Source: Prorocentrum cordatum (Eukaryota). From it: a DNA stretch of 64,000 nt. Each line of letters begins with the position of its first letter. Within the stretch, counting starts at the first letter, position 1. The stretch covers positions 310,001 to 374,000 of the forward strand of contig CAUYUJ010000192.1 in NCBI GenBank assembly GCA_963575745.1, read 5' to 3'. The notes below the pieces were generated by a model. It was given only the letters and a program-made list of their open reading frames with translations. It was not told the DNA's origin and did not search any database. Made by a program: the position numbers and the translations under genes. Positions 1-64,000 of the stretch are shown here, piece after piece.

Positions 1-12
1 TACATCATGATA

Positions 13-39
13 CCAGAACCCTGCGCGCGCTTCGCGCGG
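13..39 (-). mobile_element. Helitron-type 3' terminus (GC hairpin + CTGG|T)
   Basis: Minus strand reads ACCGCGCGAAGCGCGCGCAGGGTTCTGG|T: a GC hairpin a few nt upstream of CTRR, followed by T. The same terminus recurs at 36570-36596. No 5' end identified. Confidence 0.6.
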
Positions 40-1039
40 TTGGGTCCTACCCAGGCACAAGCATCGGATGCGTCGCGAAGCGAATGAGGTCGGGAGCGGT
101 TGCAGGAAAAGCGGTGGATAACTGATGACTCACTGAGGACCGCCAGGCATATAATCCACCCACTGGCACTCGTAACCATCGGCCCTCTCGATGAGCGGGA
201 ATGGAAGAACTGAGAATCATCCCCGAACCTTGATCGTCGAGTCACTCCGCTGCACCCCCCCAGCAGCCCTCGAAAGTGGCGACAGTTTCGCAGATCGCAG
301 CCCCTCAGGGATGGCTAGGCAGGAGGCAAGCTGGCACGCAGAAAGGAGCAGGGAAGGAGAAGACGCGCGGGCAATGTTCTGTCCAAAACGAGTACCCAAC
401 GCAGAAGGGTTGGGAAAAACTGCCTCCAAGACGCCCCCGAGACGCCCCCCATGAGACCCCATCAGCCATCCGAATGGCCTCAGACCCGCAACCCAAGCAC
501 GGTCGCGGGTCCAAGCACTGTGCCATAGGACATTCGATATTCAATCGTCGGGTGTTTTGACAGATGCCCTCTGTCTGTATACGCGGGTTCTCGCCCCATT
601 CCCCATGCGTGCACCGCGAATACTGAGAATGTCAGCCCAAGAGGCCCCGAAAAGGCCCCCAAGAGGCCCCGATGATGCCCCAAAAGAGCTCCGAGAAACC
701 CCCAAAAGGTGCACAAAAGCCCTCAGGAGCAGCACGCAACAACCGCCAGTTCCCCAAGGGGTCGGCGGTGTGGCGTAAGCCCAAGAATCCACGTCCAGAA
801 ATGACGTGTTGCCGGAGGCAGGTCCGCGGATGATGTATTGCAACGTGTCCGATGTATCCAATGACTGCACAATTGCAGCGTATCCGAATTGGTACAGATT
901 GCATTGTGTTACTACATTATCATATCTCCCCCTGACTCTCCCATGGAGCCGCGCCACAGCGCCGTACCAAAGGTGGAGGCCCTCACTCTGGGGCTCAAAA
1001 CATATAAATATCAATGGCAACTCAACACATTCGGCCTCT

Positions 1040-1615
1040 TGAGGTTTCAATGTTGTTTTTGTTTCCAAGGGGGCCTCAAGATGGCCCAAGATGGCCCCAA
1101 GACGACCCAAGAAGGCCCCAAGACGACCCAAGATGGCCCCAAGAGGGCCCATGAGGTTCCCAAGACGGCCCCAGAGGGCCCCAGAGGGACCCAAGAGGAC
1201 CCCCGAGAGTACCTCCAGAGGCCAATGTCATTGTGTTTCCTCAGGTGTTTGAAAGATTTTAGCGTTCTCGTCTTTTTCTATCCTTAGAGGTCCTTGACGG
1301 CCCAAGCAGCCTCCAAAATGGTCCCACGACGGCCCCAGAGACCCTCAAGAGGACCCCACGCCGGCCCAGGAGGGCCCCAAGACGGCCCAAAGAGGCCCCC
1401 AAGACTGCCCAAGAGGACTCCAAGAGAGCCCCATGGCAGCCGCGAGAGGCCCACAGGATGGCCTCCGAAAGAGCCAAACGGCGCAAGAGCGCCGCAAGAC
1501 GGCCCAAGGCGCCTCCAAGAGGCCCAACGAGGCCCCAAAGAAGCCCCCGAGAGGCCCCAAGAAGCCCACAAGAGGTTTCCAAGAGGCCCCAAAGAGGCTT
1601 CCACCAGGCCCCACA
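1040..1615 (+). repeat. GGCCCCAAGA/GACGGCCCAAGA degenerate 10-11-bp tandem repeat (Helentron-like family A core)
   Basis: Dozens of ggcc(c)caaga units; same motif as 2640-3190 and 29040-29660, and inverted at 40300-43860. Confidence 0.85.
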
Positions 1616-2256
1616 ACTTCTGGACTGCACGTGCTCCGGACGTGCACCCCGCGAAGCGAGAGGAAGAAGTAGAACTCGCGCATATCGAGAGACCTACGCA
1701 AGACGGCTCGCACCATGCGAGTTATAATTCACATGGGGTCTTCTGACATGCGGAGCGTGAAGCAACACGTTAGCTGGAGCGCTCGCAACAGTCGGAGCCT
1801 CAATCTGCACCTGGTGGCAACGCACTCCGTACTGTTCGGCCCCTGGGGCGCTGGTGCTTGTGTTGGGATGGCCCGTCGCCGTATGAATTACTTTTTCGAT
1901 TCCTGAGGCTCTCGGCTTCTGATGGCCAACCTTTCACCGCTGCAAAGGCCATAAATTCGAGGGAGAGGTACAGGAACAAGAACCAGATCACAAACGAAAG
2001 CTGAACAGAGCCCACTTCCAGCGTAATTAAACCCTTGGGCCGAAGGCCCCAGTTAAACATGTCAAGGAACACCCTGCGTTTCTCGGTAAGGGAGAGAGGA
2101 TTAGAAATGGAATCTCAACTAACGTAACTAGTCGAGCTTCCCAGAACATCCCGCCATCTCCACACATCCCACACCGAAGCTCTTCACGACACAACAACTG
2201 ATGAGCAAAGTCGGCCCACCCCCGCGAAATATGGACTCTGGATCCGATTGGCGTGA

Positions 2257-2416
2257 AGTCGGGCCTGTCCCTCTACCGGAGGAATGCTCCAACATAGGTT
2301 TGAAAAGAAAATATATGGGGACGATGTTTGGAGCATGTTTGACAATGTTTGATAATCTTTTTGGCTGTTTTACCTGTCGTCCAAACAATCCGCCTGTAGG
2401 GGGGCACGTTCGACCT
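2257..2416. mobile_element. Tourist/PIF-Harbinger-like MITE (~160 bp)
   Basis: Imperfect TIRs GTCGGGCCTGTCCCTCTACCGG / CCTGTAGGGGGCACGTTCGAC flanked by TGA/TAA. Related copies at ~3641-3990 and 33241-33397. Confidence 0.5.
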
Positions 2417-2467
2417 AAGATTGGCGTTATGTTGCTCCCATCGCACTTAAAGACCACATCCCAGAAA

Positions 2468-3470
2468 TTCGCCGGCCCAACAGGCCGAAGGCGTGCTGAG
2501 ATCTCCGGTAACTGGTTAACAATATTTCTAGTTCGCGCGCGCGGGGCGCCCCTGGATCAAAAGTACCTCGAGAGGAGCCCGAGAGGGTCCAGGGAGGAGT
2601 CCGGGAGGGTCCTGGGAGACTCCCCCGGGGCCCTCTGGAGCGCGCCAAGAGTGCCCCAAGAAGAGGCCCCCAAGACTGCCCAAAGGGCCCCCGAGACGCG
2701 CAAAGAGCGCGCCAAGACGCCGATGATGACCCCAAGACGGCCCAAGAGGCCTCCAAGTGGCCTCCAAGAGGCCTCACAAGAGGGCCCCGAGAGGCCAAAA
2801 TCATACATTCTACTATGATTTTAGAAGGATTTGGGCCGTGTCCCCTTCTCGGCCATCCGATGCTCCAAGACGGCCCAAGAGGCCCCCAAGAGCGCCCCAA
2901 GACGGGCCAAGAGGCTTCAAAGAGGGCCCCAAGAGGGCCCAAGAGGGCCCCGAGACGGCCCAAGAGGCGCCCAAGACGGCCCCAAGAGGGGGACCACGAA
3001 CCGAAACCTCGCGCCTTCCGCCCCAAGAAGGCCCCAGGAGGCCCCGAGAGGCCTCCAAGAGGCCCCAAGATGCCGCCTAAAGGCCCCAGGAGGCCCCCAG
3101 CAGGCCCCCCAGAAGGCTTCAAAAATGCCTCCCAGGCGCCCCCGAACGGCTTCTCAAAAGACCCCAAGAGTCCTCCCAAAGAAGCAGCTTGACGACGACC
3201 CTGTTTGGCCCCAAGAACAACACAAGATGCCAACGAGAAGCTTCCTCCTCCGCCCCTTCCTCTTCCTCCTCCTCCTCCTCCTCATCCTCCTCCTCCTCCT
3301 ACTTATCTTCCTCCTCCTCCTCCTCTCCTTCTCATCCTCTCCTCCTCCTCCACTCCCCTTCCCCATCCTCATCTTCTTCCTCCTCGGCGGCGCCACAATG
3401 GCCCCGGGCCCACGGCGAAGCAGTAGCGATCATGCAACATGGGCCGGCGGAGTGAGCGAAGCGATTGAAT
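2468..3470 (+). mobile_element. Non-autonomous Helentron/DINE-1-like element, family A
   Basis: TT + subTIR CGCCGGCCCA (2470-2479); its perfect reverse complement TGGGCCGGCG at 3440-3449, followed by a GC-GAA-GC stem-loop and AAT; central GGCCCCAAGA repeats. Second copy at 28819-29844. Confidence 0.7.
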
Positions 3471-3706
3471 AATTTCGAGAACCCGGAACAGTGTCGAAAG
3501 AGTGTCGAACGAGTGTCGAAGCAGTGTCGGACGAGTGTCTCCCAGGGCCCGACGCGTGAACATCCTCGAGTCTCGGCACCTTTCTCTGGTGCTCGACCTT
3601 CTCTCTGGCGCTCAAGGCCAAAGCAGGCTGGAACACCATGAGGTCGGGGACGATCTTTGGAGCATGTTTGACAATGTTTGATCATCTGTGTGGGTATGTT
3701 TTTTTT

Positions 3707-3925
3707 GCATCAACAGTGCCCTGGAACCTGCGGCCCGCGAGTGAAAACCGAAACTGAATAGGCAGGGACTGGCTGTCCGCCCAGACATCGGCAGCGAACG
3801 ATTGAACACCAGTCGAACGATCCGTTGTTGTGCAGAGTCTGCGTAGGCTTGTCCAACATGTCAACGCTCTCCTCCATAGTCCTGGCGAATAGCAGCAAGT
3901 CGTCTGCGAAACGACTGGTGTTCAA
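3707..3925 (-). pseudogene. Non-LTR (LINE) reverse-transcriptase fragment
   Basis: Translation NTSRFADDLLLFARTMEESVDMLDK contains the RT [YF]ADD motif in LINE-like context. Lies between two copies of TCTGT(G/T)TGGGTATGTTTTT inside a MITE. Confidence 0.65.
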
Positions 3926-4502
3926 TCTGTTTGGGTATGTTTTTTCTGTCGTCCAAAGAAATCAGCCTGTAGGGGGGCACGCCTAACCTGCGGTTGGCGC
4001 CTCGAGTGCCCCCCCCCCCCGTGGGGGGCGGCCTCGAGCGCCGCGCCCGGCGACGAGGCGGCCCCGCGCAGCCCGAGGCCGCCCGCACCGCTCGCACGGC
4101 CTCCCGGCACCGCTCGCACGGCGAGCCCGCCGTTTGCCGAGGCGGCGCCTCGGCTCCCTGCCTCGAGCAGGGGCCGACCGGCCCTCTCTTCGCCAGCCGA
4201 GCACTGATGTGCGTGTTCAGAGCGTCTGCGAGGGTCCCGTTGCCATCTTGGCTCAGGAGCTCTACAGAGGGTTCCCGCGGCGATCCACCTGGTCTCCTCC
4301 CCCCTCGGGATCTGGAGGCTGGGGGCTCCCGTCGGGCCTTCGTCTCGAGCGGCATCGTGTCGACACGGCAGTCCTACAGCCCTACCACGAGCTGTTCCTG
4401 GAGCCCCAAACATGTTCTCCGGACAAGAACCATGCGTTCTCAGAACAGAGGCCCGAGGTGAGAAAGCACGACGGGCTCCGCCAGACATGGTCTAAGAACA
4501 TT

Positions 4503-4677
4503 TCGGCGGTCGGTGGACAAACCTCCCTTTAGTAAACCTCCCCGGAATGAAAACGGCCTGGGACCGAAACCGACGGACCTGGACCCGCAAAAATGACGGC
4601 CGCGACGCCCTCTCGCGAACCGAAAACGGCCAATTCCTCAATCGACGTGTCAGGGTAGGAGGCCTGTCCAACCCCGA
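4503..4677. mobile_element. MITE family B1 (TCGG..CCGA, 5-bp TSD ACATT)
   Basis: Imperfect ~20-bp TIRs; ACATT at 4498-4502 and 4678-4682; near-identical to 37756-37926. Confidence 0.8.
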
Positions 4678-4920
4678 ACATTTCCCGACCGTCCGTCGTC
4701 CGACCGTCCCGGCATTCCTACAGCCCTACCACGAGCTGCTCCTGGAGCCCCAGACACGATCTACGGACAAGAACCATATGTTCTCAGAGCAGAGGCCCGA
4801 GGTGCGAAAGCACGACGGGCTCCGCCGGACGTGTTCTGAGAACAGCTCGTGGGAACCACGAAAGGTTCTTAGAACATTGTCTGGTAGGGCCTGTCGGCGA
4901 GCCAGGACGCCTCGCCACTG

Positions 4921-5114
4921 TCGGGTCGGGCGAAAGGGGGGAATAGCGAAGGGGGGGTCTGAGAATCAGCTCACGTAGCTGAGTTTCCCGGCGCCTCCCG
5001 GCGCCGGAGGCGGCCATGTATCGAGGAATGGGCCCCTCGGTGAGGCCGAAACCAGCTGCATGCAGCAAATTTCGCACCCCCCCTTTCCCAATCCCCCCCT
5101 TTCGCCCGGCCCGA
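4921..5114. mobile_element. MITE family C (TCGG..CCGA, 5-bp TSD CACTG)
   Basis: TIR TCGGGTCGGGCGAAAGGGGGG / CCCCCCTTTCGCCCGGCCCGA; CACTG at 4916-4920 and 5115-5119. Confidence 0.85.
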
Positions 5115-5257
5115 CACTGCCTGGCGCACGGCGAGCGCCTGCCTTGCCGAGGCGGCGCCTCGGCGCCACGCCTGCGCCCGCCTGCCAGAAGCCGCCCCAG
5201 CCCGACCCGAAGAGCCGCACCCTGCCCGAGCTTTTCGGGCTGGGAGGGGGGGACTTA

Positions 5258-5445
5258 CGGCAAGTTCGTGTCGTGACGACCTCGGCGTTGGTTTTTGACA
5301 CCGCGTGGATCGTTCAACCTTGAACGATCGGCGGCTTTTCGATCGCCCGATCGTTCCATATAGGCCGATTCTGGGCCACTGGCGGCGTTCAACCTTGAAC
5401 GCCCGCGGCGGGGTCGCCGATGGTCGACACGACGCAAACCTACCG
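5258..5445. mobile_element. TA-flanked (Tc1/mariner-type) MITE with internal palindromes
   Basis: TA|CGGCAAGTTCGTGTCGTG ... CACGACGCAAACCTACCG|TA; internal hairpins GATCGTTCAACCTTGAACGATC and GGCGTTCAACCTTGAACGCC. Copies at ~17438-17625 and ~23364-23554. Confidence 0.75.
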
Positions 5446-5447
5446 TA

Positions 5448-5601
5448 CCAGCCTGGAACACATCCCTATCCCTATGCTGGGCACCTCCTCATCACGACGC
5501 CAGTCTTAGGGATTCCCCCATGTTTTGAGGGCGCGACTCCCTAAGATTGTCATCGCCTTTTGGCGTGTCAATCTTCGGGATAGGGATACGTTCGAGGCTG
5601 G
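5448..5601. mobile_element. TA-flanked MITE (CCAGCCT..AGGCTGG)
   Basis: TIR CCAGCCTGGAAC..ATCCCTATCCC / GGGATAGGGATACGTTCGAGGCTGG; shares the TA at 5446-5447 with the previous MITE. Copy at 34463-34616. Confidence 0.75.
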
Positions 5602-5946
5602 TAAGGGTACGGGTTCCAGATGTGTCTTTGCCAGTGCTCCCCGCCCCCCCCCGCCCACTAGAAGTAGAGGGCAGATCGGGGCCTTCGGGCTGGGTTGGGG
5701 GTGGTCTGGTGGGCGGTGAGGCTGCACCGGCGGATGGGATGGCACGGGAGGGGGGGGGAGGGGAAGGCGAGATCCGGCACGCGCTTCCTCCCCCCGCCCT
5801 CCAGAGAGCTCCTGCCAGCACAGCCGGCGGCAGCCAGGGGGGTGCCCTCCCCAGACGTTTCCGAGCCACTATCGCCTTGAGGCCTCCGATTCCTGCCACC
5901 AGGGCCTGGCCCCTGCAAACGCTCCGACGTCCTGGGCTGCGGCGTC

Positions 5947-6118
5947 TCGGGGATGGACAGACCCCCCTTTAGTGGAACGTGGTTTATTGAAAACGACCTG
6001 AGGCCCAAACCTGGTGGGCGCAAGCCTGGAAAATAACGGCCACGGCGCCCTCTCGAGAACCGCAAACGGACAATTCACTAATCGACGTGTCACTGTTGGG
6101 GGTTCTGCCCACCCCCGA
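5947..6118. mobile_element. MITE family B2 (5-bp TSD GCGTC)
   Basis: TCGGGGATGGACAGACCCCCC ... GGGGGTTCTGCCCACCCCCGA; GCGTC on both sides; 172 bp. Confidence 0.85.
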
Positions 6119-6262
6119 GCGTCGGCCGGCGCGCCCGCAGCGCAGCGGCCTTCGACAGCCCGGCCTGGAAGGCTCGCGCAGTATCGCGGGGCTCGACATG
6201 CGCAGCAGCTGTGATCTGGGTGGCCACGCCTCCGCGCTCGACAGTCGGGCGCCCGATGGAGC

Positions 6263-6518
6263 TTTGGGTGACTCAAAAGGGGGTCCAGCTGAACAGGGGT
6301 GGTGCAATAGATTTCGAGCAATCGTATTGCAAATTTACTGCGCCGGAGAATTGTATTGCATTGTATTGCAAGTAATGTATTGCACGCGGAAATCCAGCAA
6401 TACATTTGCACCCCGGAATGTATTGCACGCCCCAAATGTATTGCAACCCCACAAATCGATTGCACCAAATCTATTGCACCACCCCCTTGTCGCTGGACCC
6501 CCTTCTTGGTCAACCCGA
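6263..6518. mobile_element. MITE family D with ~50-bp TIRs (5-bp TSD GGAGC)
   Basis: GGGGGTCCAGC..GGGGTGGTGCAATAGATTT vs AAATCTATTGCACCACCCC..GCTGGACCCCC; internal TATTGCA repeats; GGAGC at 6258-6262 and 6519-6523. Confidence 0.75.
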
Positions 6519-6611
6519 GGAGCGCCCAAGCCAAGCAAAAACCCGCCGGAAGGATGACGGCAATGCTGAATATACCCACCCCAAACAACATCGTCGCTGT
6601 CGGATATTGAA

Positions 6612-6773
6612 TAGAGAGCAGAAAATCCACCCCGATGATAACCATCCCGACACGCGAAGCCGTTTAGCAAACGCGCCCCAAGAAGGAATCAAACAGGGCA
6701 GGGCTGTTCAGTAAACGCCCAGGGCCGTTTAGTAAACGCCACTTGCCCGCTCCGGCTGTTTTTTCCTCCCTTG
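6612..6773. mobile_element. Dispersed ~160-bp MITE-like repeat
   Basis: Close copy at ~24005-24166 (shared AGCAGAAAATCCACCCCGATG..GAAGCCGTTTAGC..TTTTTCCTCCCTTGA); weak TIRs. Confidence 0.6.
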
Positions 6774-7330
6774 ATTAAAGGACGACAAATTCCTGAGACA
6801 ACCTGACGGCGATCACCAAAGCTTCGAGCTCACCCATCGGCACCGACTGGCCCCTGCTCGAAACATGGGGGCCCGAAAACGCAGGGCCCGACTCGCAGCA
6901 GTGATGGCAACTCCAACGCTCCTGAGGCGAGGTCCCTTGCTGTCGCGACATTCTGGCGCGCCCCAAAAAATGTGCTGCGGCGAGGACTTAGCCCCATGGC
7001 CAAGGGCTCCTGGCTCCAACTCTGGTGCGAGACTATCACAAGCTTTCGAGTTGTCGATCTCCTCGGGAGGGGGAACAGCAGTCCAAGCAGCAGGGGTGGC
7101 CCCACTGAACCAGAAACACGAAAACAGTACTACCTCCGCCACCGCATCCTCGGACTCGGAACCAAAAACTGCGATCTCGATTCTCGGGACAGGTCCAGCA
7201 CCCATGGAGTGGAGCCCCCGCTGCCGGAGGGTACCCTGCTTGGACGCATCTCGGGCAATCGTTGCTAGCAACAAGATTGCGAGGCTCCTTCCTCTCCTCC
7301 GCTCAACTCCTTCTCAGAAGGTGGCGAGAC

Positions 7331-7502
7331 TCGGGGATGGACAGACCCCCCTTTAGTTAAACGTGGTGAAGTGAAAACGACTTCGGGCCCAAACCTGGCG
7401 GGCGCAAGCCTGGAAAATAACGGCCACGGCGCCCTCTCGAGAACCGAAAACGGACAATTCACTAATCGACGTGTCACTGTTGGGGGTTCTGTCCACCCCC
7501 GC
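7331..7502. mobile_element. MITE family B2 (5-bp TSD GAGAC)
   Basis: 172-bp close copy of 5947-6118; GAGAC at 7326-7330 and 7503-7507. Confidence 0.85.
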
Positions 7503-7704
7503 GAGACTTCTGAAGAGCCCTCGCGCGCCTTCCGAGAAGGCCTTCTCCTCACATCCCCCCCGTCTCGCTCGCCGCCGATGCTCTCGGCCCGCACCCGGCG
7601 CGCCCAATCTGCCAGGGTCACAGCTCGAATCAGGGTCGCCTGCCCGCGTTCTTTTTGCTGCACGGGGCGGGGGGTGGTTCCGCGTCGCGCGGCATTCCCG
7701 AGTA

Positions 7705-7817
7705 CAGTCGGGGCGTTGACCTAAGGAACGATAAATGAGGAACGGGGCCCCTTTTCTCCATAAGTTAAACTTCGATTTACCATCGGGAACATAAGCAAAC
7801 CTTCAGCGCCCCGACTG
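7705..7817. mobile_element. pogo/mariner-type MITE (TA|CAGT..ACTG|TA)
   Basis: TIR CAGTCGGGGCGTTGA / TCAGCGCCCCGACTG with TA on both sides; longer copy at 19244-19418. Confidence 0.8.
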
Positions 7818-8844
7818 TATAGGGCAAGGGGGAAGTGGCGCACAACGGCTGCACGTCTGGTGGCGCAAAGCACGCACGAGTGCTAGAATGCCTCTCCGCT
7901 CTTCCATTCGAGAACCGACACCGAAGGAGCGCAGTTCGACGTGATGCAGCGCACGGCTGTGGTGGGCTGCGCAGACTTGGAAACAAATGGAGGCAGGCAC
8001 CGGAGATAAGATGGCAAATCGAGATGGGCTGCTCTTCGTGCGCAGAGGAAGGGCATCGAGAGAAGAGGACGGAGGCAGGAAGCGCCGAAGAAGGAGTAGG
8101 GGAGGAAACGAGGGAGAAAGGAAAATGCGGCGAAGATAAATGACGCGGCCGCTGATTTACGACACTGCGTGGACCGCGTAGCATTGGACAAATCCGATTC
8201 CTGGCTTCTTGCGGCATTGAATTCAACCTTGCGCGCCGGGGGCTAATTTGGCCCCCGCCGCGTCATCGCGGCGCGAACCTACCGAAAAATGTTCGTGGCG
8301 TGGACGCCCAAAAACCTCGACTGTTTCCTTCCCTGGCCGGGGGCGCCCACCATTCCCTTTTGAGTCGTCCCGCTGCTTAGAAACGGCCTTCGGGGGCCAG
8401 GAAAAAAGGAAACCTGGCCGCGGCGACCTTGTCCGACGCCCGGAACTGAGGAGAAGAGGGACAAAGGAAGACCGCGGACAGTTTGCTGACAAAGAGCGCT
8501 GCAATACTATTGTATACCCCTCTGCGTCCGATGAGAAAGAGGGCAGGGTCGGTCAACATCGGACCTCTGAGACTGTATGTCGACCTAGGTAACCTAACAT
8601 CGCGCCCCGCGACCCGCCATGCGCGACGCGCGAATACCTTCGCGCCCTCGCGCCGCCTCCTCGGCGAAGGGCAACCATTCTGGGTCAGACCGCGACGGCG
8701 AAGCGCGATGACGTTTGCGCCCCCGTGGGTGACACAGCGAAGGTTTATGTTCGTTCAATTTGCTCGTGGCCTGTCCGCATTGCCCCCGCCGCCTGCGCCC
8801 AAATCAGCGATTGGGGGCCGATGCGAATTCCCCACCGACCCTTT

Positions 8845-9035
8845 GAAGGGGCCTTGGGACACACACGTAAATACACACAGAGAGACGGATCCCAAATATT
8901 TTCCAATCTTTCCTTGGCTTTTGTTTTCCCCACCATTTCCTATATGTTCCCATACCTCCTCCTCCTCCTCCTCCTCCTCCTCGTCCGTATTTTCGGGGGT
9001 ATCGACGATTCGTTGTGTCTGTGTGCTTCTTCCCT
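8845..9035. mobile_element. Dispersed ~160-190-bp AT-rich repeat (AGGGG..GGACACAC..TGTCTGTG..CCT)
   Basis: Four related copies: here, ~18701-18860, ~34120-34275 and ~34715-34872; weak TIRs. Confidence 0.6.
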
Positions 9036-9523
9036 CCTGGCCCTCATCCCCCCAGAGACGCTCCTCGCCTGGCCTCCGAGCCAGACCTCGGGTCTCCCGG
9101 CGGCCGCCCCCGCGACGACCCGGGCACGCCCGGGCGCCGCTCGGCCAGGCGCAGCTGCTAGAGAGCACCGCCGCCGCTGGTGTGGGCGGGCGGGGAAATC
9201 AAAAAGAATGTAGGCGCCATCGCTGCGGGGCGGCCGCGCCCGCGCGGGCGGCGGCCGCCAAGCGCGCCCCCTCTCCGCGCCGCCCTGCAGCGAGGCTGGA
9301 ACGCCGCCGAAAACGGACGAGAACGGCAGAAAACCTTCGGACCTCCGAACTCGAGCCTCGAGTGCGAACCTTCGAGCATCGGACTCGAGCCGACCGAAAT
9401 TCGAACCTTCGAACCTTCGAACCTCGAGCGTGGCCCCGGACACCCGCGGCGCGAGGCCCGGGGGGCGTCCAGGAGGGGGGCTCGCGAACCGTGGCCCGGG
9501 GCACGTGCGCGGACTGGGGTGTG

Positions 9524-9713
9524 TGTGATAAGGATGGCGCGCGCGGCGCGGCAATCTCTGTCGTGTGAGAGCGCTGCTCGATCAAACTGCGCAGCTCTAA
9601 GGCCAAGGGCCCTATTCGAGAATAAACGGCGGCGGCAGGGTCTGGGCCGTTCTAGCCTTTCTGGGGAACGTCTTCGGGCATCTCTCTCTTCCTGGGAGTG
9701 AGCTTGAATCGCG
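9524..9713 (-). repeat. 3' LTR (degenerate, internally shorter)
   Basis: TGTGATAAGGATGGCGCG..GGCCCTATTCGAGAATAAACGGCGGCGGCA..GAGTGAGCTTGAATCGCG aligns with 16879-17122; adjacent CTCCTCC (9714-9720) reads GGAGGAG on the minus strand (short PPT). Confidence 0.85.
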
Positions 9714-9799
9714 CTCCTCCTAGTCGCCGCCTAGGGTGCCCGTAGCGGGGACTGAACACAAATCGCTCGCAGCTTCGTTCGGAGCAGAAAAGATTAGCC

Positions 9800-10600
9800 T
9801 TGATAGTCGAGGTAGCGGGAGTGCAAAAGAAAGGGACAACACTTTCCGCAACGCGTTCGCGAGCAAACAGGCTCGCACGGCTTGCGGAGCAAGCAGCCCA
9901 CGGGGCGATTTAACGGGTGCTCGCGCGCACCTGCAACACACATTCTCGTACAAACGGGCTCTCGGCTCGATATCCTTAATACTGGGCAGTAAGGTAGCAA
10001 TAAAATATGAAATTCGTGTGGTCGTCACCACTTCTGGAAAATCTGATCACGCTGAACGAAGCTTCTGCAATGCGGAGTTGCGTGTAGATCTGTGGCCAAG
10101 GGGGGAAAACTGAATGCAGACCTACGTAAACGGAGCCGCGTGTAAAGTCCCCACTGCAATGCGGACTTACGTGAACGGGGTCGCGACAGGCGACCGTCTG
10201 GCAACGGCGGCAGAACATTTACCGGCTCGAACGGTAAAACTGCCACCCAGGCACCGGGCGGCGCTCAGAGACCCTTTGTTGGAAGGTTTTGACGACGGGG
10301 TCTTGAGGTCTCTGCCTGTGATCTTCAACCGACGGCTCAGTCGGTCGTTCATCACTGGGCTCGCAAACATGGAAGGTCTGGATCACTCTCGCGGTAAAGG
10401 CGTACGAGCCATGATGAGTGCAACTTGCGCGTCTTGCAAGTAGTGTAGACGCTGCGTGTATATGCCCACATATGAAATCATGTCTGCATACCACGGGGCC
10501 TATCATCTCGTTCGGCGATGCTGTCGGCGAGGATCAAACGCGAAACCACGCCGGTCGATGATGAGCTCGAAACAGCGGCGATGCTTGGCGATGTGGGAGC
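9800..10600 (-). pseudogene. Highly decayed copia RT/RNase H remnant
   Basis: Minus strand TAT GCA GAC (at) GAT TTC ATA TGT GGG = frameshifted YADDFICG near 10466-10491, with GFAFDP upstream. Downstream AEASF, RLYENV and LLANALRK resemble RNase H DASF, SLYD and LADxLTK. Position fits, but similarity is weak. Confidence 0.45.
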
Positions 10601-12384
10601 TGATGCGCGGCTCGATCTGCGCCCCGGCGCCGGCGCTGACGCCGGCGCTGTCGGCGCGGCGTCGGATGTCGGCGGGTGCTGCGGCAGCGGGGGCTGCGCT
10701 GGATAATGTCCGAATGCGACTGCCGATCCCGATGCCGATGAACTCGGCGCCTGTGCGCAGCTGGGCCCATCCGAGGAGCGCGCGAAGAGGTCGCCGTCGT
10801 AGTCGCGCCCCTCGGGAAAGGCCGCTGGAATATTGCGGCGCCGGCCGAGGCGCCGCCCATCCCAGGCTGGGTTCTCGCCGTCGACCGCAGCCTTCGCCTC
10901 GGCAGAGCGCGGGCCAGACTCGATCGTGTTATTCTGTCTCATGATCGTGCAGGGTCACAAAAATGCCGAAGCCGATGGTGATTCCCGAGAACAGGATGGC
11001 CGCCATCAAGGATAAGTAGACGGTGTAGTCTGGCGTCGTCGTAGGTGTAGGCGCAGGCTGACTTTTACCTTGCCCAGGCAGGCAATCAGAGCCGGGGCGA
11101 GCGGGCGGGGGCATCCACCTCGACGGTTCGACGGCCGCGACGCAGGACAGCGACTCCTTGCCACCGGCGAGCCCCAACAGGTGGATCTGAAAACTGGCGT
11201 TGGGAGCGACTGGTCTGATCAGCGCGCTGGAAAGCGACGCCGTGGACCACTGCGTAGGAGTCGCCGGCTTCGCCGTCGCCCAAGTGAGCGACAAGGTCCC
11301 CCCGCTGGAGGAGGGGGCGGCGGCGAAGGCAGGCGCGGATCTTGTTGCTAGAATGTTGCCCATCGAGACCGCGGTGGATGGAGACAGGCGCCGCAATTTC
11401 AAGGGGGCCGCGAAGTGTCCAAGTGCGAAAAATGCAAAGACTTGGCCCACTCGCGGGCCGCGGACGGCCTCATGGCGCGAGCAGCTCATCGCCGAGCAAG
11501 ATCCGCATCCTCGGAGTCGTCATACGAGGTGGCGCCGCCAATGTGGACTGAGCGTGGCCGACATGGGGGTCGGAGACCACGGGTCGGCAACGCGCGTTCC
11601 GGGGCGTGCCATCTCGCACGACGAGCTCAACATCGCGGAACTGGTGTGCGCGGAGCTTTTGTCGCGCAAGGCCCCGCCCGCGCCGGCGCGACCAGTCGGC
11701 GCAGCATGCGCGCCCCTGCCGCGGAGGGCGCAGGCGCTGACACTGGCGCCATCGCGAGAGCAGGGTGTCTCTCGGACGAGTCCCTGAGGTTCAGGTTCAG
11801 GGGGTTGCTGAAGATCTGCGGGGGCTGCGTCGTCACCGTGGACAGCAGCAAGGTCGTCGGCAGCCAGAGCGGCAGCAGCGCCTGAGTCCAAGGCGGGCGC
11901 CGCAGGTGGCGGCTCCGCTGGCGGCTCCGCCAACAATTGCAGCGGCGGCTGCCCCCCGTCTCCTCCCGAAGGCGGCGGGGCCGGTCCTCCGCTGCCGCTG
12001 GCTTCTCCATTGGTTGTGAAATCGTCATCTCCTTATTTTCGCTGCATTTACTAAGCGAAATTGTGCGCGCGTCGGTTCGCTGCGCTGTTCTCTATGTTGC
12101 CAAATTTTTGCGCATGCGTGGCTGATGGCTGCGACTGCGCCGGCATCGCTGGCGGTGGAAGCTGCGCCTCGCTGCGAGGGCGATTCTGAGGCGCGGGACC
12201 TGGGAGATCGAAGAAAGTGCCCTCGGCGTCGCCCGGAGGTGCAGGTCCACCATGCCCTCCTCCGGGCCCACGCGGTGGATTTCCACCGCCTCCTCCGCCG
12301 CCTCCTCCGGGATCTGGTGGCGGCGCGTCTCCTGGCGGGCCGCCAGGAGGAGGCGCTGGCGGCTGTCTGCCGCGCGGCGCGTTC

Positions 12385-13430
12385 AGCGCATGGCCCCGCG
12401 GCACGAGCTCAGATGCCGCGGCGCGGCGCAGGTGTCCTCGATTGACCTTCGCGGTCGCAGGGCGATGGCTGACCCAGACGCTCGGGGCGCCCTCGAAACC
12501 GATGATAGCGCCGGGCCCATGCCACTGCAAAGCCTACTTTCGCTTGGGCTTGAAATTGCCCCCCCCAGTCGCCAGTCTGGTAGACGTCGCTGGCGCGCTG
12601 GGCTCCGTCTGCCCGGAAACGGGCCAGCAGCGCCCTCGAAAGGGAACGGTTGAACCTCAGCTGCTGGGCGGAGGTCTGAGCGGCCTTCGCGATGGCGATC
12701 CTCTCTGAGAACGGCTTGTCGGACACGATGCGCTCGCGCAGGGAAAGCCTGCCGGCGCTGTCCAGCTAGGGGGGCCGAAGGCCTCGTCCGAGCACCCATT
12801 GCGACGGCGAGTAGCCCGCCGTGGAATTAACCTGGCTGTTCATGGCCCAGCGCACGGAGGCAATCAGCCTCTGCACCTTGTGAGCGAACTCGGGCTGGTC
12901 GAGGCTGATGCTGAACTGGTCAGTCAGTTTCCTCGCGTGCACCTTCCACAGGCCTCCGCGTCGCTCCACGGTAGCGTTTTGCTGCGGCGCAGCCGCAGAG
13001 GTCGTCATCGAGCGGCAACCCATGTCCCCCAGCTCCATGAAAACTCTCGCTCGAACTCGCCTCCTCCATCAAAGATGCCGCGTTGAGGTGCGCCGAAGGG
13101 CGTGATCCAAATCTGTAGCGGCCGAGCGAATGCAGCTGGTGGGCGCCATGATGCGACTTCGCCGCACACCGTGGAACCCGAGGCCAGGTCGACCACGTTC
13201 AGGTAGACCAGCTGATTACCCGCGTAGTCGGCCAGTGTGAAGAGGTCCACTCCGATGGACTCGTTGGAACCCCTCTCCAGTCGGATCCTTCTTGGCAGGT
13301 GTGGTAGATGTCGTTAGTGTGCTGCACAGTCCATGGATCACTGTGACCCACCTGCAACGCGGATGGCTCGGGCAACGGCGTCGTTGGACGGGTGCCCTGT
13401 GTTTGCGTGGAGCTGCATCACGGCGGATCT
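12385..13430 (-). pseudogene. Retroviral-type integrase (zinc-finger start, DDE core, C-terminal domain), frameshifted
   Basis: LHANTGHPSND (~13380-13412); DLF..LNVVDLAS..WITPFGAP..DGGGEF; APQQNATVERRGG..GYSPSQWVLGR; WHGPGAIIGFEG..VWVSH..HLR. Confidence 0.85.
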
Positions 13431-13557
13431 GAGCGCCCGCTCCTCCGGGGCCGTGACCGCTGGTTCCTGGGCTGCTGCAGCGGCCGGAACCGTCCGTCTG
13501 CTTGCCCTCGTTGTCGTAGGATGTGCTGCGCGTAACGGGCCGGCAATTTGGTCGACG

Positions 13558-14208
13558 CAGTTGCGTGGCCAACGCCTTCGCGGGCTTGTTCGCGCAGTTC
13601 TCGCTGCTATTCGCGTCCTTGCCGCGAGCCTCTGTGTGGGGGTGCGATCTGTCGCAGAAGCTCCTTTGCGAGTCGTCGAATCCGCAATGGTCCGCGGTGA
13701 TCCTCCGCGACATCTTAATATGGGCCCCCTTCTTCATCTTGAGGTCGAACGCGTAGCCGTCGCAGTCTACGACTCGAGGGAGCTGCTCCTTCTGCCGCCT
13801 GGCGATCGCGTTCGTGTTGGAGCCCCATCCGTCGCAGCATCTCGGCCACTCAAACGAGACGGCGAGCTGGGCGCCGAACTCCTTGCGCAGCCGGGACATC
13901 GACTGCAAGAACAGGCCGATCATGAGCTTGGACTGGGCCCGGCCCCTCCTGAGCTGCGGGACCTCGCCCGGGTCGATCTCGACGACAAGGTGCTGTAGCG
14001 AGGTCCACGGCTGGCCAGGGAAGGCCGCGTGAACCCTCGTGCTCTCGCCGCCGGCAGGGTTCTTCCTGATCCTGTCCTCCAGCTCATTGACCGCGAACCG
14101 TCGTGAGAGGTCGTGGCCTGGAAGACTCCGTCTGGCAGCAGTTCCCCCACTCCTTCTCCAAGTGGCGCTGAGCTTGCTGTCCGGGCTGCAGCACCGCTCG
14201 TAAAGCAC
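13558..14208 (-). pseudogene. C5 DNA cytosine methyltransferase-like domain within pol
   Basis: In ORF 13216-14649, motifs occur in DNMT order: VLYERCCSPDS (I-like), HAAFPGQPW (IV, PC changed to PG), VSFEWP (VI), DGYAFDL..IKMSRRI (VIII-like), CDRSHPH..RG..SENC..AKAL (IX/X-like). Confidence 0.7.
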
Positions 14209-14859
14209 GGTGCTGTTCGATGCAGGTGAAGGGCTGGATCGGGTAGTGGACTTGGCCAGGCCAGCGTTCAATGCCTGGCTGACCTGGCGCGGCTGAATGC
14301 CACTCTTGCCGGTGACGGAAGCCGAACGATTTCCTGCGATCAGCTGCGGCTTCGCCCCCTTCTTGAGCGCCCCCGCGCGTGGCTGCTCCTCATCCGCGAT
14401 GTTGACCTCGTTCTGGTTGGTCAACTCGGCGTCGTAGCCCAGGGTCACGGGCGCGCCGGACACGCAGCCCGACCAGAAACCCGGGTGGCTGCAGGCGTCG
14501 CAGGCCTTCTCGCCGCAGGCGATACAGTCCTGCAGCGGCTCGGTGACGCACGCGGCGGGATAGGCGGTCTGCGGCAGCGTCGCCAGCGTGAGACTCGGTG
14601 ATGGAGTAGCGGTGGAGCAGCCAACCAGAGCTGAAGCCACGGCGGACATCAGCCGCGACCTTTTCGGGCGGCGAAGCTGAAGTCGCCTCGGGACGTTCAG
14701 CTCTGTCTTCGGGACGAGCCCTTTTGATCGCGTCGATCAGCGTGTCTGTCCTAGTCGTAGCGTTGACACTCGGCTCGCGGCAAGTCCCAGGTCGGTTGGC
14801 TGGCTTGCTTAGTCGCCCCATTCCAGCGTCCTTGATGGCCCGCCAGTCCTCCGGCTCAA

Positions 14860-15240
14860 GTCGGTCGCAGGGTGGCCCGCGCTCCTCGCAATGAGCTTCT
14901 GGGTTGAGTTCCCGATGCGAATCTTGCCCTTCCAAAGAGATATGTCGATCTTGGAAGGCAAGATGAAGCCCCGGCCGATGAGCAGGCCGAGCGCAGGGCT
15001 GTCCACGGCGCTAAACACGACGCGGCCAGCCTGGCCGCAGAGCGCCAGCGGCACGGCAACGCGCATCTCGCTCGGGGGCGCGCCCCCGCCGCCGAACCCG
15101 AAGGCCTCGTCCCCAGGCTCTTCGAGGACCTGGTCGCCAAGGCCCATCTTGGCAAGGGTGCCCTTGTAGTTCTCGCGCCACTTCACGCCCGCGACGCAGA
15201 AAAGGCAGGCCGCGCCCATCGCGCCGACGCCTTCGCCCAC
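14860..15240 (-). pseudogene. Retropepsin-like aspartic protease (catalytic Asp lost)
   Basis: GAMGAACLFCVAG..W (from DTAC), EAFGFGGG flap, VPLALCG, and GLLIGRGF (from LLIGRDF). Confidence 0.75.
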
Positions 15241-15879
15241 GGGCTCGTCGCCGTTGGCCGAGACGTTGACGGCAAGTCGTGGGCCAGCCGCTCTGAGACG
15301 CGCGCCTCTGGAGGCGGCGTCGCGGGCCCCTGCGGACGCAGGGCAATCTCCTCGTCCGCGAACTGGACCTGCTCGGTGATGCGAGCGCGGCTCCTCGTGC
15401 GACCTCTACGGCGCCCGCGCCCTCCGCCCTTGGACGCACCGTCGTTGGGCGCGAACTTGCGAGCCTGGCGCGGGGCGCTCTTTGTCCCCTGTTCAACGCC
15501 CGGTCCCGCAGCAACCCCAGCACTGCGACGTCTTCTTGCGCTGGTTGACCCGGCTATGCAGCTTCGCTGGGCGACGCGAGGGCGCGGGCATGCGCGACTT
15601 GCCGCGGCCTTTGAGGGCCCCCCGGGCCGATCAGATGGCGGCCGCGGCCTCGGGAATGGCAGCGAGCTCCGCCGCGGCGGCCCTGCTCTCGGCAGAATCG
15701 TCGCCGTCGAACAGCTCGGAGTCGCCCACGTTGGAGGAATCGAGCCTGGCGCGGCAAGCCTCGAGCACCTCGGGGGCCTTGCCCTCGTGGTCCTCCTCTG
15801 GTTCTTTGTCGTCGTCGGGCTCGTCGACGACGCCGGTGGAGCGCCCTCCACGGCTGGGGGGCCTCCACCTCGCCAGCCG

Positions 15880-16232
15880 CCTTGCTGGCGCGACCAGCCG
15901 GTCACGTCGTCCAGCGCGTTGAGGTCCACCTCGTTCTCGCGCAACTGCTGCAGACCGGTCTGGAAGCGGATGTACAAGTCCGTCATGCGTTCGCATGTGC
16001 GTCGGCATTGCTGAGCCGACTCGGAAAACTTCTCGAGGGAATCGCCCTTTTGCACGGGCTTCTGCTGACCCGAGCTCGCCTCCGAATGTTGCAGAACACT
16101 ATCGATGCCGACCTGGTTCCTATCGCGCTTCTTCTCGTCGGCGTCGTCTATGTTGGGATCGACAGCAGGATGTAGTTGCGCCTCCGTCGTAATTAATGCT
16201 GCACTCTTGGCCGTCCCTGCGAGCCTGAGCAC
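15880..16232 (-). pseudogene. gag remnant
   Basis: LRLAGTAKSAAL..GIDSVLQH..ERMTDLYIRF; lies between PBS and protease. Confidence 0.55.
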
Positions 16233-16294
16233 AGGTAGGTATGACTGAATGTCAAGAACTGGCGAAATTGCCCGTCATCTTGATAAGGAAGAGG

Positions 16295-16765
16295 ATGCTG
16301 GCGTCGCTGACGCTGGCGTATGAGACATAGTGGCTGGCGTCGCTGACGCTGGCCTTGGAAATGTAGTATGCCGCGTCGCTGACGCTGGCGTAGGAAATGT
16401 AGTGTGCGGCGTCGCCGACGCTGCTGACGCGAGGTTTATCGCAATGGGCGTCGTTGAAGACGCTGTCCTGCGAGAGAAAGAGAAAGAGAGAGAGAGAGAG
16501 AAAGAGAAAAACAAAAAAGAGAGCACTGAGGAAACAGCTGTCGCCAGATATATAAGAAGTGGGTAGGATGTGTAGTATGTGGCAGCGTCGCTGACGCTGC
16601 TGTTGGATATGTAGTAGCCGAAGGCGCAAACGCTGGCGTCGCAGGACGCTGGCGCTGGAGTTGGGAAGGTAGGCGTCGATGCTGGCGTCGCAGACGCTGA
16701 CCTTGGTGCTGGCGTCGTAGACGCTGGCGTTGGTGCTGGCGTCGCCGACGCTTACGTAGGCGCTG
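16295..16765. repeat. GCTGGCGTCGCTGAC-based tandem repeats with AG microsatellite inside the LTR element
   Basis: Recurrent gctggcgtcg(c/t)..gac units, ~42-bp period at 16297-16430. Confidence 0.8.
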
Positions 16766-16860
16766 ATCAGCAGCACGAGGAAGCCGCTGGGCTTCGATTC
16801 CGTCGGACGTGTCGCAAACGCCGTCGTGATATGCACGGCCCAAAGGCCGGGGCAGCGAGC

Positions 16861-16877
16861 AAAGCTCCCAGCTACCA
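16861..16877 (-). promoter_or_regulatory. Primer-binding site (probably tRNA-iMet)
   Basis: Minus strand TGGTAGCTGGGAGC begins 1 nt after the 5' LTR's terminal CA; TGGTAGC is complementary to the ..GCUACCA end of initiator tRNA-Met. Confidence 0.65.
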
Positions 16878-16878
16878 C

Positions 16879-17122
16879 TGTGATATGGATGGCGCGGGCG
16901 GCGCGGCAATCTGTGTCGTATGAGAGCGCTGCTCGATCAAATCGCGCAGGTCTAAGGCCAAAGGCCCTATTCGAGAATAAACGGCGGCGGCAAGGATACA
17001 TACAAACAAAGAGAGCAGACAGGGAGAGAAACACGGGTGCGCATCCTCTGGGCCTTTTTAAGTTTTCAGGGGGAACCTCTTCGGGCCTCTCTCTCTTTTC
17101 CCGGGAGTGAGCTTGAATCACA
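16879..17122 (-). repeat. 5' LTR (244 bp, TGTGAT..ATCACA)
   Basis: Canonical TG..CA ends with a 6-bp terminal inverted repeat. Confidence 0.9.
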
Positions 17123-17263
17123 GGGGGGACCAAGTGACGCACTGGAAAAATACTAACACAACAAAATCAGACGAATCATCCGAATGAAAAGACCCAGAAA
17201 AAAATATTAATACGAATAATAAAAAGAAGATGAAGAAGAGAAGGAGGGAGAGACACGCGCGCC

Positions 17264-17387
17264 CCACTCTTCGCAAAGTAACTACTCGCGGATAGCCCGG
17301 ATCCGGCGCGGGGGATCTTCAATCCACGATACCACGAGGCGAACATATGTTTTTCATGTTTGCAGGTAGACACTTTGCGAGTAGTGG
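17264..17387. mobile_element. MITE-like element (CCAC..TCGCAAAG / CTTTGCGA..GTGG)
   Basis: Imperfect TIRs; related copy at ~21570-21698. Confidence 0.55.
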
Positions 17388-18279
17388 ACCACGCTCGGTG
17401 AAAGAAGAAGGAGCCTCAATATCCACACGCACACCTACGGCAAGTTCGTGTCGTGCCGACTTCGGCGTCGGTTTCTGACAAAGCGGGGATCGTTTAACCT
17501 TGAACGACTGGCCCTTCCCGAAACACTAAGCCGTTCAGCATCGACCAGTTCTGGGTCGCGGGCGGCGTTCAGTGTTAAACGCCGGCAGCGGGGTCGCCGC
17601 CAGTCGACACGACGTGAACCTGGCGTAATCATTCGGGGGCGCACAAGCATGGATATTCATGTATTTGGCGCGCGGTCGCCAAATTCATGGATCGGGGGAG
17701 GTGCCCTCCCCAAAATGCAGCCGGTGCCTCCTCGCTCGGCGGCGGGAATCTGCGATTTCCCACGGAAACTCGACCCGTCGCCAATCCACGCCCCCTTGGT
17801 CCATGCTTGCGATCGCCCGAGTCATCACTCCCCTCCTACAAGCCTCGTCAAAAATAAACAGAAGACTTCTGAATTCGGTGATTGTGGGGTCAGCGCCACT
17901 CCAATGCTGACGGAATCCTGTTGACTCGGACACGGCGTTGTCCAAAAACCGACCCCACCCTCTCAGCATTGAAGAACGCGCTTCCTGACAAGTGCCCGGA
18001 AGTATCGTGCCCCAGGATTTCGACTTCCATTTCTGGATATTTTGACGAGGCTTGTAGGACGCCCCCGAGAAGCGCGGTGCGGAATCCGCGATTTCCCACG
18101 GAAACTGGACCCGTCGCCAATCCACGCCCCCTCGATCCATGTTTGCGATGGCCCGCCCATAGCAAAACCATCGAAGCCCAAGAAACCCAGGGCACCCTGG
18201 AGGCAGGCAGGGTGTTTCTTGGCGGGGGCCTCCACTGCATCGCCCCCCCCATTCCGCGACGCCCAACGCGTCGCCAATC

Positions 18280-18625
18280 TTGGGCGCCCGAGTTATCCGG
18301 GGTAACTCGGGTCCGGGGTAACGCGGGCTCGGATTCCCGAAAAACGAACCCGAGTTAGCCCTGACCCGAGTTACCCCTGATGATTTTGGGGCTCTGGACG
18401 CCCGAGTTATCCGGGTCAACTCGGGCCCGGGATACCTCGGGCTCGGATTCCCGAAAAACGAACCCGAGTTATCCCTGACCCGAGTTACCCCTGATGATTT
18501 TGGGGCTCTGGACGCCCGAGTTATCCGGGGTAACTCGGGCCCGGGGTAACTCGGGTTCGGATTCCCGAAAAAGCGAACCCGAGTTAGCCCTGACCCGAGC
18601 TACCCCTGATGATTCGGGGCTCTGA
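18280..18625. mobile_element. Family E element: 3 x 114-bp palindrome-rich units, 5-bp TSD CAATC
   Basis: Units start at 18281, 18395 and 18509; CCCGAGTTA/TAACTCGGG inverted motifs; CAATC at 18275-18279 and 18626-18630. Confidence 0.8.
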
Positions 18626-19243
18626 CAATCCGCGACGCCCAAGCGTCGCCAATCCACGCCCCCTTGGTCCATGTTTGCGATCGCCCGAGTCATCACTCCT
18701 GAAGGGGCCCTGGGACACACGAATAAATGCACACAAATAACAGGATCCTCCATCTTTTCCCATGTTTTCTGGCTTTCTGTCTTCCCCCTCCACTGCCCAT
18801 ATTGCAATTTTTTTCTGGGGCATCGACGATTCATGGTGTCTGTGTGTTTCGTTTCCTCCTGGTTGTTGTGGAGCCTCCCGGTGGCGCCTCGGGAGTCCCT
18901 GCGAGACTCCGATCAAAAGGCGCAGCCTCGAGAGAGGTCGGGGCCGACCTCGTCCAGGGCCTCCTCCTCCTCCTCCTCCTCCTCCTCCTCCTCCTCCTCA
19001 TCCTGTTCCTGGGACTCGACGATTCATTGTGTCTGTGTGTCTCGTTTCCTCCTGAACTCCCCTCCTCGGACGCCCCCGAGGAGCGCGGCGCGGCGAGGGC
19101 CCCCCCCCGCGGCCGGGTCGCGCGCGGCGGGCCTTGGCGGCGCTGGCCACGGCGGGCTCGGCCGCCGCCTCGCGGGGCGAGGAGGGCGCGCGCGCGGAGG
19201 GCGCGCGCGCGCGCGAGGATGGGAAGCTGGGCGAGGGCTGCTA

Positions 19244-19418
19244 CAGTCGGGGCGCTGACCCAAGGAACCCTAAATAAGGAACGGGGCCCCTTTTTCCACA
19301 AGTTAAACTTCGATTTCCCATCGAAAACCCAAGGAGAACCCGAGGCAAGCTGTGAAACAATCAAGGAACACCGAGCCCCTCCACAACGAAAAAGGTTCCC
19401 TCTTCAGCGCCTCGACTG
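19244..19418. mobile_element. pogo/mariner-type MITE (TA|CAGT..ACTG|TA)
   Basis: Longer version of 7705-7817 with TA flanks. Confidence 0.8.
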
Positions 19419-19859
19419 TAAATCCGTGGCTGCTAAAACGGCCCTCCCGTCCGGAAAAAACAACTTCCCGGAAGGAGGCGCGGCGCGCGAAACAATCAAC
19501 GGGCTTCTGCCCGGAAGGACGAAGACAACTTCCCGGAGGCCGATTTTAGCAGCCACGGATTTAGAAGCCCTTGCCCGGCTTCCGAGCTGGGGTCGGAGGA
19601 TCACGTCGCACCGCCGATGCATCGCAGGTGCGTCGGCGTGGAGAGCATCGAGATCGCCGTCCCCCTCTCTCGCCCTCGCTTCGGCTTCGCGCGCTCGCTT
19701 CTCGCACGATGCTCCAGGATGCTCTTCGATGGTCGACCTCGCCGAGAAAAAACGTGCGCACGTCCGAGCGATGTCAAGATCTGCTCGGACCCCATCTGGG
19801 AGGCCTGTGAGGGGGACCCCGACCCCTGGAGCTCCCCTAGAAGAAGAAAAAAAAACATT

Positions 19860-21149
19860 ACTCACTGCGTGGAGCTCCCCATGTGTGCATCTCATGTTTT
19901 ATGTCATGCCATAGTGAGCGTCTGTTCATGAGCGTTTGACTATAATAACGGGCAGGCCCGTGTCCTACCTCCTGGCGGCTCTCCTTAGGGATGCTGAAAC
20001 CAGCGCCGCGCCTGAGACATACTCAAAATCTGCTCTGAAAGCCAAGGATGTTGGGCATGAAAACAAACAAACCGCCTGAGACATTCCCACAAACTGGCAA
20101 CGAACGGGCCCGTGTCCCAACCCCCACCCCCTGACGGCTCCCCTTAGAGGTGCTGAAACCAGCACCCCGCCTGAGACATCCTCACAATCTGCTCTGAATG
20201 CTAAGGATGCTGGGCATGAAAACAAGCAAACCGCCTGAAACATCCCCACAAACTGGCCGCGAACGGGCCCGTGAAAACACCCCTGGCGGCTCCCCTAAGG
20301 GGTGCTGAAACCAGCGCCCCGCCTGAGACATCCTCAAAACCTCCTAGGAAAACCAAGGATGTTGAGCATGAAAACACGCAAACCGCCTGAGACACCCCCA
20401 CAAACTGGCCGCGAACGGGCCCGTGAAAACACCCCTGGCGACTCCCCTTAGGGGTGCTGAAACCAGCGCCCCGCCTCAGACATCCTCGCAATCTGCTCTC
20501 CAAGCGAAAGATGTTGAGCATGAAAACAGGCAAACCGCTTGAGACATCCCCACAAAATGGCCGCGAACGGGCCCGTGCAAACACCCCTGGCGGCTCATCC
20601 TCCAAATCTGATGTGTGTTGAGTAAGTCAGACTAAGAGAAGGTATGAGTATGCGTAGGTCTGAGTATGAGTAAGTATGTGTATGAGTACGTCTGTGTATG
20701 AGTAAGTCTGAGTATGAGTAAGTCTGTGTATGAGAAAGTCTGTGTGTGAGTAAGACTGGGTATGAGTAAGTCTGAGTATAAGTGAGTCCGAGTAGGAGGA
20801 GACGAGAAGAGGAGGGGACGAGAAGAGGAAGGAGGAGGAGGAGTAGGAGGCGTCCAAGTAATAACAAGAACCCCATCCTGGGATAGCGAGACTGAGTATG
20901 AGTAAGTCTGAGTATGACTTGGTCTGAATACAAATGAATATGATCATGAGAAAGTCTGAGTATGAGTAAGTCTGAGTATGACTAGGTCTGAGTATAAATG
21001 AGTCTAAGTGAAGGTAAGTCTGTGCATGGGTAAGTTTGAGGGTGAAGAGAGGAAGGATGAGGAGGAGGGAGGAGAGGAGGGGGTATGGTTCTGGTTGGAG
21101 TCGGCGCCGTTCAAGTATTAACAAGAACCCCATCTTAGGATATGGGGAA
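19860..21149 (-). mobile_element. Helentron/DINE-1-like element, family H (inverted relative of 49119-54122)
   Basis: Has the same head (TTCCCCATATCCTAAGATGGGG), TACTCATACTCAGAC satellite, ~152-bp tandem units and tail (ATGGGGAGCTCCACGCAGTGA), all in reverse orientation. Confidence 0.7.
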
Positions 21150-24100
21150 TAAACATAAACTTTCGGCGCTCCGCGCGGATTTCTTGGATCCGCGCCAGAC
21201 CCCCCTCTCTGGCGAGAGGAAAAGGAACGCGCTAGGGGCGGCGCAAAAATTGAGTCGCCGGGATCTCGGGGGAGGCCTGGAAAAACTCCCCCCCACAAGA
21301 GAAGTTCGGCTTCGACGGCCGCTGCCGGAGAGAGCGCTCACCCCTCCAGACTGCGGCCAGAGCCACGCCTAGATCGCGGAGAGCGCCGCTGCAAAGGCGC
21401 AGTCGTCGAGAACGAGCACGCCAACCCCCGTGCGTCGGAGGAGAGGGCCAAAACTGCGACGACGACGACGGCTCGCCCGCCTAGACCGGATCTGCTCAAC
21501 GTAGGTCCCCGGACACCACCCGGGGTCCATCCTGACCGCCTTTCTGATGCCGAAATAGACGAGCGCGTTCCACGACTCGCAAAGCCACTAATTACTCGCA
21601 AATGGCCCGGATCCGCCGCGAGGGATCTACCATTAATTACATCGAAGCAGACATGTGTTTTTTCGGACGTTTGTGAGTAGGCACTTTGCGAGTAATGGAG
21701 TAAGCTCGGCGACGAAAGGTACCGATACCGCTGCTCCCCGGACTTCTCCCGGGGTGCGTTCGGACCAGAACCTCGAGGCGAACTCCGCGGTGGCGACGAG
21801 GGCCTCCTGGGAGGCCCAAAAAGACAGGAAAACGCAGGGAGGGCAGCCGCGAAGGTACCTTTTCCTCTTAGGAGGAAAGGCTCTTCCCCCCTCCGAAACT
21901 CTGGAGGTAGGAAAAGGGCATGGTATAAAGGGGTGTGTGTGTGTGCTAATTTTAGGTAAAGGGGACTCTGGCGATGTTATTTATCGCAGAGAGCATCGCC
22001 ATCTCCACGATTGGCACCAATACCCCTTTATGCCACACCCCTTCCCGACCTCCAGAGAACCTCAGAGCTCTGAGTTTCGAAGCGACTCCGGCCGCGACGA
22101 CGCGAAGCCTCCAGGAAGGCCCTCCTCCGCCGTACCTCGGGCCTCGGGCGCCCGTCTGGGGCCACCCTCTGGGGCATCCCCAGAGCGCCCGCGACGAGGC
22201 GCAGCTGATGGGAGCCGTCCTGGGTCCCGAAGACCTCCAGAAAAGCCAAGGAGAACCGCGGTTGTCCCTGAAATCCTGGCGGCTCGGCTTTTTGTTCGAG
22301 CTGGGCGGTCTCGCTCCATTTCGAGCCCCGGGACCCTCACAGATCGATCCGGATCGAAAAATTGTGCAGAAAGATAGAGTCCGGGAGTCCGGTCGTGGTT
22401 TTTGTGGGATGTTGCACGTTTTTTTGCAACGCCGGATCTCAGGGTGGGTCCCGAAAACCCTCGAAAACCAAAAAGAGAAACGCCGTCAATAACCCCGCGC
22501 TCGAGACATTAATCCCACGGGTATTATAAAGTTCTGGGTCCTGGGAGGATAATCAATATTTTCCTCGAGGTATCGGTGTTTAATCAGTGTTGAATGTCCT
22601 CCAAGGTGATCTGACACATTGGTCGCTCTTGGGGGGAGTCCCTTTGGATGCGCTATGCATGATACGAAGATCAGAGCTATGATTGGAACATTGCCAGGGG
22701 ATAAGAAGTTCGGCCTCCTCGCCTACCTGCCTCTGGTTCCATACACAGGCCGCAAAGAATAAGCATAGACGACCCAAGGGGTGAGGCCTCATTATTATCA
22801 CGGGGACGCGGATATCTCGACTGGTACGGGACGCACAAAGACATACTACAGCCAACCCGCATAATGAGGATGAGCAACTTTCCAAGGTTTCCCGTGAATC
22901 CTTCCATTTCGGCCAATCCTTGGCCACTTTCTCTTGCCGTGCCCTGCTCACACACGTGCAGACATGGTCTTGCAAAGCCCTTGCATGCTTACCGCACGTC
23001 CATATGATACAGGCTGACTGCAACACGCTGTCCCTCTGCGGAAGACGCGCGTCAGACCCAGACATTGAAATCGGCATCTTGTAGCCAATCGTTTCCCGGG
23101 CGGCATGGCCAGAAAGCGCCCGCCACGGAGCTTATGCTATAAGATTTCTGAGCGTGCGCGCCGCCTGTGTGTGGCCTACGGAAATGCACGCAGCATACCT
23201 ATGTGTCGGTGGTAGCGATGGTCCTCTGAGCCGCGAAAGTGTACACACGGACACCCGCCGACGAACTTCGCAGGTACCTTCAGGAATGGTAGCAGTATAT
23301 GAAATCGCTGGCTCTCAGTGGTGACTTACACACCGTCACCCTCCTCTGAGGCCCAGGAACATACAACAGGTTCGTATCGTGACGACCCTGGCGTTGGCTT
23401 CTGACAACGCGTGGATCGTTCAACCTTGAACGATCGGCGACTTTCCGATCACCAAAGCTCGTCCCACGTTCGCCAGTTCTGGGCTACAGGCAGCGTTCCA
23501 CTTTGAACGCCCCCGGCGGGGTCGCCACAACGTCTGCACGACACGAACCTACCGTACAGTGGAGGGTGTCCGTGTACTTCTTTGTGGCGGATCCTCCACC
23601 GACCGTGATCCAGCAACATCTAGAAAGAGAATGAACAGCATAAATGTAAACAGTCGGCTCTCTCGCCATCGCTCGGACGTCCATTCCTGGTGCGTTTTTT
23701 CGGCTTCGTGCGTGTTTTCTTCGCAAGACGATCCAAGCTGCTCTTCGATGGTCCTCGCCGAGAAGAAAATTCACACGTCCGGGCGATGCCAAGCTCTCGG
23801 CGCAGACTTCTTGGATCTGCGCTGGACCCCCCTCCCTGGCGCGCGGAGCGCGCCAGGGGCGGCGCTGGAGGCGCCGCCGGGGGGGGGGGGGACCAGCGCG
23901 GATCCAAGAACAACCCGCGCGGAGCGCCAGCAACAATTGTGCTTATGTCGCTCTCTTTCTTCCCCGAGGATGCGCCACCGACCGAGATCCAGCAGCCTCA
24001 GCGTAGAGGGCAGAACATCCACCCCGATGGTAACCACCCCGACGCGAGAAGCCGTTTAGCCAACGCACCCTCAGAAGAATTCGAACAGGGCAGGGCCGTT

Positions 24101-24177
24101 GAGTAAACGCACAAGGGCCGTTTAGTCAACGCCAATTGTCGGGTCCGGGTGGTTTTTCCTCCCTTGACAGCGGACGG

Positions 24178-24605
24178 TTGGTGGTCTCCAAACCAGGTGG
24201 TGAGACACCCGGTGGTGACCCCGGTTCCCCAGCAAAAAGTAATTCTGGGTCGCCACCGGGCTTGGGGACACGCGGTCGCCACGAGGTTTTGCGCTTCCTG
24301 GGCCAGCCAGCGCTCGAAAACCATTATGGGACGCACAGAGACATACTAATACTATATGTTCTCCTTGGAGGCGCGCGTCCGACCCAAGCATATAGTATAC
24401 CCATCTTGTAGTATATCGTTTCCCGAGCGGTGTGGCCAGAAAGCGCACGCCGCGACGCATATACTATAAGATTTCTCGGTGCGCGCGTCGCCCCTGGGGG
24501 GGCGACGCACATACAGTATAAGTATGTTGGGGTGATGCCGACATTACCCAAATCGCCCAAAACTCACCACCGGGTGTTCTCACCACCACGTTTGGGGACC
24601 ACCAA
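24178..24605. mobile_element. MITE family F (TTGG..CCAA, ~40-bp TIR, 5-bp TSD GACGG) with a nested repeat
   Basis: TTGGTGGTCTCCAAAC..GGTGGTGAGACACCCGGTGGTGA vs TCACCACCGGGTGTTCTCACCACC..GTTTGGGGACCACCAA; GACGG at 24173-24177 and 24606-24610. The nested ~24367-24493 segment resembles ~23040-23165. Confidence 0.8.
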
Positions 24606-24784
24606 GACGGCGGCGGGGGCGGGCAACGCCCGCCGCACCTGCGACACCGGCAGGGGCCCGCGCTCCGCCAGGAGCGCCTTCAGCGCGGAGCGGAGGGCCT
24701 CCTGGCGGCAGGGAGCGCCAAGGGCGCCGGGTGGCGGGGGGCCGCGGGACTCGAGGGGGAGCAGCACGGTGCCCTGCTTGTGCC

Positions 24785-25115
24785 CCTCCCTCCTCCTCCT
24801 CCTCCTCCTCCCTCTCTCCTCCTCCTCCTCCTCCTCCTCCTCCTCTTCTTCTTCGTGTGAGTATTACTAGTATACGTATGATTATGCTTATTATTATTCT
24901 TCCTATTATTAGTATGTTTATTATTATCATCATTATTATTATCATTATTATTATTGTTATAATGAGTATTTGTATTAATAGTATTGTTGATACTTTTTTC
25001 TCTGTATGATGACTGCTAGTATTGATTATTTGTCTTAGCCTCCTCCCCCTGCCCCTCCTTCTCCTCCTCCGCCTCCTCCTCTTCCTCCTCCTCCTCCTCC
25101 TTCTCCTCCTCCTCC

Positions 25116-25148
<33 letters not shown>

Positions 25149-25440
25149 TTCTCCTCTACGAGGCCCCAGTGCTGCAAGCGGGGCCTCGCAAGGCTCCCTG
25201 GGCAGCGCCTTCCCAAGCTCAGAGCCGGGGGGCCTGGAGCTTCGGAGGCGGAGGAGGGTCGCGCCCAGGGCGCCGGTCGCCGCGCCAGAGAGGCGGGCCG
25301 TGCAAGGGGCGGGCCCAATATTTTCCTCCTCCTCCTCCGCCTGTTCTTCCTCCTCCTCCTCCTCCTCCTCCTCCTCCGCCTCCGACTCTTCCCTCCTCCT
25401 CCTCCTCCTCCTCCTTCTCCTCCTCCTCCTCCCTCTCCTC
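24785..25440. repeat. (CCT)n and (ATT)n microsatellite tract
   Basis: Directly visible trinucleotide repeats. Confidence 0.9.
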
Positions 25441-27429
25441 CAGGGCGCCTGTCGACGCGAGAGAGGCGGGCCGTGCAAGGGGCGGGCCCTGCACCGTGGG
25501 GAGCTTCTCCAGGATCGCTCGGTGGTAACTCATGTGAGCCTCCCAATGCCGTCTTGTCGGCTTTTGCGAATGGACGCTAAGTCGACGCCAAAAAACGACG
25601 CTAACGGACGTTCAATAAGCGCTGATCGACGCTCACCGACGCGATCTCATCCAGACGCTAATCGACGCCAATCGACGCTAAAGACGGAATTCAAAGCATA
25701 CACTGAGCTCCCATGACTCGCTACAGAAGGATCGGCTTTTCTCGGCGGCGAGCCCAGGGGGGAACGCCGAGTGGGAGGGCCTTATCAGAAGGCTCGGAAG
25801 GCCTCGGGCCTTCTGAGAAGATGTCTATAAGCCTGCCCCAAAGACACGGGAGGCGCGAGGGCTTCTGAGAAGCCCCGGCGCCTTCTGAGAAGGCCTGCCC
25901 CGCCTCACTTCCCCCCTGGGCTCGCCGCCGATGTTCACCCCGAGTCGTCATTTTTGACGGCCTGGGGCCCTGGCGAGGGCCCCACAGGGGCCCCGAAGGC
26001 AGCGAAGGGCCTTCAGATTGCCAGCAGCACCCGAACAACTCGCCTCCTCGAAAGCCCTGGCAGGCGCCGACGGCGAAGGCACGCGATACACGATGCGTAC
26101 GGTACCCTACGCAGATCTCAGTTTCTAGACTGGCCTCACACCCTCAACGTATACGTTGGATGGTCAAACAAGACGGAGCACGTGCAAGATCACGGCAAAC
26201 GATACACCCGCAACGAAAGCCGCCACTGTACAGGATGCACACATGATGAGTGAGATTCCCAACAGCACTGGTGCAGGACACCAGTGGTAGATGGATAAAA
26301 CTGCGTATAGCACGCGATCTATCTCCTCCGTCTGCGTGAAGGAGTCGTGGGGCAACCGGCTGAAGAATGCCTGCGCAGAAGCCCGCCAACATTCAGTGAC
26401 GGCAATCTCGCGAAATGGAATCCAAGCGGACAGGTGAACAAGCGACGGATGTGCTTGGGCAGGCAGAACGACGGGCCAGGCAGACGCAAATTCAGACAGT
26501 TGACAGCCCGACAGACAGGCCACACAGGCGGGCAGACAAGCAAACAACCTCGGGAGGCAAGCGCACATACACACTTCGCAAAACCATGACGAGCGCACCC
26601 GCAAGGATCAGGGGCAATGACAGAGACCGGTGGGCACAAGCAGACAGCCGATGCCGTAAGCATAAACAGAGGCAAGGCTGGGCAAACCGGACCGAACTGC
26701 CAGAGGCAGGAGCACACAGCCACAGACCACAGACAGGCAGAGAGGCAGACAAACGAACAGACGCACGGACGAACAGGCGGCCGATCGCCGATAACGTGAC
26801 CTGCACTTTCAAAGCACAATCGCGAACCGGTCCACGAGTCCAAAGAAGAGGAACCTGAAAGAGGAGGCAGAGGCAGACCAATGGAGAGGAGCTGCAGCAG
26901 GATGATGACGAGGGGCAGCACCATGAGCTGAGCGGAGGCAGAGGGGGCAGCAGATGTAGGGATCCACGGGTTGAACCCCATCACAATCTGGACATGTATC
27001 CAGCCGGGCCACGAGGGGGATGGCTCTCGTGCTCCCTCCCTCCCCCCTCCTCCGCCTACGCCCTCGTCCTTCTCTTCCGCCTCCTCCTCCACCTTCGCCT
27101 CCGCCTCCGCCTCCGCCTCCGCCTCCTCCTCCTCCTCCTCCTCCTCCTCCTCAGCCTCCTCCTCCACCTCCGCGTCCGCCTCCGCTTCCGCTTCCGCCTC
27201 CGCCTCCATCTCCGCCTCCGCCTCCGCTTTCCCCGTTTCCGCCTCCGCTTTCCCCGCTTCCTCCTCTTCCTCCTCCTCCTCCTCATCCTTCTCCTTCACT
27301 CTTTCCCCCTAATAGTGACTCCTCCATGCCGCACCTCGGCATGGGTCGGCAGGGCGGGCCTGGCATTTCGCCTGATACTTCCCCACCATGTCTGATCCTT
27401 AAGATTGAGATTTGTGAGAGGTTCACGGA

Positions 27430-27745
27430 TGGAAGGCGGGCCGCTTTCAAAGTGTGATTATGTGATTCTCGCCTTTGTGCCGCGCACACCTATCTCAAAC
27501 ATTTGCAAAACTTTCACGGGTGGAGGGCGGGCCGCTTTCAAAAGGTCCCTCGTGCTTTAGCGTCGCCCACATTCGTCTTAGAGTTTTACTGGAGGAAGGC
27601 GGGCCGGTTTCAAAATGTGGCTCTCGCCTGGGAGCCGAGCACATGCGTTTACAAAAATTGGCAAGAGCTTCGCGGATGGAGGGCGGCCCGATTTCAAAAG
27701 GAAGATCCCTCCTGAGCGCCGCGCACGCTCGTCTTAGACGTGTCA
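27430..27745 (+). repeat. Degenerate ~70-bp tandem units (TTTCAAAA..CTCGC..GCGCCGCGCACATTCGTC)
   Basis: Several units; the same motif occurs inverted at ~32258-32670. Confidence 0.6.
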
Positions 27746-27847
27746 ACAGCCTCAAGGGCTCGTATGGTTGACGTCCCAGAAGTCCGCCGACCCTGTCAGC
27801 GTGTGTGGGGTGCCTGTCCGGTCCCGTCGACGGGGAGCCTCCTTTCG

Positions 27848-28077
27848 TTGGGCGCCCGAGTTATCCGGGGTAACTCGGGTCCGGGGTAACTCGGGTTTGG
27901 ATTCCCGAAAAAGGAACCCGAGTTATCCCTGACCCGAGTTACCCCTGATGATTCGGGGCTCTGGACGCCCGAGTTATCCGGGGTAACTCGGGTCCGGGGT
28001 AACTCGGGTTTGGATTCCCGAAAAACGAACCCGAGTTATCCCTGACCCGAGTTACCCCTGATGATTCGGGGCTCTGA
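27848..28077. mobile_element. Family E element: 2 x 113-bp units, 5-bp TSD TTTCG
   Basis: Near-identical to 18280-18625; TTTCG at 27843-27847 and 28078-28082. Confidence 0.85.
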
Positions 28078-28818
28078 TTTCGTCCCTTCCTTCCCATCCT
28101 CCTCTCCCGTCGAGAGAGAGAGAGAGAGAGAGCACCCGTCCTCGTTCCGGGGACGGCGGGTCCGCAGCTGGAGGGCATGCCATCCACGCCCCCATTGCGT
28201 CAAAGAGAAGCCCCTTCCCTTTTTGTCCCTTCCCCGGCGGGGGGACGGGGGGTCCCGGGGGGGGGGGGGGTCAAATTCGCATCGCTTCTGGGGGTCTTCC
28301 TCTCACACGCCCGTCCTTCTCCAGCGCGCCGGTCCTCCTCGGGTCCTCCTCCCCAGGTGGGGAGGAGTCCCAAGGAGGGGGGAGGAGAGTCACATACGCA
28401 TCCGTCCCTGGGGGTCCTGCTCCCCCTCCCCACCCCTTTCCCACGCCGGTCCTCCTCCAGTCCTCCTTCGCAGGGGGGGGCGGGGCCAGGGGGTCCTCCT
28501 CCTTTTCCTCCTCCTTCTCCTCCTCCTCCTCCTCCTCATCTCTCCTCCTCCTCCCCCTCCGTGTCGTCGTCGATGTCTTTCAGGGTCGGCGGCACCGGCC
28601 GTCAGGCCTTCACAATCGTGTTTTGGCTCGATGTAGACCTGTCGGGGCGCAACCGTCGCATTCATTAGCAGCATTGAAGGCCCAGGGATGGAATTCTGGC
28701 ACGACTCAAGATTGCCAGGACGCAGCAATAACGCTGATTCACGGCGTTGAAGAGCCAGGAAGTGTGCTTTGGCACGGGTCAGGACTGTCAGACGAGTGTC
28801 CAATTCGCAAAGTGAAAA

Positions 28819-29844
28819 TTCGCCGGCCCAACGGGCCAGGGCGTGCTAAGATCTCCGGTAACTGGTTAACAGTATTAACAGTATTTCTAGTTCGCGCGCG
28901 CGGGGCGGCCCCTGGGGGTCCCCCGGCGAAAAGTACCCCGACCAACGCCCGGTCGCCGCCCGACCGCCGCCCGACCAAGTCTACTCAGAGATGGTTTTCC
29001 TTCTGGGTGCGGCCTCTCAGGCTCCCCAGAGCGCGCTCAGAGTGCCCCAAGAGGCCCCCAAGACTGCCCAAGAGGCCCCCGAGACGCCCAAAGAGCGCTC
29101 GAAGACGCCGAAGATGACCCCAAGACGGCCCAAAAGGCCCCCAAGACAGCCCAAGAGGCCTCCAAGACGCCCCAAGAGCCTTCCAAGAGGCCTCCGAAGA
29201 GAGCCCCAAGAGGCCAAAATCGTTGATTTTCATTGGTTTTTTCGATGTTTTTTGTGTTCTGGCTTTTTCGGCTTCCGGACGCTCCAAGACGGCCCAAGAG
29301 GCCCCCAAGACCGCTCCAAGACGGCCCACGAAGCTCCCAAGACGGCGCCGAAACGACCCAAGAGAGCCCTCAAGACGGCCCAAGTGCCGCCCAAGACGGA
29401 CCAAGAGGCCCCAAGACGGGCCCAAGAGGGACTCAGGAGGGATACCGAGAACTCAAAAATGGAGCCCTCCGTCCCAGAAGGCGCCCAGGAGGTCCCAAAG
29501 AGGCCCCAAGAGGCCTCCAAGAGGCCCCAAGATGTCGCCAAGAGGCCCCAGGAGACTCCCAGGAGGCCCAAAAGAAGCCCCAGAAGGCTTCAAACATGTC
29601 TCCCAGGCGCCCCCGAACGGCCTCTCAACAGACCCCAAGAGGCCCCCCAAAGAAGCATCTTGACGACGACTCTATTTCGCCCCATCGAGAGACGACCCCC
29701 AGGGAACTGCTTCACCATTAAAACTCCCCACGCAACGCGTCCGAACGACACCCGCCCCCAAGAGCGCAACATGGGCAACGAACACACAGACAAAAACCAG
29801 CGATGCCATATCACGGGCCGGCGGAATGAGCGAAGCGATTCAAT
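28819..29844 (+). mobile_element. Non-autonomous Helentron/DINE-1-like element, family A
   Basis: TT+CGCCGGCCCAACGGGCC head; GGGCCGGCG (29815-29823) followed by the GAATGAGCGAAGCGATTC stem-loop and AAT; head and tail conserved with 2468-3470. Confidence 0.7.
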
Positions 29845-29924
29845 AAATCCTTGGAGGGACCTCTGAGGAGGGAGCTTGGAGGTCAGGATTATTGCAACAT
29901 CGTTGGGTCTTGGATTGTCACAAA

Positions 29925-31672
29925 TCCTCCTGCTCCTCCCGCTCCTCCTGCTCCTCCTCCTCCTCCTCCTCCTCCTCCTCCTCCTCCTCCTCCTCCTCCT
30001 CCCCCTCCCCCTCCCCCTCCCCTCCTCCTCCTCCTCCTCCTCCTCCTCCTCCTCCTCCTCCTCCTCCTCCTCCTCCCCTCCTCACCCTTCTCCGCATGTG
30101 CCTCCGCCTCCTCCTCCTCCTCCTCCGCCTTCACCTCTTTCGCCTCCTCCTCATCATCCACCACCTCCTCAGCATCCTCTTCCTCCTCCTCCCCCGTCTC
30201 CGCCTCCTTCCCCTCCTCCACCTCCAACTCCGCCTACGCCATTGCCTCCGCCTCTCCCTTCACCTCCGCTCCTGCCTCCGTCTCCGCATCCACCTCCGCA
30301 TTTCCGAATACGTCTACGCCTCCACCTTCGCCTCCTCCTCTTTCCGCCTACTCCTCCTCTTTCTCGTCCTCTTTCTGTTCCTCCTCCTCCTCCTCCTCCG
30401 CCTCCTACTCCTTCTCCTCCGCCTCCACCTCCTCCAACTCTCCTGCTCCCTCCTCCTCCTTCCTCCTCCTCCTCTTCAACTTCCTCCTCCTCCTCCTGCC
30501 CCTTCTCTTCCTCCTCCTCCTCCTCCTCTTCCTCCTCCTCCTCCTCCTTCGACTCCTCCTCCTGCGCATCGTCCTCCGCCTCCTCTTCCTCGCCCTCATC
30601 CTTCTCCTCCCCTGCCTCCGCCCCCACCTCCAGCTATGCCTACGCCTCCACCTCCTCCTCCTCCTCCTCCTTCTCCTCCTCCTCCTCCTCCTCCTCCTTC
30701 TCATCCTTCTCCTTCTCCTCCTCCTCTTCCTCCTCCTCGTCCTCCTTTTCCTCCTCCTCCTCCTGCTCCTCCTTTTCATTCCCCTCTTCCTCCTCTTCTC
30801 GTAATCCTCCTTCTCCTCCTCCTTCTCCTCCTCCTCCTCCTTCGACTCCTCCTCCTCCTCCTCCTCTCCTCACCTCCTCCTCCTCCCCCTCCTACTCTCC
30901 TACTCCTCCCCCCTTCTCCTCCTCCTCCTCCTCCTTCTCCTCCTCCTCCGCCGCCTCCTCCTCCTCCTCCTCCTCCTCCGTATCCCCCTCATCCCCGCTC
31001 CTCCTCCTCCTCCTCCCGCCTCTGCCTCCGCCTCCGCTTCCGCATCAGCCCCCTTTTCCGCCTCCGCCTCCGCCTCCGCCTCCTCCTCCGCCTCCTCCTC
31101 CGCCTCCGCCTCCTTCTCCTCCTAATCCGTTTCCTCTTCCTACTCCTTTCCTCTTCCTCCTTCTTCCTCCTCCTCCTCCTCCTCCTCCTCCTCCTCCTCC
31201 TCCTCCTCCTCCTCCTCCTCCCCTCCTCCCCCCCCCCCCTCCTACCCCTCTTCTCCTCCTCCTCCTCCTCGTCCTTCTCCTACGCCTCCTCCACCTCCTC
31301 CTCCGCATCGTCCTCCGCCTCCTCTTCCTCGCCCTTATCCTTCTCCTCCCCTGCCTCCGCCCCCACCTCCGGCTATGCCTTTCTCCTCCTCCTTCTCCTC
31401 CTCCTCCTCCTCCTCCTCCTCCTCCTCCCTCTCCTCCTCCTCTTGCTCCCCCTCCTCTTGTTCCTCCTCCTCCTCCTCCTCCTCTTCCCCTCCTCCTCCT
31501 CCTCCTCCTCCTCCTCCTCCTCCTCCTCCTCCCCTCGTCTTCCTCCTCGTCCTTGTCCTCGTCCTCGTCCTCCTTCTCCTTCTCCTCCTCCTCCTCCTCC
31601 TCCTCCTCCTCCTCCTCCTCCTCCTCCTCCCCATGCCCTTCCTCCACCCCCCACTCCCCCTTGCCCCCCCCC
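29925..31672. repeat. 1.7-kb polypyrimidine (CCT)n low-complexity tract
   Basis: Almost purely C/T on the plus strand; internal duplication of ~30560-30640 at ~31295-31380. Confidence 0.95.
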
Positions 31673-32784
31673 CTTCGCGTCGAAGCGAGGGGTCAGCGGC
31701 CTCGGCCGCGGCGGTGCTGCCAGAGGGGGGCGCCGCCGAGGCCTCGCGATGCGGCGGCGGCGGGCGCTCCCAGGCGATGGCGCTCCCACTGTGCGGGGGG
31801 GGGTAAAAGGGAGGAGGCGGCGGGAGAAGGAGCGACAGCGGGAGGACGGGAGGATCACCACGAGGGAGAGGAAGAGGAGGAGGAGGAGGACGAGAAGGAG
31901 GAGGAGGAGGACCAGTGCAGGCTCAAGCCGCACCATCGATGTTGCAATACCCGCCCCCCACGTTCCCCCATTCAGAAATCGATGAAGGAAATTACCTGCA
32001 ACGCGGGAAATGGTCCATTAGAGGACAACCGTCTGATACTTCTCCAACATGCCAAGACACTATCATTGGGACTTCAATACTGCGAATCAACATGGCTGCT
32101 GCGCCGTGGCAATCCTAAATCGTACCAGAAGACTGATCCTGGGAACTCGGCAACACGGATCAACGTGACTGGTGCGCCGGGGAAACACTACACCGTGCCA
32201 GAGCACCAACTTCTGGGATTTCGCATGTACGAATCCTCGAATCTGTTGCACAATTGTCAGACGAATGTGCGCGGCGATAAGGCGAGAGCCACATTCTGAA
32301 AAGGAGCGACCATCCATTGGTGAAAGCGTTGCGAAGTAACAACGCGAAAGCGCGCGGCGCGAAAGCGAGAGCCACAACTTGAAAAGGAACGCTCTTGATC
32401 CTTGAACCTGCTGCGATCTTTTACGTCGAATGTGCGCGGCGCTAAGGCGATAACCACGTTTTGAAAAGGAACGGGCCCTCAATCCGTTAAACACTTCCGA
32501 ACAAACCCGCCCTCCATCCTTGACGATGTTGCGACTCGTGAAGACGAATATGCACGGCGCTGAAGCTAGAACCATGTTTTGAAAACCACCCGCTTTCTGT
32601 CAACAGAGCTCCTGCGAACTCCTAAGACAAGTGCGCGCGGTGCTGACGAGAGAACAGCACGTTGGAAACAACGCCCATGGTGAAAATGGCACACAGCAAA
32701 CTGTGTGTTGTGTTGTGTTTTTGTGTGTTGTTGTTGTGTTTGTTGTGTTTGTTTCACGTGTTGTGAGTGTTTGTTTTCCCACTG

Positions 32785-32816
<32 letters not shown>

Positions 32817-34879
32817 TGTGTGTGTGTGTGCGTGTGTGCGTGTGTGTGTGTGTTTGTTTCAAAAACTTCAGGATCACGAGTATCGAAGAAGTCCTCCGAA
32901 ACGCCAGGCCCGCCCCATCGACACACCTCGGGGTTGCGAGTGAGAGGGATGAGTTACACACATAAGTCCGAGGGGATGCGGCGGCGAGCTGCCCACGGCA
33001 CTCGCATGCACATCTGGCGGCGCGCACAAGGGGGGGCAGGGGCAGGGGGGGAGGCTTCTTAGAGGCACCCCTGCCTCTTGGAGGGCGCGGGCCTCGCGTC
33101 TCTAGACGAGGCCCGCGCCTTCTTCTAAAAAGCAGGGGTGCTTCTGGGAGGCCTCCCCCTTTCCCCCACAGACCCCCTTGATTGCGAGGCCGAGCATGAC
33201 ACGGCGCTTGAAGTTGGGGCGCTGCAAAAGCCTAGGGTTAGGTCGGGCGTGTCCCACTACAAGCGGATTTTGGACGAAAAGTAACAGATACTCAACAGCA
33301 ATGCTCCGACATAGTCCAGAAATAAGCAAAACATCTTCCCCCGACTATTTGTTTGATTATCTGTGAACATTCCCCCTGTAGAGGGACGGGCCCGACTTAG
33401 GCCTGAGGCGCAGTCAGGATGCGTTTCTCGGCCGCGTCGACCGGGTGCTGCTAGAACTGCCCCTGGCCCAAGGTGAGGGAGGGAGGGAGGGAGGGAGGGA
33501 CCCCCGGGGAGGCCCAGGCGGTCTCCAGAGCACCCCTCGCGAGGCCCCGAAGGCCGCAGGGGCTCCAACATGGAGCGAAAAGCTTGGAGCAGAGACCGAC
33601 CGTCCCGGCATGTTCCTACAGTCCTGCCACGAAATGGTCCTAGAACCCCAAAAATATTCGAAGAACAGAAGCAATGTCCTCAGAACAGAAGCCCGATATG
33701 CTGAAACGAGACACTCTTCGACCAGAGATGTTCGAAGAGCATCTCGTGCAAACCACCGAAAAAGGTTCTCAGAACGCTGCTTGGCAGGGCTCCAGGCGAG
33801 CCAGGAGGAGGAGGAGGAGGAGGAGGAGGAGGAGAAGGAGGAGGAGGAGGAGGAGGGGGAGAAGGAGGAGGAGGGGGAGAAGGAGGAGGAGGAGGAGGAG
33901 GAGGAGGAGGAGGAGGAGGGGGAGGAGGAGGAGGGGGAGGAGGAGGAGGAGGGGGAGGAGGGGGAAGAGGAGGAGGAGGACGCCTCGCCGCTGCCTGGAA
34001 GCTGGGGGGGGCACCCTGGGCCGGGGGCACCTCCAGCAGCGCCCCGCGTCGAGGCGGGTGCGGGAAGCCTGCGGGGTGCCCGCGCCCCGCCGCTCCAGAG
34101 CCTCGGGCGGGAGCGGCTGAAGGGGCCCAAGGACACACAAATAAATACACACAAATAAAAAGATTCCCCATGTTTTCCAATATTTTCTGGTTTTCTGTCT
34201 TCCCCCCCACTGCCCATATTTTACCATATTTTCTAGGGAATCGAGGATTAATTGTGTCTGTGTTTTTTCCCCTCTTGAAGCTTGCGGGGTGCCCGCGCCC
34301 CGCCGCTCCAGAGCCTCGGGCGGGAGCGACGGCCTGGCTGGTCGAGCCTGGCATGCGGATCCTGTCCGAGCGCGCCCTCGTCGATCCCGCCGAGGCCTTT
34401 TGGTTGGCTCGGGCTGGCAGAGCTCGCCCGCGCTCTCCAAAGGGCCCGCCGAGGGCCCCTCACCAGCCTGGAACATACAGATCCCTATCCCTATGCTGGG
34501 CCTCCTCATCACGATGCCAATCTTGGGGATTCCCTCATTTTTTGAAGGCTAATCCCTAAGATTGTCATCGCCTTTTGGCGTGCCAATCTTAGGGATAGGG
34601 ATACGTTCGAGGCTGGTAAGACCTCCTGGAGGCGACTCTCCTCGTGCTTGCCCCCCCTGCCTGTGCTGACTGCCGACGTCGTGGCACGGCGGTCGAAATC
34701 GTCCGCCACGTATAAAGGGGAACTGGGACACACAAATAAATACACACAAATAAAACAATCCCCCATATTTCCACATATTTTCTGGGTTTTTGTCTTCCCC
34801 CCCATTTTCCATATTTTCCCATATTTTCTGGGAACCGCCGATTAATTGTGTCTGTGTGATTCTTTCCCTCCTGAACGTA

Positions 34880-35430
34880 GTTGGAGTCGCCCCAATACCG
34901 TCAAAACCAACGCGCGCGGCTTGACCGCACGGGCCAGCAACGCGCGCAGGCAGCCTCGTAATTCCGGTGAGGAGGGCGACCGGCCTCCGCGTCAGACAAG
35001 ACGGAACCGATCGTGGCCGTGCGGGCGGGCGCCCGTCGGGCAGTGAGCCACGACGAGGCCCAGCGCACCTTAAGGTGCCCTCTCGATGCGAGCTGTGTGC
35101 CCTCCCGCCGAGGATCACCCCCCAAGCCGGGTTCGGGCCGGAGCGGGCCAACAGCTCGTCTGCCGTGTGGAGTCCGACGCCCGCGTGTCGCGTGGTGGCC
35201 CCAGGGGGCCACCATGCTGCGGCGCCCACCGGAAAGCACCAGACGCTGTGAGTCCCTGCCGTGCCGTGGGCCTCCGTGATCGTGACCGGCTAGCGCGGCT
35301 GAGCAACGACTGCACGTACTCGCAGTGGGCACGTCATGGCGGCCGGGTGCCTGCGCGAAGAAGGCCTGCGCGTTCCAGAGGGCGACATGTACGCCCCCGC
35401 GGAACTGCCCGAACCTGCTCGCGGGGTCAG
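34880..35430 (-). pseudogene. LINE ORF2 AP-endonuclease N-terminal fragment
   Basis: GGVHVALWNAQAFFA (xWN motif), then after a frameshift ITEAHG..WWPPGATTRHAGVGL..GRA, matching the APE xETH, GVGI and GR motifs. Confidence 0.65.
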
Positions 35431-35466
35431 CCGTGGGCAGTGGGGGCGAGGAGGTGCGAACCGGCG

Positions 35467-35467
<1 letters not shown>

Positions 35468-35545
<78 letters not shown>

Positions 35546-35549
35546 AGTC
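35468..35549. repeat. (GTC)n microsatellite
   Basis: Near-perfect trinucleotide run. Confidence 0.95.
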
Positions 35550-36569
35550 GCGTGGATCGCGCCCAAGGCGCGGAGAAAACGTAGAGAGTGGAAGAAGCTG
35601 TGCGGAGTGTCCGTGTCGGGGACGCCCAGGAGGCGACGTCACGCATCACTGCCAGGGAGAAGAGGGAGAAGGGGTGGAAGAAGTCGGTCGGGTGGAAAAA
35701 GGCTGCCGTGGGCGCGCACCGCGAGCAAATTCGTGGCGGCCCAACCCCGCTCGGCGCCGCAGCTGCGGTGCGGAGGGAGAAGACGACCTCCAGCATCCAA
35801 CACCCGAGATGGTCCCTCGCGAAGCCTCGAGTTGCGCCCCAGCCCTCCAGCTCGGACACGCCCTGCCCTGTAGCGAGGCGAAGGCGGGCTAGGCTCTCGC
35901 CCCCTACAATTCCCCGCCTGGTCAACGGCGTCCATCGCATCGTTCTGCACCGCGAGCTGGGTCGCATGGCCCCCGACACGGAGGAACTGGCCGTGGAGTC
36001 TTGCGTACAGCCGGCGGACCTCCTGCTTGCTGCGGAGGCGGACACGCCCAGAGCCAGCACCGAAAGAATACACAGGACATAGGCAACGAGTACGTACACA
36101 AAAACAGACGTCAATGACAAATATCAAGAGCAAACACCAGTAGCAACAATAAGCAAGCCGTACACCAACATACGTCCATCCACAACGCACATCAATCAAA
36201 ACGTATTGAAACATAAAATCAACCCGACTCATACATCAAGAGCAGGCATCGGGGAAATGCGTCAGCGACATAAACCAGAAACCAGCATCACACGTTATGA
36301 ACGCAAACCTTGATGTGGTGACGCTACCCGGTGGGGATCGCTCGGAGCAGATGCTTGTTGTGCATCGCACTATACGCGATATAAGATGGGCGAATACATA
36401 CGCCTTACAGCCTCAATCGATCTATATGTATGTACGTTTATACGGATGAAAGCACGAGTATATATAATGGTTTTACATGAATACAGAATCGATATGCAAA
36501 TATACATGTATGTATGCAACTACAGATAGGTTAATGTGTTCATGTGTGCCATCTATATATATATACACA

Positions 36570-36596
36570 CTAGAACCACTCGCGCGCTTCGCGCGC
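36570..36596 (-). mobile_element. Helitron 3' terminus (hairpin + CTAG|T)
   Basis: Minus strand GCGCGCGAAGCGCGCGAGTGGTTCTAG|T, abutting an AT-rich (TA)n/(CA)n tract. Confidence 0.7.
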
Positions 36597-37755
36597 TCTG
36601 AGTGTAGCCCAATCCATGGCGCTGTGATGGCACGAAGCTCGGGGTTTGCGGCCGACTCGCTGTCTGAGAAAGGTTGCGACCGACCTGGGCCAGTTATAGA
36701 ATGTCGCAGGGCTTTTTTGAACTGGCTTCGAAACTGTTTAGGTGCTGTCTTGGGGGGGGCAGGTGCCTTTGGCCCAAATGACGCCGTCCAGGGTTGCCAG
36801 ATCGTTGTCACGACGCAAGTCTTAGCTTGCGGGTTTGTCGGAGAGATCGCTGACCAGACTTGGGTCATTGACTCCATTGACTGGCTATCTAAATGTCGAG
36901 GCCGTAGTTTGCTGGTCTTGAGATGTCGCCATATTTTCTTGGCCTGTCTGGTCGAGCACGTGCGGGAGGGGCGAGGAATGGTGGAGGACGGGACAAAACT
37001 GCCTTGAAATACAGCGCACGCGCTGCCACGACAGCTGGCGGAGCACGTGCAGAAGGAATGAAGAATGCCAGCGAACGCAATGCAGACTGCCTTGATACTA
37101 CATACTGCACGCGCTGTCACGCCGGGTGGCGGAACACATGCAGGGAATGCAGCCTTGAGGGAATGAGCCTTGACATTGAATGCAGCCTTGACATTGAATC
37201 CGGAAATACGGAAGAATGAGGGCACGCAGCCTTGACATTGAATGCATGCGCTGTCACGCCAGCTGGCGGAGCGCGTGCAAAAATGCCTCCTGGTCGCAAA
37301 GGCAGGGCCTCTGCCTCAAATTCGATGACTTTGGAATCATCACTGAAAAGCTTTCGAGCCACCTCCAATTTTCGATCGGCATCCTTCGCGCCTTCTGGAC
37401 GGACGCATGCTGGAGGTGCGGTCTTGTGTGTCTTGGGGGCAGTTTTAGAACCCTGTTAGGGGGCTTGCACAGTCATCTTGGAAGTCTCTTGGGGACTTTT
37501 TTTTTGCCTCTTGGGCTGTCCTCGGGCCCTCCTGGGGCCGTGCCGAAGCCGTCTTGGGCCCATCTCGTGCAGTCTTGGAACCGTCTTGGGCCGTCGGCAG
37601 CCAGGGAGAGCGAAAACGCAAAAATCCTTCGGGCCTCTTTGGGGTGCGCCGGGTACTCTCCTGGGGTGTCCTGGGGACCCTTGCGCCGTGCTGCGGCCAT
37701 CCTGAGCGCTCTTGGTGCCCGTGTGGGCCATCTTCGGTTCATGTTGGTTCCTCTT

Positions 37756-37926
37756 TCGGCGGTGGACAAACCTCCCTTTAGTAAACCTCCCCTTAGTGAA
37801 AACGGCCTGGGACCGAAACGGACGGACCTGGACCCGCAAAAATGACGGCCGCGACGCCCTCTCGCGAACCGAAAACGGCCAATTCCTTAATCGACGTGTC
37901 AGGGTAGGAGGTCTATCCACCTCCGA
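37756..37926. mobile_element. MITE family B1 (5-bp TSD CTCTT)
   Basis: TCGGCGGTGGACAAACCTCC / GGAGGTCTATCCACCTCCGA; CTCTT on both sides; duplicated at 45211-45381. Confidence 0.85.
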
Positions 37927-38702
37927 CTCTTAGGTGGTCTCGGGGGTATGTTCGGCTGTCTTGGAAGTCGATTGGGCCGACCGGAGGCCTCTCGGAGGCC
38001 CCGGCGAGGGGGCATCGAAGAAAGGGGCGAGATGGCAGCGAGGTGCCGGGCCTCTGGGCGAGGATCGAAGTCCGAGGCTGTTTTGTCTTCGTGGGTTCTC
38101 GTCGTCGCCGCGGCTGGACGCATCTCGAAGCGACGTGTTTGTCCTTCCGGGGAGGTGCAGGACGAGGCCGGGGAGGGAGGTGAGGAGGCAGAAGCATCAA
38201 TAGCCGCTGGAGCAACAGTCCTTTCGGCGTCTCGGGAATCTCTGTGGGCCGTCTTGAGCGCACACCACCGTCCGCACTCAGGATCCTTGGTGTTTGGAAC
38301 TCGGTACGCGAGACGACACAAGAGCCAGACGAAAACCTATGCGTCTAGCGACTCTGGGCCTTCTTGGGTGCCCTCTGCAGGATTTGTGGACCACTTCTCG
38401 CTCTCTCGTGCCGTGCTGGAACTCATTTGGGGCGTCTTTGAAGGCTTTGGCTGTCTTGGGGCCGTGATGGGTCCCTCTTGGAGGGCTCTTGGGGCCCTCT
38501 TGGATCTCTCTTGAAGTCATGTGGGACCCTCTGGGCCTTCTTCGGGCCGTCTTGGAGCGCCCTTCGGCCGTCTTGGAACTCTCTTGGGCCATCTGGGGTG
38601 CTCTTCGGGAGCCGCTTGGGCTGTCTCGGGCCGATTTCTGGGGCCTCATGGCCTGTCTTGGCCCGTCGGAAGCAGGAAACCAGAACATGGAAAACCTCAA
38701 TA

Positions 38703-39897
38703 ACAAGTGGCACGCGTGCCCTGGCTCTTGCACAAAGGTGTCCGAGGCTCAGGGGGGCTGCCCTGGGAAGCCTGGGCGGGGGGGGGCAGAGGGGGGGGGG
38801 CAGGGGGACGAACGACACGACACGACACGACACGAAAATAAAAGTGGCCCAGGGGGGCTACCCTGGGAAGCGTGGACAGGGGGGGGGGGGGGACGAACGA
38901 CACGACGAACGACGAAAATAAAGGGTTCCGTGGCCCAGGGGGGCTACCCTGGGAAGCGTGGACAGGGGGGGGGGGGGCGAGGGGGACGAACGACACGACA
39001 CGACACGAAGATAAAGGTGTCCGAGGCCCAGGGGGGCTGCCCTGGGAAGCCTGGAGGGGGGGGGGCCGGAGGAAAGGCAGGGGGACGAACGACACGACAC
39101 GACACGAAAATAAAGGTGTCCGAGGCCCAGGGGGGGGCTGCCCTGGGAAGCCTGGAGGGGGGGGGGGCAGGGGGGGGGCAGGGGGACGAACGACACGACA
39201 CGACACGAAAATAAAGGTGTCCGGCCCAGGGGGGGCTGCCCTGGGAAGCCTGGAGGTCCGAGGCCCAGGATGGGGCTTGCTGCCTGGAGGGGGGGGGGGC
39301 AGGGGGGGGGCAGGGGGACGACACGACACGACACGAAAATAAAGGTGTCCGAGGCCCAGGGGGGGGCTGCCCTGGGAAGCCTGGAGGAGGGGGGGCAGGG
39401 GGACGAACGACACGACACGACACGACACGAAAACAAGTGGCACGCGTGCCCTGGCTCTTGCACAAAGGAGTTGCGAAGGACAGGAGGCCCCCGCCTCCTT
39501 CTTCCAGGAGGGGTTTACGAGGAGCCAGGAAGAAAGCGGAGGAGGAGGAGGAGGAGGAGGACGACGACGACGATTTCTGGGCCTGGCCTGGTTTCCACGA
39601 ACCACGAACGACCACGACGAAAATACAGGGTTCCGTGGCCCAGGGGGGCTGCCCTGGGAAGCCTGGACGGAGGGGTGCTCCCAAGAGTTTCCACGGGGGG
39701 TGTCCCAGGAACGAAGGACGACGACGAAAATAAAGGGTTCCGTGGCCCAGGGGGGCTGCCCTGGGAACCCTGGACGGAGGAGGGCTCCCAAGGGCTCCCA
39801 CGGGGGGGGGGCCCAGGGGAGCACGGAGGGGAGGGTTCCGTGGCCCAGGGGGGCTGCATAAAGATGTCCGAGCTCTAGAGCACAGCTGTGCAAGAGA
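38703..39897 (-). mobile_element. Non-autonomous Helentron/DINE-1-like element, family G
   Basis: subTIR TGTGCAAGAG (39887-39896) / CTCTTGCACA (38725-38734); 12-bp palindrome GGCACGCGTGCC (38709-38720); central ~100-bp tandem units; absent from duplication copy B. Confidence 0.8.
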
Positions 39898-40299
39898 ACA
39901 AGAGAAATAATTGTTTCGCCTCCTGAGAGCTTCGTGGGACTCCCTTTGAGGGCCTCTCGGCCGTCTTGATGCCCGCTGGGGCTGTCTTGAAGTCATGCTG
40001 GGCTATTTTGGAACGCTCTTGCGCGGCCGCTGGCTCTCTTGGAACGCTTTGGGCCGTCGTGGAGCCCTCTTGGACGTCTCTTGGAGCGTCCTTGGTCGTC
40101 TCTTCGGCGCTTTATGAAGCCTATTGGGCCGCCTTGGGGCGTTTTTGAAGTCCATTGGGCTGTCTTGGGGGCGATCCTCGGAGCCTCTCGGGGCGAGTTG
40201 CCACGTCGGGAAGCGCCACATGCGGAACCGCCAAAGTTGTTCAAACACCCATGGAACATACATGTGTGTTGTGGCCTCGTCGAGCTCGGTTGAGGGATC

Positions 40300-41560
40300 T
40301 CTTGGAAACCTCTTGGGTATCTCGGGGAGCCTCTTGGGCCCTCTGGAGGCCGTCTTGGGCGGCTTGGATCGGAGACGCCTACGGCGTATCACCGCCGCCC
40401 CCTGCCTTTGTGGACGCGCCTACGTGGCCGAAAGTTCAGGCCAGACCTGCCAAGCTATCGGACCATGTGTTCCCCGAATCGGTTTAGAAAGCCTTCGGGG
40501 AACACGTGGGCCTCTTGGAGGTCATCTTGGCCGCCTGGAGGCCATTTTGACCCGTTCGGGCCTTCTTGGGGGACGTCTTGGAGGGCTCTTGGGCCGTCTT
40601 GGAGGCCATCTTGAGCGTCTTGGAGGCCCCTTCGGCCGTCTTGGGGGCATCTTGGGACCGTCTTGGGCCTCTTGGGCGATCTTTGGGGGCCGTCTTGGGC
40701 CGTCGGAAGAAAGACAAAAAAACACATGCCACAATCCTTCAACAACTCATGGGACGTCAATGATTTTGGCCTTTTTCGTGCCTTCCTGGAGGCCTTCTTG
40801 GAGGCCTCTTGGGCCGTCGTGGGCCAACTTAGTGACATCTTCGGCCGCCTTGGTGGGCCTCTGGCCCGTCCGACGCCGTCGGAAGATGTTTTGGGAGCCT
40901 CTCTGAGCCGACTTGGGGCCCTCTTGGAATGCTCCAGGGCCGTCTTGGAGACCATCTTGGGCGTCTTGCAAGCCTCCTGGGCCGTCTTGGGGGCCTCTTG
41001 GGGCCGTCTTGGGGGCCTCTTGGGCCGTTCTGGGGCCATCTTGGAGGCCTCGTGGGCGATCCTTGGGCGACCTTTGGGTGCTCTTGGGCCGTATCGGGCC
41101 GTCGGAAGGCCGAAACGAAGCAAATGTGAAACTCCTTAGAAAACCTATGGAACATCTGTGTGTTTGGCATTTGTTCGTGCCGTCCTGGAGGTCCTCTTGG
41201 AGGCCACTTGGGCCGCCTTGGGCCAGCTGCGAGCCAACTTCGGCCATCTTGGTGGGCTCCTGGCCCGTCTGACGCCGTCGGAAGTCGTCTTGGGGGCCTC
41301 TCTGGGCCGACTTGGGGCCCTCTTGGGGTGCTCCAGGGCTGTCTTGGAGGCCATTTTGGGCGTCTTGGAGGCCTCTTGGGTCGTCTTTGTGCCCTCTTGG
41401 GGCCGTCTGGGGGGCCTCTTGGGCAGTCCTGAGGCCATCTGGTGGCCATTGGGCGCTGTGGGGGCGATCTTGGGGGCCTCGTGGGCCGTCTTGGGTCATC
41501 GGAAAGCCGAGAAGAAGCGAATGCGACAATCCTTTAAAAACCTAGGGAAAGTCAATGAGT
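40300..41560 (-). repeat. Inverted GGCCCAAGA-type repeat elements (continue at 42716-43990)
   Basis: TCTTGGGCC/TCTTGGAGGCC units with shared non-repetitive blocks (40368-40530 resembles 43061-43230). Confidence 0.8.
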
Positions 41561-41886
41561 TCGGCCTCTTCGCAGAAGGGGTCTCCTTACTGCGATCCGA
41601 GCGGCGCCAGAGCACCGCTTCCCTCGGATCCTGGAGTCCACGCCGAGCAGCTACCCTATACAGATCCTAGGCTGCGGGGACGTCGGGAGAAGGGAGGTAA
41701 GCAGGATGTAGGTTTTTTCGTGTGAGAGAGCGTGAGAGAGAAAGGTACGCAACTTTGATCGCTGAGCTGGCGCAGAGCGATTGCGAACGTCAGGCGGGGA
41801 GGCATCTCAAAAAAGCATGCGTGACTCGGCGAGTTCTGTGTCCTCTGGTCCTGATAGGCCTGAGCTGCTGCCACAGGCGTACACGT

Positions 41887-42600
41887 TCACTCGCGCAGCA
41901 GATCTTGCTCGTCCTCCACGAGCACTGGCTGGTTGGACGCGCGGCGGCGGGAGACGCCGACGACCGCACCCACAGCGGCGAGAGCGGACACCAATCCGAT
42001 CGGCACTGACACCGCAACGGACGTCTTGTCGAGCAGCGAGGTCGGCTCCTCCTCCGGAGCGGCATCGTACAAACGAAGCTTCGTTGGGCAAGTGTTCGTG
42101 CTGGCGGCGCCATTGCAGTCGGGGCACTCGGCAACGAGGATGTCCCGCGGAGAGTTCGCGGCCGCCACGTTGTTGTTGGAGCCGAAGCCCACAGTGCTTT
42201 GCTGGCACCAATACAGGAACCTCTCGAGGCAGGTCATGGACTGGCAAGTGACGGTCTTGACGCAGATGTGGTGGTACTCCTCGCTTGACGTACTTACTCC
42301 CGTTGTACATGGAGTATAGTAGTACTGGTTGTTGTCGAAATCGGCGGTGGTGCACCCGCATGGGATTTCTTGACTGACTCCAACACCTGTTCCTACAAAC
42401 GTGGCCCCCGCAGTCTGCTGGACATACTGCCTGCACTGGGCCTCCGTCAGATCTTGCCACTCGCCGGCTGTAGCCATTTGCGCGCATGTAGGATTGTCTC
42501 CGACTGTGCCCGCGACAAGCGGCGTAACTGCTTGGTATTCCTGGCATTTCACGGTAGTCAAGAGGCCCGCGAGCGAAAGAGCTCTCGCCATGAATGTCAT
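41887..42600 (-). CDS. Intronless 237-aa Cys-rich type I membrane/surface protein (retrogene)
   Basis: Open, non-repetitive ORF from the ATG at 42600: signal-peptide-like MTFMARALSLAGLLTTVKC, Cys/Thr-rich ectodomain, TM VAVSVPIGLVSALAAVGAVVGV, RRR stop-transfer and acidic tail ending DEQDLLRE. Relic spliced leaders lie ~60-110 nt upstream. Confidence 0.85.
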   Translation of the reverse strand: MTFMARALSLAGLLTTVKCQEYQAVTPLVAGTVGDNPTCAQMATAGEWQDLTEAQCRQYVQQTAGATFVGTGVGVSQEIPCGCTTADFDNNQYYYTPCTTGVSTSSEEYHHICVKTVTCQSMTCLERFLYWCQQSTVGFGSNNNVAAANSPRDILVAECPDCNGAASTNTCPTKLRLYDAAPEEEPTSLLDKTSVAVSVPIGLVSALAAVGAVVGVSRRRASNQPVLVEDEQDLLRE

Positions 42601-42658
42601 GATTGCGCGAAGAGAGAAGCGCGGAGAGGTAAAGCGGGATATAGAAAATGAAGCCTGC

Positions 42659-42712
42659 CTCGAGCAAATAAGCTTAAGCCAAACTGTAGCCCTGAGCAAA
42701 ACTGGCTACGGA
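42659..42712 (-). other. Stacked relic dinoflagellate spliced leaders
   Basis: TCCGTAGCCAGTTTTGCTCAGG (19/22 to the dinoflagellate SL), then ACAGTTTGGCTTAAG (12/15 to the SL 3' part), then CTTATTTGCTCGAG (weaker). Confidence 0.85.
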
Positions 42713-44850
42713 AGAACTCTTGGAGGCCTCTTGGGCCGTCTTGGAGGCCTCTGGGGGGCCTCTGGGACCGTCGTCGGCCGTCTTGAACTCTCTTGGGCTG
42801 TATGGGAGGCCGTCTTGGACCATCTTGGGCGGATTTGGAGGCCATCTTGGACCATCTTGGAGGCCATCTTGGGCCAACGTGGCCATCTTGGAGACCGTCT
42901 TGGGCCATCTTGAACGAACAATTAACATTGCGGGCGTTCCGGGTGGCCGGTGGGACGGGCCGAAGCCCCAAGGGGAGTTCTTTTGGAAAAAGAACCAAAA
43001 CCAAGACCGAGAGGATCCAGCACGCCAGGCACCCCTGCGATGAATCGACAGGGGGCGGCGGATCGAAGACGCCTACGGCGAATCACCGCCGCCCCCTGCC
43101 TTTTTGGAAGCGCCTATGTGGCCGAACGTTGAGGCCAGACCTGCCAAGCTATCGGACCACGTGTTCCCCGAATCGGTTTGGAAAGCCTTCGGGGAACACG
43201 TGGGCATCTTGAAGGTCATCTTGGCCGTCTTGGAGGCCTCTTGGGCAAGCTTTGGGCGATCTTTGGGGCTTTTTGGGCCGTCTCGGGCCAGCTTCGAGCC
43301 AACTTCGGCCATCTTGGTGGGTTCCTGGCACGTCTGAAGCCGTCGGAAGCCGTTTGGGGGGCCTCTATGGGCCGACTTGGGGCCCGCTTGGAATGCTCCA
43401 GGGCCGTCTTGGAGGCCATCTTGGGCGTCTGGGAGGCCATCTTGGGCGTGTTGGAGGCCTCTTGGGCCCTCTTGGGGCCCTCTAGGGGCCATCTTGGAGG
43501 CCACTTGGGCCATCATGGGGCTCTCTTGGGGGCCTCTTGGGCGATCTTGGGGGCTTCTTGGGCCGTCTTGAGCCGTCGGAGAGCCGAAAAGGCGCAAATG
43601 CCAAAATCCTTCAAAAACCAAGGGAAAATCAATGATTTTGGCCTCTTCGGACTCTCCTGGAGGACCTCTTGGAGGCCTCTTGGGCCGTCTGGGAGGCCTC
43701 TGGGGGGCCTCTTGGGCCGTCTTGGGCCGTCTTGGACTCTCTTGGGCCGTTTTGGAGGCCGTCTTGGACCGTCTTGGAGGCATCATAAGGCCATCTTAGC
43801 CGTCTTAGAGACCATCCTGGCCGTCTTAGAGGCATCTTGGAGGCCATCTTGGAACCGTCTGGGGCAGGAAATTGGGGAATTGAGCTCCTGGGCATCCTTT
43901 CCGGGTGGCCGGCGGGACGGGCCGAAGCCCACTGGGGAGTTCTTTTAGAAAAAGAACCAAAACCAAAACCGATAAAATCTAACACGCCAGGCACCCCTGC
44001 AAGCAGGGGGCGGCGGACCATTTAGTGGCTTTCGGCCCATCCCGCCACCGTGCCTGTGTTGTGGATGAGAGGCCTCTTGGAAATTCGTTTGGAATTCGTG
44101 GGAGGCTTCCCCGGGGCCTCTTGAAGGAAGTTTTGGAGGTCTCTTGGGGGCCGTTCGGGGTGCTCTTGGGGCGTCTTTTCGGGCATATTTGCGGCCTCGT
44201 GGGGCCTCTAGGGGACCTCTAGGGGGCACTTTGGCGCGAGCCTTGAACTGAAGTCTCAGAAGCCCTGGACAACGGATAGCCACTGAAAGTGGTGCAGGTT
44301 GGCGAGAGCTGCGCACAGAGGTACCAGAAGCCCTGTGCAACAGAGAGCTACTGACAGAAGTGCGAATTGGTCGAGCCCAACACAAAAGTTTCAGAACCTG
44401 CTGTCGTTCCTTCTTACGACTCCTGGTAAAAACTTGGACGGGACACTTGGGCCTGGGCCTCTCTCTCGCCCACGGCCGACTCGCGCCCCTCGGTCCGACA
44501 AGCGAGGAGCACGGGGAAACGGACAAAACGGGGATCGACCGGAAAGGATGAGGAGGAGGATGGGGAGGGGGAGGGGGAGGGAGGGCAGAGGAAGCAGGCC
44601 CCCCTGGTCTGAGCCCCTTGAAGCTAGCGAACGACCTTCCGGGGAAGTGGCCATCTTTTGTCAGCCGTTGCAGGTCGGAGCAGGACGGCTGGCAAGGATG
44701 CCAGCTCGATTCGGCGAGCAACGGGAGCATGTGACAGCGCGGAGTGGCAACAAAATGCTGTCAGACAGCCGCTGAGATTGGTGCAAAGTGGCACGAACCA
44801 TGCACAGAAGTCTCAGAAGCCCTGTAAGAGAGTCAGCCCTCCGAGCCCCT

Positions 44851-46362
44851 TGGACGGACGCATGCTGGAGGTGCGGTCTTGTGTGTCTTGGGGGCAGTTT
44901 TAGAACCCTGTTAGGGGGCTTGCACAGTCATCTTGGAAGTCTCTTGGGGACTTTTGTTTTGCCTCTTGGGCTGTCCTCGGGCCCTCCTGGGGCCGTGCCG
45001 AAGCCGTCTTGGGCCCATCTCGTGCAGTCTTGGAACCGTCTTGGGCCGTCGGCAGCCAGGGAGAGCGAAAACGCAAAAATCCTTCGGGCCTCTTTGGGGT
45101 GCGCCGGGTACTCTCCTGGGGTGTCCTGGGGACCCTTGCGCCGTGCTGCGGCCATCCTGAGCGCTCTTGGTGCCCGTGTGGGCCATCTTCGGTTCATGTT
45201 GGTTCCTCTTTCGGCGGTGGACAAACCTCCCTTTAGTAAACCTCCCCTTAGTGAAAACGGCCTGGGACCGAAACGGACGGACCTGGACCCGCAAAAATGA
45301 CGGCCGCGACGCCCTCTCGCGAACCGAAAACGGCCAATTCCTTAATCGACGTGTCAGGGTAGGAGGTCTATCCACCTCCGACTCTTAGGTGGTCTCGGGG
45401 GTATGTTCGGCTGTCTTGGAAGTCGATTGGGCCGACCGGAGGCCTCTCGGAGGCCCCGGCGAGGGGGCATCGAAGAAAGGGGCGAGATGGCAGCGAGGTG
45501 CCGGGCCTCCGGGCGAGGATCGAGGTCCGAAGTTGTTTTGTCTTCGTGGGTTCTCGTCGTCGCCGCGGCTGGACGCATCTCGAAGCGACGTGCTTGTCCT
45601 TCCGGGGAGGTGCAGGACGAGGCCGGGGAGGGAGGTGAGGAGGCAGAAGCATCAATAGCCGCTGGAGCAACAGTCCTTTCGGCGTCTCGGGAATCTCTGT
45701 GGGCCGTCTTGAGCGCACACCACCGTCCGCACTTAGGATCCTTGGTGTTTGGAACTCGGTACGCGAGACGACACAAGAGCCAGACGAAAACCTATGCGTC
45801 TAGCGACTCTGGGCCTTCTTGGGTGCCCTCTGCAGAATTTGTGGACCACTTCTCGCTCTCTCGTGCCGTGCTGGAACTCATTTGGGGCGTCTCTGAAGGC
45901 TTTGGCTGTCTTGGGGCCGTGATGGGTCCCTCTTGGAGGGCTCTTGGGGCCCTCTTGGATCTCTCTTGAAGTCATGTGGGACCCTCTGGGCCTTCTTCGG
46001 GCCGTCTTGGAGCGCCCTTAGGCCGTCTTGGAACTCTCTTGGGCCATCTGGGGTGCTCTTCGGGAGCCGCTTGGGCCGTCTCGGGCCGATTTCTGGGGCC
46101 TCATGGCCTGTCTTGGCCCGTCGGAAGCAGGAAACCAGAACATGGAAAACCTCAATAACAAGAGAAATAATTGTTTCGCCTCCTGAGAGCTTCGTGGGAC
46201 TCCCTTTGAGGGCCTCTCGGCCGTCTTGATGCCCGCTGGGGCTGTCTTGAAGTCATGCTGGGCTATTTTGGAACGCTCTTGCGCGGCCGCTGGCTCTCTT
46301 GGAGCGTTTTGGGCCGTCGTGGAGCCCTCTTGGACATCTCTTGGAGCGTCCTTGGACGTCTC
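44851..46362 (+). repeat. Local duplication, copy B (empty site for family G)
   Basis: Reads CTCAATAACAAGAGAAATAA where copy A carries the insertion. Confidence 0.9.
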
Positions 46363-47269
46363 CTCCCATGCGGAGCCATCTGGGGACAAGGTTGGGAGCG
46401 TCTGGGGCCGAACCAGGACAGTCTGGGCGTCCTCTGGGGCTGCCGCGCAGCAGCGTGGGGATGCAGAACGGGCTGCATGGAGAGAAACGTGGAAAAAAAA
46501 ATATGGGACAACCAAGTGTGTGAGCTTTGGGGAGCTCTCGTGGAGGCGTCTCGGAGGCCTGTGGGAGACCTGGGGCACCTGGCGGGAGCAGCCCCTGGAG
46601 CCCCCTGCAACCTCTTGGGGCTCCGGTGGCTCTGGGCCGGCCGAAAACTTCTTACAAAAACATAAGGAAAGTAATGCCCCGGGCCTCGCATGCCCCGCCG
46701 AGGTCCCGGGGCGGGCCCCCCCGGCAACGTCCCCCGGGGTTCTGGTGGATAGAGGTGGCCTGAAACCCTGTAAAATCACAAGGAAAGTGAAGCGCGCTGG
46801 GCCCCCCATGCCTTTGGCCCCGGGCCCGCCATGCCCTGGCGTATCTGAGATGCTCATAACTAGTTCTGGTAGTTGTGGGGAAGTTCTGGTAGATTATGTT
46901 CACTTGATCTTCCAGATCTTAACTTCCAGGACTTAACTTGGTCTGCCAAATATTACAGAACTTGAACGGTGCAAATTGTGGAAGATACGGAAATTAGTCT
47001 TGTTGTGAAGCGGTGTTTACAGAGTGTAAGTTACGGGGAAGTTAGTTTTGGAGTGGTTCTAGTTGTGGAAGTTGCGTTCTTGTTATTTCAATTACTTGTT
47101 TCATGGTGTGTTTTCTTTACATACATATATATATGTAACAAAAAATATCCCGACAAAGCAACCTAACAGCGATGTGTATAAGCATATCTGGAAGCATTCC
47201 CCCTTAGATTCAGGTGAGAATCCCTCGCAGTCGCAGTCGCATTCGCAATGACAGTCGCAGTGGCAACGG

Positions 47270-48800
47270 CCTTAGGATCCAATGGAATCCTTTAAATTCC
47301 TAGGAAATCCTAAGGCACCTTAGGAATCCATAGGAATCCTTAGGAATCCTTAGGAATCCTGATTCCTATGGATTCCTGGGGATTCCTAATGGTTCCTAGG
47401 GAATCCTAAGGATTCCTAAGGATTCCTGAAGATGCCTAACTATACCTACGGATTCCTAAGGATGCCTACGGATTCCTAAGGATTCCTAGGGATTCCTAAG
47501 GATTCCTATGGATTCCTACAGATGCCTCAGCCTGCCTCAGTTTCAGCCTCAGCCTCAGCCTGCCTCGGCTTGCCTCAGCCTCAGCCTCAGCCTGCCTCGG
47601 CCTCAGCCTCATCCTGCCTCAGCCTCAGCCTCAGCCTGCCTGGGCCTCAGCCTGCGTCAGCCTCAGCCTCAGCCTGCCTCAGCCTCAGCCTCAGCCTCAG
47701 CCTCAGCCTCAGCCTCCGCCTCCGCCTCAGCCTCAGCCTCAGCCTCAGCCTGCCTCGGCTTGCATCAGCCTCAGCCTCGGCCTCAGCCTCATCCTGCCTC
47801 GGCCTCAGCCTGCCTCAGCCTCCCCTCCTCCCCCCCCTCCCCTTCCCCCCCCCCCCCCCCCCCATGCAGCCTCACCTTGTCTCAACTTCGGCCTGTCTCG
47901 GCCTCATCCTCAGCCTCAGCCTCAGTCTCAGCCTCAGCCTGTCTCGGCCTGAGTCTGCCTCGGCCTCAGCCTCAGCCTGCCTCAGCCTCAGCCTGCCTCT
48001 GCCTCAGCCTCAGCCTGTCTCAGCCTCACCCTGCCTCAGCATCAGCATCAGCATCAGCCTCAGCCTCAGCCTGCCGCGGCTTGCCTCGGCCTCAGCCTCA
48101 GCCTGCGTCAGCCTGCCTCAGCCTCAGCATGCATCAGCCTCAGCCTCAGCCTGCCTCAGCCGCAGCTTGCCTCAGCCTCAGCCTCAGCCACAGCCTCAGC
48201 CTGCCTCAGATTCAGCCTCAGCCTGCCTCGGCTTGCCTCAGCCTCAGCCTCAGCCTGCCTCGGCCTCAGCCTCAGCCTCAGCCTGCCTCAGCCTCAGCGT
48301 CAGCCTCAGCCTCAGCCTGCATCAGCCTCAGCCTGCCTCAGCCTCAGTCTCAGCCTGCCTCAGCCTCAGCCTGCCTCAGCCTCAGCCTCAGCCTGCCTCA
48401 GCCTGCGTCAGCCTCAGCCTCAGCCTGCCTCAGCCTCAGCCTCAGCCTCAGCCTCAGCCTCAGCCTGCCTCGGCGTGCCTCAGCCTCAGCCTCAGCCTGC
48501 CTCGGCCTCAGCCTGCCTCGGCCTAAGCCTGCCTCAGCTCGGGCATTCAAAATATCGCACAGGACTTGGGATCACGAAGATCACGAAGTGGCCCACAGTT
48601 GGCTCTGGGCAATCAAAGTATGGTACAGGAGTGGTGTTCTGGGAACAAGAAGAACACGAAGTGGCCTACAGTTGGCTCCGGGCATTCAAAATGTGGCCTG
48701 GGAATGTTGTTCTGGGACGCCGAAGAACACGAAGTGGCCTACAGTTGGCTCCGGGCATTCAAAATGTGGCCTGGGAATGGTGTTCTGGGAACACGAAGAG
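47270..48800. repeat. Compound satellite: (GGATTCCTAA)n with an inversion, (GCCTCA)n, 73-bp units
   Basis: 10-mer array at 47270-47520 switching orientation near 47360; hexamer array at 47524-48538; GGGCATTCAAAAT units at 48541, 48680 and 48753. Confidence 0.9.
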
Positions 48801-49055
48801 TAGGAAGCCATAAGAAACTATAGGAATCTATAAAAGTCCTGAGGAGTCCCCAGGTTCCCCGGCTTCTCCCGGCACCCGCCCAGACCCTCCTGGGGAGTCA
48901 AGATGCTCTCTTTTGAGCCCTTTATAATCCGATCAGTCTTCGCTGTTAGGTAACAACCAAAAATATACGTTGCGAGCGTTGGTGTTCTACCACTTCGTAT
49001 GGCTTAACAGAAAAATGCGTTATGTCTCCCCCATAGCGTTGCATTGAGGTTTCAG

Positions 49056-52000
49056 CCCATATCCTAAGATGGGGTTCTTGTTATTACTTCGCCAAATCCT
49101 AAGATGGGGTTCTTGTGATTCCCCATATCCTAAGATAGGGGTTCTTGTTATTACTTGGACGCCTCCTACTCCTTCCTCTCCTCCCTCCTCCTCCTCATAC
49201 CCAGACTTACTCATACACAGACTTACTCATGATCAGACCTACTCATACTCAGACCTACTCATACTCAGACATACTCATACTCATACCTACTCATACTCAG
49301 ACCTACTCATACTCAGACTTACTCTACACACAGCAGATTGTGAGGATGTCTCAGGCTGGGCGCTGGTTTCAGCACCCCTAAAAGGAGCCGCCGAGGGGAA
49401 TGTCACGGTCCCGTTCGCGGCCGTTTTGTGGGGATGTCTCAAGCGGTTTGCCTGATTTCTGTCCCAACATCCTTCGCTTTCGGAGCAGATGTGGAGGATG
49501 TCTCAAGCGAGGCGCTCATTTTCACGCCCCTCAGGGGAGCCGCCGAGGGGTATGACACGGTCCCGTTCGCGGCCGTTTTGCGGGGATGTCTCAAGCGGTT
49601 TGCTTGTTTTCTGTTCCAACATCCTTCTCGCTTTCGGAGCAGGTTTGGAGGATGTCTCGAGCGAGGCGCTCATGTTCACGCCCCTAAGGGGGGCCGCCGA
49701 GAGGTATGACACGGTCCCGTTCGCGGCCGTTTTGTGGGGATGTCTCAAGCGGTGTGCTTGTTTTCTGTCCCAACATCCTTCGCTTTCGGAGCAGATTTGG
49801 AGGATGCCTCGAGCGAGGCGCTCATTTTCACCCGCCAGGTGGGCCAGATTTTGAGGATGTCTCGTTCGGTTTGCCTGTTTTGGTTGCCAGACTCGCGGGA
49901 TCAGGAGGCCACAGAAAGACTCAAGAGGCGACAAGATGTCCCAAGAGGCTCCAGGAGGCTCCAGGAAGTTCCAGGAGGCCTCAGGAAGCCACAGGAGGCC
50001 CCAGGAGGCCACAGGAAGCGCCAGGAGACTTCGGAAGGCAACAGGAGGCCCCGAGAGGCCCCAGGAGCAAGAGGCCTCAGAAGGCAACAGGAGTGGCTCC
50101 AATCCCATGTGTTGTACGTATGCTCCCATCGATTGGGCCTCACCTGGAGCACGAATCCTTGACGTTATACGTATGTGTCTATATATTGTCCTTCTCCTGT
50201 GAACACAATCCTAAATGTTTTACTCAGATTCCTATATGTTGGGCCTCTCCTGGGGCACGAGTCCTTGGTGCTTTACGTGTGTTCCTATAGATTGCCCTTC
50301 TCCTGTGGCTCCCATTCGCAATGGTTTATGTACGTTGGTTGCTATAGATTGGGCCTCTCCTGGGGCACGAAGCCTCCCTGGGAGGTCTCAGGAGGCCCCA
50401 ATCGGCTCCTGGAGGCCCCAGGAAGCCCCAGTAGGTTTCAGGAGGCCCCAGGAGGCCCCAGGCTCATGCGCAGAGACGCGCTCGTACTACTGAGGCTCAT
50501 TCACACTCCAATTCATTCGCAATTAGATTCATGACCAGACCGCCACAACTTAATCCCGTGTATATTCGAAAGCTCTTACGCCTAGACATTCACGGCGGAC
50601 AGGTCCATGCGAGTAGATGCACATATGGGGAGCTCCACGCAGTGAATAGTATTACTTGGACGCCCCCTACTCCTTCCTCTTAGTCTTCTCCTCCTCCATC
50701 CTCCTCATACTCAGACTTTCTCATACACAGACTTACTCATACACAGACTTACTCGTACTCAGACCTACTCATACTCAGACCTACTCATACTCAGACATAC
50801 TCATACTCAGACCTACTCATACTCAGACTTACTCTACACACAGCAGATTGTGAGGATGTCTCAGGCTGGGCGCTGGTTTCAGCACCCCTAAAAGGAACCG
50901 CCGAGGGGTATGACACGGTCCCGTTCGCGGCCGTTTTGTGGGGGTGTCTCAAGCGGGTTGCCTGATGTCTGTCCCAACATCCTTCGCTTTCGGAGCAGAT
51001 GTGGAGGATGTCTCGAGCGAGGCGCTCTTTTTCACGCCCCTAAGGGGAGCCTCCGAGGGGTATGACACGGTCCCGTTCGCGGCCGTTTTGTGGGGAAGTC
51101 TCAAGCGGTTTGCTTGTTTTCTGTCCCAACATCCTTCGCTTTCGGAGCAGATTTGGAGGATGTCTCGAGCGAGGCGCTCATGTTCACGCCCCTAAGGGGA
51201 GCCGCGGAGGGGTATGACACGGTCCCGTTCGCGGGCGTCGTGTGGGGATGTCTCAAGCGGTTTGCTTGTTTTCTGTCCCAACATCCTTCGCTTTCGGAGC
51301 AGATTTGGAGGATGGCTCGAGCGAGGCGCTCATATTCACGCCCCTAAGGGGGGCCGCCGAGGGGTATGACACGGTCCCGTTCGCGGCCGTTTTGTGGGGA
51401 TGTCTCAAGCGGGTTGCTTGTTTTCTGTCCCAACATCCTTCGCTTTCGGAGCAGATTTGGAGGATGTCTCGAGCGAGGCGCTCATTTTCACCCACCAGGT
51501 GGGCCAGATTTTGAGGATGTCTCGTCCGGTTTGCCTGTTTTGGTGGCCAGACTCGTGTGATCAGGAGGCCACAGAAAGACTCAAGAGGCGACAAGATGTC
51601 CCAAGAGGCTCCAGGAGGCTCCAGGAAACTCCAGGAGGCCTCGGGAAGCCACAGGAGGCCCCAGGAAGCCCCAGGAAGCGCCAGGAGACTTCGGAAGGCA
51701 ACAGGAGGCCCCGACAGGCCCCAGGAGCAGGAGGCCTCAGAAGGAAACAGGAGTGGCTCCAATCCCATGTGTTTTACGTATGCTCCTATGGATTGGGCCT
51801 CACCTCGGGCACGAATCCTTGACGTTATACGTAAGTGTCTATAGATTGTCCTTCTCCTGTGAACACAATCCGATATGTTTTACTTATGTCCCTATATGTT
51901 GGGCCTCTCCTGGGGCACGAGTCCTTGGTGCTTTACGAGTGTTCCTAAAGATTGCCCTTCTACTGTGGCTCCAATCCGCAATGGTTTATGTACGTTGGTT

Positions 52001-54122
52001 GCTATAGATTGGGCCTCTCCTGGGGCACGAAGCCTCCCTGGGAGGTCCCAGGAGGCCCCAAGCGGCTCCTGGAGGCCCCAGGAAGCCCCAGTAGGTTTCA
52101 GGAGGCCCCAGGAGGCCCCAGGCTCATGCGCAGAGACGCGCTCGTACTACTGAGGCTCATTCACACTTCAATTCCTTCGCAATTAGATCCATGACCAGAC
52201 CGCCACAACTGAAGCCCGTTTATATTCGAAAGCTCTTGCGCCTAGACATTCACGGCGGACAGGTCCATGCGAGTAGATGCACATATGGGGAGCTCCACGC
52301 AGTGAATGATTGGACGCATCCTACTCCTTCTTCCTCGTCCACTTCTTCTCCTCCCCTCTCCTCCTCATACCCTAATTTACTCATGAACAGACTGACTTAC
52401 ACTCAGACTTACTCATACCCATACTTACTCACACACAAACTTACTCATACGCAGACCTACTCATACTCAGACCTACTCATACTCAGACTTACTCATGCTG
52501 AGACTCACTCACATCCAGACTTACTCATACTCAGGCCTTCTCATTGTCTGACTTACTCTACACACAGCAGATTGTGAGGATGTCTCAGGCTGGGCGCTGG
52601 TTTCAACACCCCTAAAAGGAGCCGCCGAGGGGTATGCCACGCTCCCGTTCGCGGCCGTTTTGTGGGGGGTGTCTCAAGCGGGTTGCCTGATGTCTGTCCC
52701 ACCATCCTTCGCTTTCGGAGCAGATGTGGAGGATGTCTCGAGCGAGGCGCACATGTTCACGCCCCTAAGGGGGGCCGCCGAGGGGTATGACACGGTCCAG
52801 GTCGCGGCCGTTGTGTGGGGATGTCTCAAGCGGTTTGCTTGTTTTCTGTCCCAACATCCTTCGCTTTCGGAGCAGATTTGGAGGATGTCTCGAGCGAGGC
52901 GCTCATGTTCACGCCCCTAAGGGGAGCCGCCGAAGGGTATGACACGGTCCCGTTCGCGGGCGTTGTGTGGGGATGTCTCAAGCGGTGTGCCTGTGTGCTG
53001 CCCCAACATCCTTCGCTTTCGGAGCAGAGTTCGAGGATGTCTCGAGCGAGGCGCTCATTTTCACGCCCCTAAGGGGGGCCGCCGAGGGGTATGACACGGT
53101 CCCGTTCGCTGCCTTTTCTATGTGGGGATGCCTCAAGCGGGTTGCCTGTTTTCTGTCCCAACATCCTTCGCTTTCGGAGCAGAGTTGGAGGATGTCTCGA
53201 GCGAGGCGCTCATTTTCACCCCCCAGGTGGGCCAGAGTTTGAGGGTGTCTCGTTCTGTCTGCCTGTTTTGGTGGCCAGACTCGTGAGCACAGGTCCTCCT
53301 CAGGATGCCACAGGATGCCCCAACAGGCTCCAGGAGGCCCCTGGGGACCACATGAGGTCCCAGGAAGCATTAGGAGGCCACAGAAAGACTCAAGAGGCCA
53401 CAAGATGTCCCAAGAGGCCCCAGGAAGCTCCAGGAAGCTCCAGGAGGCCTCAGGAAGCCACAGGAGGCCCCAGGAGGCCACAGGAAACGCCAGGAGACTT
53501 CGGAAGGCAATAGGAGGCCCCGAGAGGCACCAGAAGCATGAGGCCTCAAAAGGCAACAGGAGTGGTTACAATCCCATGTGTGTTTACGTATGTTCCTATA
53601 GATTGGGCCTCACCTGGAGCACGAATCCTTGACGTTATACGTATGTTTCTACAGACTGCCCTTCTCCTGTGAACACAATCCCATATGTTTTACTTATGTC
53701 CCTATATGTTGGGCCTCTCCTGGGGCACGAGTCCTTGGTGCTTTACGCGTGTTCCTATATGTTGCCCTTCTCCTGCGCCTCCAACCCGCAATGTGTTATG
53801 TACGTCGGTTGTGCTATATAGATTGGGCCTCTCCTGGGGCACGAAGCCTCCCTGGGAGGTCCCAGGAGGCCCCAGGAGGCCCCAAGAGGCTCCTGGAGGC
53901 CCCAGGAAGCCCCAGTAGGTTTCAGGAGGCCCCAGGCTCATGCGCAGAGACGCGCTCGTACAACTGAGGCTCATTCACACTTCAATTCCTTCGCAGTTAG
54001 ATCCATGACCAGACCGCAACAACTGAAGCCCGCTTATATTCGAAAGCTCTTGCGCCTAGACACTCACGGCGGACAGGTCCATGCGAATAGATGCGCATAT
54101 GGGGGAGCTCCACGCAGTGAAT
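49056..54122 (+). mobile_element. Head-to-tail triplet of Helentron-like family H units (~1.5-1.8 kb each)
   Basis: Units 49119-50647, 50651-52307 and 52310-54122, each with TACTCATACTCAGAC satellite, 152-bp tandem units, CAGGAGGCCC repeats and tail ATATGGGG(G)AGCTCCACGCAGTGAAT. subTIR TCCCCATAT (49120) / ATATGGGGA (50623). Confidence 0.75.
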
Positions 54123-54132
54123 AATTTGCTCG

Positions 54133-54780
54133 AGCGTTTTGCGCTGCCAGCGCTTCATGTTTTCATGTGTTTGGCACAATCCAGCGCTTTGCGCTGCTCC
54201 TCCCACCTCCAGCGCTTTTCGCTGCTCCTATGCCCCCAGCGTTTGCGCTGTTCCCCCACCAGCGCTTTTGGCACTATCCAAAGCTTTGCGCTGCTCCTCC
54301 CCCATCCAGCGCTTCGCGCTGCTCCTCCCCCCAGCGCTTGCGCTGTTCCCCCCCCAGCGCTTGCGCTGCTCCTCCCCCACCCAGCGCTCTGCGCTGCTCT
54401 TCCCCCCGTCCAGCGCTTTGCGCTGCTCCTCTCCTTTCCAGCGCGCGCGCTATTCCCCCACCAGCGCTTGCGCTGCTCCTCCCTCATCCAGCGCTTTGCG
54501 CTGCTCCTCCCCCCATCCAGCGCTTCGCGTTGCTCCTCCTCCCTCCAGCGCTTGCGCTGTGTCCCCACCGGCGCTCTGCGCTGCCCCTCCCTCCTCCAGC
54601 GCCTTGCGCTGCTCCTCTTTGGGCTATTCCTCCCCCACCCAGCGCATGCGCTGCTCCTGCCGCATTCAGCGCCTCGCGCCATTCCCGTCCGTAGCCGTTT
54701 CTGGCTCAAGCGCCCGCGCTCCAACGCCGCGCGACGGGCGCGATAGCCCTCCAACACCGCAGCGCTTGCGCTCCAGCGGC
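54133..54780. repeat. Tandem CAGCGCTT(T)GCGCTG palindromes with C-rich spacers
   Basis: About 20 units of ~25-30 bp immediately upstream of the transposase. Confidence 0.85.
54688..54710 (+). other. Relic dinoflagellate spliced leader
   Basis: TCCGTAGCCGTTTCTGGCTCAAG differs from the SL by one substitution and one insertion; 70 nt before the ATG at 54781. Confidence 0.85.
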
Positions 54781-57562
54781 ATGCCGCCGGGGGTTTGCCG
54801 TCGCTCTCGATCGAGGCCCCGTCCTCCTCCTCATCCTCCTCCCTCTCCTCCCCCCCCCTTCCCCCCCCTTCCCCACCCCCTCCTGAGGGTTCGTCGGGGG
54901 CGAGATGCGTTGCGAGAGCTCCTCCATCGCGGACACGTGACCCAGCCGGGGCTCGCGAGGATGCTGCAGACGATTCGCGAGGTGGCGGCGGACTTACCCG
55001 CCGAGGTTTCGAATCGAAATCAACAGGACGAACGATGAACGGTTCGAGCGCGTCCGCCACGAGTTGAACATGCCGCTGGTGAGCGGCGCAAGCTGGAACT
55101 GGCCACTGGCGGAGCCCAACAAGCTACTCTTCATGATGGTACCAGAGAGCGGAGCGCTGCAAGAGTTGTTCGCGGCCGCGCTGCGGCGATGCGGTGCTCC
55201 GAGCCAGGGGCGCCCGTGGGCGCTGGTTATCGGGCATGATGAGTTCAGCCGCGGCGGCGTGTGCAACGTCGGCGACGGCAGGAAGAGCAGGGACTTATCG
55301 CTCGCGCCCCTGGAGCTTGGAGTGCGCGACGGCCGCAGTGGCAGCGCGCGATTCCCACCTGTGGTTGTTCGCCGCTGCTGGTTCAAGCAGGTCCAGGGCG
55401 GCTGGGGCGCCATGTTTGGCAAGTGCCTGAAGCTGCACCTGCTGTCTCCGACTGGCCTTGCGACGGCAGGCGCCCCTATCACTGTCTTCGGCGCGGACAT
55501 TCTCATCTTCGAACGCATCGAGTTCATGGTCGCCGATCTCGGTGGCCACCGCATGTCGTTGAACACCAACGGTGCCAACGGCTCCAGGCCGTGCTTGCGA
55601 CATTGCAACGCGCTCAAGAAAAACTCAGGCACGGCTGAGTTGGACCAAGCAAGGTTCGTTGAAGCTTCTTGTGCAGATCCGACGCGGTTCCGATTGCGCA
55701 CAAGTGCAGATGCGTTCGCTGCTGCCGATCTCGCCGGCGCGGCGCGCGCTCGGTGGACTGCAGGGGCAATGGCAAAAGACCGTTTCGAGAAACTGCACAT
55801 GACGTGCGGGCTCAAGTCCGCTCCCGGCGTCATCCTGCTGGACCCTGAATTGCGCCGCCATGTGGACGTAGTGGACAGCGCTGTCATCGACTGGGCCCGC
55901 ACGGCATTGCAAGATGGAGCATTCACCACAAGAAGTTGCCTTGCTGGCGCAGGCGTGCGCGGAAGAGCTGGACGTCAAATTCGATGGGCCCCCAAGAGCA
56001 CGGGCGGCTGCCCCCCTGCATGTGGGAAAACGAAATCGAAAGAGTTGCGCCACAGATTCGACGAACGCCGCGCCCCGAAGCAAGACCAGATACGGGCCTC
56101 TGCGTCGGAGGCCCTTGGCACGCATGCGCTTCTCAGGCGAACTGATCCTCCTCCTCCTCCTCCTCCTCCTCCTCTCTCCTCCCCTCCCCTCCTTTTACAC
56201 TTGCACAAATGTGAAAAGACTCTCCCACTTCCCCTGATGGCGTCCCGAAGATACCCGGGAAACGGGTTTTCGCCTGCGTTTTTGCAAAATGCTGCTCTCG
56301 CTGAGGCGCCGGCCTCATTTCTGCTCCCGAATCGTTCCGAATCGTGCTCCCGCTCGTGTTCCGAGGCGTGGGCCTCATTTTCGGATCGGTGTCTGGCCTC
56401 CGTCGTTCAAGATGGCGTTATCGCCCCAGCGCGGGCCTCTTTCTCGCGCGCCCATCCGCCCGCCACCACCGCGCCGCACCACCACCACCACCACCACCAC
56501 CACCACAACCAGCAGCAGCAACGCCACCACCACCAGCACCACCACCAGCACCAGCACCAGCACCAGCACCAGCACCACAACCACGCACACCCGCACGCAC
56601 GCACGCACGCACGCGCACCACCACCCACTACGCACGCGCGCGCGGGGCCACAGGTCCGCTACGACACGCGTCCGCGGATAGAGGAAATCAGCTCCATGGT
56701 AAGGGATGGGAGGGGTAGGACGTCAGATATGACGCGAGCGCACCTAGCTTGCCTCCTCCCCCTCCCCCTCCTCCTCCTCCTCCGCCCCCCTTCTCCCCCC
56801 CATCCCCCCCATCATCCTCCTCCGAGGCATTTCGTGGAGCTGTGCCTTCTCAGCGTGGCGCTCGGCAAGCAGGCGGCCTCGTCCCAACCTGCGCGCGCGA
56901 CGCTGGACTTGATATGCGCGGCAAAGCAAGGGCGCGTTGGCTCGCGCAAAGGGGCGGCGCAGTTGCGGCGAGCCCGCGCCGAGCACCTCCGACTGCGTAA
57001 AGAGACGCGCGGCACGGCGAACATCCTGCCGAATCACCACATGATGTTCGACGTGGCCGACCAGTGGGAACGCGAGGGGGAGACCAGCGCCGTTGTGATA
57101 GATGCATTTGTGGTCGAGCGGTTGCACATCAAGACGAAGTATTGCATGGACCCGACCGACAACACCAGGAATGTTGCAGTGTCATGCTTGGCGCATGCGA
57201 TTAATGTCCACCTGATGGCCTTGGAGGGCCGCGCGTTCGGCGATGGCCCCCTGGGGAGGACGTCGTTTCCTGATGGGGCGCGGGTGCCAAAAGCAGATCG
57301 AACGTCTGCCCCTGGCCTTGCCATCGAGGCTGGCGACATCTTTCTGCTCGAAGGAATTGCTGGCAGAGTGCGCGCCTGCGCCGTTGATGATGGCAGTCGC
57401 CTGGCATTAATGGAGACGTTCGAGCACGTGGTCAGGCTGTCCGCGCGCTCCGACCGATGGAAGGTTGGAGGCGCCATCCAGGCGTGGCGCGCGGGCGCCG
57501 TGCTCTCGGCGCCTGCGTGGTACACGCGCGGCGATGACGTCGCAGCTTTGCGCCTGGTATAG
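54781..57562 (+). pseudogene. CACTA/EnSpm(Plavaka)-like DDE transposase, decayed, with two GC-AG introns
   Basis: PWALVIGHDEF, MVADLGG..GANGSRPC..C, DWART (from DWxH), PNHHMMFD and DAFVVERLHIKTK are in the order expected for this family. Predicted introns 54816-54887 and 56137-56826 (splicing gives ..ALLRHFVE..). Frameshifts near 55035 and 55930-55990. Confidence 0.7.
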
Positions 57563-57924
57563 CGCCATGCGCTGAACAAGGCGCCCTCCCCCATGCTGTT
57601 ATCTTAGCGCTGTGGGCCCCATCCAGCCCGCGCGCTGTCGGTCGATCTCCAAGCGCAAGCGCTCTTCCCCCCCATCCGGACCCCCCCTCTTCCGCTAGTT
57701 CAGCCTACCCACCGCTTTTCATAGCGCATGCGCTTCCACGACCATTTGCAACCTCTGACCCTTGATGCGCCAGCATCAGCACGGGAAACCAAGGGTTCGC
57801 AACTTCGGGCCAAGGGATCCGCAGGAGAAGGAGGAGGATGACTAGGAGGAGGACGAGGAGGATGAGGGTTATTTAGACATAGCGCATGCGCTCGAGCTCA
57901 GGCCGCCCACGCAGCGCTTGCAGC

Positions 57925-58534
57925 TCAATCCGGCTCAATCCGGATGGCTGACTCCGCCTCCGAAGACGTAGAGGTGTTAACAGCGCCCCCGACAGCGGCA
58001 ATCACGCGGTTCGCCTCAAGGAGATCCGACCTCGCCGGCTCGAATACCGACGCTGCCGTCTCCGTCTTCTGACTGCACTCCTGGGCCTGGCGACGGAGGC
58101 CCACGTGATCCTCAGGGCCCCACTCGCGCACGACGCCCTGCATCTTGACCAGGCAGGCACGCACGCGCGGAGCGCAAGTGGCCCGCTGCAATGCCGACGG
58201 CGGTGTTCACCTCGATGCTGTAGTGCAGATAAATGTTCGTCATGAAGGTCATCTCGTCATCGCCAGTGCCGCTCTCAGGGAGCTCGGGCCCGTCGCCGCG
58301 GCTGCGGCTGCGACCCCTGCTGGGGTTGCTCTCCTCGGACCCGCCGCCGCAGCTGCGGCTGCGACTCCTGCTGCCCGCCTTCGGGCTCTCGTTTTTGGCG
58401 GGGGCCGTCATCGCGGAGGCTGCCGAGCCACGGAGGTGGCCAGAACGACACGGTCAGAGCCCAGACGACTACGGTCACTACCCTCGGCGAAGGCCCCCCC
58501 CTCGAGCCCCTGGCGCGCGCGCGTTTCCACGCAT
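57925..58534 (-). pseudogene. Unknown small gene with SR-rich N-terminus and helical C-terminus (frameshifted)
   Basis: ORF pieces 58112-58411 (GSRSRSRS..DDEMTFMTNIYLH) and 57925-58191 join by one frameshift; ATG at 58534; SL-like TATTATGGTTCAAG at 58576-58589. Confidence 0.4.
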
Positions 58535-58749
58535 GGTGAAAAAACGCCCGAGACGCCCGAAAAGGCTTAGCAAAGCTTGAACCATAATACAAACAAGCGA
58601 TGGGACACGGACGATGGGGCCCGCAGCGCGCCAAACAGCGTGTTTATGAACACAGACTTCACCAGCGTGAGCGCTTGTAGGTGAACAGCGCAGAAACAGC
58701 GCCAAGCGCTGGGAGGGGAGCGGTGATCAAAGGAGCGCTTTGCGCTGCG

Positions 58750-61700
58750 TTTGACACATGGGTGGACATACGTACCCATGCAGCGCTTAAGCGCTTGAAC
58801 GTGCTTCCGCTGGCTCGGTCGCAGGTCGCCCAATGTCAAGCCCGCGCAGCTCAGCAATGCCATCCCAGCAGCCTGTTAATACCCGAAGACTGCATCAGCT
58901 TGCCCGACTGCATCAAATGGTCCACTGCTGCAGCTGCCTGAACTGCACGTCCAGGAGGGCCGCGAGCTTCTTTGTCTGGCTACCAAGGCTCACTGCATCC
59001 TCGGGCGGAGCGCCAACCCCACCCCGCCCTGATGCCCCCCACCCCCTCATCCTCTCCTCAAGGGTGTGGTGCGTGTTTTTTTTTTTTTTTGGGGGGGGGT
59101 AAGGGGCGGGGGGGGGGGGGGGGGGGGGGAAAGGGGGGGGGCAGGGGGGAGATTGCACTTGCGCCTAGGTCCGAGAGCTCAGGCACGTCGCCCTTCAGCG
59201 ACATCTTCGCCCTTGACGCCTTGATCAGCATGGCCTCGATCTCGCTCTTCTTGTCTGCAGCTTGACTTACGGGCCACTGAGCCAGCCTCCTGCTCGCAGG
59301 GTTTGCGAGCACATCCTGCAGCGACTTCAGCGCTGGGTCCAATGTGGTGTAGAGTGTATCAGATTCTGTCTTCCGTTTCTGGGGCTCTTTCTCCTCTTGT
59401 TTGGCCTTCTCATTTTTCGCCTTATCCCTGTTGGCCTTATTCTCTGCTTCCTTCTTTGCCTTCTTCGTATTATTTTCCTTCTTCTTGGCCTTCTTACTTT
59501 TCTTGTCCGAATATGATGAGGAAGGGCTCGAGCTCGAATCGCCATCGCTATTCTCTCCCCAGGCTCTTCTGGCGCGTCTGGCTCTTCTGGCTCCAGGCTT
59601 TTCGGGAATATTGGCATGCGGCTTGAACCTCTATGCCCGACCGACAGCTCGCCCCTGGGTGCAAGCCTCCTCCTGCTGCCCTCTCTGCCCGCGCTCGCCT
59701 GCGGTCGTCAGGCGAAGCCCGTGGCAAGGTCCGAGGGCGCCGCGGTGCTGCGTATCAAACTCCCTTGATTCCGCCTGGATGGCATCCGTGTCGCAGCCTC
59801 GCTGCTTCCAATAGCCCATCGGCTGAAACGTGCCACCGTTCTAGAAGTGCTCTCCGGTCACCTCGAACTTAGCGACGCACGCTTGAGCAGCAATTCTCAC
59901 CTCCGCCTGGGTCTTCCCAGCCACGTCTTGGAAAGCTGCGTCGCATGGGGCGAAGTGTCGATGAAGCGCGTCGGGATATTCCCAAAGGCTCGGCTAACCT
60001 TCACTCCTGTGATGTTGCACAGGTTGCATTAGCACGCGCCTTGCGCTTTGCTCCTGACGATGGCCCTGCTGCACTGCGCTCGGGAGCCGCATGTTTGGCA
60101 AAGCGCCGCCGTTGCCTTGATGCGTTCGTCATGCTTTGGTCACATTGAGACATCGATGTTATCATTGCCCTTGCCCTTGCCCTCGGGCGCATCGGGCCCC
60201 GTTGCCGCAAATTTCATTTCTGCATCGGTCGCATCGTTGCCCTTGTCCTTGTTCTTGCCCTTGCCTTTGCCGCCGCGGCCCTTGCCCTTGCCCATGCACT
60301 TGCCCTTGCCGATGTCGCCTGCATCTTGAGGCCCCGCGGGTTCCGCGGGCCTTTCAGACGCGCTGGACTGAGCATCTGCCTCCTCGTTTGATGATGAGCA
60401 GTCCAGCGCGGGGCCGCCAAGGAGCCTCCCTTCCCTCTGTAGCAAGTCGTGGGCGCCCAGCGTGCCCTGCGGGCGCTGCGTCTCCTCGAGCGTTGCGAAG
60501 TTCCCGACCTCCTGGTATTTCTCGATGCTGGGCCCGTGGAACTTGCGAGCGCATCCAAGATAGATGCTCTCGCCGGCGGCGCCCTCGAAGCCCGCCTGGC
60601 AGATGACCCAGATATTGTCTGCAATGGCCAAGAGCGCGCTGCGCTACCCCAGCGCCGCCAGTAGCGGCCGTTGAACCGCAACGGCTGCAGCGAAAGCGCA
60701 ATGCGCCCACCCTCGCTGAGCGCATTGCGCTGCCTCCTAATATACATACAGACTCTGAGAACGCATTGCGCTGCCTTTACAGCGCATTGCGCTGTGTTCT
60801 TACGGGGAACCATACTTCTAGCGACGAGAGCGCCATGTAAGTCGCGCTGCCAACCCGCGCGGACCGTACCTTGAGATCGCCACGGGCTTCCTCTAGGCCA
60901 GTCGAGTGTCCGTCCAGTAGGCCAAGGGCTTCCTCTGGGCAGTAGCCCAAATTTGTGTGACCGAATACTGCGTATCCGAACCGACTGCACCATGCACACG
61001 CATCAGGTTGGCTGGATTGATCGCCGAGCATCGAGAATGCGCTTTAGCCAATGGGCTCGCTGTCGTAGAACAACTTGCACTGGCAACAATCCATGAATAA
61101 ATCGTCATTGAGCTCCGACCGCTTCTTCGGCGACTCCACGGGATCGACTGCTTGCGCATCATGCGCATGTACATGTAGGTATTCGTCGTCGGCTTCCACG
61201 ACTTACCACCTTCTCTCGAAGGCTTCTCGACGAATGAAATGCTGGTCTTGTGGTTGAAATGCACGTGGCCAAGTTTGAACGTCTCCGTTGAAAAGATCCC
61301 CCAATCCTCGGACCCGGAGCAATCGGGGCACGAATCCGAGCGCGGCGCCCACCACTTGCCGTCGGTGTTTCCCGAACCTCCAGCAGCAAAGAGCCCCCCG
61401 CGTTCGACCCCATGCCCCACTGCATGGGCGCAATGCCTAAGGAAAGCAGCTGTGACATCCTGTCGCAGCAGCTGAGTGGGCGCGGCGCTATCCCAAAGCC
61501 GGCAGTAACGGCCGTCGAGGCGAAACGGCTGCAGCGACAGCGTATTGCGCTCACCCTCACTGAGCGCATTGCGCTTTACCTTAGTATTCAGATGCACTCT
61601 TAGTGCGCGTTGCGCTGCCTGTAGAGCGCATTGCGCTGCATTATCATAGAGCGCATTGCGCTGTATTCTCATTGGTTGATTTTCATGCACCACACCTGCA

Positions 61701-61780
61701 TGCTTCGAGAACGGAACCATGCCCGCGGAAACCCTGAAGTAGTTGCTATAGGCGCCCAGGATGATCCCATATGGCGGAGG
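58750..61780 (-). pseudogene. Unknown multi-exon gene with KGKGK and Lys-rich tracts, decayed
   Basis: Coding-like minus-strand pieces at 59150-59342, 59350-59620, 60140-60631 and ~61000-61465, separated by intron-like tracts; no family recognised. Confidence 0.4.
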
Positions 61781-62089
61781 CAGAAAAAAAGCGATGGTTA
61801 GCGACGTTGCGCGACCACCATCACACGTGAAATCGATTGTCCGCGACGCTGCGCGGCCACCATCAGACTGTGAATCGGTGAGGGCAGCAGTGGTGTTATA
61901 GTCATGTCCTTATATCTATGCACGCCATCAGAGAGAAGCGCATTGGCCCGGAGCTCCCCCCCCCCCCCCGCCGTTCTTATTCATTGTCCGTGGGCATCTA
62001 GGCTCGAAGACGCACCATGCGACCCGACGCTCGCCCCCCCCCCCCCCCCCCCGACGCCCGGCCCGGCGCCCAAGCCCAACGGCAGCCCG

Positions 62090-62520
62090 ACCAGCAAGGA
62101 CGCGGGCCTGGACGAGAAGAGGAAGGGCGCCGCCCACCAGAAAACGCTCTACGAGCACAAGCGTTAGAAAACGACTTGCACGGACGATGGCTGGCCAGGG
62201 GCGTTGGTCGCCCTTGAGTGGGGCGCGCGCGACGGCCACGTCGGGGAGACGTGGAGGCGGACGCAGCCGCCCGCGCCAGGGCCAAAGCGCAAGGCGCTCA
62301 AGGAGCAGAACGAGCTGGCAAAGCGGCGGGACACGGCATTCGAGAGGGCGGGAATCCCCGCTATCGGCCCCGAGGGGGGCAGGGCAGCGAGCGGGTCAAG
62401 GGCAAGGGCAAGATCGCGCGCAAGCCAGCCAAGAGCCAGCAGAGCCCGCGCAAGGCCAAAGCTAAGGCCAAGTCCAGAGCCAAGGCCAAGTCCAAGAGCA
62501 AGGTACGCGGCGGCAACTGA
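62090..62520 (+). pseudogene. Decayed terminal exon with a KAKAKAK basic tail
   Basis: KDAGLDEKRKG..LYEHKR*..KRKALKEQNELAKRRD, then frameshift to KGKGK..KAKAKAKSRAKAKSKSK-stop. Confidence 0.35.
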
Positions 62521-63008
62521 GTAGGGAGAGATCATTTGCAATTCAATTTGAACAAGGCGATGACTGTGGGCGGCCAGCATCACGGAAAACCACAAGTTCT
62601 CGAGCGCCTGACCCAGGCGGCGGCGAAGCGGATTTCGCCGGGACCCATGGGGAATGAGTCGGGGCAACTGCCGGTCAGACTGCCCCCCCCGGCGTGCGGA
62701 CTAGGAGCTGAATTAGGGGGCCCTCGCTGCCAGTGCGGCACACCTTGGCCTGGGAAATGCCTTGAGGTTTCCTCGGGGCTCAGTTGGCCGCGATCATTGC
62801 GGCGCGCGTTGCGCAGAAATCGACCGCAGCCGTCGTCATCGTTCGTCGTCGCCGTCGTCGTCACCCAGAAGCGCGCGGCGCTCAGTCTCCTCACCTCCAA
62901 ACGCTTGCCGCTCTCACCCACCCCCCCCGCGCTCTACCTCGCCCAAGCGCGCTGCGCAGCAAAAAAAATGCAATACAAATGGCAGGGGTGGGATGGGCGA
63001 GGGCAGCT

Positions 63009-63509
63009 GCAACCGCCCGGCCGCCCGACCGCCCGACGACATCGCAAGGACACCTCGGCCGCCCCGTAACGCCCCGATAACACCCCGATAACACCCCGCG
63101 CGATCGCCCGATAACACCCCGATAACACTTCGATGGCGACGCGATAACACCCCGAGAACACCCCCGATAACACTCGATAGCAATGTTATCGACATGTTAT
63201 CGAGGTGCTATCGAGGTGCTGTTGAGTGTTATCGATTGTTACCAAGCTCGATATTCTCGATAACATCTCGGTAACGCTGCTACCGAGTGGTATCGAGCTC
63301 GAGAACACTCGGTAGCAGTGTTATCGAAACGCTATCGAGTGCTACCGAAGTGTTATCGAGTGGTATCGAGCTCGGCAACACTCGATAGCACTCGATAACC
63401 CCATCGGTAGCACCTCGATAACAGTTCGATAACATTGCTATCGAGTGGTTATCGGGAGTGTTCTCGGGGTGTTATCGAAGTGCTATCGGGGTGTTATCGG
63501 GCGGTTGCG
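63009..63509. mobile_element. Foldback-like element of CGATAACAC ~11-bp units in alternating orientation
   Basis: Blocks of CGATAACAC and GTGTTATCG alternate; outer inverted repeat GCAACCGCCCG / CGGGCGGTTGC. Confidence 0.6.
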
Positions 63510-64000
63510 CTTTCGTTTGCCTAGCGTCCAAGCTGTCGCTGAGCTGTCGCTGCGCTGCCGCTGCGCTGCCGCAGAAGCGCGCGAGCGCCTGCCGCGCGGC
63601 CGTCGCGCCAGGAGGCCGCTGCTGCGCAGCTGTCGCATCAGAGGCCCCGTGGCGGGCGTCGCATCAGAGGCCTTCCGCAAATCGCCGCATGGTTCGGTTA
63701 ACGACGTCTCTCGAAGCGGCAACGACATCGCACTCGGCCCTGAACGTGTTCGCGGCCCCCTCTGTTGCCATCTGGCAGCGCTGACACGCTTCGGCCGCTC
63801 GGCCCCTGCTTCCGCGCAGCTCAAGCAGCATGTCCATCTCCACCCTGGCCGCGCCCCTCAGCCCCTGAGCACCGATGATGGGTTGCAGCGCTCCGTCATC
63901 TCGGCCGACCTGCAGGCTCGGAGCGGGGGTACTTCTCGTGTCTCGACGTCGACTGGCTACCTCACCGACCGCAGAGGTCAGCCGCTGGATCTGATCGTTC

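What the first reader, a model, noticed from the sequence alone, without database searches (positions are those of the whole stretch)
9524..17122. LTR retrotransposon with a DNA cytosine methyltransferase-like domain between protease and integrase
Seen: paired LTRs (TGTGAT..ATCACA), iMet-type PBS, PPT and copia domain order, with ~215 extra codons (13558-14208) carrying DNMT-like motifs in the right order (ExCCSPDS, FP[G]xPW, FEWP, DG[Y]AF, CxxxHxH). Established: retrotransposons that have captured DNMT domains are described from Symbiodiniaceae dinoflagellates. Inference: this is such an element, with an atypical motif I (CCSPDS instead of FxGxG) and EWP instead of ENV/ENP, and the intact family could methylate its own cDNA. 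In this copy the catalytic Cys reads Gly (GGC at 14014-14016), so it is probably inactive.
Basis: partly seen in the sequence, partly recalled or inferred. Interest (0 to 1): 0.8.

Follow-up and report, generated by a model that had tools for sequence, protein, structure and literature searches.

The report
Retrotransposon relic with cryptic methyltransferase fold
A decayed jumping gene carries a dead copy of a compact domain shaped like a DNA cytosine methyltransferase, and that domain proves to be a standard, overlooked part of a widespread group of Copia-type retrotransposons in marine protists.

Summary
The repeats and the motifs are real. Two LTR-like direct repeats (9524-9713 and 16879-17122, minus-strand element, about 84-92% identical, TG..CA ends) flank 7.2 kb.

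The 215-codon segment (13582-14229, minus strand) belongs to a large protein family. It gave 196 representative clusters at E<=1e-3. In intact relatives it sits in one ORF with Copia-type RT (RVT_2), mostly in the order PR-X-IN-RT-RH.

The family conserves the PC cysteine (99/105) and the glutamate of an EWP motif (101/104). It lacks the glycine-rich SAM loop and a target-recognition domain.

The window copy is dead. Cys is replaced by Gly (GGC, 14014-14016), four more conserved residues are lost, the integrase is broken, and no RT, RNase H, protease or gag is detectable.

It is not one of the published Symbiodinium DNMT elements. Those are LINE and DIRS elements with canonical DNMTs, and that paper says Copia lack a DNMT. 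Enzymatic activity is untested.

The parts
16879..17122 (-). 5' LTR (244 nt; TGTGAT...ATCACA; carries a 51-nt stretch absent from the other LTR)
16864..16877 (-). PBS-like site TGGTAGCTGGGAGC, one base after the LTR
   Evidence: Only the first 7 bases fit a tRNA 3' end. The tRNA identity is recalled, not tested.
16300..16765 (-). Leader region with 36-nt and 27-nt tandem repeats and a GA-rich run
15183..16274 (-). 363-codon open frame in the position of gag; identity not verified
   Evidence: no family and no look-alike found.
14809..15405 (-). 198-codon open frame in the position of protease; not verified
   Evidence: Pfam finds none. BLASTP to P0045 gives E 0.75. The family protease profile gives a best E of 2.5, elsewhere in the element.
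13216..14736 (-). 506-codon open frame that holds domain X. Its last ~115 codons are out of frame with the integrase.
13582..14229 (-). Domain X: a compact C5 cytosine methyltransferase-like fold (motif I-like ERCCSPDS, motif IV FPGQPW, motif VI-like FEWP, then DGY, then CxxxHxH)
14014..14016 (-). GGC (Gly) at the position of the family's PC cysteine
   Evidence: Further conserved residues lost: Tyr for Cys at 13753-13755, Asp for Gly at 13744-13746, Met for Lys at 13711-13713, Arg for Trp at 13705-13707.
13227..13436 (-). Integrase N-terminal region (H..GH finger and the start of the DDE core, VDLFTLAD), interrupted by two in-frame stops
   Evidence: The family profile gives E 1.1e-10. It is 41% identical over 76 aa to the stretch after X in P0016, E 8e-10. 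The frame was read with X at stops.
12553..13032 (-). Integrase core and C-terminal pieces, in another frame
   Evidence: phmmer with P0108 residues 220-367 after X gives E 7e-4; tblastn gives E 0.004. Pfam rve is not found.
9714..12552 (-). 2.8 kb where RT and RNase H would be expected; nothing recognisable, partly Gly/Pro-rich low complexity
9714..9731 (-). Polypurine-like tract GGCGGCGACTAGGAGGAG (14 of 18 purines)
9524..9713 (-). 3' LTR (190 nt; start mutated, ends ATCACA)

Best explanation
The region is an old, non-functional relic of an LTR retrotransposon. It belongs to a Copia-type lineage whose polyprotein carries, directly upstream of the integrase, a compact domain of about 215 residues (X).

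X descends from, or has converged very closely on, the catalytic domain of C5 cytosine methyltransferases. Shown here:
- the fold;
- the colinear order of a motif I-like loop, a PC motif after a strand, and an E-W-P motif after the next strand;
- strong family-wide conservation of the Cys and the Glu;
- the in-frame position of X in intact polyproteins.

Inferred: in intact elements X attacks C6 of a pyrimidine with that Cys, as DNMTs do, and most likely transfers a methyl group to cytosine in the element's cDNA or at the integration site. It would do this without a target-recognition domain and with an unusual cofactor loop (E-x-C-C-x-x-x-S). Four conserved residues (Cys159, Cys192, His196, His198) probably hold a zinc ion where DNMTs have the TRD.

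In the window copy X is dead. The Cys is Gly and four other conserved residues are lost. The integrase is broken by stops and frameshifts, and the RT/RNase H part is missing or replaced. The copy can neither move nor modify anything.
For: Family:
- Of 27 relatives scanned with Pfam, 5 carry RVT_2.
- P0045 is a single 2160-aa ORF holding a CCHC gag knuckle, an LLVDSGA protease motif, X, integrase, RT and RNase H.
- Among 169 proteins with X, 13 have a protease-like region upstream, 18 have integrase downstream and 2 have RNase H upstream.

Fold:
- AlphaFold2 with 121 sequences gave pLDDT 91.7 and pTM 0.88.
- In Foldseek against the PDB, 37 of 39 listed rows are DNMT3A/3B/3C, Dnmt2 or DNMT1. The best is E 4.8e-4, probability 1.00, TM 0.42-0.48.
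- In BFVD the best match is a 210-aa viral protein (TM 0.60/0.63, E 2.7e-6). Next is Lactococcus phage P087 'putative DNA methylase' (TM 0.56). Of the 50 rows, 17 are named cytosine or DNA methyltransferases.

Motifs:
- Conservation is Cys 99/105, Pro before it 94/105, Glu 101/104, Trp 99/105 and Pro 105/107 of EWP, Glu of ExCC 87/89, and C192/H196/H198 at 77/80, 63/73 and 70/76.
- hhalign of the X profile against 46 Dcm-like MTases aligns only PC motif on PC motif, score 24.9. None of 20 column shuffles reached it (10.6-21.8), and the reversed control scored 11.8.

ESM Atlas: the nearest Pfam-bearing cluster is PF00145 (score 0.87). One same-family cluster is auto-named a cytosine-5 methyltransferase family protein.

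Decay of this copy.
Against: - No sequence method reaches significance for DNMT. Pfam PF00145 matched 0 of 34 members at E<=1. The profile against PDB sequences found nothing relevant. hhalign probability was 4% with P 0.01.
- The SAM loop has no conserved glycine. Position 15 reads S 23, E 23, D 12, G 12 of 93.
- No TRD-sized insert exists.
- Residue-level superposition of Cys and Glu on the DNMT catalytic residues could not be checked, because no coordinates were available.
- CpG observed/expected is 1.12 in the element against 0.89 in the window. This is no trace of methylation-driven CpG loss.
- For the 'LTR retrotransposon' part, no RT, RNase H, protease or gag is detectable in this copy, and the target-site duplication is imperfect.
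Confidence: 0.7

Rival explanations
1. X derives from a DNMT fold but does not methylate DNA. It could be a pseudo-enzyme or DNA-binding module that helps the integrase choose targets, in the way chromodomains do in chromoviruses. It could be an RNA (Dnmt2-like) methyltransferase acting on the element's RNA or tRNA primer. It could also use the Cys for a SAM-independent reaction on pyrimidines.
For: - The motif I loop lacks the glycines that normally form the SAM pocket, and there is no TRD.
- In most relatives X lies directly N-terminal to integrase: 18 proteins have integrase downstream of X.
- An earlier, unchecked note of this scan (e1-2850094) describes a catalytically dead DNMT fold just before the integrase of a diatom gypsy element.
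Against: - The Cys and Glu that matter only for catalysis are kept in 99/105 and 101/104 sequences. A purely structural module would not need them.
- In P0011 and P0042 X sits after RNase H at the end of Pol, away from integrase. It therefore works without being fused to integrase.
- DNMT3 scores above Dnmt2.
Confidence: 0.3
2. X is merely a Rossmann-like nucleotide-binding domain, for example dehydrogenase-like, and the DNMT resemblance is a generic fold match plus chance motifs.
For: - Pfam and hhalign are not significant.
Against: - Foldseek, which also uses residue states, lists DNMTs in 37 of 39 PDB rows and many viral cytosine methyltransferases.
- DNMT matches align more residues (180-191) than dehydrogenases do (147-175).
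- The invariant Cys and Glu follow consecutive strands with DNMT-like spacing: 58 residues from motif I to PC, and 55 from PC to E.
- The only hhalign local match is PC on PC, above all 20 shuffles.
- X has no TGxxxGxG or YxxxK of dehydrogenases.
Confidence: 0.08
3. The two repeats do not bound one retrotransposon. The X-integrase fragment is a leftover embedded in unrelated sequence, or the element is a recombinant or non-autonomous derivative whose RT part was replaced.
For: - No RT, RNase H, protease or gag is found between the repeats, although RT is normally the best conserved part.
- The target-site duplication matches only 3-4 of 5 bases.
- The 3' LTR start is mutated.
Against: - The spacing fits a full element. 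There are 2.65 kb from the 5' LTR to X, against 571 aa before X in P0045. There are 2.8 kb from the integrase to the 3' LTR, against about 900 aa in P0045.
- The TG..CA ends, the TGGTAGC site next to one LTR and a purine-rich tract next to the other all lie in the orientation of the X-integrase frame.
Confidence: 0.25
4. One reading: the element is a member of the DNMT-bearing retrotransposon families described from Symbiodiniaceae.
For: Two relatives of X are annotated from the Symbiodiniaceae species Durusdinium trenchii (P0107, and P0132 by its accession series).
Against: - Those families are LINE and DIRS elements (plus a Klebsormidium Gypsy) with PF00145-detectable DNMTs. The same paper says Symbiodinium Copia lack a DNMT domain (PMC5890265, passages read).
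- Relatives of X carry RVT_2, the Copia-type RT.
- PF00145 does not detect X.
Confidence: 0.03

Closest known systems
Retrotransposon-encoded DNMTs: SymbioLINE-Dnmt, SymbioDIRS-Dnmt3, KnitGypsy-Dnmt3 (de Mendoza et al. 2018, PMC5890265; outline and searched passages read)
   Same: A cytosine methyltransferase-type domain sits inside the Pol polyprotein of a retrotransposon of marine or freshwater algae. The proposed role is self-methylation of cDNA.
   Different: Those elements are LINE, DIRS and Gypsy, and their DNMTs are canonical: found with PF00145, all key residues kept, and de novo CG methylation shown experimentally. Here the carrier is Copia-type (RVT_2). The domain is about 215 aa, lacks a TRD and the glycine-rich loop, is invisible to PF00145, and has no activity data.
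DNMT3A/DNMT3B catalytic domain (e.g. PDB 4u7t, 6u8p, 8tdr)
   Different: Sequence identity is about 10%. X is about 60 residues shorter. It has EWP in place of ENV, CC-x-P-D-S in place of the glycine loop, and a probable Cys/His metal site. No sequence-level homology is detectable.
Short (~210 aa) viral DNMT-like proteins, e.g. Lactococcus phage P087 orf15 'putative DNA methylase' (FJ429185)
   Same: Similar size and the highest TM-scores (0.56-0.63). The phage protein has an IENP...W motif that hhalign places on FEWP..C.GW of X. It is likewise only a sub-threshold PF00145 match (E 0.022, 14.6 bits against a cut-off of 22).
   Different: These are stand-alone phage proteins, not part of a retroelement. 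The hhalign probability is only 0.9%. Their function is also untested as far as I could see.
CopiaMBD: arthropod Copia elements that captured a methyl-CpG-binding domain (PMC6673714; search listing and abstract only)
   Same: A Copia retrotransposon family that has fixed an extra domain from the DNA methylation machinery.
   Different: That domain is a reader (MBD), not a writer-like fold. The hosts and the position in the element also differ.
   Same: A DNMT-shaped domain missed by Pfam, lying immediately upstream of the integrase of an LTR retrotransposon of a marine protist.
   Different: That note reports none of the catalytic residues. Family X keeps the Cys and the Glu. The superfamily also differs (gypsy versus copia). 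Sequence relatedness was not tested, and a look-up by sequence found no look-alike window.

Membership tests
Ty1/Copia LTR retrotransposon | Pair of long terminal direct repeats ending TG...CA | tested here: met
   The repeats are 117 nt at 92% plus 73 nt at 84%, with a 51-nt indel. TGTGAT...ATCACA holds in the 5' LTR. The 3' LTR start is mutated.
Ty1/Copia LTR retrotransposon | 5-bp target-site duplication | tested here: inconclusive
   CCCCC versus CACAC, 3 of 5. It is 4 of 5 if the terminal CA repeat is counted into the LTR.
Ty1/Copia LTR retrotransposon | tRNA primer-binding site next to the 5' LTR and a polypurine tract next to the 3' LTR | tested here: inconclusive
   TGGTAGC lies one base after the LTR. 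The purine tract has 14 of 18 purines. No host tRNA set is available, and the initiator-Met assignment is recalled.
Ty1/Copia LTR retrotransposon | Copia-type reverse transcriptase (Pfam RVT_2) and RNase H downstream of integrase | tested here: not met
   Not found in the window copy by Pfam on six frames, by tblastn or phmmer with relatives, or by family RT and RNase H profiles. It is met in relatives: RVT_2 in 5 of 27 scanned, and P0163 and P0175 carry it precomputed.
Ty1/Copia LTR retrotransposon | Integrase (HHCC finger plus DDE core) | tested here: inconclusive
   The N-terminal region matches the family profile at E 1.1e-10 and P0016 at E 8e-10. Core pieces are weak, E 7e-4. Pfam rve is not found, even in intact relatives.
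Ty1/Copia LTR retrotransposon | gag and aspartic protease upstream | tested here: inconclusive
   No Pfam family, no match to the family protease profile or to P0045, and no Atlas look-alike for the gag-position ORF. Open frames of suitable size exist.
C5 cytosine DNA methyltransferase (Pfam PF00145) | Class I methyltransferase alpha/beta fold closest to solved C5-MTases | tested here: met
C5 cytosine DNA methyltransferase (Pfam PF00145) | Match to PF00145 at the curated threshold | tested here: not met
   No match for the window segment at E<=10, and none for 0 of 34 family members at E<=1.
C5 cytosine DNA methyltransferase (Pfam PF00145) | Motif I, the glycine-rich SAM-binding loop (FxGxG) | tested here: not met
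   The family consensus is E-x-C-C-x-x-x-S with no conserved glycine in the loop. The canonical motif wording is from established knowledge.
C5 cytosine DNA methyltransferase (Pfam PF00145) | Motif IV, Pro-Cys with the catalytic cysteine | tested here: met
   In the family, P is 94/105 and C is 99/105, following a strand. hhalign aligns it with the PC of Dcm-like enzymes. In the window copy it is not met, because the Cys is Gly.
C5 cytosine DNA methyltransferase (Pfam PF00145) | Motif VI, ENV, with the glutamate that contacts the target cytosine | tested here: inconclusive
   Glu is kept in 101/104 at the end of the next strand, but the motif reads E-W-P. Spatial equivalence could not be checked without coordinates.
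C5 cytosine DNA methyltransferase (Pfam PF00145) | Target-recognition domain between motifs VIII and IX, and motifs IX/X | tested here: inconclusive
   Only about 15 residues lie between the fifth and sixth strands, followed by a Cys/His-rich coil and two helices. The model still aligns across DNMT3A 628-905.
C5 cytosine DNA methyltransferase (Pfam PF00145) | SAM binding and methyl transfer to cytosine C5 | not testable with these tools
   Needs biochemistry or a co-structure.
Retrotransposon DNMTs of de Mendoza et al. 2018 | Carrier element is LINE, DIRS or Gypsy with a PF00145-detectable DNMT | tested here: not met
   Relatives carry RVT_2, the Copia RT. PF00145 is not detected. The paper's passages state that Copia lack a DNMT domain.

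The most novel reading that the evidence does not exclude
A large, overlooked clade of Copia retrotransposons of marine protists encodes an active, minimal C5 cytosine methyltransferase. The clade includes Symbiodiniaceae, where Copia were reported to lack any DNMT. The enzyme would be about 215 residues long, with no TRD, a Cys-Cys loop in place of the glycine-rich SAM loop, and a zinc site. It would mark the element's cDNA or its integration site. That would make it the smallest eukaryotic DNMT-type enzyme and a third, independent way for retroelements to carry their own DNA-modifying activity.
Probability: 0.3. Interest if true: 0.85.

Novelty: new variant of a known kind. Interest (0 to 1): 0.65.

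Why it matters
Retrotransposons that carry their own DNA methyltransferase are known from only a few lineages. In all of them the enzyme is canonical and easy to detect.

Here a domain that every standard sequence search misses turns out, by structure, to be DNMT-shaped, and it keeps the two residues that matter for catalysis. It is a regular part of a widespread Copia lineage: 196 clusters at 50% identity, including sequences from a dinoflagellate and from a Pyramimonas transcriptome.

If it is active, the view that the dominant Copia elements of Symbiodiniaceae are methyltransferase-free would need revising. It would also offer a minimal DNMT scaffold for studying how much of the enzyme is really needed.

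Either way, the question can be tested directly with one recombinant domain. The copy in this window is itself an ordinary dead relic.

Tried and rejected
Structure and sequence searches on X:
- The single-sequence fold of the segment failed (pLDDT 32.1).
- phmmer of the 506-aa ORF and the A2 profile against PDB sequences gave only chance hits, E >= 0.049 and >= 0.22.
- The word-indexed search for longer relatives with the 217-aa segment found none. The full HMMER search did find them.
- hhalign of A2 against E. coli Dcm alone gave probability 0.9%. It aligned PC on PC.
- hhalign against 46 Dcm-like phage MTases gave probability 4%.
- hhalign against phage P087 orf15 gave probability 0.9%.

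Searches that yielded little:
- The third word-indexed search, made with Dcm to get a diverse DNMT set, returned only close Dcm orthologues of 74% identity or more. I used IMG/VR loci instead.
- The genome search with PF00145 returned only the E. coli dcm locus.
- DNA-level relatives were not found. Metagenome contigs with the window's X and with P0303 gave none confirmed. Viral contigs with P0045 and with P087 orf15 gave none. The alignment A2 was not accepted as a query for lack of a conserved stretch.
- No whole genome is held for the window, so genomic copies could not be collected and no dN/dS could be computed.
- Sequencing runs: none was listed, and no RNA holder was listed.

Other parts of the element and window:
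- The ESM Atlas gave no usable hit for the gag-position ORF.
- A regex count of flanking motifs proved unreliable and was replaced by HMM-based counts.
- Rfam found no family in the window.
- Pfam on the 54 longest ORFs outside the element gave only a low-complexity Mucin match, so the host lineage stays unidentified.

Considered and rejected:
- A nested unrelated insertion, because X is in frame in relatives.
- A DNA transposon with a retroviral-type integrase, because of the LTR, PBS-like and PPT-like signals and the RVT_2 in relatives.

Literature: searches found no paper describing a DNMT-like domain in Copia elements. Subscription journals are not covered, and the supplements of PMC5890265 were not read.

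Full report
**What is in the sequence**

On the minus strand, two direct repeats flank 7.2 kb. They lie at 9524-9640 and 16879-16995 (117 nt, 92% identical) and continue at 9641-9710 and 17047-17119 (73 nt, 84%). One copy has a 51-nt stretch that the other lacks.

Read on the minus strand, the upstream repeat begins TGTGAT at 17122 and ends ATCACA at 16879. One base later comes TGGTAGCTGGGAGC. The downstream repeat ends ATCACA at 9524, but its first bases are changed. It is preceded by a tract with 14 of 18 purines. The flanking pentamers are CCCCC and CACAC, 3 of 5 identical, or 4 of 5 with another choice of the LTR end.

The LTR part of the observation therefore stands, for an old insertion. 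The PBS and PPT are plausible but weak. I could not check the initiator-Met assignment because no host tRNA set or genome is held.

**What is not there**

Pfam finds no family in any of the three minus-strand frames read through stops, in the three plus-strand frames, or in the separate ORFs.

tblastn with 18 long relatives hits only the 13528-14355 stretch at E<=1e-3. Permissive tblastn and phmmer add only weak integrase matches between 13469 and 12553.

I built profiles from the relatives' own domains. Those for protease (17 sequences), integrase core (10), RT (9) and RNase H (11) find nothing in the element. The integrase N-terminal profile (13 sequences) hits 13227-13436 at E 1.1e-10. That region is 41% identical over 76 residues to the stretch following the domain in P0016 (E 8e-10). 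It contains two in-frame stops.

The 2.8 kb where RT and RNase H should lie is unrecognisable.

**The extra segment is a real protein family**

A full HMMER search of 1.84 billion representatives, using 300 residues around the segment, gave 196 proteins at E<=1e-3, 41 at E<=1e-10 and 2 at E<=1e-30. Most cover query residues about 70-285, which is window 13582-14229.

Of 27 relatives scanned with Pfam, 5 carry RVT_2, the Copia-type RT. P0045 is one 2160-residue ORF with a CCHC knuckle, an LLVDSGA protease motif, the domain, an integrase, RT and RNase H.

- 13 have a protease-like region upstream;
- 18 have integrase downstream;
- 5 have RT further downstream;
- 2 (P0011, P0042) have the domain after RNase H at the end of Pol.

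The segment is thus a fixed, in-frame module of a Copia lineage and not a nested insertion. The named relatives are from a Pyramimonas sp. transcriptome (61-64% identity) and from Durusdinium trenchii. All other sources are unnamed metagenomes.

**What the domain is**

Sequence methods are silent:
- PF00145 matches 0 of 34 members.
- The family profile finds nothing relevant among PDB sequences.
- The single-sequence fold failed.

With an alignment of 121 sequences, AlphaFold2 gives a confident model (pLDDT 91.7, pTM 0.88). It shows alternating strands and helices.

Structural searches with this model:
- Foldseek against the PDB lists C5 cytosine methyltransferases in 37 of 39 rows: DNMT3A/3B/3C, S. 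pombe Dnmt2 and DNMT1. The best is E 4.8e-4, probability 1.00, TM 0.42-0.48.
- Against viral models, the best matches are proteins of the same small size: a 210-aa protein (TM 0.60/0.63, E 2.7e-6) and Lactococcus phage P087 'putative DNA methylase' (TM 0.56/0.59). Seventeen of the 50 rows are named cytosine or DNA methyltransferases.
- The ESM Atlas points the same way, weakly.

**Motifs tip the balance**

Across the 121-row alignment:

| Residue | Conservation |
|---|---|
| Pro, then Cys, after the third strand | 94/105, 99/105 |
| Glu-Trp-Pro after the next strand | 101/104, 99/105, 105/107 |
| Glu of the first-strand motif E-x-C-C-x-x-x-S | 87/89 |

The spacings (58 residues from the first motif to PC, and 55 from PC to E) are in the range I recall for DNMTs.

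hhalign of the family profile against 46 Dcm-like methyltransferases gives only one local alignment, PC motif on PC motif, with score 24.9. Twenty column-shuffled controls scored 10.6-21.8, and the reversed alignment scored 11.8. This is specific but not significant by HH-suite's own measure (probability 4%).

Against the phage P087 protein, hhalign places FEWP..C.GW on IENP....W. That phage protein is itself only a sub-threshold PF00145 match.

Features that do not fit a canonical enzyme:
- There is no conserved glycine in the cofactor loop.
- There is no TRD-sized insert.
- There is an extra set of conserved Cys/His residues (C159 at 89/92, C192 at 77/80, H196 at 63/73, H198 at 70/76). By inference, I read this set as a metal site.

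**This copy**

Four more conserved positions are also lost: C159Y, G162D, K173M and W175R. With the broken integrase and the missing RT, the copy is dead.

CpG observed/expected is 1.12 in the element against 0.89 for the window. There is thus no sign of methylation-driven CpG decay.

**Comparison with what is known**

I read the outline and searched passages of de Mendoza et al. 2018 (PMC5890265). There the Symbiodinium elements with DNMTs are a LINE family and DIRS families, and the Klebsormidium one is a Gypsy. All were found with PF00145 and all keep the key residues. The paper states that the most abundant Symbiodinium retrotransposons, the Copia superfamily, lack any DNMT domain.

Passages of Chen et al. 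2017 (PMC5776459) describe Symbiodinium Copia elements with RT, integrase and RNase H only.

Five literature searches found no description of a DNMT-like domain in Copia elements. The library does not hold most subscription journals, and I did not open the supplements.

An earlier, unchecked note of this scan (e1-2850094) reports a catalytically dead DNMT fold just upstream of the integrase of a diatom gypsy element. I did not test any relation to it.

**Verdict**

The filing under the published Symbiodiniaceae elements is wrong, and the retrotransposon in the window is an RT-less relic.

The family-level finding is new as far as I could search, and it is directly testable: a compact, TRD-less, Pfam-invisible DNMT fold with conserved Cys and Glu, built into Copia polyproteins. 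Whether it transfers methyl groups is open. I put that at about one in three.

Noticed in passing
P0011 and P0042 (relatives, not in the window): In these two proteins the DNMT-like domain follows RT-RNase H at the very end of Pol, instead of lying between protease and integrase. The module has therefore moved within Copia polyproteins.
   Followed up: partly
window 29925-31630: A 1.7-kb (TCC)n microsatellite of about 571 copies. It explains the extreme GC and AT skew of 30001-32000 and the long open frames there.
   Followed up: yes
window 18281-18576: A tRNA-Pro(CGG)-like gene at 18495-18576 directly follows a 114-nt tandem repeat at 18281-18500. A 75-nt direct repeat lies at 17745-17819 and 18081-18155. 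This may be a tRNA-derived repeat family just outside the element.
   Followed up: no
window 54941-57559 (+): An 873-codon open frame with no Pfam family, containing His/Gln-rich and Pro-rich runs. Its nature is unknown.
   Followed up: no
whole window: None of the 54 longest open frames outside the element matches a Pfam family, apart from one low-complexity Mucin hit. Rfam finds nothing. The window looks gene-poor or repeat-rich, and its host could not be named.
   Followed up: partly
window 16300-16765: 36-nt and 27-nt tandem repeats and a GA-rich run lie between the PBS-like site and the first long open frame of the element.
   Followed up: no
window 9400-9424: A perfect (TTCGAACC)3 repeat lies about 100 bases outside the 3' LTR.
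   Followed up: no
L083:11474-12109 (Lactococcus phage P087 orf15): This 212-aa 'putative DNA methylase' reaches only 14.6 bits on PF00145 (cut-off 22). It is nevertheless one of the best structural matches of the domain. Small DNMT-like proteins of phages may be an under-described group.
   Followed up: partly
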